Part shown: piece after piece, positions 1-8,006 of the stretch
How positions within the stretch are numbered: the stretch's first letter is position 1
How the letters are laid out: each line of letters opens with the position of its first letter
IMG/VR virus record: IMGVR_UViG_2585427795_000008
Length of the DNA: 8,006 nt
Direction: 5' to 3' (one strand)
Origin: a virus
Taxonomy: Duplodnaviria; Heunggongvirae; Uroviricota; Caudoviricetes
Position numbers and translations under genes: made by a program
Notes under the pieces: generated by a model
Told to the model about the DNA's origin: nothing
The model's database searches: none
Seen by the model: the letters and a program-made list of their open reading frames with translations, nothing else

Positions 1-1143
1 CTATGCTGTTTTGATATCTACGATAATCCAGTCTTTACCACGATCATCATTGTATCGGTCGGTCATTTTTCTGGATTTATGGCCTAACAACTTTTGCGTA
101 TCCAGACCCTGTTCCCGATATAACCGTTCTGACAGAGATCGCTGCTCATGAAATGTGGGCGCAGTTCCTTGCTCCCATTTTATGCCACATTTTTCCCTGG
201 CCTTTTTAAAAGCCGTTGTCAGAGTATTTGCAGAAACCTGGTCTCCTCTGTTTGCTTGAGAGGTAGTGTGACGGTAATGGACCAGATATTTACTAACAAC
301 AGCATCCCTGCACTGAGATATAACTTCACGAAGGGTAATATTCAGAGCATCGCATTTCAGGTTAAGCGGAATAGCAAGTTTTGAACCGGTTTTTTCCTGA
401 GTAATGTGCAACATGTCGTCCCAGATATCAGAGAATTTCAAATTGCAGATATCACCTAAACGTTGTCCAGTAACAAGAGCAAGTAGCATGCCGCATTTTA
501 AATAGGGCTGCCGTCTGCTTACGCTTTCAAATATTGCCTGCCATTCTGGCAGTGACAATCTTTGGCGGTTTACTCGATTTCGCGGTTGTTTTGTTGCCTG
601 CGCTGGGTTAAATCCTGGCGGAACATGTCCTGCGTGTTGTGCTTCTTTGAAGACGTCGATCAACACCATTCTCACGACTTGCGCCATCCTGTTATGACCT
701 TCAGCCTTTACAGCATCAATTATTTCGGCAATATCAAGTGCGGTAATATCCTTGAGGTGTTGCATTCCACAATGCTCACGGAAAAGACGAATGGGTTTGC
801 CTTTTTGCCGATAGGAGTTGGGTCTTAGTTCATTATGTTGCAGCCTGTCCTCCTGGATAGAAATATATTTATCAAGCCATTCTGTCACCGTAATGTCTGA
901 GCGCCTGCCTTTCATTCTTTCCAGACGCTCATTGACGCTTAATATTTGTCTGGTACGTTGTTCAGCAATAATGGTATTTGCTTCAGTAGCAACTTGTTTT
1001 GCTTCATTCTCATCAGTTCCTAAGCTATGAAAACGACCGGATAGTGGATGTTTGTATTGCCAATATACCTTTCCGGTTCGCTTATCTAATTTGCAATATA
1101 AATTGGGTATAGAGATTTTGTGAGATCGGGGTCTAGCAGCCAT
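1..1143 (-). CDS. int: Lambda-family tyrosine recombinase (phage integrase)
   Basis: 380 aa ORF with ATG start. C-terminal region (HEQRSLSERLYREQGLDTQKLLGHKSRKMTDRYNDDRG) aligns by eye with the lambda Int catalytic region (HELRSLSARLY...LLGHKS...YRDDRG), including the conserved His/Arg and the catalytic Tyr. N-terminus resembles the lambda Int arm-binding region. Overlaps xis by 11 bp as in lambda. Confidence 0.93.
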   Translation of the reverse strand: MAARPRSHKISIPNLYCKLDKRTGKVYWQYKHPLSGRFHSLGTDENEAKQVATEANTIIAEQRTRQILSVNERLERMKGRRSDITVTEWLDKYISIQEDRLQHNELRPNSYRQKGKPIRLFREHCGMQHLKDITALDIAEIIDAVKAEGHNRMAQVVRMVLIDVFKEAQHAGHVPPGFNPAQATKQPRNRVNRQRLSLPEWQAIFESVSRRQPYLKCGMLLALVTGQRLGDICNLKFSDIWDDMLHITQEKTGSKLAIPLNLKCDALNITLREVISQCRDAVVSKYLVHYRHTTSQANRGDQVSANTLTTAFKKAREKCGIKWEQGTAPTFHEQRSLSERLYREQGLDTQKLLGHKSRKMTDRYNDDRGKDWIIVDIKTA

Positions 1144-1369
1144 CAGCGATTATCCGTTGGAGTTTTGGGTTTGCGTTTATTGGGAGTTGCGGTTCTGCAA
1201 GCGTTCCTACAAAACGGGAATTTCGGTCAATCATCCAGTAGCGACCAACTTTTATAGCGGGTGGGGCCATCATTTTCCCTTGCGCGTATTTTTTCAGAAC
1301 TCGCTCACTTGGTGCTAAGTCCCCAAATTCTTCTTTAGCCCAGTCCTGTAAAGTGATTAGTCGAGACAT
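1133..1369 (-). CDS. xis: Excisionase (Xis-like winged-helix protein)
   Basis: 78 aa ORF immediately upstream of and overlapping int. Contains an LTLQxW motif and a PP...K.GR pattern like lambda Xis. Good SD (GAGGAGG) about 5 nt before the ATG. Confidence 0.8.
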   Translation of the reverse strand: MSRLITLQDWAKEEFGDLAPSERVLKKYAQGKMMAPPAIKVGRYWMIDRNSRFVGTLAEPQLPINANPKLQRIIADGC

Positions 1370-1508
1370 TTGTCCTCCTCTTAGCTGCTGAGGGAGTTTG
1401 TGACCGATATATCTGACATGATATTAAGCTCATGGCAGGTACATCTCTTGACTGGTCATAGAGATAAATTTAATGCTGAGAAATGCAGTATTGAATTTAT
1501 CAATTTTT

Positions 1509-1748
1509 CTATTTCCTGCGTATGGCACGTAACTTCTTAATGTGTTCTGCCGTTTCGATCTCTTCTGCTATCCGATCTGCATCAGCTTTATTCACAGGTT
1601 CAAAGTCATGATTAAAGCGGAACATGCTGGCGATACATGTTCTGCCTTTTCGGATGTAGTGAACTTTGTTGTGGGTAGAACGCAGGATTTTGCAGGGAGT
1701 GCCGTGGTGGTCGACGTACCAGGTGTTAGGAAAAATGATTCTGAACAT
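1509..1748 (-). CDS. Hypothetical phage protein (accessory/ea region)
   Basis: 79 aa ORF with ATG start and a GAGGTG SD 6 nt upstream. Same orientation as the int-xis operon. No family recognised from sequence alone. Confidence 0.5.
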   Translation of the reverse strand: MFRIIFPNTWYVDHHGTPCKILRSTHNKVHYIRKGRTCIASMFRFNHDFEPVNKADADRIAEEIETAEHIKKLRAIRRK

Positions 1749-1795
1749 TTTTACACCTCAGTTGGACGATGTTGAAATTTGCTGCTTTGAGGCCA

Positions 1796-2014
1796 TCACA
1801 GTCCCCATTGTTTGTTCTTAAGTTCGATCTCCTCCTGGCAACTTGCACAAGTCCGACAACCCTGAACGGCCAGGCGTCTTCGTTCATCTATCGGATCGCC
1901 ACACTCACAACAATGAGTGGCAGATATAGCCTGGTGGTTCAGGCGGCGCATTTTTATTGCTGTGTTGCGCTGTAATTCTTCAATTCCTGATGCTGAATCA
2001 ATGATGTCTGCCAT
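1796..2014 (-). CDS. TraR/DksA-family C4-type zinc-finger protein (phage TraR-like)
   Basis: 72 aa ORF with a CxxC-(17 aa)-CxxC motif (CCECGDPIDERRRLAVQGCRTCASC), the size and layout typical of TraR/DksA C4 zinc fingers; lambda-like phages carry a TraR homolog (orf73). Confidence 0.8.
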   Translation of the reverse strand: MADIIDSASGIEELQRNTAIKMRRLNHQAISATHCCECGDPIDERRRLAVQGCRTCASCQEEIELKNKQWGL

Positions 2015-2063
2015 CTTTCATTAATCCCTGAATTGTTGGTTAATACGCTTGAGGGTGAATGCG

Positions 2064-2090
2064 AATAATAAAAAAGGAGCCTGTAGCTCC
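2064..2090 (-). terminator. Possible intrinsic terminator (minus strand), or a hairpin inside a small ORF
   Basis: Plus strand GGAGC-CTGTA-GCTCC at 2076-2090; on the minus strand this 5-bp stem hairpin is followed by TTTTTTATTATT. The stem is short and GC-poor. Confidence 0.3.
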
Positions 2091-2112
2091 ATGATGATTT
2101 TGTTTTTCATGC

Positions 2113-2394
2113 TCACCGTTCCTTAAAGACGCCGTTTAACATGCCGATCGCCAGGCTTAAATGAGTCGGTGTGAATCCCATCAGCGTTACCGTTTCGCGG
2201 TGCTTCTTCAGTACGCTACGGCAAATATCATCGACGTTTTTATCCGGGAACTGCTGTCTGGCTTTTTTGATTTCAGAATTAGCCTGACGGGCAATACTGC
2301 GAAGGGCGTTTTCTTGCTGATGTGTCATTGAACAAGTCCCATGTCGGCAAGCATAAGCACACAGAATATGAAGCCCGCTGCCAGAAAAATGCAT
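2113..2394 (-). CDS. Hypothetical protein at the lambda orf61 position
   Basis: 93 aa ORF from an ATG at 2392-2394 with no convincing SD; an internal ATG at 2326-2328 would give 71 aa. Sits between the orf63-like ORF and the TraR-like gene in the same operon orientation. Confidence 0.45.
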   Translation of the reverse strand: MHFSGSGLHILCAYACRHGTCSMTHQQENALRSIARQANSEIKKARQQFPDKNVDDICRSVLKKHRETVTLMGFTPTHLSLAIGMLNGVFKER

Positions 2395-2404
2395 TCAGTG
2401 GTTG

Positions 2405-2596
2405 TCATACCTGGTCTCTCTCATCTGCTTCTGCTTTCGCCACCATCATTTCCAGCTTTTGTGAAAGGGATGCGGCTAACGTATGAAATTCTTCGTCTGT
2501 TTCTACTGGTATTGGCACAAACCTGACTCCAATTTGAGCGAGGCTATGTGCCATCTCAATGCTCGTTCTTAACTCAACAGGAGATGCTTTGTGCAT
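2405..2596 (-). CDS. Lambda orf63-like small protein
   Basis: 63 aa ORF with ATG start and a GGGGAG SD 5 nt upstream. Position (second gene downstream of exo) and sequence match my recollection of lambda orf63. Confidence 0.65.
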   Translation of the reverse strand: MHKASPVELRTSIEMAHSLAQIGVRFVPIPVETDEEFHTLAASLSQKLEMMVAKAEADERDQV

Positions 2597-2757
2597 ACAG
2601 CTCCCCGTTTATTATTTATCTCCTCAGCCAGCCGCTGTGCTTTCAGGGGATTTCGGGTAACAGAAAGGCCGGGAAATACCCAGCCTCGCTTTGTAACGGA
2701 GTAGACGAAAGTGATCGCGCCTACCCGGATATTATCGTGAGGATGCTTCATCGCCAT
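2569..2757 (-). CDS. Lambda orf60a-like small protein
   Basis: 62 aa ORF whose ATG overlaps the exo stop (ATGGCGATGA), indicating translational coupling. Position and sequence match my recollection of lambda orf60a. Confidence 0.65.
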
Positions 2758-3428
2758 TGCTCCCCAAATACAAAACCAATTTCAGCCAGTGCCTCGTCCA
2801 TTTTTTCGATGAACTCCGGCACCATCTCGTCAAAACTCGCCATGTACTTTTCATCCTGCTCAATCACGACATAATGCAGGCCTTCACGCTTCATTCGTGG
2901 GTCATAGTTGGCAAAGTACCAGGCATCTTTTCGCGTCACCCACATGCTGTACTGCACCTGGGCCATGTAAGCCGATTTTATTGCCTCGAAACCACCGAGC
3001 CGGAATTTCATGAAATCCCGGGAGGTAAACGGGCATTTCAGTTCAAGGCCGTTGCCGTCACTGCATAAACCATCGGGAGAGCAGGCGGTGCGCATACTTT
3101 CGTCGCGATAGATGATCGGGGATTCAGTAACATTCACGCCGGAAGTAAACTCAAACAGGGCTCTGGCGTCGTTCTCGTACTGTTTTCCCCAGGCCAGTGC
3201 TTTAGCGTTAACTTCCGGAGCCACACCGGTGCAAACCTCGGCAAGCAGGGTGTGGAAGTAGGACATTTTCATGTCAGGCCACTTCTTTCCTGAGCGGGGC
3301 TTTGCTATCACGTTGTGAACTTCTGAAGCGGTGATGACGCCGAGCCGTAATTTGTGCCATGCATCATCCCCCTGTTCGACAGCTCTCACGTCGATCCCGG
3401 TACGCTGCAGGATAATGTCCGGTGTCAT
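2748..3428 (-). CDS. exo: Lambda exonuclease (Red alpha)
   Basis: 226 aa protein [40 protein letters not shown]... is essentially lambda Exo as I recall it. Start ATG overlaps the bet stop (ATGA). Confidence 0.97.
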
Positions 3429-4210
3429 GCTGCCACCTTCTGCTCAGTGGCTTTCTGTTTCAGGAATCCGAGAGCTTTCACTGCTTCGGCCTGTGTCAGT
3501 TCTGACGATGCGCGAATGTCGCGGCGAAATATCTGGGAACAGAGCGGCAATAAGTCGTCATCCCATGTTTTATCCAGGGCAATCAGCAGAGTGTTAATCT
3601 CCTGCATGGTTTCATCGTTAACCGGAGTGATGTCGCGTTCCGGCTGACGTTCTGCAGTGTATGCGGTATTTTCGACAATGCGCTCGGCTTCATCCTTGTC
3701 ATAGATACCAGCAAATCCGAAGGCCAGACGGGCACACTGAATCATGGCTTTATGACGTAACATCCGTTTGGGATGCGACTGCCACGGCCCCGTGATTTCT
3801 CTGCCTTCGCGGGTTTTGAATGGTTCGCGGCGGCATTCATCCATCCACTCGGTAACGCAGATCGGATGATTGCGGTCCTTGCGGTAAATCCGGCATGTGC
3901 AGGATTCATTGTCCTGCTCAAAGTCCATACCATCAAACTGCTGGTTTTCATTGATGATGCGGGACCAGCCATCAACGCCCACCACCGGAACGATGCCGTT
4001 CTGCTTATCAGGGAAGGCGTAAATTTCTTTCGTCCACGGATTAAGGCCGTACTGGTTGGCGACGATCAACAATGCGATGAACTGCGCATCGCTGGCATCA
4101 CCTTTAAATGCCGTCTGGCGAAGAGTGGTGATCAGTTCCTGTGGGTCGACAGAATCCATGCCGACACGTTCAGCCAGCTTCCCTGCCAGCGTTGCGAGTG
4201 CTGTACTCAT
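3425..4210 (-). CDS. bet: Lambda Bet (Red beta) single-strand annealing protein
   Basis: 261 aa protein [66 protein letters not shown]... matches lambda Bet as I recall it. Confidence 0.97.
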
Positions 4211-4215
4211 CCGTT

Positions 4216-4512
4216 TTATACCTCTGAATCAATATCAACCTGGTGGTGAGCAATGGTTTCAACCATGTACCGGATGTGTTCTGCCATGCGCTCCTGAAAC
4301 TCAACATCGTCATCAAACGCACGGGTAATGGCTTTTTTGCTGGCCCCGTGGCGTTGCAAATGATCGATGCATAGCGATTCAAACAGGTGCTGGGGCAGGC
4401 CTTTTTCCATGTCGTCTGCCAGTTCTGCCTCTTTCTCTTCACGGGCGATCTGCTGGTAGTGACGCGCCCAGCTCTGAGCCTCAAGACGATCCTGAATGTA
4501 ATAAGCGTTCAT
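4216..4512 (-). CDS. gam: Gam (GamS form), RecBCD inhibitor
   Basis: 98 aa protein [60 protein letters not shown]... matches the lambda GamS portion. The in-frame upstream extension hits a stop at 4567-4569 after only 18 codons, so the 138 aa long form is not encoded. Confidence 0.95.
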
Positions 4513-4587
4513 GGCTGAACTCCTGAAAATGGCTGTGAAAATATCGCCCGCGAAATGCCAGGCTGATTAGGAAAACAGGAAAGGGGA

Positions 4588-4998
4588 TTAGTGATTGAGG
4601 CCGTTACCGCGTCCGTCGAGAAAAACTTCCACGAGCAAATCACGGGTATAAGTGCGCTCGATGCCGCGATGCAGATAAAGCCGTCCGCGTAAATTAGCTG
4701 ATGCAGTCCAGGTACCATCTTTGTGTTTGACCAGCATTCCTGGCATGACCGCACCGCGATTAACGGTCTGCGTTCCGTAATGTTGATGAACCATAAAAAC
4801 TCCTGCCCGTAAGCTGGGCTGCTGAACATATAGAGACTTCTGCGCGTATTCAGGCGGTGGATGGCCGCCGGTTGTCATAACTAAGCCGCCTCGTTGAAGC
4901 GACTGAGGTATAAAGTGTTGTGTTGATTTCAGCTGGTCACACCGACGTTCACGCGTCCGTTTCACCCCTCGCACTCCCCGAAGCCTGCTGAAATTCAA
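4588..4998 (-). CDS. Hypothetical protein at the N position (first ORF leftward of PL); start uncertain
   Basis: 136 codon open frame on the operon strand between the predicted PL and gam. The 5'-most start is TTG (4996-4998); internal ATGs at residues 41 and 69. N-terminal stretch is Arg-rich ([15 protein letters not shown]), loosely like the arginine-rich motif of N antiterminators, but the rest shows no similarity I recognise. Confidence 0.35.
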
Positions 4999-5071
4999 AC
5001 TGCGGATCTAAGCGGTCATCGCCACGGTGAAACAGGTGGTTACCGTATCGTTGTGTCGTTGCGATGAATTT

Positions 5072-5100
5072 ATTTAAAACTATAGTTGTTTTATCGTCAA
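5072..5100 (-). promoter_or_regulatory. PL-like early-left promoter
   Basis: Minus strand reads TTGACG (plus 5095-5100), a 17-nt spacer, then TTAAAT (plus 5072-5077). The region is near-identical to the PR promoter/operator (PR: GTTGTTGACTAAAAACAACCATAGTTTTAATCT; PL minus strand: GTTGTTGACGATAAAACAACTATAGTTTTAAATA). Confidence 0.5.
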
Positions 5101-5128
5101 CAACAAAAGTTGTTTTGTCGGTTGTTTT
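5085..5128. promoter_or_regulatory. OL operator cluster (repressor-binding inverted repeats)
   Basis: GTTGTT-N8-AACAAC at 5085-5104, AACAAC-AAAA-GTTGTT at 5099-5114, and a further GTTGTTTT at 5121-5128. Same half-site as the OR palindrome. Confidence 0.5.
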
Positions 5129-5240
5129 AAATATAACTGGTTGTATTTAGGATGGATTTATTTTGTGACTTGCATCGCATAGCGATAACTGAAGTGAGGT
5201 GTGGTGGTTTTTTGGACGGTATGAGTTATGAGGGGGAGGA

Positions 5241-5266
5241 AAAGAAAACCCGGCGCGGTTGCCGGG
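5241..5266 (-). terminator. Intrinsic terminator downstream of the lipoprotein gene (end of the immunity transcript)
   Basis: CCCGGC-GCGGTT-GCCGGG hairpin at 5249-5266; on the minus strand it is followed by TTTTCTTTTCC. Lies 8 nt past the lipoprotein stop codon. Confidence 0.6.
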
Positions 5267-5274
5267 TATGATTA

Positions 5275-5655
5275 TCAGTCAGCCCAACCTGATTTCGAGT
5301 TTATTTGGGTTTCTGACATTGTGTATTTCTTAATCGTGTCATCGTTAAAAAGAATAGTAAGTTCTTTTTTCGTACCGTTCGTTCCATTATGGAATAATCC
5401 ATAGAATGGAATAAAAGTGGTGCCATTAACTTTTACTTTTGCAAAGGCGTACTTCCAGATCTCGTTTCCACTGTCAGTATATGAAACAGCATCAGGAGAA
5501 CCAAAGTAAGATTTAACCTCATTCTTGGTTGTTTTACCTTCCTGAAGTTTAGACTGGACACTAATTTCAGTTTCATTTTTGAGTTGCTGGTTGCCTGAAG
5601 AAGCACACCCAGCCAATACAGATGCCATCATGGCAGCGATTAGGATTTTTCTCAT
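5275..5655 (-). CDS. Prophage lipoprotein with BamE/SmpA-OmlA-like domain, at the rex position
   Basis: 126 aa ORF with ATG start. Signal peptide MRKILIAAMMASVLAGC has a lipobox (LAG|C). Mature domain motifs GKTTKNEVKSYFGSPDAVSYTDSGNEIWKYAF and ELTILFNDDTIKKY resemble the BamE pattern (GMTQQQVAYALGTP...GTNTWFYVF...TLTLTFNSSGV). Region 5270-5880 is markedly AT-rich compared with its flanks. Confidence 0.8.
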   Translation of the reverse strand: MRKILIAAMMASVLAGCASSGNQQLKNETEISVQSKLQEGKTTKNEVKSYFGSPDAVSYTDSGNEIWKYAFAKVKVNGTTFIPFYGLFHNGTNGTKKELTILFNDDTIKKYTMSETQINSKSGWAD

Positions 5656-5884
5656 TTTATGTTTCCATTCATTATAATCAGAAACATCTTAACATAATGA
5701 TTCGAAATAAAAACCGCTACGAGATAGGGGGACATTTTGCTGACAGTAGCAACAAATCTCAGCTAACAACGAGAATATTTACTGAAATATGCAAACAGAT
5801 TTGGCGTTCTTATAGAGAATTTAGTGCAATATCTAATCCGAGTGGTATAAACCTTAACCTTCGCTCCCTTAAGTCGTAGATAAA

Positions 5885-6574
5885 TTAACCATGCTTCCTG
5901 TACGTCTGCGGCATGCTTCCAATGACCTTACCGAATATGAACACCCGGTTCATCTCGTCTTTCTCGATCGGGTCCCACGGCGAGTAGCTCTTGTTATCAG
6001 AGATAACCAGCAGCTTATCCTTCATCATTTGAAGACGTTTTACATGGGCAGTGTCGTCGTACAGAAACGCATAGATGCCATCACCGTCGAAAGATTTAAC
6101 AGTGATATCAACGAACAGCAGGTCACCTGGTTCGATCGTCCCTGACATGCTGTCACCTCGCACGTTAATGATGCGGATATTTTCCGCCTTCCTGCCATCG
6201 AACATGTGACGAGCATCGTCAAACGAGTACTCAACCGAGCGTAGAACTTCTACAAACTCACGGTTGATTACACCTGGCCCGGCACTGACTTCTATATCAA
6301 GAACGTCAATTTTGAAGTATTTGGAATGGCTGACAGTTGATTGTATTGGTTGCACTGTACTGTCTGACATATTTCCAACGCCAGAAGATAACCATTCTGC
6401 GCGCACACCCAAAGCGTTCGCGATCTCCACGATTTTAGTTGTTTGGTTAGCTTTCCCTGTTTCGATTTTCTGAATAGCAGCTTGGCTAACCCCGACCAAA
6501 TCCCCAAGCGCCTTTTGTGTAAGGCCTCGCGCTAATCTGGCTTCTTTAAGTCTTTCTGAGAGTGTTGTTTTCAT
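5885..6574 (-). CDS. cI-type prophage repressor (XRE HTH plus S24 LexA-like autopeptidase domain)
   Basis: 229 aa ORF. N-terminal HTH (LTQKALGDLVGVSQAAIQKIETGK), Ala-Gly candidate cleavage site (VSAGPG), and C-terminal S24 motifs (RGDSMSGTIEPGDLLFVD with the Ser, and a VKRL Lys). Divergent from the cro-like gene across an operator region. Not lambda cI by sequence. Confidence 0.92.
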   Translation of the reverse strand: MKTTLSERLKEARLARGLTQKALGDLVGVSQAAIQKIETGKANQTTKIVEIANALGVRAEWLSSGVGNMSDSTVQPIQSTVSHSKYFKIDVLDIEVSAGPGVINREFVEVLRSVEYSFDDARHMFDGRKAENIRIINVRGDSMSGTIEPGDLLFVDITVKSFDGDGIYAFLYDDTAHVKRLQMMKDKLLVISDNKSYSPWDPIEKDEMNRVFIFGKVIGSMPQTYRKHG

Positions 6575-6580
6575 AGATCA

Positions 6581-6609
6581 AATGTACAACCAAGGTTTTA
6601 TTTCATCAA
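6581..6609 (-). promoter_or_regulatory. Candidate PRM-like maintenance promoter for the repressor
   Basis: Minus strand TTGATG (plus 6604-6609), 17-nt spacer, TACATT (plus 6581-6586), ending about 6 nt before the repressor ATG. This would give a near-leaderless transcript as for lambda PRM. Confidence 0.35.
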
Positions 6610-6615
6610 ACGAAA

Positions 6616-6640
6616 ATGGTTGTTGACTAAAAACAACCAT
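6616..6640. promoter_or_regulatory. OR operator (perfect 9-bp inverted repeat)
   Basis: ATGGTTGTT-GACTAAA-AACAACCAT, overlapping the PR -35. Same half-site as the OL copies. Confidence 0.6.
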
Positions 6641-6651
6641 AGTTTTAATCT
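6623..6651 (+). promoter_or_regulatory. PR-like early-right promoter
   Basis: TTGACT (6623-6628), 17-nt spacer, TAATCT (6646-6651). Followed by a GGAGG SD and the cro-like ATG at 6679. Confidence 0.6.
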
Positions 6652-6678
6652 TGATTCGGATTAACCACGGAGGTTGTT

Positions 6679-6909
6679 ATGAACCCAGCAATCAAAACAG
6701 CGATCAATATCGTTGGTTCACAAAAGAAACTAGGCGATGCCTGCGAAGTTTCACAGCAGGCCGTCTATAAGTGGCTTCACAACAAAGCAAAGGTATCCCC
6801 TGAACATGTCGGCAGCATTGTTACGGCTACTGGTGGAGTTGTGAAGGCATACCAGATTCGCCCGGATCTTCCGAAGTTGTTTCCACACACCGAAAAGAAC
6901 GCAGCTTAA
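6679..6909 (+). CDS. Cro-like HTH regulator (YdaS/Cro family)
   Basis: 76 aa ORF with ATG and a GGAGG SD, divergent from the repressor. HTH-like segment (KLGDACEVSQQAVYKWLHNK) typical of Cro/YdaS-type proteins. Confidence 0.85.
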   Translation: MNPAIKTAINIVGSQKKLGDACEVSQQAVYKWLHNKAKVSPEHVGSIVTATGGVVKAYQIRPDLPKLFPHTEKNAA

Positions 6910-6921
6910 ATTTCCATTTCA

Positions 6922-6934
6922 CGCTCTTTAACAA
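6922..6934 (+). promoter_or_regulatory. boxA-like element (nutR position)
   Basis: CGCTCTTTAACAA lies between the cro-like and YdaT-like genes. It matches the boxA consensus of lambda nut sites (CGCTCTTA) and rrn operons (TGCTCTTTAACAA). No clear boxB hairpin follows. Confidence 0.45.
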
Positions 6935-6978
6935 TAAGCAATCAACTTAACAGTCAATTCAAACTAAAGGAGTCAATT

Positions 6979-7518
6979 ATGCAACCACTTACATACCAAC
7001 AGACTAGCGGATTTATTCCGACTGCGGTGATAAATCGTTCTCAAACAAAACAAGCTCCAGGCCACGAAAAAATCCGTGATGCCGTCCGCGCCTGGTCGGC
7101 TGTAGATAATCAGGATGTCGTTGCCGCACTCATTGTGAATGAGTATCGGGAGCAGGGCGACGGCACCATCGATTTCCCTGATGATGTCAGCCGTGCACGC
7201 CAGAAGCTGTTCCGCTTCCTCGATAACAAATTCGATTCTGAAAAATACCGAAATAACGTGCGTGAACTGACCCCGGCAATTCTGGCGGTACTACCGCTGG
7301 AATATCGCGGTTACCTGGTTGAGCAGGATAGCTTCATGACTCGGTTGGCTGAAATGGAAAAGGAACTCAGTGAGGCAAAACAGGCTGTCATTCTCAACGC
7401 ACCACGCCACCAGAAACTGAAGGAAATGAGTGAAGGTATTGTGTCGATGTTTCGTGTGGACCCGGATCTGGCTGGTCCATTAATGGCGATGGTGACCACC
7501 ATGCTGGGGGCAATATGA
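6979..7518 (+). CDS. YdaT-like protein at the cII position
   Basis: 179 aa ORF with ATG and an AAGGAG SD. The segment LTPAILAVLPLEYRGYL resembles E. coli Rac YdaT (IPAILAILPRELRHRL) as I recall it; NEYREQGDGTIDFP resembles EEYLRQGGGELPLVP. Not lambda cII. Confidence 0.75.
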   Translation: MQPLTYQQTSGFIPTAVINRSQTKQAPGHEKIRDAVRAWSAVDNQDVVAALIVNEYREQGDGTIDFPDDVSRARQKLFRFLDNKFDSEKYRNNVRELTPAILAVLPLEYRGYLVEQDSFMTRLAEMEKELSEAKQAVILNAPRHQKLKEMSEGIVSMFRVDPDLAGPLMAMVTTMLGAI

Positions 7519-7544
7519 CAGGTTCAGAAATGGCGAAAGTCGGT

Positions 7545-7577
7545 CTGCGGGAACAGAACCGACTTTCAGGTGCAAAT
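7545..7577 (+). other. Strong hairpin (10-bp perfect inverted repeat) downstream of the YdaT-like gene
   Basis: GAAAGTCGGT (7545-7554), 13-nt loop, ACCGACTTTC (7568-7577). The stem extends to about 13 bp with one bulge. No T-run follows; the IS903-group end begins 11 nt later. Confidence 0.5.
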
Positions 7578-7588
7578 CGGCTTTGTTG

Positions 7589-8006
7589 AATAAATCAGAT
7601 TTCGGGTAAGTCTCCCCCGTAGCGGGTTGTGTTTTCAGGCAATACGCACGCTTTCAGGCATACCTGCTTTCGTCATTTTGTTCAGCGCTCGTACCAGGGC
7701 CATAGCCTCCGCAACCTGACCATCGTAGTCACGCAGCGTCAGTGAACCCCCGAACAGCTGTTTTACCCGGTACATCGCCGTTTCCGCTATCGAGCGACGG
7801 TTGTAATCTGTTGTCCATTTCCACCGCGCATTACTCCCGGTCATTCGCTGATTAGCCACTGCACGGTTACGGTCTGCATATTCACCGGGCCAGTAACCCG
7901 CACCTTTTCGGGGAGGGATAAGGGCGCTGATTTTCTTACGCCGCAGTTCATCGTGACAGAGCCGGGTGTCGTAAGCGCCGTCTGCCGATGCTGCCCTGAT
8001 TTTTCT
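7589..8006 (-). mobile_element. IS903-group (IS5 family) insertion sequence, partial; continues past the window end
   Basis: Terminal inverted repeat GGCTTTGTTGAATAAATC at 7589-7606 matches the IS903 end as I recall it. It is followed by the C-terminal part of a transposase on the minus strand. Confidence 0.8.
7635..8006 (-). CDS. IS903-group transposase, C-terminal fragment (N-terminus lies outside the window)
   Basis: Frame is open from the window edge: ...RKISAASADGAYDTRLCHDELRRKKISALIPPRKGAGYWPGEYADRNRAVANQRMTGSNARWKWTTDYNRRSIAETAMYRVKQLFGGSLTLRDYDGQVAEAMALVRALNKMTKAGMPESVRIA. This is the typical IS903-group C-terminus. The ORF track shows only the part from an internal Met (7635..7859). 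Confidence 0.88.
   Translation of the reverse strand, partial: RKIRAASADGAYDTRLCHDELRRKKISALIPPRKGAGYWPGEYADRNRAVANQRMTGSNARWKWTTDYNRRSIAETAMYRVKQLFGGSLTLRDYDGQVAEAMALVRALNKMTKAGMPESVRIA

Follow-up and report, generated by a model that had tools for sequence, protein, structure and literature searches.

The 8,006-nucleotide stretch of tailed-phage DNA analysed here (IMG/VR record IMGVR_UViG_2585427795_000008; hereafter the window) carries one substantial open frame between its early-left promoter and gam, and the locus raises the question of how much of this frame is a gene and what that gene encodes. The frame runs on the minus strand from a TTG at 4998 to a stop codon at 4588–4590 and comprises 136 aa, as a first-pass annotation had described it. 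Among minus-strand frames of at least 20 aa between gam (4216–4512) and the promoter region, it is joined only by an overlapping, out-of-frame ORF of 106 aa (4509–4829), for which the search returned no homologues. A length of 136 codons is itself unremarkable in the window, where several longer, clearly spurious antisense frames occur, for example one of 158 aa at 3773–4249. We assign a probability of about 0.88 to the reading in which the frame is an over-extension and the gene consists of its last 68 codons, encoding a Kil protein of the Rac KilR/phi80 Kil family. The early-left order in the window is PL – leader – kil – gam – bet – exo, with the following elements.

4588..4794, minus strand: kil coding sequence, 68 codons plus TAA, from PHROG 294, NCBIfam, BLASTP and the codon-position pattern
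4800..4804, minus strand: Shine-Dalgarno sequence AGGAG, 5 nt upstream of the kil ATG at 4794, read from the sequence
4795..4998, minus strand: in-frame open stretch giving the 136-aa (TTG 4998) and 96-aa (ATG 4878) versions, judged to be untranslated leader
4795..5065, minus strand: probable PL transcript leader, about 270 nt, 5' of kil, from the conservation boundary and the PL hexamers
5072..5100, minus strand: PL core, −35 TTGACG at 5100–5095, 17 nt, −10 TTAAAT at 5077–5072, aligned with the PR core at 6624–6650
5075..5114, no strand assigned: operator-like palindromes AACAAC n4 GTTGTT overlapping PL, from the pattern count

The promoter that the first-pass annotation had placed here is real: its core matches the PR core, and operator-like palindromes overlap it. 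A consensus promoter scan missed PL because the scan rule demands an A at position 2 of the −10 hexamer. Palindromes of the form AACAACnnnnGTTGTT are confined to 5075–5114 and 6609–6678, with five matches in the window against 0.4 expected. Heteroimmune relatives are divergent across 5160–5065 and about 97% identical from about 5062 downward; this conservation boundary, which the position of the PL hexamers fits, places the transcription start probably near 5065. PhiR26_1 is 99.97% identical to the window over 1519–7579.

Family assignment and coding limits of kil

Profile searches locate the recognisable protein in the C-terminal half of the frame. PHROG 294, "Kil protein for bacterial septation inhibition", matches residues 60–136 (E 2.4e-38), and NCBIfam NF008465, "FtsZ inhibitor protein", matches residues 69–136 only, corresponding to profile positions 1–70 (E 9e-17). 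At 60.8 bits the window protein stays below the curated cut-off of 92 bits for NF008465 (PRK11354), and by the NCBI rule it is therefore a relative of KilR that lies outside this narrowly defined KilR subfamily. In BLASTP, the 68-aa product aligns with Rac KilR at 36% identity, Met1 on Met1 (E 9e-13), and with phi80 Kil at 41% identity (E 5e-16); 66 representative homologue clusters are found at E ≤ 1e-3, and phage records label the same DNA Kil or "phi80 Kil homolog". Residues 69–136 thus belong to the Kil family. In size and N-terminus the 68-aa product agrees with the family (about 62–79 aa, starting M-x-x-H-[YF]-G-T), as it does in location, its gene lying in the PL operon of a lambdoid prophage, between the promoter and the recombination genes. 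A Pfam search of the long and short products with a set lacking PF27398 returns no family, and relatives carry the tag PF27398 in a large protein database. PADLOC gives no defence-system match, and a PDB sequence search gives no solved relative.

The 68-codon boundary is set by ATG 4794, which is the kil start. The AGGAG preceding it is conserved in all window-type relatives, and the diverged homologues among the 66 clusters (39–58% identity) are 62–79 aa long and align from residues 1–3. The Kil homologues of HK225, HK639, phi80 and SEN34 are 68–69 aa long, with unrelated upstream contexts. Moreover, the two halves of the frame evolve differently among 37 distinct relatives, whose variable sites were split by codon position and into synonymous and non-synonymous changes. 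Within the 68 codons of kil, variable sites fall 2/5/19 by codon position (19 of 26 at position 3; chi-square p = 7e-5), with 19 synonymous and 8 non-synonymous changes. The upstream extension has 30 variable sites distributed 10/9/11 (p = 0.9), with 9 synonymous and 19 non-synonymous changes, one stop and four frameshifting indels (after 4969, after 4927, after 4800 and at 4841–4840); the contrast between the two parts is significant (Fisher p = 0.007). Additionally, HK225 has two in-frame stops in the homologous stretch upstream of the kil ATG, and phage PhiR30_1 carries an extra T between the Shine-Dalgarno sequence and the ATG that shifts the frame. RefSeq/PGAP annotates nothing over 4795–5065 in 2,225 of 5,426 complete E. 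coli genomes. The upstream 68 codons are non-coding, an untranslated leader that stays open by chance.

Homology searches of the kind proposed in the first-pass annotation find the Kil family, and of its three versions (136, 96 and 68 aa) the 68-aa internal-start version is the correct one. The same annotation had seen no kil equivalent, which is in fact the C-terminal half of the very frame it described. Its view of the frame as the first gene of the early-left transcript holds in that the frame contains this gene, the gene itself being the last 68 codons only; of its candidates, a new regulator is not what the gene encodes, and the host-takeover protein survives as a predicted cell-division inhibitor, of a type that is already known (Rac KilR/phi80 Kil). 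The absence of N was rightly noted and is confirmed within the window, as is that of cIII: no small ORF of about 54 aa of the lambda cIII kind is present, and apart from the long frame the minus strand is free of ORFs of 20 aa or more across 4795–5274, which takes in the leader at 4795–5065. In the lambdoid group to which the window belongs, a kil of the Rac/phi80 type, not of the lambda type, is the first PL cistron, and N, cIII and put are absent.

The ORF itself is of very little import, being an ordinary, already known gene. What is corrected is an annotation problem, since phage records give this gene as 68, 77, 96, 125 or 139 aa and name it "Kil", "hypothetical protein" or even "membrane carboxypeptidase". 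Kil cell-division inhibitor genes of this Rac/phi80 type are already present in thousands of E. coli prophages.

Comparison with Rac KilR, phi80 Kil and lambda Kil

The window Kil is homologous to KilR of the Rac prophage of E. coli K-12 (b1352, 73 aa) over its whole length, with motifs shared in the alignment that include H-[YF]-G-T, PG, ASAN, LY and VF. Both are small early-left operon proteins encoded upstream of recombination genes, and both are preceded by a long 5' UTR holding an RNA element, which in Rac is KilS; the two leader sequences are unrelated, and no similarity to KilS is seen by eye. The proteins differ at the C-terminus, where the window Kil (68 aa) has 9 residues after the conserved VFL motif and KilR has 12, as counted from the sequences. 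KilR is a dual inhibitor of FtsZ and MreB that requires its C-terminal tail, and its activity is modulated by tail length (PMC12482147). Because the window protein has the shorter tail, its target range, whether FtsZ only or FtsZ and MreB, cannot be assumed. Toxicity through blocked formation of the FtsZ ring, relieved by extra FtsZ, is known for Rac KilR only (PMC12482147), and lifting of Rho/NusG silencing leads KilR to arrest division (PMC5793797). An FtsZ mechanism for the window Kil would be extrapolated from this 36%-identical protein.

On this analogy, a course of events after induction can be proposed. With the PL operators freed of a cI-type repressor, transcription from PL would start near 5065 and pass through a roughly 270-nt untranslated leader, making kil the first cistron to be translated. 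Kil would then disturb assembly of the FtsZ ring, as Rac KilR does, and possibly affect MreB too, so that host cell division would be blocked at the time when gam-bet-exo and the remaining early-left operon are expressed. The 3' portion of the leader, about 115 nt, forms a two-hairpin cassette that lambdoid phages set before many different early-left genes.

Family (PHROG 294) and length are shared with the Kil of phi80 (PHI80_42, 69 aa) and with those of HK225, HK639 and SEN34 (68 aa each), and the window Kil is 71–79% identical to the copies of HK225, SEN34 and Klebsiella phages. As in the window, the same RNA cassette precedes kil in HK225. In phi80 and HK639, by contrast, the cassette precedes other genes, and kil lies further downstream and overlaps the end of the preceding gene; phi80 also possesses N and HK639 putL, neither of which the window has. 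The lambda Kil (47 aa) occupies the same slot, immediately promoter-proximal to gam, with the same reported outcome of inhibited FtsZ-dependent division, and phage D2 has, at the same position, a lambda-type kil in place of most of the window-type gene. Lambda Kil shares no detectable sequence similarity with the window Kil and is therefore an analogue rather than a homologue. Unlike KilR, lambda Kil does not disturb MreB (PMC12482147).

The two-hairpin leader cassette

The front half of the open frame, non-coding as it is, contains a conserved segment ending just upstream of kil. Three hairpins are distinguished in it.

4876..4912, minus strand: H1, interrupted stem UAUA-C-CU-C-AGUCGC / GCGGCU-U-AG-U-UAUG with loop UUCAACGAG, from covariation
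4853..4869, minus strand: H2, GGCGG-CCAUCCA-CCGCC, nearly invariant, from comparison with phi80, HK639 and HK225
4805..4819, minus strand: H3, GCCC-AGCUUAC-GGGC, small, abutting the kil Shine-Dalgarno sequence, the 3' module of the cassette, from three module types

The cassette is conserved, and it covaries. Across 52 cassettes, seven of the eight H1 pairs have changed on both sides and 96% of cells remain paired, with 101 double-change cells against 28 ± 4 in shuffles and 28–55% pairing in slid controls. RNAalifold extends H1 by a CAUA/UAUG base, whose helix contains the AUG at 4878–4876. The window's own 65 nt fold as H1–H2 at −23 kcal/mol (z = −3.6). Only this segment stands out; taken whole, the leader gains nothing in folding over shuffles (z = +0.3). 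The H2 region is identical to that of phi80 over 28 nt and matches HK639 at 40 of 47 and HK225 at 60 of 62 positions. The three types of 3' module have differing G+C stems of 3–4 bp at the same place, out of register in the alignment. For the 5' part of the leader (5065–4917), no diverged homologues are found beyond 16 phages at ≥93% identity, so that no covariation test is possible there.

These features make it somewhat probable that the front half acts as RNA, the H1–H2 cassette (about 4800–4912) being a module of lambdoid early-left operons that functions in cis or in trans, a reading that complements the kil assignment and does not replace it. It might provide a hairpin for processing or for stabilising the 5' end, give rise to an Hfq-type sRNA, or control translation of the next gene. 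In favour, the core is 100% identical over the 28 nt shared with phi80 despite different flanks and downstream genes, and the 200 distinct cassettes lie a constant 57–84 nt ahead of small early-left genes, at least 25 different ones, with 159 of the cassettes directly after a terminator U-run. H1 covaries strongly and has a conserved loop whose last bases are GAG, and the cassette is kept where the short reading frame within it is destroyed. A precedent exists in Rac, where the sRNA KilS lies in the kilR 5' UTR (PMC8175672). Against this, H2 never varies and so lends no covariation support, its constancy being due in part to the collection of copies by exact-match patterns; recent recombination between phages could account for part of the high identity, the cassette then being a shared "linker"; and the cassette belongs to no Rfam family, an Rfam cmscan of the whole window giving no match at E ≤ 1.

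A likeness outside the cassette set is found in lambda, in the intergenic LPR1/PreS – tL2a region between ral and ea10, likewise an early-left RNA element (bioRxiv 10.1101/2024.10.31.621285). Here a hairpin bears the H1 loop (UUCCAACGAG), with 16 nt identical to one H1 variant, and is followed by a G+C hairpin and then by the Shine-Dalgarno sequence of the next gene. From the 3' base of this hairpin to the tL2a U-run the distance is 88 nt, which equals the reported size of the Hfq-dependent sRNA LPR1/PreS (bioRxiv 10.1101/2024.10.31.621285). In sequence, neither the PreS body nor its terminator hairpin is related to H2 or to the linker. Additionally, H2 in the window lacks the U-run needed for an sRNA 3' end or a terminator; an sRNA from the cassette is a candidate role only. 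The HK639 record annotates H2 as a terminator; in the window UGAAUACGCG comes after it, the terminator scan does not list it, and only 15 of the 200 distinct cassettes have four or more T within 8 nt after H2.

Tentatively, and with the odds somewhat against it, the segment at about 4800–4912 may represent an undescribed family of structured RNA modules in lambdoid early-left operons, with the PreS-flanking hairpin of lambda as a relative, that would determine where distal messages begin, how stable they are or how they are translated, or would release an sRNA. The first element of the module is the covarying hairpin, whose UUYAnnGAG loop is conserved; the invariant GGCGG-CCAUCCA-CCGCC follows, and a short hairpin next to the Shine-Dalgarno sequence completes it. 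Its usual place is between the first terminator and whatever accessory gene comes next, directly adjoining both. A full-text literature search for the H2 sequence returned no papers. In the HK639 and phi80 records the cassette is annotated as "terminator" only or not at all. A 60–115 nt RNA cassette with real covariation that is common to many enterobacterial prophages, upstream of at least 25 unrelated genes, is mildly interesting where the gene is ordinary: if it does control processing, stability or translation, or yields an sRNA as the neighbouring lambda region does, it would count as a regulatory element of general use when temperate phages of Enterobacteriaceae are induced.

Several further ideas on the leader were considered. 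The cassette half is only mildly C-rich (31–33% C against 19–24% G), and a Rho-utilisation site was considered for it. A pseudoknot between the H1 loop and GCGUUGAAG was rejected, no consistent covariation being seen by eye. A GcvB sponge, suggested by the CA-rich AAUCAACACAACAC (4910–4928) and by the anti-sRNA AgvB, was set aside because the anti-sRNAs are unrelated and lie 3' of PR' (PMC4104026); the loci of the Pas sRNAs are likewise unrelated (bioRxiv 10.64898/2026.05.13.724894).

Longer products of the frame and antiterminator readings of the leader

An N-terminally extended Kil of 96 aa would start at ATG 4878 if the short frame of the cassette had lost its stop and now ran in frame into kil. 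The same ATG opens a frame of 20–21 codons in phi80, HK225 and HK639 that ends at a TAA of the cassette. The window type has lost this TAA, and in about 44 of some 50 copies the frame stays open right into kil, an openness that could reflect a start in use rather than shared ancestry. ATG 4878 is also the start picked by automatic gene callers, which often choose the 96-aa form (one cluster has 472 member sequences), and in one relative (L087) the kil ATG is replaced by ATT. Set against these points, the AUG takes part in the CAUA/UAUG pairing at the base of H1, and the sole Shine-Dalgarno-like sequence, GAGG, ends about 10 nt upstream of it with part of H1 in between. In an unbiased sample, the short frame is thrown off by indels of 1–2 nt that lie between H1 and H2, and the ATG is missing from one cassette (L142), from which it follows that the peptide is not conserved. 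The frame is also broken in PhiR30_1 and in one type of linker (L131), and homologues elsewhere have no extension at all. The 96-aa form is thus improbable, and the 68-aa Kil from ATG 4794 is preferred.

A leader peptide, MTTGGHPPP..., encoded by the short frame was examined as the main explanation. Its initial appeal lay in several linkers whose lengths, as counted, all equal 1 mod 3 and keep the frame to a common ...EVLY stop. It was rejected on the frame-shifting indels, the ATG-less cassette and the position of the AUG inside the H1 helix, and also on the conserved bases downstream, for which phi80 and HK639 differ in reading frame.

The full 136-aa protein from TTG 4998, with its Arg-rich N-terminus as an N-like RNA-binding motif fused to another domain, is scarcely credible. 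The frame is open, its KRTRERR superficially resembles the arginine-rich motifs of N proteins, as the first-pass annotation had remarked, the phage has no N gene at the usual N position, and a boxA-like CGCTCTTTAACAA lies downstream of cro (6922–6934). Residues 1–59, on the other hand, match no Pfam, NCBIfam or PHROG family, BLASTP aligns the Arg-rich stretch neither with lambda N nor with phi80 N, and no Shine-Dalgarno sequence is seen upstream of the TTG. The substitutions are those of non-coding DNA, accompanied by the indels after 4969 and 4927, the stop-creating change and the PhiR30_1 frameshift, and beyond a single phage group no diverged homologue of the 5' leader is found. Neither the N-like character nor the 136-aa product therefore finds support. 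The Arg-rich stretch is the conceptual translation of a G-rich (38% G) untranslated leader RNA. Unlike lambda with its N/nut system, the window has no N homologue and no translated and conserved Arg-rich motif, and no boxB-like hairpin is seen, the boxA-like site having none after it.

Equally implausible is an antiterminator RNA of the HK022 put type in the leader that would account for the missing N. The phage lacks N, the leader lies just downstream of PL like putL in HK022 and HK639, the cassette, like the put RNA, is a two-hairpin RNA of about 60–70 nt in an N-less phage, and GAAACGGACGCG...CGUCGGUG is loosely like the start of putL. From 15 put RNAs a covariance model was constructed that scores HK022 putL at 97 bits, HK639 putL at 89 bits and HK022 putR at 50 bits; it has no match in the window leader, its best window matches (E about 6) lying inside coding regions, and the z of +0.3 for the whole leader speaks against the reading as well. 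On HK639-type contigs, putL and the cassette are both present, 0.5–1.4 kb apart, and are thus distinct elements.

Gene order and the early-left promoter

The window comes from a lambdoid prophage and covers its immunity and early-left region, with the following features.

1-1143, minus: int
Between int and exo, minus: xis and several small genes
2748-3428, minus: exo
3425-4210, minus: bet
4216-4512, minus: gam (Pfam Gam, E 3e-65)
4588-4998, minus: the frame in question
5275-5655, minus: lipoprotein gene at the rex position
5885-6574, minus: S24/HTH cI-type repressor
6679-6909, plus: YdaS-type cro
6979-7518, plus: YdaT-type gene

Escherichia phage PhiR26_1 matches window positions 1519-7579 at 99.97% identity. 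The open frame described in the first-pass annotation runs on the minus strand from TTG 4998 to the stop at 4588-4590 (136 aa). Between gam and the promoter region, the minus strand indeed has no other frame of 20 aa or more, except for a 106-aa ORF that overlaps it out of frame and for which no relatives were found. The length of the 136-aa frame means little, because some antisense frames in the window are longer still and obviously spurious. The proposed PL is borne out by a core (TTGACG-17-TTAAAT, 5100-5072) that aligns with the PR core, and AACAACnnnnGTTGTT palindromes are confined to PL and PR (5 matches against 0.4 expected). Heteroimmune relatives are unalignable over 5160-5065 and about 97% identical below ~5062, a pattern that places the putative PL transcript start near 5065. 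N and cIII, whose absence had been noted, are present nowhere in the window.

The Kil product and its start codon

The gene had been classed as of unknown type, with no kil equivalent evident; it is instead an ordinary, already annotated Kil. Relatives are found for the C-terminal half of the 136-aa frame only: PHROG 294 ("Kil protein for bacterial septation inhibition") matches residues 60-136 with E 2.4e-38, and NCBIfam NF008465 ("FtsZ inhibitor protein") matches residues 69-136 over profile positions 1-70 with E 9e-17; at 60.8 bits, the latter match falls short of the model's curated cut-off of 92 bits. Translation from ATG 4794 gives 68 aa that align with Rac KilR, Met1 on Met1 (36% identity, E 9e-13), and with phi80 Kil (41%, E 5e-16), and show no similarity to lambda Kil. 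The same DNA is already labelled Kil in phage records, once as a "phi80 Kil homolog", though the annotated starts differ and the products range from 68 to 139 aa. Since relatives in a large protein database (P0001-P0075) carry the precomputed accession PF27398, current Pfam seems to have a family for the Kil-type protein.

Four lines agree that kil starts at ATG 4794, and not at the TTG first proposed. The Kil homologues of HK225, HK639, phi80 and SEN34 are 68-69 aa long in unrelated upstream contexts, and diverged representatives from an exhaustive HMMER search (39-58% identity) have 62-79 aa, with alignments beginning at residues 1-3. An AGGAG motif lies 5 nt upstream of the ATG. Among 37 distinct full-length relatives, 26 sites vary within the 68 kil codons, 2/5/19 by codon position (p = 7e-5); 19 changes are synonymous and 8 non-synonymous. 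The 68 codons upstream show a non-coding pattern: 30 variable sites at 10/9/11 (p = 0.9), 9 synonymous and 19 non-synonymous changes, one stop and four frameshifting indels. In HK225 part of the upstream sequence is retained, but two in-frame stops occur ahead of the kil ATG, and PhiR30_1 carries an additional T between the Shine-Dalgarno sequence (SD) and that ATG. Of 5,426 complete E. coli genomes, 2,225 have the leader, and in none of these does PGAP annotate anything over 4795-5065. The Arg-rich N-terminus, once likened to N proteins, lies in a stretch of 38% G, matches no family and is aligned by BLASTP to neither lambda N nor phi80 N. The 136-aa ORF is an artefact of the open leader.

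Several records differ at this locus. In PhiR30_1 (L012, 1861-2067) the "Kil" label sits on a leader-start frame shifted by the +1 T, not on the real kil; in phage D2 (L013, 1688-1980) a lambda-type 47-aa kil stands in for the greater part of the KilR-type gene, and the label "prophage Kil protein" is on a 42-aa ORF over the leader (1852-1980); in viral contig L087 the kil ATG is replaced by ATT.

By analogy with Rac KilR, PL would fire once the repressor is inactivated, with kil as first cistron of the early-left message, and the small Kil protein would disturb FtsZ-ring formation and stop division. Relief of Rho/NusG silencing leads to KilR division arrest (PMC5793797). KilR also mislocalises MreB, and both its FtsZ and MreB activities need the C-terminal tail in a length-dependent manner (PMC12482147). 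[quoted passage not shown]

A conserved RNA cassette in the kil leader

What remains of interest is the conserved RNA of the leader, not the kil gene. A block starting at ~4912 is common to phages otherwise unrelated at this locus, matching HK225 at 60/62, HK639 at 40/47 (partly annotated there as a terminator) and phi80 at 28/28, where it follows terminator tL1A. Exact-pattern scans gathered hundreds of copies from viral contigs, and others from Citrobacter, Enterobacter, Scandinavium, Huaxiibacter and Trabulsiella genomes. Read 5' to 3', the cassette consists of CAUAC and then hairpin H1, whose stem varies and whose loop, UUYAnnGAG, is conserved. Next come UUAUGACAACC, hairpin H2 (GGCGG-CCAUCCA-CCGCC), a linker that varies and GAAGUCUUGU..., and last a small G+C hairpin followed by the SD and start codon of the next gene. 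H1 covaries strongly: both sides change in 7/8 pairs, 96% of cells are paired (28-55% in slid controls), and there are 101 double-change cells where shuffles give 28 +/- 4. The RNAalifold structure also has a basal helix, CAUA/UAUG, and the window's own 65 nt adopt the H1-H2 fold at -23 kcal/mol (z = -3.6). A terminator U-run directly precedes 159 of 200 distinct cassettes and follows H2 in only 15. At least 25 different small genes lie 57-84 nt downstream in this set, kil in about 15% of cases.

An AUG at the base of H1 begins a reading frame (MTTGGHPPP...) that stops after 20-21 codons in phi80, HK225 and HK639; in window-type copies the stop is lost and the frame continues into kil, hence the 96-aa version. 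We do not think that this peptide is the point of the cassette: among copies gathered via the 3' module, 1-2 nt indels shift the frame, and one copy without the ATG nonetheless retains H2 and an H1 of 15 bp whose loop is unchanged.

No Rfam family was found in the window, and a covariance model trained on 15 put RNAs, which recovers HK022 putL, HK639 putL and HK022 putR at 50-97 bits, found no put RNA in the leader. Contigs found via the put pattern often hold the H1-H2 cassette too, 0.5-1.4 kb further down the operon (L005, i.e. HK639, with put at 570-695 and cassette at 1727-1773; L033, L047, L049, L132, L143, L153, L155, L156, L159 and L163), so the two are distinct, co-occurring elements.

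The closest described RNA found is an 11-bp lambda hairpin between ral and ea10 (L331 1312-1343 = lambda 34011-34042, minus), which has the H1 loop UUCCAACGAG and shares 16 identical nt with one H1 variant. Its 3' base lies 88 nt from the end of the tL2a U-run, a distance equal to the size reported for the Hfq-dependent sRNA LPR1/PreS (bioRxiv 10.1101/2024.10.31.621285); this sRNA's 5' end may be marked or generated by the hairpin. The Rac kilR 5' UTR similarly contains an sRNA, KilS (PMC8175672), but of unrelated sequence. Processing, 5'-end protection, translation control and sRNA production are plausible candidate roles.

The promoter-proximal, G-rich leader half (4917-5065, minus) is at least 93% identical across heteroimmune phages, within one phage group of 16 records; no homologue was found outside that group. 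This conservation reaches beyond the operators.

Flanking features

The lipoprotein gene between cI and PL (5275-5655, minus, with its own terminator at 5248-5267) encodes 126 aa matching PHROG 3135 (E 3e-48), with a weak BamE-domain match under the Pfam cut-off. Related phages sharing the leader carry wholly different genes at the rex position, including HipA-type toxin modules. The position behaves like a "moron" slot, swappable and expressed in lysogens.

The 69 nt that separate cro from the YdaT-like gene include CGCTCTTTAACAA (6922-6934, plus), which closely resembles the boxA consensus of rrn type; no boxB-like hairpin was seen 3' of it, and N is also absent. The rightward transcript may recruit the host Nus complex through this sequence.

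The PhiR26_1 match ends at 7579, and 7579-8006 matches IS903 (97% identity to the HK022 copy), a segment that contains the minus-strand ORF 7635-7859. Because this IS903 is inserted ~60 nt into replication gene O (start ~7515), the prophage is probably replication-defective.

Follow-up and report, generated by a model that had tools for sequence, protein, structure and literature searches.

Gene Organization of the Immunity Region

The window, that is, the whole 8,006-nucleotide stretch analyzed in this study, is identical from position 4900 to 7000 to the 48-kb phage PhiR26_1, and the region serves as immunity switch in a lambdoid, DLP12-like E. coli prophage. The repressor gene, annotated cI in PhiR26_1, lies at 5885–6574 on the minus strand and encodes 229 aa. 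Its N-terminal domain is a 434-like helix-turn-helix (Pfam HTH_3, E = 5e-13), and its C-terminal domain is of the S24 (LexA-like) self-cleavage type (Peptidase_S24, E = 1.2e-18, with UmuD/LexA matches in PDB). This LexA/S24 domain match assigns cI to the RecA-inducible type of repressor, for which cleavage is predicted. On the plus strand, cro (6679–6909) encodes a 76-aa Cro of the YdaS/P22-Cro type (Pfam YdaS_toxin, E = 7e-17), whose helix VSQQAV resembles that of cI; SQPAV is found instead in relatives with ATAAC/GTTAT operators.

Downstream of cI, a cargo gene at 5275–5655 (minus strand) encodes a lipoprotein with the lipobox LAGC. It was named BamE by PGAP, while the Pfam BamE match was weak and below the curated cut-off (E = 1.6e-4). 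A terminator-like hairpin at 5248–5267 (minus strand) was detected by the terminator scan and is predicted to end the cI–lipoprotein transcript before OL; 6 of its 7 pairs are G-C, and the T-run TTTCTTTT comes after the stem. The slot between cI and OL holds cargo of at least nine different lengths, which makes it worth searching for defence or toxin-antitoxin genes that prophages carry and express in the lysogen.

Among 5426 complete E. coli genomes, 1524 (~28%) carry the cI-OR-cro segment, O157:H7 and O104:H4 strains included, and the prophages of this immunity type are DLP12-like and sited at the argU tRNA gene. A full-text search with the exact PR and PL strings found no paper on the operators of this immunity type, and nothing relevant was found in the literature on PhiR26/ECOR prophages and GevT/GevA/PD-lambda-1.

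The Early Promoters PR and PL

PR, as read from the sequence, occupies 6623–6651 on the plus strand, with a -35 of TTGACT (6623–6628), a 17-nt spacer and a -10 of TAATCT (6646–6651), and drives cro and cII. PL occupies 5100–5072 on the minus strand, with TTGACG (5100–5095), 17 nt and TTAAAT (5077–5072), and reads leftwards into kil-gam-bet-exo; an 18-nt spacer with the -10 TAAATA, one base on, is equally possible. The first-pass annotation had described the two promoters as near-identical and as both overlapping GTTGTT/AACAAC repeats, and this was confirmed: from GTTGTTGAC to GTTTTAA, 28 of 31 aligned columns match with one 1-nt gap, and a repeat finder reported the pair as a repeat with a 19-nt arm at 95% complementarity. 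Its wider proposals, that two early promoters of one common design exist and that OL/PL and OR/PR are control regions flanking a cI-plus-cargo operon, were likewise borne out. Both promoters failed a simple consensus promoter scan, their -10 elements matching 3–4 of 6 positions; PR was missed because its -10 fits only 3 of 6. The PR -10 counterpart in relatives is TATTCT, TATTAT, TATATT or TATAAT, and always starts with the TA of the operator site OR1 described below.

Dyads at OR and OL

Dyads of the form AACAAC-N4-GTTGTT with ≤2 mismatches occur 5 times in the window vs. 0.5 expected, all five within the OL/OR control regions; in the 300 first-order Markov simulations of the window that gave this expectation, the maximum was 3 matches. 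A motif search across the prophage, which the first-pass annotation had proposed as a check, placed 5 of the 7 such matches of the 48-kb PhiR26_1 in OL/OR, and the top five position weight matrix (PWM) matches in this phage were OR1, OL1, OL2, OR3 and OR2.

At OR, the dyads start at 6585, 6609 and 6632, with spacings of 24 and 23 bp. OR1 (6632–6647, AACAAC-CATA-GTTTTA) sits in the PR spacer, and its final TA opens the -10. It has 2 mismatches to the dyad consensus, is the best PWM match in the phage, and its form xACAAC-N4-GTTTTA is conserved in 18 relatives. Across 86 loci with this immunity type, OR1 varies only at the central positions 6640 and 6641 and at no half-site column, although the overlapping -10 could partly account for the conservation of the GTTTTA half. 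OR2 (6609–6624, AACGAA-AATG-GTTGTT) is spaced 24 bp from OR3 and 23 bp from OR1; its right end shares 2 nt with the PR -35, and its left end abuts the inferred PRM -35. The degenerate left half AACGAA is seen again in most relatives, and one singleton at 6610 was the only variation in the 86 loci. OR3 (6585–6600, TACAAC-CAAG-GTTTTA) is found 11 nt ahead of the start codon of cI, with invariant half-sites and the central base 6593 alone varying in the 86 loci. TACAAC-N4-GTTxTx is present at the same distance from the ATG in every homologue with the helix [VI]SQAAIQKIE.

OR3 falls inside the spacer of the inferred PRM, which on the minus strand would span 6609–6581 with a -35 of TTGATG (6609–6604), a 17-nt spacer and a -10 of TACATT (6586–6581). 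The start predicted for PRM is the A of the cI ATG (6574), so that the cI mRNA is probably leaderless, as are those of lambda cI and CP-933P paaR2 (PMC8630535). Relatives have a TAnnnT that begins with the TA of OR3 and precedes the repressor ATG by 6 nt. Thus cI and cro are divergently oriented here, and the operator that overlaps PR and the inferred PRM is tripartite.

A second operator cluster, OL1 and OL2, lies over PL and faces kil-gam-bet-exo. OL1 (5075–5090, AACAAC-TATA-GTTTTA on the minus strand) is placed between the PL -35 and -10, differs from the consensus at 2 positions and ranks second among the PWM matches in the phage; in 81 loci its half-sites are invariant and only the central positions 5081 and 5082 vary. 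OL2 (5099–5114, AACAAC-AAAA-GTTGTT), 24 bp from OL1, is a perfect dyad that matches the consensus exactly, contains the 434-type ACAA-N6-TTGT, overlaps the PL -35 by 2 nt with its promoter-proximal end, and is invariant in the 81 loci. Two OL dyads, again 24 bp apart, were found in five ACAAC-type relatives. PR and PL look alike because OL2/OL1 lie over PL exactly as OR2/OR1 lie over PR.

Two further elements at OL were rejected. The OL repeats first described there include GTTGTT(5085)-N8-AACAAC(5099) and AACAAC(5099)-N4-GTTGTT(5109), both of which were recovered, while the third GTTGTT (5121–5126) did not hold up, as it varies at 5122, 5124 and 5125 within the same immunity type. An OL3 candidate, AATATA-ACTG-GTTGTA (5130–5145), varies freely in its left half and centre among the 81 loci; it has a weak counterpart at similar spacing in a Providencia phage, and was rejected as a full site because only its half-site GTTGTA (5140–5145) is conserved.

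Polymorphism was then compared over the intergenic columns of the prophages of this immunity type, using 86 loci for OR and 81 for OL. Variable columns made up 1/60 of the half-sites, 5/20 of the central N4 and 37/113 elsewhere in the intergenic regions (p = 4e-7 for half-sites vs. other columns; p = 0.6, no difference, for central N4 vs. other columns), counts that refer to columns among related sequences and not to independent events.

The Probable Operator Unit

The first-pass annotation had also reported a perfect 9-bp palindrome with an N7 spacer at OR, which is present at 6616–6640: ATGGTTGTT (6616–6624), spacer GACTAAA (6625–6631) and AACAACCAT (6632–6640). If this wide palindrome, GTTGTT-N7/8-AACAAC with 9-bp arms at OR, were the operator for one repressor dimer or tetramer, OR would have a single site, which covers the PR -35, and OL would have two to three that overlap. 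The perfect palindrome and the exact hexamer pairs at 6619 (N7) and 5085 (N8) each occur once vs. ~0 expected, and the arms are invariant in the 86 loci. However, N7/N8 palindromes arise automatically because the inner halves of adjacent near-consensus dyads face each other; adjacent N4 dyads always create them, and the choice between such nested geometries within a single window therefore rests on parsimony.

The discrimination between the two geometries comes from the relatives. N4 is invariant in 18 relatives from >12 genera, whereas the inter-site gap varies with indels. At the 18 loci with the helix SQAAIQKIE (>12 genera), the OR3–OR2 step is 24–25 bp and the OR2–OR1 step 23–24 bp, always with N4, and across phage relatives the OR2–OR1 step is 23–25 bp. 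The N7 gap correspondingly measures 7–9 bp across relatives, and a base has been gained or lost even within this immunity type, where single-base indels fall in the OR2–OR1 gap; in an O104:H4 prophage the N7 gap is naturally N8. A gap of 7, 8 or 9 bp is not tolerable for a single dimer, and the hexamer centres, 13–14 bp apart, are not on one helix face. Moreover, homologues with the same helix carry isolated N4 dyads and no wide palindrome: in the Pectobacterium rdgA-type loci and in two further loci (L025 and L044), single N4 dyads are placed 11 nt ahead of the repressor ATG, and N7/N8 palindromes are absent.

The N7/N8 pairing also gives no account of six other half-sites, which are conserved to the same degree as those that it pairs (1/36 of their columns vary vs. 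37/113 of the other intergenic columns, p = 1e-4), and head-to-head 5+4+5 sites are what 434-family dimers bind (PMC1636474). The arms do stay palindromic over 8–9 bp despite a changed sequence in several relatives, e.g., ATAGTTGTT...AACAACTAT, but this extension follows from the central preference YA-TR of the dyad itself. We accordingly consider the wide palindrome a quite improbable operator. The binding unit is, with good confidence, the 434-type 16-bp AACAAC-N4-GTTGTT, present three times at OR and twice at OL, and the N7/N8 palindromes would be the junctions between neighboring sites. Thus the GTTGTT/AACAAC hexamer was retained from the first-pass annotation as the operator half-site, while relatives and conservation favor its pairing across N4 over that across N7/8; likewise, instead of one OR site and two to three overlapping OL sites, the evidence favors three OR and two OL sites, 23–24 bp apart. 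The N4 unit predicts that cI would bind a lone AACAACTATAGTTGTT and not a lone GTTGTTGACTAAAAACAAC with scrambled flanks.

The half-sites also change with the repressor. Where the helix of a relative is SQPAIQK (PA28, HK639), the half-sites are ATAAC/GTTAT and the Cro helix is altered correspondingly; no AACAAC/GTTGTT dyads were found in relatives with the helix VAQPTIWRL. Judged from these comparisons, operator specificity covaries with the repressor recognition helix.

RNA Readings of the Repeats and a Rejected YdaT Site

Inverted repeats of this kind could also act as RNA or DNA hairpins, e.g., a terminator or attenuator at 6616–6640, instead of protein sites. The terminator scan did report a hairpin there on both strands, with 9 pairs and a loop of 7 followed by T-rich sequence, but only 3 of the 9 pairs are G-C and the loop length changes within the immunity type. 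Because it spans the -35 and so precedes the PR start, the hairpin is not part of the PR transcript. No Rfam family matched in the window at E ≤ 1, and the PL leader (4790–5066, minus strand) folds no better than its shuffles (z = 0.41). We hence give a hairpin function almost no credence and retain the repeats as protein sites. For N-type or put-RNA antitermination, no N gene was found between PL and kil and no Rfam match was obtained, although Rfam may lack put RNAs.

A YdaT (CII-like) site was considered at 6652–6669, where TTGATT-N6-AACCAC is similar to the YdaT site of CP-933P, TTGATT-N6-AATCAA. It was rejected, as the CP-933P site is located at the end of ydaS and not at PR (PMC9986795) and positions 6653–6660 are polymorphic.

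A Candidate Fourth Site Over the cro Ribosome-Binding Site

One more dyad, AACCAC-GGAG-GTTGTT at 6663–6678, covers the cro Shine-Dalgarno and ends at the cro ATG. If it were a true operator, OR would have four working sites, and cI and/or Cro bound there would block PR transcripts just after their start, or occlude the cro translation signals at the DNA level. The dyad has 1 mismatch to the consensus, where matches with ≤1 mismatch are expected 0.03 times per window, and 1 of its 16 columns is variable (p = 0.04); its centre, however, is the Shine-Dalgarno and its right half the Shine-Dalgarno–ATG spacer, both of which are constrained by translation anyway. Elements of the form xACnAC-GGAG-GTTxTx were found in ~15 relatives from several genera, at 27–31 bp from OR1, with the leader upstream of them unconserved, but this distance is itself variable, the information content of the left half is modest, and position 4 of that half is free, whereas it is invariant in OR1 and OR3. 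In the relatives' sequences, mismatches in the potential RNA stem are uncompensated, which favors a DNA site over an RNA hairpin, and four equally spaced palindromes are present in the cI-cro intergenic region of CP-933P (PMC8630535). A PWM score of only 9.5 bits, which falls among the background scores in the phage genome, makes the status of the site uncertain. We therefore keep three OR sites as the preferred reading and regard four working sites as possible, though at rather less than even chances.

Comparison With Known Switches

In a phmmer search of PDB sequences, the N-terminal domain of cI matched the 434 repressor with E = 4.5e-9 (residues 5–68, 24/64 identical) and 434 Cro with E = 2.7e-7, and P22 c2 with only E = 0.1. 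Phage 434 has three sites each at OR and OL, while two clear OL sites are present here. The 434 operators are 14 bp long, with the outer 5+5 bp contacted and the central 4 bp not (PMC1636474); similarly, the central 4 bp here are free to vary. The 434 motif ACAA-N6-TTGT, exact in OL2, differs at 1–2 of 8 positions in the other four sites, the equivalents of Q28 and Q17 are conserved, and the recognition helices of cI and Cro are similar here as well. In contrast, the helix is SQAAIQK here vs. TQQSIEQ in 434 (Q29→A, S30→A, Q33→K), the fifth and sixth positions of AACAAC are also conserved, and Cro and CII belong to the YdaS/P22-Cro and YdaT types, respectively. Given the changes at Q29, S30 and Q33, the system is a 434 relative with a different immunity specificity, not 434 immunity, and since these are contact residues in 434, docking details may differ from 434.

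As in lambda, OR is tripartite, with 23–24 bp from one site centre to the next, the OR2 centre is ~42 bp from the cI start, and PR and PRM are divergent, with starts ~84 bp apart, which are inferred here. The probably leaderless cI, the S24 repressor and the cargo slot between cI and OL, the position of rexAB in lambda, are further likenesses. Differences from lambda are a repressor DNA-binding domain that shows no sequence relationship to lambda cI, sites of 16 bp instead of 17 bp, the finding of only two conserved OL sites, and the lack of an N gene and of a recognizable nut or put element downstream of PL.

RdgA of Pectobacterium is a cI-like, RecA-responsive repressor of rdgB and a pectin lyase. 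It has the identical helix VSQAAIQKIE and a TACAAC-N4-GTTGTA dyad 11 nt upstream of its ATG; we take the Pectobacterium loci with this helix to be rdgA/rdgB. A Mor-like gene lies downstream in these rdgA-type loci, and the phiEt88 homologue is annotated rdgA. RdgA differs in being a chromosomal, domesticated regulator with isolated dyads and no tripartite OR or OL.

CP-933P of E. coli O157:H7 shares the order of a cI-like repressor followed by cargo, the YdaS-type Cro and the YdaT-type CII (PMC8630535, PMC9986795). Its PL933P has a -35 and -10 identical to those of its PR, with ~100-fold repression by the cI-like and Cro-like proteins; its sites were footprinted and reporter-tested, its PaaR2 gene is leaderless, and the same ambiguity between overlapping 'inverted repeats' and 'operators' was noted for it (PMC8630535). 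It differs in having another repressor and operator, with the consensus half GTTTAGTAA, and PaaR2, reported as ~15 kDa, lacks an S24 domain.

Proposed Switch and Its Implications

We infer cI binding, affinities, cooperativity and transcription starts from sequence, homology and conservation. A self-cleaving, LexA-type cI dimer would bind the 16-bp dyads AACAAC-N4-GTTGTT, presumably through the 14-bp core ACAAC-N4-GTTGT of 5 contacted, 4 non-contacted and 5 contacted bp. Given the placement of OR1 and OR2 over PR and PRM, repressor bound there would shut PR and could stimulate PRM, while repressor or Cro on OR3 would shut PRM. The YdaS-type Cro, with its similar recognition helix, is expected at the same sites as cI.

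The switch is an ordinary, textbook-style one, with an operator specificity that is new within the known lambdoid/434 kind, and the re-phasing of the operators leaves the accepted picture of lambdoid switches unchanged. More tentatively still than the four-site arrangement, the dyad at 6663–6678 may be a working operator and prophages of this type could cross-regulate with RdgA-type chromosomal regulators in a shared cell, because Pectobacterium RdgA is identical to cI in its recognition helix and shares its dyad. If so, repressor or Cro at 6663–6678 would hinder the first early gene after initiation, as an additional roadblock; we know of no such layer in lambda or 434.

A correct operator definition predicts mutual immunity among prophages, makes the switch recognizable by annotation pipelines and supplies the right oligonucleotides for binding studies. 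Beyond this, the family offers a clean natural series on the specificity of the 434-like helix, in which A→P goes with ACAAC→ATAAC in cI and Cro together.

Gene content of the prophage

The window covers the left arm of a lambdoid prophage together with its immunity region, with int (1-1143), exo (2748-3428), bet (3425-4210), gam (4216-4512), kil (about 4588-4965), a lipoprotein gene (5275-5655) and cI (5885-6574) on the minus strand, and cro (6679-6909) and a YdaT-type cII (6979-7518) on the plus strand. Escherichia phage PhiR26_1 (PV340555.1) was 100% identical across 4900-7000, where it is annotated with Kil, a putative lipoprotein, cI, Cro and cII, and the cI-OR-cro segment was carried by 1524 of 5426 complete E. 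coli genomes. The same element has tRNA-Arg and intD as neighbours in a complete E. coli genome, which makes the prophage an intact relative of DLP12, a remnant in K-12. The identity to PhiR26_1 broke at 7580, within replication gene O, and in 7580-8006 the ORF 7635-7859 (minus strand) reads in translation as the C-terminus of an IS5-type transposase; with an insertion sequence in gene O, this prophage copy is probably defective.

Predicted operator dyads at OR and OL

The sequence features listed in the first-pass annotation were all found where it had placed them: the OR palindrome ATGGTTGTT (6616-6624), N7, AACAACCAT (6632-6640); PR, with -35 TTGACT (6623-6628), 17 nt and -10 TAATCT (6646-6651); and PL on the minus strand, with TTGACG (5100..5095), then TTAAAT (5077..5072). 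PR and PL agreed in 28 of 31 columns with one 1-nt gap allowed. A few prophages of the same immunity type carried -35 variants TTAACT or TTGATT or the -10 variant TAATAT at PR (single-base changes at 6625, 6627 and 6650 in the compared loci L097, L102, L124 and L087), which would be natural promoter-strength variants.

Every near-match to AACAAC-N4-GTTGTT was listed, giving a regular arrangement of OR3 (6585-6600, TACAAC-CAAG-GTTTTA), OR2 (6609-6624, AACGAA-AATG-GTTGTT) and OR1 (6632-6647, AACAAC-CATA-GTTTTA) between cI and cro, and OL1 (5075-5090, minus strand, AACAAC-TATA-GTTTTA) and OL2 (5099-5114, AACAAC-AAAA-GTTGTT) toward kil. With up to two mismatches the dyad occurred five times in the window versus 0.5 expected, always inside the two control regions, so the repeats are not due to chance. 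At the same threshold, five of seven matches in the whole 48-kb phage fell in these regions, and its five best PWM hits were OR1, OR2, OR3, OL1 and OL2. A third GTTGTT proposed at OL (5121-5126) lies within a freely varying stretch, and a third site candidate (5130-5145) was dropped on the same ground; judged by sequence, OL has two supported sites, and five ACAAC-type relatives likewise had a pair of strong OL dyads at a distance of 24 bp.

The dyad centres were 24 and 23 bp apart at OR and 24 bp apart at OL, a lambda-type operator spacing. Since 16-bp sites are thus placed, adjacent sites turn their inner halves toward one another with 7 or 8 bp in between, and the wide palindromes first proposed as operators, GTTGTT-N7-AACAAC and GTTGTT-N8-AACAAC, are the OR2/OR1 and OL1/OL2 junctions, respectively. 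The inner halves and adjacent central bases are complementary wherever both neighbouring dyads are near consensus; the 9-bp perfection of the OR palindrome follows from the preferred dyad centre YA|TR (as in AACAAC-TATA-GTTGTT), and in relatives 7-9 of its 9 positions matched, in step with the central bases.

Polymorphism, relatives and the probable phasing of the operator

As the two descriptions are nested, evidence separating them was sought. Among 86 loci with an identical N-terminal domain (22 OR and 23 OL variants), only 1 of 60 columns varied in the half-sites of the five dyads, versus 37 of 113 in other intergenic columns (p = 4e-7), while the central N4 varied in 5 of 20 (p = 0.6 versus those other columns). 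The half-sites that the wide palindrome leaves unused were just as fixed (1 of 36 columns variable, p = 1e-4), and its gap length was unstable within the immunity type, with an A gained between OR2 and OR1 in the O104:H4 prophage and one base lost in another locus.

The best match of the cI N-terminal domain among all solved structures was 434 repressor (E = 4.5e-9), with 434 Cro also among the closest solved relatives. In 14-bp 434 operators, contacts are made to the outer 5+5 bp and none to the central 4 bp, and the outer 4+4 (ACAA/TTGT) are conserved (PMC1636474). ACAAC-N4-GTTGT is exactly this geometry, and OL2 includes a perfect ACAA-N6-TTGT, whereas half-sites paired across N7/N8 would be oriented oppositely to those of 434, with centres 13-14 bp apart.

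Homologues were collected by tblastn against phage records and by scanning a single genome for each species, and were found in Klebsiella, Providencia, Salmonella, Erwinia, Kosakonia, Enterobacter, Morganella, Photorhabdus, Xenorhabdus, Serratia and others. Repressors with the helix [VI]SQAAIQKIE had three dyads upstream of their gene in 18 loci, the internal spacer being 4 bp throughout, with OR3-OR2 at 24-25 bp and OR2-OR1 at 23-24 bp. Pectobacterium rdgA-type and two other loci with the same helix carried a single TACAAC-N4-GTTGTx 11 nt upstream of the ATG, and no N7/N8 palindrome was found in these loci. In PA28 and HK639, with 8-9 bp gaps between sites, the repressors have SQPAIQK in place of SQAAIQK, the changed position aligning with 434 Q29, and the dyads are ATAAC-N4-GTTAT; the same A/Q-to-P change is present in their Cro helices. 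None of these dyads were found in relatives with the helix VAQPTIWRL.

The proposed half-site hexamer GTTGTT/AACAAC therefore stood, while its pairing across N7/N8 gave way to the N4 pairing favoured by relatives and polymorphism. The predicted cI site is most likely AACAAC-N4-GTTGTT, and a wide palindrome as the operator unit is very unlikely.

The chromosomal Pectobacterium repressors (loci L017-L029, considered together with L008 of phiEt88, whose homologue is annotated rdgA), which we take to be RdgA, have the identical recognition helix VSQAAIQKIE. Their own gene is preceded by the same dyad, a second dyad lies at a distance of about 105 bp, and a Mor-like gene is found downstream; they look like domesticated relatives of prophage cI.

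A candidate fourth site at cro

A further dyad, AACCAC-GGAG-GTTGTT (6663-6678), lies over the cro Shine-Dalgarno and departs from the consensus at one position. Similar elements occurred in about 15 relatives while the remaining leader was not conserved, 1 of 16 columns varied (p = 0.04), and four palindromes are reported in the equivalent region of CP-933P (PMC8630535). However, translation already constrains the centre and the right half, a left-half position that is fixed in OR1 and OR3 is free in this dyad, its spacing from OR1 ranges over 27-31 bp, and its PWM score is unremarkable, so that a fourth operator here is possible but rather doubtful. Directly after the PR -10, and overlapping the left half of this dyad, TTGATT-CGGATT-AACCAC (6652-6669; polymorphic at 6653-6660) resembles the recognition sequence of CP-933P YdaT, which is CII-like, TTGATT-N6-AATCAA (PMC9986795), with 4 of 6 positions alike in the second half.

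Proposed working of the switch

In the predicted layout, the final two bases of OR2 would open the PR -35, and the final two of OR1, TA, would open the -10 (relatives' aligned -10: TATTCT, TATTAT, TATATT or TATAAT). PL would be arranged in the same way over OL2 and OL1, which would account for the resemblance between the two promoters. The putative cI promoter PRM has -35 TTGATG (6609..6604), 17 nt and -10 TACATT (6586..6581), with OR3 falling within its spacer. Its -10 would start at the TA of OR3 and end 6 nt before the cI ATG, so the cI mRNA would begin at AUG, as for lambda cI and CP-933P paaR2 (PMC8630535). TAnnnT was kept at this position in relatives. The OR2 centre would lie about 42 bp from the predicted start; lambda repressor activates PRM from a site centred about 42 bp from the start.

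Repressor at OR1/OR2 and OL1/OL2 is expected to turn off both PR and PL, possibly with stimulation of PRM, and OR3 filled by excess repressor or Cro should shut PRM. The S24 domain of cI implies RecA-dependent induction, and a strong terminator-like hairpin (5248-5267, minus strand) would end the cI-lipoprotein transcript before OL.

In PhiR5_1 and PhiR34_1 (L003 3501-4256, L004 1991-2746), cI is annotated with an extra 66 nt (756 nt in all), leaving only 38 bp before cro and overrunning OR3 and OR2. The 690-nt form of PGAP and PhiR26_1 is a much better fit to the conserved OR3 and -10 spacing, so the longer form is probably an annotation artefact.

The cI-OL slot and the PL leader

The cI-OL slot (5115-5884; compared loci L002-L004, L011-L013, L082-L161) is a cargo hot spot with at least nine size classes of OL2-to-OR distance: 981 bp without cargo, 1476 bp in the window (lipoprotein), and about 1735, 1793, 1880, 2239, 2352-2363, 2422 and 2590 bp. 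Annotated cargo includes GevT/GevA in PhiR47_2 and O157:H7, HipA/HipD-like genes in PhiR5_1 and RexA/RexB in a Klebsiella phage. No N-type antiterminator gene was found between PL and kil; the leader there (4795-5066, minus strand) is about 100-270 nt depending on the kil start, without an Rfam match and with unremarkable folding (z = 0.41). In HK639, put-like antiterminator RNAs are annotated downstream of PL.

Comparison with known systems

In architecture the switch follows lambda and 434. The characterised CP-933P region has the same gene set, with YdaS-type Cro, YdaT-type CII and cargo after cI, but a different operator sequence from AACAAC-N4-GTTGTT (PMC8630535, PMC9986795). The cI protein is related to 434 cI but differs in its recognition helix, which argues for a distinct immunity specificity. 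No paper on the operators of this immunity type was found in a literature of incomplete coverage. The useful outcome is a corrected operator phasing, with precise predictions for binding experiments.

Follow-up and report, generated by a model that had tools for sequence, protein, structure and literature searches.

We found that positions 5267–5885 of the window, a stretch of viral DNA 8,006 nt in length, hold an insert that comparison with related phages showed to be a moron-type cargo cassette in a lambdoid, Rac-type immunity region. The cassette carries a single gene, and its product is, according to the structural model and profile comparisons, a lipoprotein with a divergent BamE/SmpA_OmlA-fold domain. 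By analogy with other phage lipoproteins, we tentatively propose that this protein acts in superinfection exclusion at the level of the cell envelope.

The window corresponds to the early part of a lambdoid prophage. Its left part is read from the minus strand and contains an integrase gene (1–1143), exo, bet and gam (2748–4512) and kil (4588–4998), with the kil-gam-bet-exo order extending leftward from an OL/PL region (about 5074–5150) whose operator and promoter repeats mirror those of OR/PR (about 6585–6650). Inverted-repeat comparison of 5074–5150 with 6608–6648 in OR/PR gave a best match of 19 nt that was 95% complementary. Between these two regions lie the 126-aa lipoprotein ORF (5275–5655, minus strand, ATG start) and a cI-type repressor gene (5885–6574, minus strand), which was recognized by Pfam as HTH_3 plus Peptidase_S24 and is annotated as cI in phage PhiR26_1. 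On the other side of OR/PR, a YdaS-like cro (6679–6909, plus strand) and a YdaT-like “cII” (6979–7518, plus strand) are followed by an IS5-family IS element (7562–8006). Because 5074–5150 mirrors OR/PR, the lipoprotein gene lies between cI and OL/PL and is read in the same direction as cI, in agreement with the initial annotation. In lambda, the slot between cI and OL/PL, in the same orientation as cI, is the position of rexAB.

From 1519 to 7579, the window was 99.97% identical to Escherichia phage PhiR26_1 (PV340555), in whose record the lipoprotein gene is annotated “hypothetical protein / putative lipoprotein”. The integrase/xis end (1–1518) had no match to PhiR26_1, and the step from 1518 to 1519 is, as judged from the alignment, a mosaic joint of an integration module and the early region. 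The “Cro” and “cII” of PhiR26_1, which correspond to window 6679–7518, were YdaS-like (E = 6.6e−17) and YdaT-like (E = 4.3e−30), respectively, and it is by these genes that the immunity region is classified as Rac-type. No N-like antiterminator ORF was found between kil and PL. Identity to PhiR26_1 ended at 7579. The IS element is of the IS903B type according to the RefSeq annotation of matching copies and splits replication gene O about 50–65 nt past its start; this junction was absent from all complete E. coli genomes in the collection. Because the IS element interrupts gene O, the window prophage is probably replication-defective. Outside the window, PhiR26_1 also carries genes for an OmpD-like porin, Bor, Lom and an OmpT-like omptin, together with the defence gene PD-lambda-1.

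The limits of the cassette were defined by comparison with sister phages. Both flanks of the insert recur in PhiR34_1 and Turner, the left one as far as 5266 and the right one from position 5886, with 122 unrelated bp replacing 619 bp of the window; because homology to these two phages stops at 5266 and resumes at 5886, the insert comprises 5267–5885, from the end of a terminator stem to the cI stop codon. GC content across 5301–5900 was 0.35–0.38, compared with 0.45–0.55 in the coding flanks, which bore out the earlier description of an AT-rich single-gene insert at the rex position. In PhiR5_1, PhiR47_2, PhiR30_1 and Perceval, whose cI is the same as or related to that of the window, as well as in PhiR34_1 and Turner, homology ended at 5266–5268 and resumed at 5884–5886. 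Between these borders, the window and PhiR26_1 carry the lipoprotein gene (619 bp), PhiR5_1 carries HipA/HipD (1730 bp), PhiR47_2 carries GevT/GevA (1502 bp), PhiR30_1 two hypothetical genes, Perceval two genes, and PhiR34_1 and Turner the 122-bp remnant. Since identical borders enclose six different contents in sister phages, the site from the cI stop codon to the terminator is, on these alignments, a discrete cargo hot spot with fixed borders. The PhiR phages reportedly originate from the work of Brenes and Laub in 2025.

As in other morons, the insert sits between elements that are adjacent in the related phages PhiR34_1 and Turner, and its base composition differs from that of its flanks, with the GC content of the gene below that of its locus in 16 of 16 loci. 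Acquisition of the cassette independently of its flanks, which had been suggested from the drop in GC, was likewise supported. Among 5426 complete E. coli genomes, the cassette was present in 69 (~1%), all at ≥99% identity, with the ORF intact and always adjoining a prophage repressor; the cI plus operator segment was present in 1520 of the same genomes at a coverage cut-off of 80% or more.

The 122-bp filler of PhiR34_1 and Turner (L002, 3270–3391) opens almost like the GevT/GevA cargo of PhiR47_2 (L013, 1999 onward), with ATTCTTACGC.GGTAGGTAAAGATAT. Because the start of the filler nearly matches that cargo, the empty state of the slot looks like a deletion remnant of GevT/GevA. In a Cronobacter prophage (L054), near-identical copies of one terminator (CCCGGCCACCGAGCCGGGTTTTTT) flank the lipoprotein cassette at about 6930–6960 and 7400–7430, which suggests that cassettes may move by recombination at terminator hairpins. 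With its fixed borders from the cI stop codon to the terminator, the slot offers a clean natural system for finding more lysogen-expressed cargo.

A terminator scan detected no terminator on the minus strand between cI and the lipoprotein gene, and read-through from the cI promoter into the lipoprotein gene is therefore expected. A promoter-like extended −10 element, TGTTAAGAT (5694–5686, minus strand), was recognized by conservation. Its motif, TGnTAnnAT, recurred 39–48 nt ahead of the start codon in 17 non-identical upstream sequences, among them those of relatives with 47–50% identity, against a background frequency of 0.0025 per 20 nt; transcription from this element would start near 5679 and leave a leader of ~24 nt. 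In several of the relatives' loci, a terminator stands ahead of the TGnTAnnAT block, often directly, and a hairpin with a T-run was located downstream of the lipoprotein gene in every relative checked. Because both the TGnTAnnAT block and the downstream terminators recur in relatives, the unit appears to comprise a promoter-like element, a gene and a terminator, the classic moron layout.

In the window, the scan placed an intrinsic terminator at 5238–5267 (minus strand), consisting of a hairpin (5267–5248) that begins 7 nt past the lipoprotein stop codon and a T-run. The initial annotation had regarded this as the gene's own terminator, a claim that we could not sustain: the same hairpin is found at the left cargo border of PhiR34_1, PhiR5_1, PhiR47_2, PhiR30_1 and Perceval, and because it also occurs in phages without the insert, whether empty-slot or with other cargo, it is not demonstrably the insert's own. 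On this comparison, the terminator belongs to the slot, that is, to the immunity operon, and ends the predicted cI-lipoprotein transcript.

A TATAAT upstream of the gene had also been put forward as a possible promoter. The hexamer is indeed present (plus strand 5673–5678; minus strand 5676–5671), within the palindrome ATTATAAT at 5671–5678, but it was rejected as the lipoprotein promoter because it is not conserved, relatives having TTGCAAT at this position, and because it is too near the start codon, with almost no leader left. Judged from these alignments, it is probably part of the 5′ leader, and the conserved promoter-like element is a different one. The only promoter-like match reported at the hexamer is on the plus strand (5649–5678; TTCTCA-18-TATAAT, 10/12 matches); it is directed away from the lipoprotein gene and is antisense to cI. 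Promoter-like sites in the region numbered 3, compared with 3.7 in shuffles, and were thus not in excess.

Upstream of the conserved block, a non-coding spacer of ~177 bp extends to the cI stop codon (5708–5884, minus strand), and only the last 45–50 nt before the ATG match other cassettes. A search for a plasmid origin of the spacer gave no match. A structured RNA or known sRNA in the 229-bp upstream spacer was rejected on a fold z-score of −0.73 and Rfam hits at the level of sub-threshold noise only, and a conserved 5′-leader hairpin (GTTTCC...GGAAAC) masking the ribosome-binding site was rejected on an RNAalifold energy of −0.99 kcal/mol with 4 pairs and 1 compensatory change. An antisense 85-aa ORF (5622–5879, plus strand) drew no hit from Pfam and a weak one from PHROG (E = 0.013) and was treated as spurious. 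In another lambdoid prophage, NC-SV, the anti-phage sRNA svsR is encoded at the 3′ end of cI (2026, PMC12803456; compare window 5885–5960).

The 126-aa protein starts with MRKILIAAMMASVLAGC and has a signal peptide of 16 residues (aa 1–16) and a lipobox at L14-A15-G16-C17, as had been read from the ORF, with Ala at +2. The codon of the predicted lipidated Cys17 lies at 5605–5607. Cys17 was invariant in 76 of 76 family sequences; G21-N22, just past the lipid anchor, was nearly invariant. Under the established Lol-avoidance rule, the +2 residue determines sorting and Ala directs a lipoprotein to the outer membrane; because the +2 residue here is Ala, not Asp, sorting to the outer membrane is predicted.

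The BamE/SmpA_OmlA likeness proposed for the mature domain was upheld by structural and profile comparisons. The AlphaFold2 model (mean pLDDT 79.5, core above 90) showed helices packed on an antiparallel sheet, as in the BamE fold, and the top 8 Foldseek matches in the PDB were all BamE. Using hhalign, a 76-sequence family profile matched E. coli BamE with a probability of 89% and an E value of 2.2e−6, in an alignment that gave the family a 10-residue insertion relative to BamE. The outcome with Pfam BamE (PF04355), a check that had been proposed at the outset, was divided: the protein itself scored 21.8 bits (E = 1.6e−4), under the gathering cut-off of 23.2, whereas 5 of 10 relatives at 33–45% identity passed it (23.7–33.9 bits). 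NCBIfam gave only signal-peptide-level matches, all far under cut-offs. The most conserved stretch of the family, FIPFYGLFHNGTNGTKKE (residues 77–95, window about 5371–5427), is absent from BamE, and the segment that holds it had the lowest confidence in the model (blocks 71–90, pLDDT about 50–66), as one would expect of a binding loop.

A full-length match to PHROG 3135 (E = 2.9e−48, residues 1–124) and 1332 clusters at 50% identity matching at E 0.001 or better indicated a large family. Relatives with 47–89% identity were found in prophages of many Enterobacterales, those with 70–89% identity in Citrobacter, Enterobacter, Cronobacter, Leclercia, Kluyvera and others. The survey for relatives in prophage immunity regions was also positive: prophages of Citrobacter, Enterobacter and Cronobacter, as well as Salmonella phage S107, carry the lipoprotein gene as the last gene after cI, sometimes with other cargo between, and the replication and recombination modules of these loci differ. 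A small opposite-strand ORF (63–75 aa, no Pfam family) stands 3′ of the lipoprotein gene in these immunity regions (L004–L011, 6410–6722; L054, 7420–7611; L057, 4423–4650) and has no counterpart in the window. A position beside the tape-measure gene was seen in at least 10 further genera, including Phytobacter, Raoultella, Buttiauxella, Serratia, Rouxiella, Biostraticola, Pantoea, Pectobacterium and Morganella, and in Klebsiella phage RAH1; these tape-measure-adjacent relatives share one tape-measure family, and PhiR26_1 carries a lambda-H-type gene. Other sites were beside the integrase gene (Pseudomonas phage Lodos), beside GtrII, at a prophage end and in the ROD21 island (SEN1984). Hosts of the family include plant, soil and marine bacteria.

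Relatives showed saturated synonymous sites, with pS of 0.70–0.95 against pN of 0.06–0.20; dN/dS was below 0.06 across genera in two pairs, the only ones in which dS could be estimated. By these substitution patterns, the ORF is a real gene under strong constraint. A housekeeping lipoprotein, which would have undercut the earlier reading, was rejected on the gene's presence in 69 of 5426 E. coli genomes, always by a prophage repressor, and on the location of its relatives in prophage immunity or tail modules; by distribution, it is an accessory phage gene.

We put superinfection exclusion at the envelope at slightly less than an even chance, and propose the following mechanism. In a lysogen, the gene would be transcribed by two routes, read-through from the cI promoter and its own extended −10 promoter, and the product would be exported, lipidated at Cys17 and sorted to the inner leaflet of the outer membrane, where it would display a small BamE/BLIP-fold domain in the periplasm. 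Domains of the BamE/BLIP type are widely used in protein-protein binding and inhibition. In this case, the domain may bind a conserved, periplasm-exposed component through the invariant insertion loop FIPFYGLFHNGTNGTKKE, and this component could belong to the host, as a receptor or machine of the outer membrane, or be a tail protein that the incoming phage ejects. Binding would then stop adsorption or DNA entry, in the manner of Cor and Llp, Ltp or T4 Spackle.

Several lines of evidence argue for this role. The slot with identical borders holds the depositor-named HipA/HipD and GevT/GevA systems, and lysogen expression fits the co-orientation with cI, the lack of an intervening terminator and the conserved TGnTAnnAT. 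The lipobox is present with its invariant Cys17, the BamE fold was recovered by Foldseek and hhalign with relatives above the Pfam threshold, and distribution and context mark a phage gene rather than a housekeeping one. Amino-acid identity of 70–89% is maintained across genera despite synonymous saturation, which would imply a conserved target; this might be BAM itself or some generic step in DNA entry by siphophages. The family is not restricted to pathogens, as shown by its plant, soil and marine hosts, and precedents exist in Ltp (PMC3952083) and Cor (PMC11436027). On the other side, PADLOC defence models gave no match to the lipoprotein, and the depositors of PhiR26_1 named other defence genes and left this one as a hypothetical protein or putative lipoprotein, which hints that it did not score in their screen. 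The protein has no homology to Cor past the signal peptide, and neither Llp nor Ltp was among its fold matches. In addition, location in a cargo hot spot is guilt by association, and the promoter was called from conservation only.

PhiR26_1 also has non-defence envelope cargo, and this weakens the case for exclusion and favours a lysogenic-conversion fitness factor that would change the envelope for the benefit of the host, with no anti-phage role, like Bor or Lom. Such a factor could act in tolerance of stress, detergent, bile or serum, or in adhesion. Beyond the Bor, Lom, porin and omptin genes on the same phage, the presence of SEN1984 in the ROD21 pathogenicity island of Salmonella Enteritidis and the fold relative OsmE, a stress-induced lipoprotein, are consistent with this explanation. 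However, phages of plant, soil and marine bacteria carry the family, which speaks against a role in host-animal virulence, and sister phages fill the same slot with depositor-named toxin-antitoxin systems; we hold a fitness factor to be unlikely, though more probable than the other alternatives below.

The structural matches also raise the question of a viral BamE mimic, which would dock on BamA/BamD instead of, or beside, BamE and retune the beta-barrel assembly machine. In lysogens, the conformation or activity of BamA would be changed from the periplasmic side, favouring the assembly of phage-encoded outer-membrane proteins or altering BamA as a receptor; if this were true, BamA-dependent phages or toxins would be shut out, or outer-membrane protein assembly would be biased. 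BamE was indeed the best match in both structure and sequence profile, and several beta-barrel proteins are encoded by PhiR26_1. Against these points, identity to BamE is only ~20–22%, the N-terminal positions 1–9 of the Pfam BamE profile were unmatched, the conserved family insertion has no BamE counterpart, and the fold is also present in the unrelated binders BLIP, BtiO and YjgB. Because unrelated binders share the fold, the fold alone does not imply BAM binding. No phage protein that we are aware of has been described to act on BAM in this manner, and we regard such a mimic as improbable.

BLIP-fold inhibitors and BtiO are themselves models for another function, a periplasmic immunity protein or inhibitor directed against non-phage attack, such as a type VI effector, a bacteriocin or a lytic enzyme. 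No effector or toxin gene stood alongside in any context seen, and the carriers are overwhelmingly phages, so that this function appears a shade less probable still than the mimic. A neutral passenger or a remnant in decay, without any present function, would suit a prophage that is probably defective through the IS903B-type element in its replication gene, but is very improbable in view of an ORF kept intact, at ≥99% identity, in all 69 E. coli genomes that carry the cassette, dN/dS < 0.06 across genera where estimable, and a conserved promoter-like element and terminator.

The preferred reading, exclusion, would have broader consequences if true. It would add a new structural class, that of a BamE/BLIP-fold domain on the outer membrane, to the few phage lipoproteins that prevent entry at the envelope of Gram-negative hosts. 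The family is large, spread over many genera and strongly constrained, and identifying its target could expose a new point at which infection is vulnerable. As to novelty, the claim that the gene is undescribed stands in one respect: no paper found in our literature search gives a function for a phage BamE-like or SmpA/OmlA lipoprotein. It falls in another, as the family is already catalogued, both as PHROG 3135 and as the “SEN1984 family lipoprotein”, the product name used by PGAP for the identical cassette in NZ_AP045810. That SEN1984 from ROD21 resembles BamE was noted with Phyre2 and published in 2023 (PMC10655114). NCBI pipelines often label the prophage gene “outer membrane protein assembly factor BamE”, and this label is misleading.

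Compared with known systems, the lipoprotein differs from the E. coli BAM subunit BamE in sequence (~20–22% identity, under the Pfam threshold) and in its extra conserved insertion of at least 10 residues, depending on the alignment (FIPFYGLFHNG...). BamE is a core chromosomal gene, whereas the lipoprotein is encoded by a phage cassette in ~1% of E. coli genomes. SEN1984 and PHROG 3135 belong to the same protein family as the window lipoprotein, but SEN1984 is located in an excisable island beside mobilisation genes and not in a phage immunity region. The BLIP-fold inhibitors and the T6SS immunity protein BtiO have no sequence relationship to it. Llp of T5 is an outer-membrane lipoprotein that blocks FhuA from the periplasmic side, the genes for Cor and Llp are located in or near tail and receptor-binding clusters, and T4 Spackle blocks phage DNA entry. 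Cor of phi80, N15 and HK022 inactivates FhuA, likewise from the periplasmic side (PMC11436027). As predicted for the window lipoprotein, Cor and Llp are small lipoproteins of the outer membrane that phages encode and that are produced either in the lysogen or early in infection, and the siting of their genes resembles that of many tail-module relatives of the lipoprotein gene. The Cor family, PHROG 1119, matched only residues 1–29 of the lipoprotein, the signal peptide, at E = 0.066, and no Cor or Llp chains were among the listed PDB fold matches. Under exclusion, T4 Spackle would be a functional analogue.

Ltp of Streptococcus thermophilus phage TP-J34 is likewise a lipoprotein encoded in the lysogeny module; it is transcribed in the prophage and blocks DNA injection, and it is reported to target the tape-measure protein of the incoming phage (PMC3952083). 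The relatives that adjoin tape-measure genes are a suggestive parallel to this target, although Ltp belongs to a Gram-positive host, is anchored in the cytoplasmic membrane and is not among the fold matches of the lipoprotein. No homology to RexA/RexB or to catalogued defence proteins was found with PADLOC, and Pfam and NCBIfam returned only BamE-like and lipoprotein-signal matches. RexAB, HipA/HipD and GevT/GevA share map position and predicted cI co-transcription with the lipoprotein, but they are cytoplasmic/inner-membrane abortive-infection or toxin-antitoxin systems, whereas the lipoprotein is a single protein that is predicted to be exported.

Follow-up and report, generated by a model that had tools for sequence, protein, structure and literature searches.

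Gene content of the immunity region

The window, which is the whole 8,006-nt stretch of DNA analysed, has the layout expected of a lambdoid immunity region. The repressor gene is divergent from a cro-type gene that is followed by a cII-type gene and a replication gene, and the recombination genes lie on the far side. The complete gene order is int-xis-...-exo-bet-gam-kil-(PL)-lipoprotein-cI-(OR)-cro-cII-O, and the features needed for what follows are:

2748-4512, minus strand: Red module, consisting of exo (2748-3428), bet (3425-4210) and gam (4216-4512)
4588-4794, minus strand: kil of the Rac KilR type (68 aa), the first gene after PL
5275-5655, minus strand: lipoprotein gene, in the position of lambda rexAB between cI and PL
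5885-6574, minus strand: cI-type repressor (229 aa), with a predicted N-terminal 434-like HTH and a predicted C-terminal S24 self-cleaving domain
6669-6673: SD sequence of the Cro analogue, GGAGG
6679-6909, plus strand: Cro analogue (76 aa), Pfam YdaS family, with a P22_Cro-like HTH
6979-7518, plus strand: phi80-type CII (179 aa), Pfam YdaT family
7515-7579, plus strand: first 21 codons of replication gene O, cut by an insertion sequence
7580-8006, minus strand: end of IS903B (IS5 family) with the C-terminus of its transposase

The three regulator genes had been placed exactly in the preliminary description, and their ORFs contain neither frameshifts nor stops. Matches to the HTH_3, S24, YdaS and YdaT families were all above the curated Pfam cut-offs. 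The repressor matched HTH_3 (E 5e-13) and Peptidase_S24 (PF00717, E 1.2e-18, 67 bits against a cut-off of 23), and was assigned to phrog_4 (E 9e-73), labelled 'transcriptional repressor' in PHROGs. Its HTH is most similar to that of the 434 repressor (E 4.5e-9). The Cro analogue is a small single-HTH protein encoded by the first gene of the PR operon, and matched YdaS_toxin (PF15943, E 6.6e-17, 61.5 bits against a cut-off of 30), P22_Cro (E 7e-5) and phrog_35 (E 1e-27), as expected for a member of the YdaS/Cro family.

The third protein matched YdaT_toxin (PF06254, E 4.3e-30, 104.5 bits against a cut-off of 21), phrog_163, which is labelled 'CII-like transcriptional activator' (E 1.4e-66), and the solved YdaT structure PDB 8bt1 (E 5.5e-4), as well as 3c4r (E 1.1e-3). 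In an alignment, the sequence of its putative recognition helix, QKLFRFLD, is very similar to the QKIFRWLD of CP-933P YdaT. The Pfam match, the similarity to 8bt1, the identity to phi80 CII and the PHROGs assignment place this protein in the YdaT/phi80-type CII family, and the gene order agrees with the earlier observation that a YdaT-family protein occupies the cII position.

Predicted self-cleavage residues of the repressor

The repressor was aligned with the cI proteins of lambda and phi80. Ser142 (in GDSM) and Lys179 (in VKRL) share columns with the GNSM and FKKL motifs of lambda cI, the catalytic residues of which are Ser149 and Lys192, and both columns are invariant across the three proteins. 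Ala97-Gly98 (in VSAGPG) aligns with the AG and CG of the lambda cI and phi80 cI cleavage sites, respectively. A Ser/Lys dyad and an Ala-Gly linker site, which together form the signature of S24 self-cleaving repressors, were therefore both found. As judged from its sequence, the repressor is LexA-like with a complete Ala-Gly/Ser/Lys self-cleavage set, and the Pfam S24 match and the alignment of the dyad with lambda cI bear out its original description as a LexA-like protein with S24 motifs.

Occurrence in sequenced phages and E. coli genomes

Positions 1519-7579 of the window are 99.97% identical to Escherichia phage PhiR26_1 (PV340555.1), the record of which annotates the immunity genes as cI, Cro and cII (and O). 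Identity is 100% over positions 5700-7579, which include the regulator ORFs, operators and promoters, and the repressor, Cro and CII proteins are each 100% identical to their PhiR26_1 counterparts. The window differs from PhiR26_1 in the int/xis module (1-1518) and in carrying IS903B in O. PhiR26_1 and its near-twins, PhiR5_1, PhiR34_1, PhiR47_2, IdasGreatGrand and Turner, share with the window the Red genes, kil and the lipoprotein gene.

The module was further found at 96-97% identity in five other sequenced phages and at 99.8-100% identity in at least 25 complete E. coli genomes, and at least 80% of the whole window is present in 483 genomes. Hence, the immunity region is already known: it is common in E. 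coli, and phage genomes deposited in GenBank carry it with the corresponding functional labels. The preliminary description had raised the possibility of near-identity to a well-characterised immunity region. The near-identity was found, in that all three proteins are those annotated as cI, Cro and cII in PhiR26_1, but a biochemical dissection of the PhiR26_1 switch, or any other literature on PhiR26_1 or IdasGreatGrand, was not found, nor did the literature searched contain experiments on this exact module.

Flanking genes and the insertion in O

The segment at 2400-4597, which carries exo, bet and gam in the lambda order, shows 97.4% DNA identity to lambda (NC_001416) over 2198 bp, whereas lambda has no detectable DNA similarity to positions 4598-7579. 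The mosaic first proposed from the sequence of the window, in which a lambda Red module is joined to an immunity region unlike that of lambda, is therefore real.

The kil product matched PRK11354 (E 1.8e-17) and phrog_294, and is 36% identical to KilR. The lipoprotein gene, the product of which belongs to phrog_3135 (E 3e-48) with a weak BamE-like match, is presumably co-transcribed with the repressor gene.

IS903B is inserted in codon 22 of O, and the switch itself is intact. The end of the insertion sequence matched an IS5 family transposase (E 2e-34) and is 99.8% identical to IS903B copies, and the PhiR26_1 O gene runs on at the point where the window changes to IS sequence. Because the insertion breaks the replication gene, this prophage copy is probably replication-defective, and its lytic cycle may never be completed.

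No homologue of N, nut or cIII was found between PL and kil, and control of the early operon would thus differ in detail from that in lambda. A put-type antiterminator downstream of PL, considered as an explanation for the missing N, was rejected as no similarity to the HK639 putL-like RNA was detected. Folding of the 271-nt PL leader was no more stable than that of shuffled sequence (z 0.09), and the window as a whole gave no Rfam match at E values of 1 or below. An N-like protein was also considered for the extended kil ORF (4588-4998), the upstream part of which is Arg-rich, and was rejected, as the extension has no Pfam match and its frame is lost in relatives.

Predicted operators and promoters

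The regulatory features of the region are:

5072-5113, minus strand: predicted OL/PL, with the PL -35 TTGACG at 5095-5100 and -10 TTAAAT at 5072-5077
5076-5089: predicted OL1
5100-5113: predicted OL2, a perfect palindrome, ACAACTTTTGTTGT
5248-5267, minus strand: intrinsic terminator, a 7-bp stem with 6 GC pairs followed by TTTCTTTT, which closes the repressor-lipoprotein transcript
6581-6609, minus strand: predicted PRM, read from the sequence, with -35 TTGATG (6604-6609), a 17-nt spacer and -10 TACATT (6581-6586)
6586-6599, plus strand: predicted OR3, ACAACCAAGGTTTT, within the PRM spacer and touching the PRM -10
6610-6623, minus strand: predicted OR2 (weaker), ACAACCATTTTCGT, abutting the PRM -35 and the PR -35
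6623-6651, plus strand: predicted PR, read from the sequence, with -35 TTGACT (6623-6628), a 17-nt spacer and -10 TAATCT (6646-6651)
6633-6646, plus strand: predicted OR1, ACAACCATAGTTTT, in the PR spacer
6940-6957, plus strand: candidate CII/YdaT-type site, the direct repeat AATCAA-N6-AGTCAA, in the cro-cII spacer

The operator motif ACAACNNNNGTTKT occurs at four sites (6586, 6633, 5076 and 5100), as compared with 0.05 expected by chance, and nowhere else in the 8 kb. These sites form two clusters, one between the repressor and cro genes and the other just upstream of the early-left genes. Repeated operators of a single type, clustered at OR and OL and overlapping promoters, are thus present as in lambdoid phages. 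OR2 and any OL3 are weak matches to the motif; OR2 has a weight-matrix score of 11.1 and occupies the position of the middle operator of the HK639 OR. The operators of phage 434 are also 14 bp in length (ACAA-N6-TTGT).

The position of PR was inferred from the sequence, and the same layout recurs at PL. The predicted PRM -10 lies 6 nt from the repressor ATG, an arrangement that would yield a leaderless repressor mRNA, by analogy with the leaderless mRNAs of lambda cI and PaaR2 (PMC8630535).

Candidate CII site

Direct repeats of the form AATCAA-N6-ARTCAA were found twice, as compared with 0.15 matches expected. They recall the direct TTGC-N6-TTGC repeats of lambda CII, and their half-site equals that of the YdaT box of CP-933P and Rac (PMC9986795, PMC11879457). 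However, the copy in the cro-cII spacer can be regarded only as a weak candidate for the PRE/CII site because it is not conserved in phages with a related CII (phi80, HK639, HK225, 4A7, mEp237 and CobraSix) and because the second copy, at 6690-6707, sits inside the cro codons for AIKTAIN.

The canonical inverted YdaT box of CP-933P and Rac, TTGATT-N6-AATCAA or, more generally, (T/A)TGATT-N6-AATCAA, which would be expected close to the ydaT start or the ydaS end, had no match in the window at one mismatch or fewer. The best matches have two mismatches, and the one that lies within the immunity region is at 6651-6668. The missing inverted box bears on the predicted site and not on the family membership of the protein. 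A stripped-down lambdoid circuit, in which a CII of the phi80/YdaT family would act on direct-repeat sites instead of an inverted box and would have no N, nut, put or cIII partner, is an unlikely reading of these findings.

Comparison with related immunity regions

The backbone of the window is the same as that of the Bievrevirus group comprising 4A7, Lambda_4C10, Perceval, D2, 1W and 3W. The kil-gam-bet-exo genes are common to both, the CII proteins are 97% identical, and the S24 domain is ~87% identical in DNA. However, immunity specificity differs: the window has its own repressor HTH, OR, cro (49% identical) and cro-cII spacer in place of those of the group, and other genes fill the slot between cI and PL. 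As compared with 4A7, the replaced block of the switch is confined to 6442-6977, with the S24 domain and cII shared. On this sequence comparison, the pattern is that of classic heteroimmune lambdoid phages.

Phage phi80 has the same order of an S24 repressor, a small HTH Cro analogue, CII and an O-like gene, and its CII, named cII in GenBank X13065, is 66% identical over the full length. However, phi80 cI is only 24% identical to the repressor and phi80 gene 30 is barely similar to the Cro analogue. Further, the operators of phi80 are 19 bp long, and the phage carries an M3/oop-like RNA as well as an N gene and its nut sites, none of which were seen in the window. With only CII being close, phi80 was rejected as the source of the whole module.

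The HK639 repressor is also 229 aa in length and is 44% identical, and the HK639 Cro and CII are 63% and 52% identical, respectively. The HK639 OR likewise consists of three 14-bp operators arranged as in the window, and a -10 TATATT is located 6 nt from the ATG upstream of cI. HK639 differs in the operator sequence (ATAAC-N4-GGTTAT) and in having an annotated antiterminator RNA of the putL-like type, for which the window shows no equivalent. The closest named relatives on sequence are therefore phi80 for CII, HK639 for cI and Cro, and 434 for the repressor HTH. The window shares the functional architecture of lambda and 434, with an S24 repressor, divergent cI and cro genes around a tripartite OR, OL/PL to the left and, between PL and cI, accessory genes, but it has no N, cIII or rex genes.

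Proposed operation of the switch

The region is very probably the immunity module of a temperate lambdoid phage that is common in E. coli and belongs to the PhiR26_1/Bievrevirus-like group, with a lambda-like switch. In a lysogen, the repressor would bind 14-bp operators (ACAAC-N4-GTTKT) at three sites in OR and at least two in OL, and so shut both PR (cro, cII, O and onwards) and PL (kil, gam, bet, exo and onwards). The PRM-like promoter would supply the leaderless repressor mRNA, with OR2 abutting its -35 and OR3 lying within it. Following DNA damage, RecA-stimulated self-cleavage at Ala97-Gly98 by the Ser142/Lys179 dyad would derepress PR and PL.

The small YdaS-family protein would serve as Cro, acting on the operators of the repressor. 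The YdaT-family protein would be a phi80-type CII, probably a tetrameric activator by analogy with YdaT proteins (PMC9986795, PMC11879457), that directs repressor synthesis after infection from a leftward PRE-like promoter (PMC11879457). These roles were assigned by reference to CP-933P, where YdaS acts as Cro and YdaT as CII, the repressor mRNA is leaderless and the switch is bistable (PMC8630535), to the finding that YdaT forms tetramers and recognises a defined box (PMC9986795), and to Rac, where YdaT activates a reverse PRE-like promoter (PMC11879457).

Alternative interpretations

The families of the Cro and CII analogues are named after Rac YdaS and YdaT, the kil gene is of the KilR type, and the immunity genes had been described as Rac-type. 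In such a switch, a non-cleavable RacR-like repressor would silence ydaS and ydaT, and induction would take place outside the SOS response. The Rac RacR/YdaS/YdaT and CP-933P PaaR2/YdaS/YdaT sets do share the gene order and the Pfam families of the Cro and CII analogues with the window. However, identity to the Rac proteins is only 30% (YdaS) and 34% (YdaT) over partial lengths, which makes them distant members of the same families, and CP-933P YdaT is likewise a distant match (E 5.5e-4). Neither PaaR2 nor RacR has an S24 domain, and RacR (158 aa) gave no significant alignment with the repressor (E 2.3), which carries the complete cleavage set. Direct comparison of RacR, YdaS and YdaT thus ruled out Rac as the closest relative, the proteins of phi80 and HK639 being closer; the Rac-type label does not hold, and a Rac-type mode of control can for practical purposes be discounted. 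It is also extremely improbable that the YdaS- and YdaT-like genes form a toxin-antitoxin, or toxin-repressor, pair with a role in addiction or stress in a cryptic prophage instead of in lysis-lysogeny. This reading draws on the Pfam names 'Bacterial toxin YdaS' and 'Bacterial toxin ydaT', and on the toxicity of ectopically expressed Rac ydaS and ydaT, as cited in PMC5917428 and PMC5917430. However, the two genes occupy precisely the places of cro and cII, with a self-cleaving repressor on one side and O on the other, the YdaT-like protein has its 66% identical counterpart in the phi80 cII product, and identical genes reside within a sequenced temperate phage genome. Overexpression of lambda cII is also toxic, though CII is no toxin (PMC5917428), and work on CP-933P and Rac concluded that the proteins are Cro and CII analogues and not a toxin-antitoxin pair (PMC8630535, PMC9986795, PMC11879457, PMC5917428). 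The behaviour of the switch, which had been presented as open between these two roles, has therefore been addressed experimentally in those prophages.

The interruption of O after codon 21 and an integration module unlike that of PhiR26_1 could indicate that the region is a decaying remnant in a dead prophage, with a switch that no longer functions. This is very unlikely, as the regulator ORFs are undamaged, they and the operators and promoters match PhiR26_1 at every position over 5700-7579, and damage to O leaves the repressor/Cro circuit unaffected; the cryptic prophage CP-933P is still bistable (PMC8630535). Since the module is letter-for-letter identical to that of a sequenced phage, the region represents an ordinary lambdoid switch and not an open puzzle. 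It matters little as a discovery, given that the question of the YdaS and YdaT roles has already been addressed in CP-933P and Rac. Its practical value is as a warning that 'toxin YdaS' and 'toxin YdaT', as used in Pfam, are misnomers for what are ordinary Cro and CII analogues; the label is repeated in RefSeq as 'toxin YdaT domain-containing protein'.

RNA element upstream of kil

An RNA hairpin element that is strongly covarying, unannotated and widespread was observed upstream of kil in the early-left operon. Its reading as a small polyproline leader ORF (MTTGGHPPP...) was rejected as a conserved peptide because the spacing between the AUG and hairpin 2 changes among relatives by numbers of nucleotides not divisible by 3, and because GCGCAGAAGUCU, conserved further downstream, falls in each of the three reading frames, although the AUG itself may be translated. 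This element is a more promising lead from the window than the switch.

Organisation of the prophage left arm

The window corresponds to the left arm of a lambdoid prophage of E. coli, with genes in the following order.

1-1143, int, first gene
1133-1369, xis, followed by small lambda-like ORFs and then exo, bet and gam
4588-4794, kil of the KilR type, after gam and followed by the PL/OL region
5275-5655, minus strand, lipoprotein gene with its own terminator at 5248-5267
5885-6574, minus strand, repressor gene (229 aa; HTH_3 and Peptidase_S24, Pfam), followed by OR
6679-6909, plus strand, Cro-like gene (76 aa; YdaS_toxin PF15943 and a weaker P22_Cro match, Pfam)
6979-7518, plus strand, CII-like gene (179 aa; YdaT_toxin PF06254, 104.5 bits against a cut-off of 21, Pfam)
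After cII, the first 21 codons of O, up to IS903B
7580-8006, end of IS903B (IS5 family)

The exo, bet and gam genes carry the expected Pfam domains, and their DNA is 97.4% identical to lambda over positions 2400-4597, with no lambda similarity beyond. As this match ends before the immunity region, the mosaic of lambda Red and non-lambda immunity genes proposed in the preliminary description is real, and all three immunity ORFs lie exactly where it had placed them. The boundary at 4597 is the gam-kil junction.

Positions 1519-7579 are 99.97% identical to Escherichia phage PhiR26_1 (GenBank accession number PV340555.1), whereas the int/xis module (1-1518) is not shared with that phage, indicating a recombination junction near 1519. 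IS903B is inserted after codon 21 of the replication gene O. Because O is interrupted, this prophage copy is probably replication-defective, with the switch itself intact. Among the best-matching E. coli genomes listed, none continues past the O/IS903B junction.

Immunity proteins and predicted operators and promoters

The repressor was previously described as LexA-like with S24 motifs. When it is aligned with lambda cI and phi80 cI, its Ser142 (GDSM) and Lys179 (VKRL) occupy invariant columns corresponding to the lambda catalytic dyad, and Ala97-Gly98 aligns with the lambda Ala-Gly and phi80 Cys-Gly position. The PHROGs labels for the repressor, YdaS-like and YdaT-like proteins are 'transcriptional repressor', 'transcriptional repressor' and 'CII-like transcriptional activator', respectively, and the last, together with the PF06254 match, bears out the placing of a YdaT-like protein in the cII position. 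The putative recognition helix of the CII analogue, QKLFRFLD, is very like QKIFRWLD in YdaT of prophage CP-933P.

The 14-mer ACAAC-N4-GTTKT occurs at four sites (0.05 expected by chance), found only in two clusters, OR and OL. The predicted operators, and the predicted promoters, all three of which were read from the sequence, are as follows.

6586-6599, OR3, inside PRM
6610-6623, other strand, OR2, weaker, abutting the PRM -35
6633-6646, OR1, in the PR spacer
5076-5089, OL1, overlapping PL
5100-5113, OL2, a perfect palindrome overlapping PL
6623-6651, PR, TTGACT, 17 nt, TAATCT
5100-5072, minus strand, PL, TTGACG, 17 nt, TTAAAT
6609-6604 (-35, TTGATG), 17 nt, 6586-6581 (-10, TACATT), PRM-like, ending 6 nt before the repressor ATG

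Phage HK639 repeats this three-site layout with a 14-mer of its own, ATAAC-N4-GGTTAT, which supports the assignment of these 14-mers as repressor and Cro operators. The position of OR2 against the PRM -35, and of OR3 within PRM, would give lambda-like positive and negative autoregulation. Given that no Shine-Dalgarno sequence lies upstream of the repressor ATG, and that the promoter geometry before HK639 cI is the same, the repressor mRNA would be leaderless, as are those of lambda cI and CP-933P PaaR2 (PMC8630535).

Lysogeny would be maintained by repressor bound at OR and OL, and induction would follow RecA-stimulated self-cleavage at Ala97-Gly98. On the strength of gene position, family membership and experimental work with homologues, the YdaS-family protein would act as Cro and the YdaT-family protein as CII. 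The suggestion that YdaS and YdaT might form a toxin-antitoxin pair is answered in the negative for the family by studies of homologues. In CP-933P, they exert bistable control over the PaaR2 locus and do not form such a pair (PMC8630535). YdaT, a tetramer with a POU-like HTH, recognises TTGATT-N6-AATCAA (PMC9986795). The site bound by YdaT of Rac is ATGATT-N6-AATCAA, and the protein switches on a reverse PRE-like promoter (PMC11879457). The argument from genetic context was made in Jobling's letter (PMC5917428).

Relationship to known phages

The label 'Rac-type' could not be upheld. RacR (158 aa) lacks an S24 domain and does not align with the repressor, and Rac YdaS and YdaT are just 30% and 34% identical to their counterparts, over partial lengths. 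HK639 cI, also 229 aa, is 44% identical to the repressor and HK639 Cro 63% identical to the Cro analogue, while the nearest named relative of the repressor HTH domain is the 434 repressor (E 4.5e-9). The phi80 CII protein, whose gene is labelled cII in GenBank X13065, is 66% identical over its full length, but phi80 cI and gene 30 are merely distant relatives of the repressor and Cro analogue. The module is therefore itself a mosaic of repressor/Cro and CII types. Such mixing is usual in the lambdoid group.

The same immunity module is found at 96-97% identity in PhiR5_1, PhiR34_1, PhiR47_2, IdasGreatGrand and Turner, and at 99.8-100% in at least 25 complete E. coli genomes among the best matches listed; 80% or more of the window is present in 483 genomes. 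The 4A7/Lambda_4C10/Perceval group has the backbone in common: its cII is 97% identical, and it shares kil, the Red genes and the part of the repressor that forms the S24 half. Positions 6442-6977, with the repressor HTH, OR, cro and the cro-cII spacer, are occupied by another block in that group, a textbook heteroimmune lambdoid pattern. The module is of a known kind and, at the sequence level, has already been deposited with identical annotation, its genes being named cI, Cro, cII and O in the PhiR26_1 record. The earlier proposal that near-identity to a well-characterised immunity region would make this a known type holds for identity (100% to PhiR26_1) and only partly for characterisation; no paper dissecting this particular module was found in the literature search.

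The kil gene and the accessory slot

The kil gene encodes a protein of the KilR type known from Rac (36% identical; PRK11354, E 1.8e-17) and is not lambda kil. A 68-aa start with a good Shine-Dalgarno sequence (AGGAG), the one used in RefSeq for 4A7, is more likely than the 125-aa 'Kil' ORF annotated in PhiR26_1, which would run through a structured RNA element.

In the position of lambda rexAB, between the repressor gene and PL, lies a slot that here holds the 126-aa lipoprotein (phrog_3135, weakly BamE-like), which could be a superinfection-exclusion factor. This slot behaves as a variable site for accessory or defence genes. In otherwise near-identical prophages it contains a SIR2-family protein, ASCH with one hypothetical protein, HipA kinase and DUF3037, PP2C phosphatase and Ser/Thr kinase, or an acetyltransferase; the stretches compared include 1432-3033 and 1048-2464 in comparison loci L130 and L005, respectively.

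A structured RNA element upstream of kil

A conserved element in the early-left operon lies directly upstream of kil (~4835-4925, minus strand), and is common at nucleotide level to phi80, HK639, HK225, CobraSix and several Klebsiella and Enterobacter phages. Its 15-nt core, GGCGGCCATCCACCG, retrieved at least 120 IMG/VR stretches, and the flanking architecture was the same in 105 of the 121 occurrences examined in these and the comparison loci. The element occurs in at least 105 IMG/VR contigs and in 2275 of the 5426 complete E. coli genomes, where it is never annotated; in one O157:H7 prophage it accompanies the same cI/YdaS/YdaT, kil, gam, bet and exo layout. Its positions in comparison loci are as follows, and it also occurs in L010-L129.

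~5342-5470, L003
~1050-1230, L006
~1175-1355, L007
~2540-2720, L009
3501-3581, L130

In RNA sense, an intrinsic terminator directly adjoins the element in most phages (missing in the window), followed by CAUACCU, hairpin 1 with many different stem sequences, the linker UUAUGAC, an invariant hairpin 2 (GGCGG-CCAUCCA-CCGCC), a spacer with GCGCAGAAGUCU, and a small GC hairpin beside the Shine-Dalgarno sequence of whichever gene comes next. Across 39 distinct sequences, pairing was 96.5% for hairpin 1 and 97.6% for the whole two-hairpin structure, with double-sided changes in 7 pairs (92 cells). Hairpin 1 covaries strongly, the covariation score being 0.467 against 0.02-0.09 for slid controls and 0.159 for shuffles, and RNAalifold independently predicts the same two hairpins. 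Rfam gave no match, and the core sequence was in none of the searchable papers. The element might act as a processing site, or it might regulate either Rho-dependent termination upstream of kil or translation of the gene that follows, among other possibilities. An embedded AUG does not open a peptide conserved across the compared sequences.

Candidate CII site and early-left control

The canonical inverted YdaT box was absent from a search of the whole window. The AATCAA half-site forms a direct repeat, AATCAA-N6-AGTCAA, at 6940-6957 within the cro-cII spacer, with a second copy at 6690-6707 (2 matches, 0.15 expected). These repeats were not accepted as an established CII site or PRE, since the second lies within cro, over the codons of A-I-K-T-A-I-N, and phages whose CII proteins are related conserve neither copy.

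Early-operon control is unlike lambda in detail; no N gene, nut site, put-like RNA or cIII was found between PL and kil. The PL transcript runs ~270 nt before kil (4795-5075, minus strand), and the folding of this leader, taken in full, is no better than that of shuffled sequence.

The cro-cII spacer of the window is AT-rich and lacks a GC hairpin, whereas in phi80, 4A7, HK639, HK225 and CobraSix the cro stop codon lies within one (GCCGCC-UAAC-GGCGGC type). The cro stop regions of relatives are at L003 8630-8660, L005 3565-3595, L006 5310-5340, L007 5330-5360 and L009 4690-4720. The hairpin resembles the stems of the tL1 terminators of the same phages.

What the first reader, a model, noticed from the sequence alone, without database searches (positions are those of the whole stretch)
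6910..6978. boxA-like sequence after cro without a recognisable boxB, and no boxA in the PL leader
CGCTCTTTAACAA downstream of the cro-like gene is a near-consensus boxA at the nutR position, which implies processive antitermination of early-right transcription. I found no similar boxA (TTGTTAAAGAGCG on the plus strand) in the PL leader (4999-5070) and no canonical N gene. The antitermination mechanism, if any, is therefore unclear and may be asymmetric or host-factor based.
Basis: partly seen in the sequence, partly recalled or inferred. Interest (0 to 1): 0.45.

Follow-up and report, generated by a model that had tools for sequence, protein, structure and literature searches.

The report
Orphan nutR boxA in N-less prophage
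A perfect copy of boxA, the short RNA signal that helps phage lambda's N protein override transcription stops, sits after the cro gene of a very common E. coli prophage that has no N gene, no partner hairpin and no left-hand site, so it is most likely a leftover of module swapping that can at best still attract host Nus factors.

Summary
CGCTCTTTAACAA is at 6922-6934 (+), 12 nt after the cro stop and 45 nt before the next gene, a YdaT-type cII. About 0.01-0.02 such matches are expected per window. No boxB hairpin follows it. There is no boxA, boxB or N gene downstream of PL, and no HK639-type put RNA.

Comparison explains it. In 8 of 14 other species with a Cro 63-86% identical, and in phage PA28 (about 66%), a boxA at this position is followed by a GC-rich boxB. 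Five of these nine also show a nutL-type boxA plus hairpin on the PL side, and an N gene was seen in two. The window keeps only boxA.

The element belongs to the immunity cassette. Sister phages with the same PL leader and the same ydaT-O-P genes, but a different cI/cro, have a 30-nt spacer without boxA.

Best reading: an orphaned nutR boxA that rode along with cro. It is not required for early-right transcription. It still matches the NusB/NusE consensus, so N-independent Nus loading is plausible but untested. That could give Rho resistance or damp ydaT translation.

The module occurs in 1507 of 5426 complete E. coli genomes. Interest is modest.

The parts
6922..6934 (+). boxA, CGCTCTTTAACAA. 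It equals the E. coli rrn boxA TGCTCTTTAACAA except for the first base (rrn sequence from my own knowledge). Its core 6923-6933 matches GYTCTTTAANA.
   Evidence: Exact and unique in the window. GCTCTTT is invariant in the alignment with nutR regions of Cro-homologous phages.
6910..6978 (+). cro-ydaT spacer, 69 nt. It is unstructured, A/C-rich and G-poor. It contains boxA, the repeats AATCAA 6940-6945 and AGTCAA 6952-6957 and 6971-6976, and the SD AAGGAG at 6967-6972. It has no boxB and no terminator.
   Evidence: Folds; no + strand terminator-like site; GC skew -0.31 to -0.39 over 6860-7060. The spacer is identical in the common E. coli variant.
6946..6947 (+). Site of a 12-nt indel. A minority of related prophages carry TTAACAGACTGA here, which creates the hairpin GACUG-AUUAA-CAGUC.
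   Evidence: (z = -2.0). There is no second copy on the PL side.
6679..6909 (+). cro-like gene (YdaS/P22-Cro family, 76 aa).
   Evidence: Pfam PF15943, E = 6.6e-17. Homologues in N-type, put-type and N-less phages.
6623..6651 (+). PR: TTGACT, 17-nt spacer, TAATCT, overlapping the operators. It would transcribe cro, boxA and ydaT.
   Evidence: Read from the sequence. Mirror-image similarity to PL: inverted repeats I2 and I3, the latter 95% complementary. The consensus scan did not list it at its thresholds.
6979..7518 (+). YdaT-type CII equivalent (179 aa). Its stop overlaps the start of the O gene.
   Evidence: Pfam PF06254, E = 4.3e-30; annotation.
5885..6574 (-). cI-like repressor (HTH plus S24 peptidase).
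5072..5100 (-). PL: TTGACG, 17-nt spacer, TTAAAT. The transcript would start near 5065.
   Evidence: Read from the sequence; mirror of PR.
4795..5065 (-). PL leader, about 270 nt, with no boxA, boxB, N gene or put-like RNA. It is conserved in heteroimmune sister phages.
   Evidence: The PL-to-kil distance is 292-298 nt in 86 of the 87 related loci that show both anchors, out of 90 with enough flank.
4588..4794 (-). KilR-family gene, the first conserved gene of the PL operon, in the place where N would be expected.
   Evidence: RefSeq annotation; only residues from about 66 to 136 of the longer ORF are conserved in other phages.

Best explanation
This is an orphaned nutR boxA: the boxA half of an N-utilisation site that stayed attached to the 3' side of cro when this cI-cro immunity cassette came to sit in a lambdoid backbone without N. 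The backbone has PL, a leader, then kil-gam-bet-exo on the left, and ydaT-O-P-ren and a Q gene on the right. The boxB hairpin and any tR1-like hairpin are gone. No nutL or N came with the cassette, because in relatives these lie beyond its left boundary. The element is not needed to transcribe the early-right operon. Because it is still a perfect NusB-NusE binding consensus on the PR transcript, it probably still loads the host Nus complex (NusB/E/A/G/SuhB) without N. The likely consequence is small. It could be some rrn/CRISPR-type protection from Rho over the C-rich spacer and further downstream. It could also be suhB-type damping of ydaT translation. What is shown: identity, position, homology to nutR boxA, absence of boxB, nutL, N and put, and dispensability in sister phages. 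What is inferred: the origin by cassette exchange and any Nus loading.
For: (1) Exact, unique consensus boxA 12 nt after the cro stop. (2) Cro homologues at 63-86% identity in 14 other species: 8 have a 110-150-nt region after cro with boxA 6-23 nt after the stop, followed by a GC-rich hairpin. Six of the 8 are then followed by a lambda-type cII-like ORF. Arsenophonus (L102) has the identical 13-mer followed by CUCCC-UGAAAUU-GGGAG. Phage PA28 (Cro about 66% identical) has CGCTCTTTAACA plus a boxB hairpin and an annotated N. (3) Five of these nine relatives (L100, L101, L102, L096, PA28) also have a boxA-like match on the PL side, three or four of them with an obvious hairpin. An N-like ORF was seen in L102 and an annotated N in PA28. 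These serve as positive controls for the scans that find nothing in the window. (4) The window spacer has no hairpin. (5) No N in any relative sampled: PL and the kil start are 292-298 nt apart in 86 of the 87 loci that show both, out of 90 same-immunity loci with enough flank. The full phage PhiR26_1, 100% identical to the window up to the IS, has no annotated N in the first 24 kb of its record, which covers int to portal. (6) Cassette boundaries: heteroimmune phages (4A7, Perceval and others) share the PL leader from about +5 and resume identity exactly at the ydaT ATG. Their cro-ydaT spacer is 30 nt with no boxA. Among the 80 best ydaT loci, 42 are boxA-plus and 38 boxA-minus. (7) No excess conservation of boxA. 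There are 3 variant sites in its 13 nt (C3T, G2T, A9G) against 2 in the 6 nt just upstream. (8) That boxA alone recruits Nus factors is established for suhB (PMC5725501), CRISPR arrays (PMC7665894) and rrn (review PMC12360218).
Against: The motif is a perfect consensus. It is intact in 78 of 80 and 117 of 120 related loci, two overlapping samples of the same collection, and in the commonest E. coli variant, where cro differs by about 2% but the spacer is identical. The module is in 1507 of 5426 complete E. coli genomes. This would also fit a selected function, although sequence divergence is too shallow to tell. The 69-nt spacer is unstructured with C well above G, which is rut-like. A boxA might therefore be needed specifically in this cassette, which would explain why 30-nt-spacer sister phages do without it. 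No donor phage with this cro plus a full nutR was found, so the loss of boxB is inferred and not observed.
Confidence: 0.65

Rival explanations
1. Selected, N-independent antitermination. boxA on the PR transcript nucleates an rrn/CRISPR-type Nus complex (NusB/E/A/G/SuhB). This makes PR-initiated RNAP resistant to Rho across the C-rich spacer and the untranslated or antisense stretches between ren and Q. The phage would use host factors only, and only on the right arm.
For: Perfect match to GYTCTTTAANA. boxA-only antitermination is established for rrn and CRISPR arrays. The spacer is unstructured and C-rich, G-poor. In PhiR26_1, PR must cross about 2 kb of an opposite-strand gene (PD-lambda-1) before reaching Q. 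The motif is retained in nearly all copies and in 28% of E. coli genomes.
Against: Sister phages with the same ydaT-O-P-ren lack any boxA. There is no excess conservation over flanking bases. Genes downstream are closely packed and would be shielded from Rho if translated (inference). Nus-only complexes act on Rho-dependent rather than intrinsic terminators (my own knowledge), and at least one intrinsic-terminator-like site lies between ren and Q (L001 11828-11842).
Confidence: 0.17
2. suhB-like attenuator. Nus complex formation at boxA represses translation initiation of the YdaT-type CII equivalent and so exposes the transcript to Rho. This would act as a tR1-equivalent valve that ties ydaT-O-P expression to host Nus and growth status.
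For: boxA lies 45 nt (end to ATG) upstream of ydaT and 32 nt from its SD. Baniulyte et al. found repression persisted with up to 100 nt inserted between boxA and SD and required the whole Nus complex. The spacer is rut-like. boxA GCUCUUU can pair weakly with the SD AAGGAGU.
Against: Measured the way their table appears to measure it (from the first base of boxA), the distance is 56 nt. That is outside their 50-bp screen, and no such E. coli entry appeared in the part of their table that I read. Sister phages lack the element. The pairing with the SD is not better than shuffles (z = -0.76).
Confidence: 0.1
3. A true but non-canonical nut site. An unrecognised N-like protein acts on a cryptic boxB. 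Candidates are the arginine-rich ORF that starts at GTG 4965 ([12 protein letters not shown]...) and the GACUG-AUUAA-CAGUC hairpin seen in the 12-nt-longer variant.
For: KRTRERR aligns with the arginine-rich motifs of lambda N (sequence from my memory), an Arsenophonus prophage N and PA28 N. The start codon is GTG or ATG in all 37 leader haplotypes. The long-variant hairpin folds with z = -2.0.
Against: The ORF is cut by TAG after 20 codons in about 30 of 78 related loci and by 1-2-nt indels in others. Synonymous to non-synonymous changes are about 4 to 6, which is no coding signal. Nothing beyond the motif resembles N. The isolated phages in the collection carry the short spacer without the hairpin. 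There is no second copy of the hairpin and no boxA in the PL leader. Two of the four long-variant spacer haplotypes carry boxA point changes, and one of these also has a stem change.
Confidence: 0.04
4. A DNA-level element or chance. The A/T-rich spacer would be a YdaT operator or PRE-like promoter region and only resemble boxA by accident.
For: In CP-933P the YdaT operators (TTGATT-N6-AATCAA) lie between ydaS and ydaT (PMC9986795). The window spacer has AATCAA and AGTCAA repeats, and a 3-mismatch match to that operator overlaps the 3' half of boxA at 6928-6945.
Against: The CGCTCTT half is not explained by this. The chance expectation is 0.01-0.02 per window. The motif is positionally homologous to nutR boxA in relatives. 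No promoter-like site on the minus strand of the spacer. 3-mismatch operator matches are common: 16 in the window, although enriched over the 6.75 expected.
Confidence: 0.04

Closest known systems
nutR of N-dependent lambdoid phages (phage 21/PA28-type and P22-type, boxA CGCTCTTTAACA plus boxB; lambda nutR)
   Same: Same position, just 3' of a homologous cro and upstream of the cII-position gene. Same boxA sequence: identical 13-mer in an Arsenophonus prophage and 12 of 13 in PA28.
   Different: No boxB hairpin, no N protein, no nutL, and no tR1-like hairpin or terminator in the spacer.
rrn leader/spacer boxA (TGCTCTTTAACAA) and the rrn antitermination complex
   Same: 12 of 13 bases identical (rrn sequence from my own knowledge). 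A boxA that would act without any phage protein.
   Different: It lies within a translated mRNA operon, not an untranslated rRNA. No boxC-like G/U-rich element follows. Function is untested.
suhB 5'-UTR boxA (Baniulyte et al. 2017, PMC5725501)
   Same: Matches their consensus GYTCTTTAANA. Lies upstream of an SD in a pyrimidine-rich, rut-like stretch.
   Different: Further from the start codon: 45 nt end to ATG (56 nt from the first base of boxA), against 29 in their table. It lies between two ORFs of an operon rather than in a 5' UTR. The downstream gene is a phage regulator, not a Nus factor.
boxA upstream of CRISPR arrays (Stringer et al. 2020, PMC7665894)
   Same: A boxA-only element outside rrn that protects long transcripts from Rho.
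   Different: There the downstream RNA is untranslated and conservation across genera supports function. Here sister phages lack it.
HK022/HK639 put RNAs (N-independent, RNA-only antitermination in N-less lambdoids)
   Same: The phage context: an N-less lambdoid. HK639 also has a Cro 63% identical and a YdaT-type cII.
   Different: No sequence similarity to HK639 putL in the window, although the same search finds the PL region of Salmonella phage UPF_BP1. The PL leader is not unusually structured (z = +0.30).

Membership tests
nut site (N-utilisation site) | boxA matching CGCTCTT(T)A | tested here: met
   Exact CGCTCTTTAACAA at 6922-6934.
nut site (N-utilisation site) | boxB stem-loop a few to about 20 nt 3' of boxA | tested here: not met
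   No hairpin in 6910-6990. The same folding finds boxB in L102, PA28 and L097. Only a minority 12-nt-longer variant has a weak 5-bp hairpin.
nut site (N-utilisation site) | Cognate N protein with an arginine-rich motif encoded downstream of PL | tested here: not met
   kil is the first conserved gene. The arginine-rich ORF at 4965 is interrupted in many relatives. The PL-kil distance is fixed in 86 of the 87 loci that show both anchors.
nut site (N-utilisation site) | Matching nutL in the PL leader | tested here: not met
   No minus-strand boxA at up to 3 mismatches. The same kind of scan finds PL-side boxA matches in L100, L101, L102, L096 and PA28, most with a hairpin.
nut site (N-utilisation site) | Position between cro and the cII-position gene on the PR transcript | tested here: met
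   12 nt after the cro stop. Positional homologue of boxA in 8 species-level relatives and PA28.
boxA-only Nus-factor target (rrn, suhB, CRISPR type) | Match to the gamma-proteobacterial consensus GYTCTTTAANA on the transcribed strand | tested here: met
   GCTCTTTAACA at 6923-6933 (+), downstream of PR. Consensus from PMC5725501.
boxA-only Nus-factor target (rrn, suhB, CRISPR type) | Conserved presence across relatives that share the downstream genes | tested here: not met
   38 of the 80 closest ydaT loci (4A7-type immunity) have no boxA.
boxA-only Nus-factor target (rrn, suhB, CRISPR type) | NusB/NusE/SuhB association with the elongating complex (ChIP) and a boxA-dependent change in Rho termination or translation | not testable with these tools
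   Needs reporter fusions and ChIP.
put antiterminator RNA (HK022/HK639) | Two-stem-loop RNA of about 70-125 nt downstream of PL and PR, with sequence similarity to known put sites | tested here: not met
   blastn with HK639 putL and its 'M3-like RNA' gives only chance-level 9-11-nt matches in the window, while putL detects UPF_BP1. Rfam did not hit the annotated HK639 putL, so it appears to hold no put family, and its silence on the window is uninformative.

The most novel reading that the evidence does not exclude
A widespread family of E. coli lambdoid phages, present as prophage in about 28% of complete genomes, has dispensed with N and boxB. It retains a consensus boxA as a stand-alone, host-only signal that loads the rrn-type Nus complex onto PR transcripts. 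This would either protect early-right transcription from Rho or tune the YdaT (CII-equivalent) level to host Nus and growth status. It would be, to my knowledge, the first phage early operon regulated by boxA alone.
Probability: 0.25. Interest if true: 0.6.

Novelty: new variant of a known kind. Interest (0 to 1): 0.3.

Why it matters
If it is only a relic, it is a clean example of how modular exchange at cassette boundaries splits a two-part regulatory site. It is also a warning that a consensus boxA after cro does not identify an N-dependent phage. If it is active, it would extend boxA-only Nus regulation, known for rRNA, suhB and CRISPR arrays, to a phage lysis-lysogeny operon carried by more than a quarter of sequenced E. 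coli. It would also give a third route beside N/nut and put RNA by which lambdoid phages deal with Rho. The test is cheap: point mutants and nus hosts, using an isolated phage that is identical to the window.

Tried and rejected
1. An Rfam scan of the window at E up to 10 gave only chance hits. Rfam did not recognise the annotated HK639 putL, so this says nothing about put RNAs.

2. put RNA: blastn with HK639 putL and its M3-like RNA found nothing in the window. The PL leader fold has z = +0.30.

3. A hidden N. The long 'Kil' ORF (126-140 aa in some annotations) begins with KRTRERR. I rejected it as a protein because TAG or frameshifts interrupt it in many relatives and only the C-terminal 68 aa are conserved. 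Only the arginine motif aligns with N proteins.

4. A cryptic boxB. The hairpin of the 12-nt-longer variant is absent from the isolated phages, has no PL-side partner, and varies in its stem and loop.

5. Inverted or direct repeats linking the PL and PR leaders beyond the operators: none found.

6. A population test for constraint on boxA. There are 3 variant sites in 13 nt against 2 in the 6 nt upstream, and the spacer is identical in the common variant. Divergence is too shallow to decide.

7. YdaT operator or PRE promoter in the spacer: suggestive repeats only.

8. Terminator scans between PR and Q of PhiR26_1 found one plausible intrinsic terminator near the isrK/C4 locus. This does not settle whether antitermination is needed.

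9. I did not use the large protein-homology or structure tools. No protein question remained that they would settle.

Full report
**What the window is.** The 8-kb window is the early region of an E. coli lambdoid prophage.
- From left to right it holds int, xis and accessory genes, then exo, bet and gam.
- Next come a KilR-family gene (4588-4794, minus strand) and PL (about 5100-5072, minus strand).
- A lipoprotein cargo gene follows (5275-5655, minus strand), then a cI-like S24 repressor (5885-6574, minus strand) and PR (6623-6651).
- On the right are a YdaS/P22-Cro-family cro (6679-6909) and a YdaT-type CII equivalent (6979-7518), followed by the first codons of the O gene.
- Up to position 7579 the queried stretch (4500-7600) is 100% identical to Escherichia phage PhiR26_1.
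- From 7580 an IS903B element interrupts O, so this particular copy is probably defective for replication.
- Related isolates are classified in the genus Bievrevirus.

**Checking the observation.**
- CGCTCTTTAACAA is present once, at 6922-6934 on the + strand, 12 nt after the cro stop and 45 nt before the ydaT ATG.
- It is unique at up to 1 mismatch: expected 0.01, with 3 of 200 shuffles matching.
- It is the only match to the functional consensus GYTCTTTAANA of Baniulyte et al.: expected 0.02.
- At 3 mismatches the count is at chance and no match lies on the minus strand, so the PL transcript has no boxA.
- The spacer does not fold: -3.6 kcal/mol, z = -0.76, and -5.0 kcal/mol for 6900-6990.
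- No terminator-like site lies on the + strand there.

**What it is.** I collected Cro homologues.
- In phage PA28 (Cro about 66% identical, with an annotated N), the post-cro region reads CGCTCTTTAACA, 11 nt, then a boxB hairpin.
- In one genome per species, 14 loci encode a Cro 63-86% identical to the window's.
- Eight of these have a 110-150-nt region after cro with boxA 6-23 nt after the stop, followed by a GC-rich hairpin. In six of the eight a lambda-type cII-like ORF follows.
- An Arsenophonus prophage has the identical 13-mer followed by CUCCC-UGAAAUU-GGGAG.
- GCTCTTT is invariant in the alignment of these regions with the window.
- Several of these relatives also carry a boxA-like match, usually with a hairpin, on the PL side (L100, L101, L102, L096 and PA28). 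An N-like ORF with an arginine-rich motif was seen in L102.
- The other six loci, and phages HK639, 4A7, Perceval and a Klebsiella phage, have 16-40-nt spacers with no boxA.
- The window's boxA is thus the positional and sequence homologue of a genuine nutR boxA. Its usual companions (boxB, and the nutL and N seen in several relatives) are missing.

**Is N really absent?**
- Only the C-terminal 68 residues of the ORF after PL are conserved in other phages, as the KilR family. RefSeq annotates just that part.
- In the window the ORF extends upstream to a GTG at 4965 and would begin [12 protein letters not shown]. This aligns with the arginine-rich motifs of N proteins (the lambda N sequence was supplied from my memory).
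- In an alignment of 78 related loci (37 haplotypes), this extension is cut by a TAG after 20 codons in about 30 loci and by 1-2-nt indels in three. Its substitutions show no coding bias.
- It is not an N protein. It could be a vestige of one, or a short upstream ORF.
- Of 90 same-immunity loci with enough flank, 87 show both PL and the kil start. These lie 292-298 nt apart in 86 of them, so none has room for an N gene.
- PhiR26_1 has no annotated N in the first 24 kb of its record (int to portal), though it has a Q gene.
- The HK639 putL sequence finds the PL region of a Salmonella phage but nothing in the window.
- Rfam did not hit the annotated HK639 putL, so it appears to hold no put family.

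**Why only on the right.**
- Heteroimmune sister phages (4A7, 4C10, Perceval, 1W, 3W, D2, PhiR30_1 and others) share the PL leader from about position +5 of the transcript.
- They resume identity exactly at the ydaT ATG.
- Between these points they carry a different cI/cro and a 30-nt cro-ydaT spacer without boxA.
- The exchangeable immunity cassette therefore includes the stretch just 3' of cro, where boxA sits. It excludes everything downstream of PL, where relatives have nutL and, where seen, N.
- A cassette taken from an N-dependent phage would bring boxA with it and leave nutL and N behind.
- boxB was lost at the junction or by later deletion.
- A 12-nt indel flanked by TTAACAG repeats still segregates in the spacer. 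The longer form makes a weak hairpin, GACUG-AUUAA-CAGUC (z = -2.0).
- That hairpin has no partner on the PL side, varies in its stem and loop, and is absent from the isolated phages.

**Is it needed?**
- Among the 80 loci closest in YdaT (97-100% aa), 42 have the window-type cro with boxA and 38 have the 4A7-type cro without it.
- Both types include isolated phages. The PhiR series is used as an infection panel (bioRxiv 10.1101/2025.11.03.685801).
- The same right operon therefore works without boxA.
- Within the boxA-plus group the motif is exact in 78 of 80 and 117 of 120 loci (the two samples overlap).
- The variants are CGTTCTTTAACAA (which still fits the consensus), CTCTCTTTAACAA and CGCTCTTTGACAA.
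- The six bases just upstream vary as often, so there is no sign of special constraint.
- Divergence is too shallow for a real test. The spacer is identical in the commonest E. coli variant, whose cro region differs by about 2%.

**How it most likely works now.**
- A consensus boxA in a nascent E. coli transcript binds NusB-NusE and nucleates a complex with NusA, NusG and SuhB without any phage protein.
- This prevents Rho termination in rrn operons and CRISPR arrays (PMC7665894; review PMC12360218).
- It represses translation of suhB, which promotes Rho termination there, even with up to 100 nt between boxA and the SD (PMC5725501).
- The window spacer is unstructured with C well above G, GC skew about -0.35, which is rut-like. 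Either outcome is mechanistically possible here.
- The window's boxA is 45 nt (end to ATG) from ydaT, or 56 nt from its first base. By the apparent convention of their table this falls just outside their 50-bp screen, and I saw no such E. coli entry in the part I read.
- My estimates: 0.65 that the element is an orphaned relic with at most minor Nus-dependent effects, 0.17 that it is a selected N-independent antiterminator, and 0.10 that it is a suhB-like attenuator of ydaT. Small weights go to a cryptic nut/N system and to a DNA-level or chance explanation.

**Comparison with known systems and novelty.**
- The element fails membership of the nut family on three defining features that I tested: boxB, N and nutL.
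- It matches in sequence the boxA-only class of Nus targets. It fails the comparative criterion of conservation among relatives that share the downstream genes. The functional criteria cannot be tested here.
- I found no report of a phage early operon with a stand-alone boxA in the papers I searched.
- The module is very common: 1507 of 5426 complete E. coli genomes carry cro plus this spacer.
- I rate it a new variant of a known kind with modest interest (0.3). The most novel surviving reading is host-only, boxA-driven control of a phage early operon. It has perhaps a 25% chance of being true and would deserve about 0.6.

Noticed in passing
window 7580-8006: An IS903B (IS5-family) element, 99.8% identical to plasmid copies, is inserted about 22 codons into the replication gene O, which starts at 7515 and overlaps the ydaT stop. 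This prophage copy is probably replication-defective, while phage PhiR26_1 is identical up to the insertion point.
   Followed up: yes
window 4905-4965 (minus strand): Arginine-rich reading frame starting at GTG 4965 ([21 protein letters not shown]) in the PL leader, preceded by GGGGAG. The start codon is GTG or ATG in all 37 haplotypes. The frame stops after 20 codons in many relatives and runs into kil in the window. It may be a vestige of the 5' end of an N gene or a leader peptide.
   Followed up: partly
window 4853-4912 (minus strand): Conserved pair of hairpins upstream of kil: GUCGCUUC-AAC-GAGGCGGC and GGCGG-CCAUCCA-CCGCC. Phage HK225 shares them, and there they lie just after an intrinsic terminator and far from PL. 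Function unknown.
   Followed up: partly
window 5020-5066 (minus strand): The 5' end of the PL transcript can form a 9-bp stem (CAUCGCAAC...GUUGCGAUG) that is perfect in most relatives and has an A-G mismatch in the window. It may be a stabilising 5' hairpin.
   Followed up: no
window 5160-5880: The slot between PL and cI holds a BamE-like/SEN1984-family lipoprotein gene (5275-5655, minus strand) with its own terminator (5267-5248). In related prophages the slot varies by roughly 1.6 kb in length while cI and PL stay fixed, so it is a cargo (moron) hotspot.
   Followed up: partly
window 6690-6707 and 6940-6976: Repeated (A/G)(A/G)TCAA motifs spaced 12 nt apart occur just after the cro start and again in the cro-ydaT spacer (22-nt direct repeat, 73% identical). 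AATCAA is the half-site of the CP-933P YdaT operator, so these may be YdaT or Cro binding sites.
   Followed up: partly
L003 4463-4479; also L088, L090, L092-L094 just after cro: In the boxA-less relatives the last codons and stop codon of cro form a conserved GC-rich hairpin, for example GCCGC-CUAAUCU-GCGGC, with the TAA stop in the loop. It is seen with several different cro genes. Meaning unknown.
   Followed up: no
L001 11776-11958 (PhiR26_1, outside the window): An isrK-like sRNA (58.7 bits) and a C4 antisense RNA (74.8 bits) lie upstream of a Rha-family gene between ren and Q, next to an intrinsic-terminator-like site. This is a P1/Gifsy-type antirepressor control module sitting in the PR-to-Q path.
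   Followed up: no
L005 2805-2815 (HK225 PL leader): TGCTTTTTAACAA lies about 70 nt downstream of the annotated PL of the phi80-immunity phage HK225. It is one base off the rrn boxA, at the C whose mutation (C4T, as part of the C4T/T6C double mutant) Baniulyte et al. used to inactivate boxA. No obvious boxB follows.
   Followed up: no
L089 2729-2800 (Salmonella phage UPF_BP1, after cro): A GC-rich structured stretch follows a Cro 68% identical to the window's, and the phage's PL region matches HK639 putL (26 nt, 96%). This suggests a put-type P22-like phage within the same Cro family.
   Followed up: no

Follow-up and report, generated by a model that had tools for sequence, protein, structure and literature searches.

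The window analysed here is the whole 8,006-nt stretch of IMG/VR record IMGVR_UViG_2585427795_000008, and coordinates refer to it unless another sequence is named. It carries full-length genes for an integrase, Xis, Exo, Bet, Gam, Kil, a repressor, a Cro-like protein and a YdaT-like protein, and each of the ten window proteins that we tested is present as the same allele on at least 1000 contigs. Apart from the feature at its right end, the prophage is without visible decay. The start of the window coincides with the stop codon of the 380-aa integrase (1-1369, minus strand), and the 78-aa excisionase beside the integrase is identical to Xis of phage 21 (UniRef VXIS_BPP21). This would suggest that an integration module like that of phage 21 has been combined with an immunity and replication region such as is found beside tRNA-Arg, which would be mosaicism typical of lambdoid phages. 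Between the kil-side genes and the repressor lies a 126-aa lipoprotein-like gene (5275-5655, minus strand), whose position is that of a lysogenic-conversion 'moron' gene; its match to the BamE domain is weak and sub-threshold (E = 1.6e-4, 21.8 bits against a cut-off of 23.2 bits). No N-type antiterminator gene is evident in the kil-to-repressor interval, and none is visible in the window as a whole.

YdaT has been described as the functional equivalent of lambda CII (PMC9986795), and the YdaT-like gene of the window is intact and stands in the CII position (Table 1). Many complete E. coli genomes contain prophages that match positions 6600-7579 at 100% identity. In intact relatives the genes run from a CI-like S24 repressor through a YdaS-type Cro and YdaT to a Phage_rep_O protein and then a lambda-P protein; all 10 of the 10 places returned by a look-up of the YdaT-like protein were uninterrupted, and the YdaT-to-O module occurs in isolated, viable phages at 96.7-99.8% identity (e.g. 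PhiR26_1, Perceval and IdasGreatGrand). In the window, 60 nt past the YdaT-like stop codon (TGA, 7516-7518), one end of an IS903B element abuts the prophage DNA, with the boundary at 7578/7579. Similarity to intact prophages breaks exactly at the first base of the IS: alignment with the intact relative GB089 gives identity through ...GTGCAAATCG, after which GB089 reads TAACACACTCATTGCGGGAGGAATTATGGCA. The uninterrupted relatives and this breakpoint alignment confirm the claim of an earlier note on this DNA that the early-right operon is cut just past the YdaT-like gene. That note had put the IS repeat at 7589, 71 bp past the stop; the repeat is real, but it begins at 7579, and each of the note's internal coordinates is 10 too high. 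The comparison of the flank with intact prophages, which the note had proposed as a check, identifies the uninterrupted continuation as a lambda O-type initiator gene followed by P.

Table 1. Features at the right end of the window and in its intact relatives.
Feature	Position	Strand	Evidence or remarks
YdaT-like gene, 179 aa, intact, in the CII position	6979..7518	+	PF06254 YdaT_toxin, E = 4.3e-30; identical in many prophages
Leader between the YdaT-like gene and O, first 60 of 87 nt	7519..7578	+	Alignment to GB089; lambda O alignment
Hybrid short ORF from ATG 7515, 24 codons plus stop	7515..7589	+	Last two codons and stop from the IS repeat
U-rich tail after the hairpin, GCCAUUUCUGAACC	7521..7534	-	Alignment A2: columns 44-46 and 48-49 invariant
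Conserved hairpin, GAAAGUCGGU.CUGU-UCCC-GCAGACCGACUUUC (minus-strand RNA)	7535..7567	-	Candidate terminator of an oop-like RNA; equals L001 7936-7968
Predicted copy of the 9-bp target duplication, GTGCAAATC	7570-7578		Nine bases preceding the IS end
IS903B, 428 of 1057 bp	7579..8006	-	428/428 identity to L002; cut by the window end
IS903B terminal inverted repeat, 18 bp, GGCTTTGTTGAATAAATC	7579-7596		Exact match; end adjoining the transposase C-terminus
Transposase, 3' part (C-terminal 123 aa plus stop)	7635..8006	-	PF01609 DDE_Tnp_1, E = 5.8e-14; NF033579, E = 2e-34
O-type initiator gene with disputed start	L001 7916-8935; equivalents in L003-L012		Called as 339 aa or as 309 aa

The element was identified from the part of it that the window holds. 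Its open frame, on the minus strand and hence antisense to rightward early transcription as the earlier note had said, has its stop at 7635-7637 and runs off the window end. The match to the IS5-family profile NF033579 covers profile positions 181-289 of 289, that is, the C-terminal 109 positions, and its score of 119 bits lies below the 140-bit cut-off only because the window holds a fragment; an identical full copy scores 348.5 bits. A complete copy (L002) measures 1057 bp and has perfect 18-bp inverted repeats, both ends of which match the window repeat. Positions 7579-8006 match thousands of plasmid records at 95-100% identity, many of them at 100%, and the transposase annotation of these 100% copies varies between IS903B family, IS903 family and generic IS5 family; many matches bear the RefSeq label 'IS5-like element IS903B family transposase'. 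Identity with IS903B was judged against L002 and the plasmid copies annotated by RefSeq rather than against the ISfinder reference. The window and IS903B share the same 18-bp terminal inverted repeat, the same DNA and an IS5-family DDE enzyme (NF033579, PF01609, PF13737), with no difference within the 428 bp present. We assign the element to the IS903 group (IS5 family); over these 428 bp nothing sets it apart from IS903B. All the features of the IS903 group that lie in the window are present, so membership of the group, which the earlier note had proposed, holds for those features. Since neither the prophage flank nor the IS differs from other copies (100% identity in each case), the insertion looks recent.

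Where the IS falls relative to coding sequence hinges on the start of O, for which annotations conflict. A 339-aa form begins at the ATGA overlap with the YdaT-like stop (window 7515), and a 309-aa form begins at an ATG 90 nt downstream; NCBI PGAP/RefSeq gives the 339-aa form in most genomes, whereas several gene calls and phage mEp237 use 309 aa. If the long form were the true gene, the IS would interrupt O at codon 22 and leave a 24-aa stub, a direct knockout of the initiator. The long form can draw on the in-frame ATG 7515, which overlaps the YdaT-like stop in an arrangement typical of translational coupling, on a frame that in this lineage runs from there into O without a stop, and on the prevailing RefSeq annotation; we nevertheless consider it improbable. 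Residues 1-299 of lambda O align to residues 31-339 of the long form (66% identity, E = 5e-146), the first 30 residues of the long form match nothing, the Pfam Phage_rep_O and TIGR01610 domains begin after the downstream ATG, and a strong Shine-Dalgarno sequence, GGGAGG, sits 5 nt before that ATG. In mEp237, moreover, O and the upstream ORF are read in different frames, and in Klebsiella phage 6 LV-2017 that ORF ends at 14 codons. In common leader variants its ATG is merely the last sense codon before the YdaT-like stop (ATGTGA), 29 of 89 variants have a break in the frame within the hairpin described below, and variation across the stretch tracks RNA pairing on the opposite strand, not codon structure. 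This comparative evidence favours a start of O at the downstream ATG.

With O starting at the downstream ATG, the IS lies in the 87-nt leader, 27 nt upstream of the O start, and the remaining 27 nt of the leader, the Shine-Dalgarno sequence and the start codon would fall beyond it. The IS is thus outside the conserved O coding sequence and inside only the lineage-specific in-frame extension. The earlier note had also described a short frame opening at ATG 7540 and ending in the IS; the frame exists, but the start in question is ATG 7530, from which it reads MAKVGLREQNRLSGANRLC and closes at a TGA (7587-7589) inside the terminal repeat. Read from either start, this short ORF is probably a lineage-specific in-frame opening of the leader fused to two codons of the IS rather than a real gene. 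The suggestion that the insertion had struck 'the next early gene or its leader' therefore holds, with the leader as the better supported of the two, given the distance to O and the lack of conservation of the short ORF as coding sequence. The same note held that intact early genes directly after a complete IS at an intergenic site would tell against its interpretation; the downstream sequence lies outside the window, and the position in the leader weakens that interpretation.

The portion of the leader retained in the window contains a conserved hairpin. In all leader variants the minus strand reads an invariant CGCC and then U-rich sequence. Against shuffled controls, fold z-scores in three lineages were -3.6, -3.5 and -5.5 for the minus strand, compared with -0.85, -0.34 and -2.47 for the plus strand. 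Searching IMG/VR with a pattern in which only outer stem bases were fixed returned 120 loci (L017-L136), which gave 75 unique variants after removal of chance hits, and the leftward fold was the more stable in 72 of these. In an alignment of 32 distinct sequences, standard pairing accounts for 98.0% of cells on the leftward strand as against 86.6% on the rightward strand, a difference that arises from U-G wobbles turning into C-A mismatches on the opposite strand. Five hairpin pairs have changed on both sides, and none of 500 shuffles reached the observed pairing or covariation; 7 of the 14 pairs were fixed by the search pattern and so carry no evidence. The G-U wobbles and compensatory changes fit the leftward strand only. 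A conserved leader peptide as the cause of the conservation of this stretch was rejected, the frame being out of phase, stopped or broken among relatives.

This leader is widespread. Among records of isolated phages, 46 have it, with Gifsy-1, Gifsy-2, SPN3UB and phages of Klebsiella and Citrobacter among them, and in lambdoid phages of E. coli, Salmonella, Klebsiella and Citrobacter the hairpin separates CII- or YdaT-type genes from a range of unrelated replication genes. Its U-tract is interrupted (CUUUCGCCAUUUCU), and a simple terminator scan did not call the hairpin in either the window or the intact relative. Rfam gave no match in the window and only chance-level matches in relatives and in lambda; since the lambda control itself gives no match, Rfam has no oop family.

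The opposite end of a putative leftward transcription unit was found in intact relatives. A promoter scan of 600 nt of the intact relative gave one hit only, TTGAAT-17-CATAAT on the minus strand, whose -10 element follows a TG and overlaps the O ATG, and the identical scan of lambda as a control recovered both p_o (TTGAGT-17-CATAAT) and the oop terminator. Of 66 distinct flanks, 50 have the -10 element of the best leftward promoter over the ATG of the replication gene, at a distance of 31-34 nt from the hairpin, and these flanks precede more than a dozen unrelated N-termini of replication proteins. In the window, the predicted position of this sigma-70-like promoter, observed over the start codon in intact relatives, is beyond the IS. 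Taken together, the conserved minus-strand hairpin and the p_o-like promoter suggest that the leader encodes an oop-like leftward antisense RNA of about 70 nt, predicted from sequence, which the IS would split.

The resemblance to lambda oop is close in layout. Both units lie between the CII-position gene and O and point leftward, and the promoter geometry is identical, with a -35 of TTGAAT here or TTGAGT in lambda, a 17-nt spacer and a TG-preceded -10, CATAAT, overlapping the O ATG. Lambda oop is 77 nt long, compared with the roughly 70 nt predicted here, and the predicted RNA, like oop, would end in a stable hairpin followed by U-rich sequence. The hairpin sequence itself, however, is unrelated to that of the lambda oop terminator, in addition to its interrupted U-tract. 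Whereas lambda oop overlaps cII, the predicted RNA would barely overlap the YdaT-like coding sequence, if at all: the hairpin (7535-7567) and its tail, which extends to about 7521, do not quite reach the YdaT-like stop, unless transcription passes the hairpin. RNA-seq has revealed an OOP-like RNA in the Salmonella prophage BTP1, at the place that corresponds to lambda oop (PMC7067206), a precedent in a lambdoid prophage other than lambda for the kind of RNA predicted here; BTP1 is not among the 46 phage records that match the leader.

With regard to how the element arrived, neither junction has a counterpart in the collections searched: the exact left junction is absent from complete E. coli genomes, GTDB species representatives, IMG/VR and JGI metagenomes, and the predicted right junction from IMG/VR and the genomes and metagenomes searched. 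We therefore turned to a base rate from IMG/VR loci with IS903B ends (L137-L237). These included 37 distinct complete copies in prophage contigs, all of 1057 bp, 28 of which are flanked by a perfect 9-bp duplication. From this base rate we put simple insertion, as opposed to REARRANGEMENT, at about three in four, with GTGCAAATC as the predicted duplication. A simple insertion would leave O and P intact 1,066 bp further right, and predicts the far-side sequence GTGCAAATCGTAACACACTCATTGCGGGAGGAATTATGGCA continuing into O, so that the sequence read across the element would be ...GATTTATTCAACAAAGCC-GTGCAAATC-GTAACACACTCATTGCGGGAGGAATTATG.

The alternative is that O, P and the late genes were deleted or moved elsewhere, either when one IS903B copy recombined with another or through a deletion or inversion that the IS caused next to itself, and that the prophage is now a truncated remnant; this is the case covered by 'lost' in the earlier note. 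The window does stop inside the IS, 9 of the 37 complete copies in prophage contigs are without a 9-bp duplication, IS903B is present in many copies in some genomes (as many as 20 places in one plasmid record), and the lack of either junction in other collections would fit such an event. Against it stand the base rate itself, the 7.6 kb of visible prophage with no other decay, and a flank identical to intact prophages, and we judge a rearrangement to be on the unlikely side.

An assembly artefact, in which a prophage contig was chimerically joined to a repeated IS, is barely credible. It could explain why the junction occurs in no other record searched, and IS903B ends often do close the stretches that we fetched: for 59 of 105 IS903B end matches in IMG/VR, less than a full IS length of sequence lay beyond the end, and such frequent contig ends are consistent with IS903B breaking assemblies. 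A random chimera, however, would not be expected to switch exactly at the first base of the terminal repeat, as transposition would, and the window carries 428 bp of the IS. The target sequence also bears on this point. The preferred IS903 target around the duplication is WTTYA-N9-TRAAW (PMC2577343, Table 1). In the inferred register the site scores 4/10, a value equalled by 53% of positions, and one base to the left it scores 8/10, reached by only 0.8% of positions. The 28 real IS903B insertions likewise fit the motif best one base to the left (mean 4.96 against 4.21), so that at IS903B sites the best fit of the published palindromic motif is shifted toward the transposase-C-terminal end. The fit to the target motif weakly supports genuine transposition. 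None of the IS903B ends fetched from IMG/VR lies in the vicinity of the leader hairpin, and the leader is thus not a hot spot.

For a simple insertion in the leader, the expected consequences concern transcription in both directions. Rightward transcripts leaving the YdaT-like gene would cross about 1 kb of untranslated antisense IS RNA. In this sense the IS has many stop codons in all three frames and a C/G ratio of 1.5-1.75 over IS positions 66-330, and no intrinsic terminator was called. The long untranslated antisense stretch, its richness in C over G and the lack of a called intrinsic terminator make Rho-dependent polarity the most plausible effect. Because no N-type antiterminator gene is visible in the window, there is no ground for assuming that antitermination would relieve this polarity.

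Lambda depends on rightward transcription for its O and P mRNA and also, in cis, for origin activation, a need that persists when O and P are provided in trans (PMC3985674). Within the O gene of an intact relative there are five palindromic iterons, TTACCYGAAWCAGGTAA (L001 8357-8473), and then an A-rich stretch; this cluster is a predicted lambda-style origin inside O, about 780 bp to the right of the insertion point. Polarity would probably lower both the expression of O and P and the transcriptional activation in cis of the origin, and the prophage is probably impaired in replication. The earlier note had gone further than the evidence in calling the prophage probably cryptic: the other genes of the window are full length and represented by common alleles, and the flank matches intact prophages at 100% identity.

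When an IS inserts between pR and the O-P genes of lambda, as in the r14 and r32 mutants, its polarity lowers O-P expression. There too an IS lies between the rightward early promoter and the replication genes; those are laboratory mutants that involve a different IS and a cro/cII module, whereas the window shows a natural prophage with a YdaS/YdaT-type module. A literature check for the lambda r32/IS2 precedent found nothing.

In the leftward direction, the IS would split the oop-like unit 16 nt after the predicted RNA start, which is placed 7-8 nt past CATAAT. As the transposase gene shares the leftward sense, the p_o-like promoter would read into it, and the hairpin would sit 11 nt past the IS end, just beyond the end of the transposase gene; this geometry requires the O leader to lie on the far side of the IS. 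On the evidence as a whole, we regard it as quite likely that a recent, simple insertion of IS903B into the 87-nt O leader imposes polarity on the replication genes and splits an oop-like unit. Somewhat short of an even chance is a more specific proposal, in which the leader would be a widespread, uncatalogued oop-type RNA gene, common to lambdoid phages of E. coli, Salmonella (Gifsy-1, Gifsy-2), Klebsiella and Citrobacter whatever replication gene follows, with IS903B inserted in its sense orientation such that the phage promoter drives the transposase and the phage terminator ends the transcript.

The feature is an ordinary, recent IS903B insertion, correctly spotted in the earlier note, and its significance as another IS that disables or attenuates a prophage is limited. 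The mode of attenuation here would be the cutting off of the replication module from its promoter, not the breakage of a gene, and a strain bearing the IS would offer a natural test of the need in cis for rightward transcription in the replication of a YdaT-type lambdoid phage. For annotation, RefSeq starts of O-type initiators are inconsistent (339 or 309 aa), and comparative evidence favours the shorter. The conserved leftward hairpin, taken with its promoter, could reasonably be proposed as a new RNA family; it is only a mildly new observation, and one that concerns the phage family rather than the insertion.

Finally, the intergenic region between the repressor and Cro-like genes (6586-6651) was inspected. 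The window as a whole shows no enrichment of the YdaT operator motif, TTGATT-N6-AATCAA: there are 2 matches with 2 mismatches, equalled in 37 of 200 shuffles. The intergenic region contains the operator-like repeats ACAACCAAGGTTTTA (6586-6600) and ACAACCATAGTTTTA (6633-6647). A palindrome at 6616-6640, ATGGTTGTTGACTAAAAACAACCAT, was flagged by the terminator scan; rather than a terminator, it more probably contains the rightward promoter's -35 element (TTGACT).
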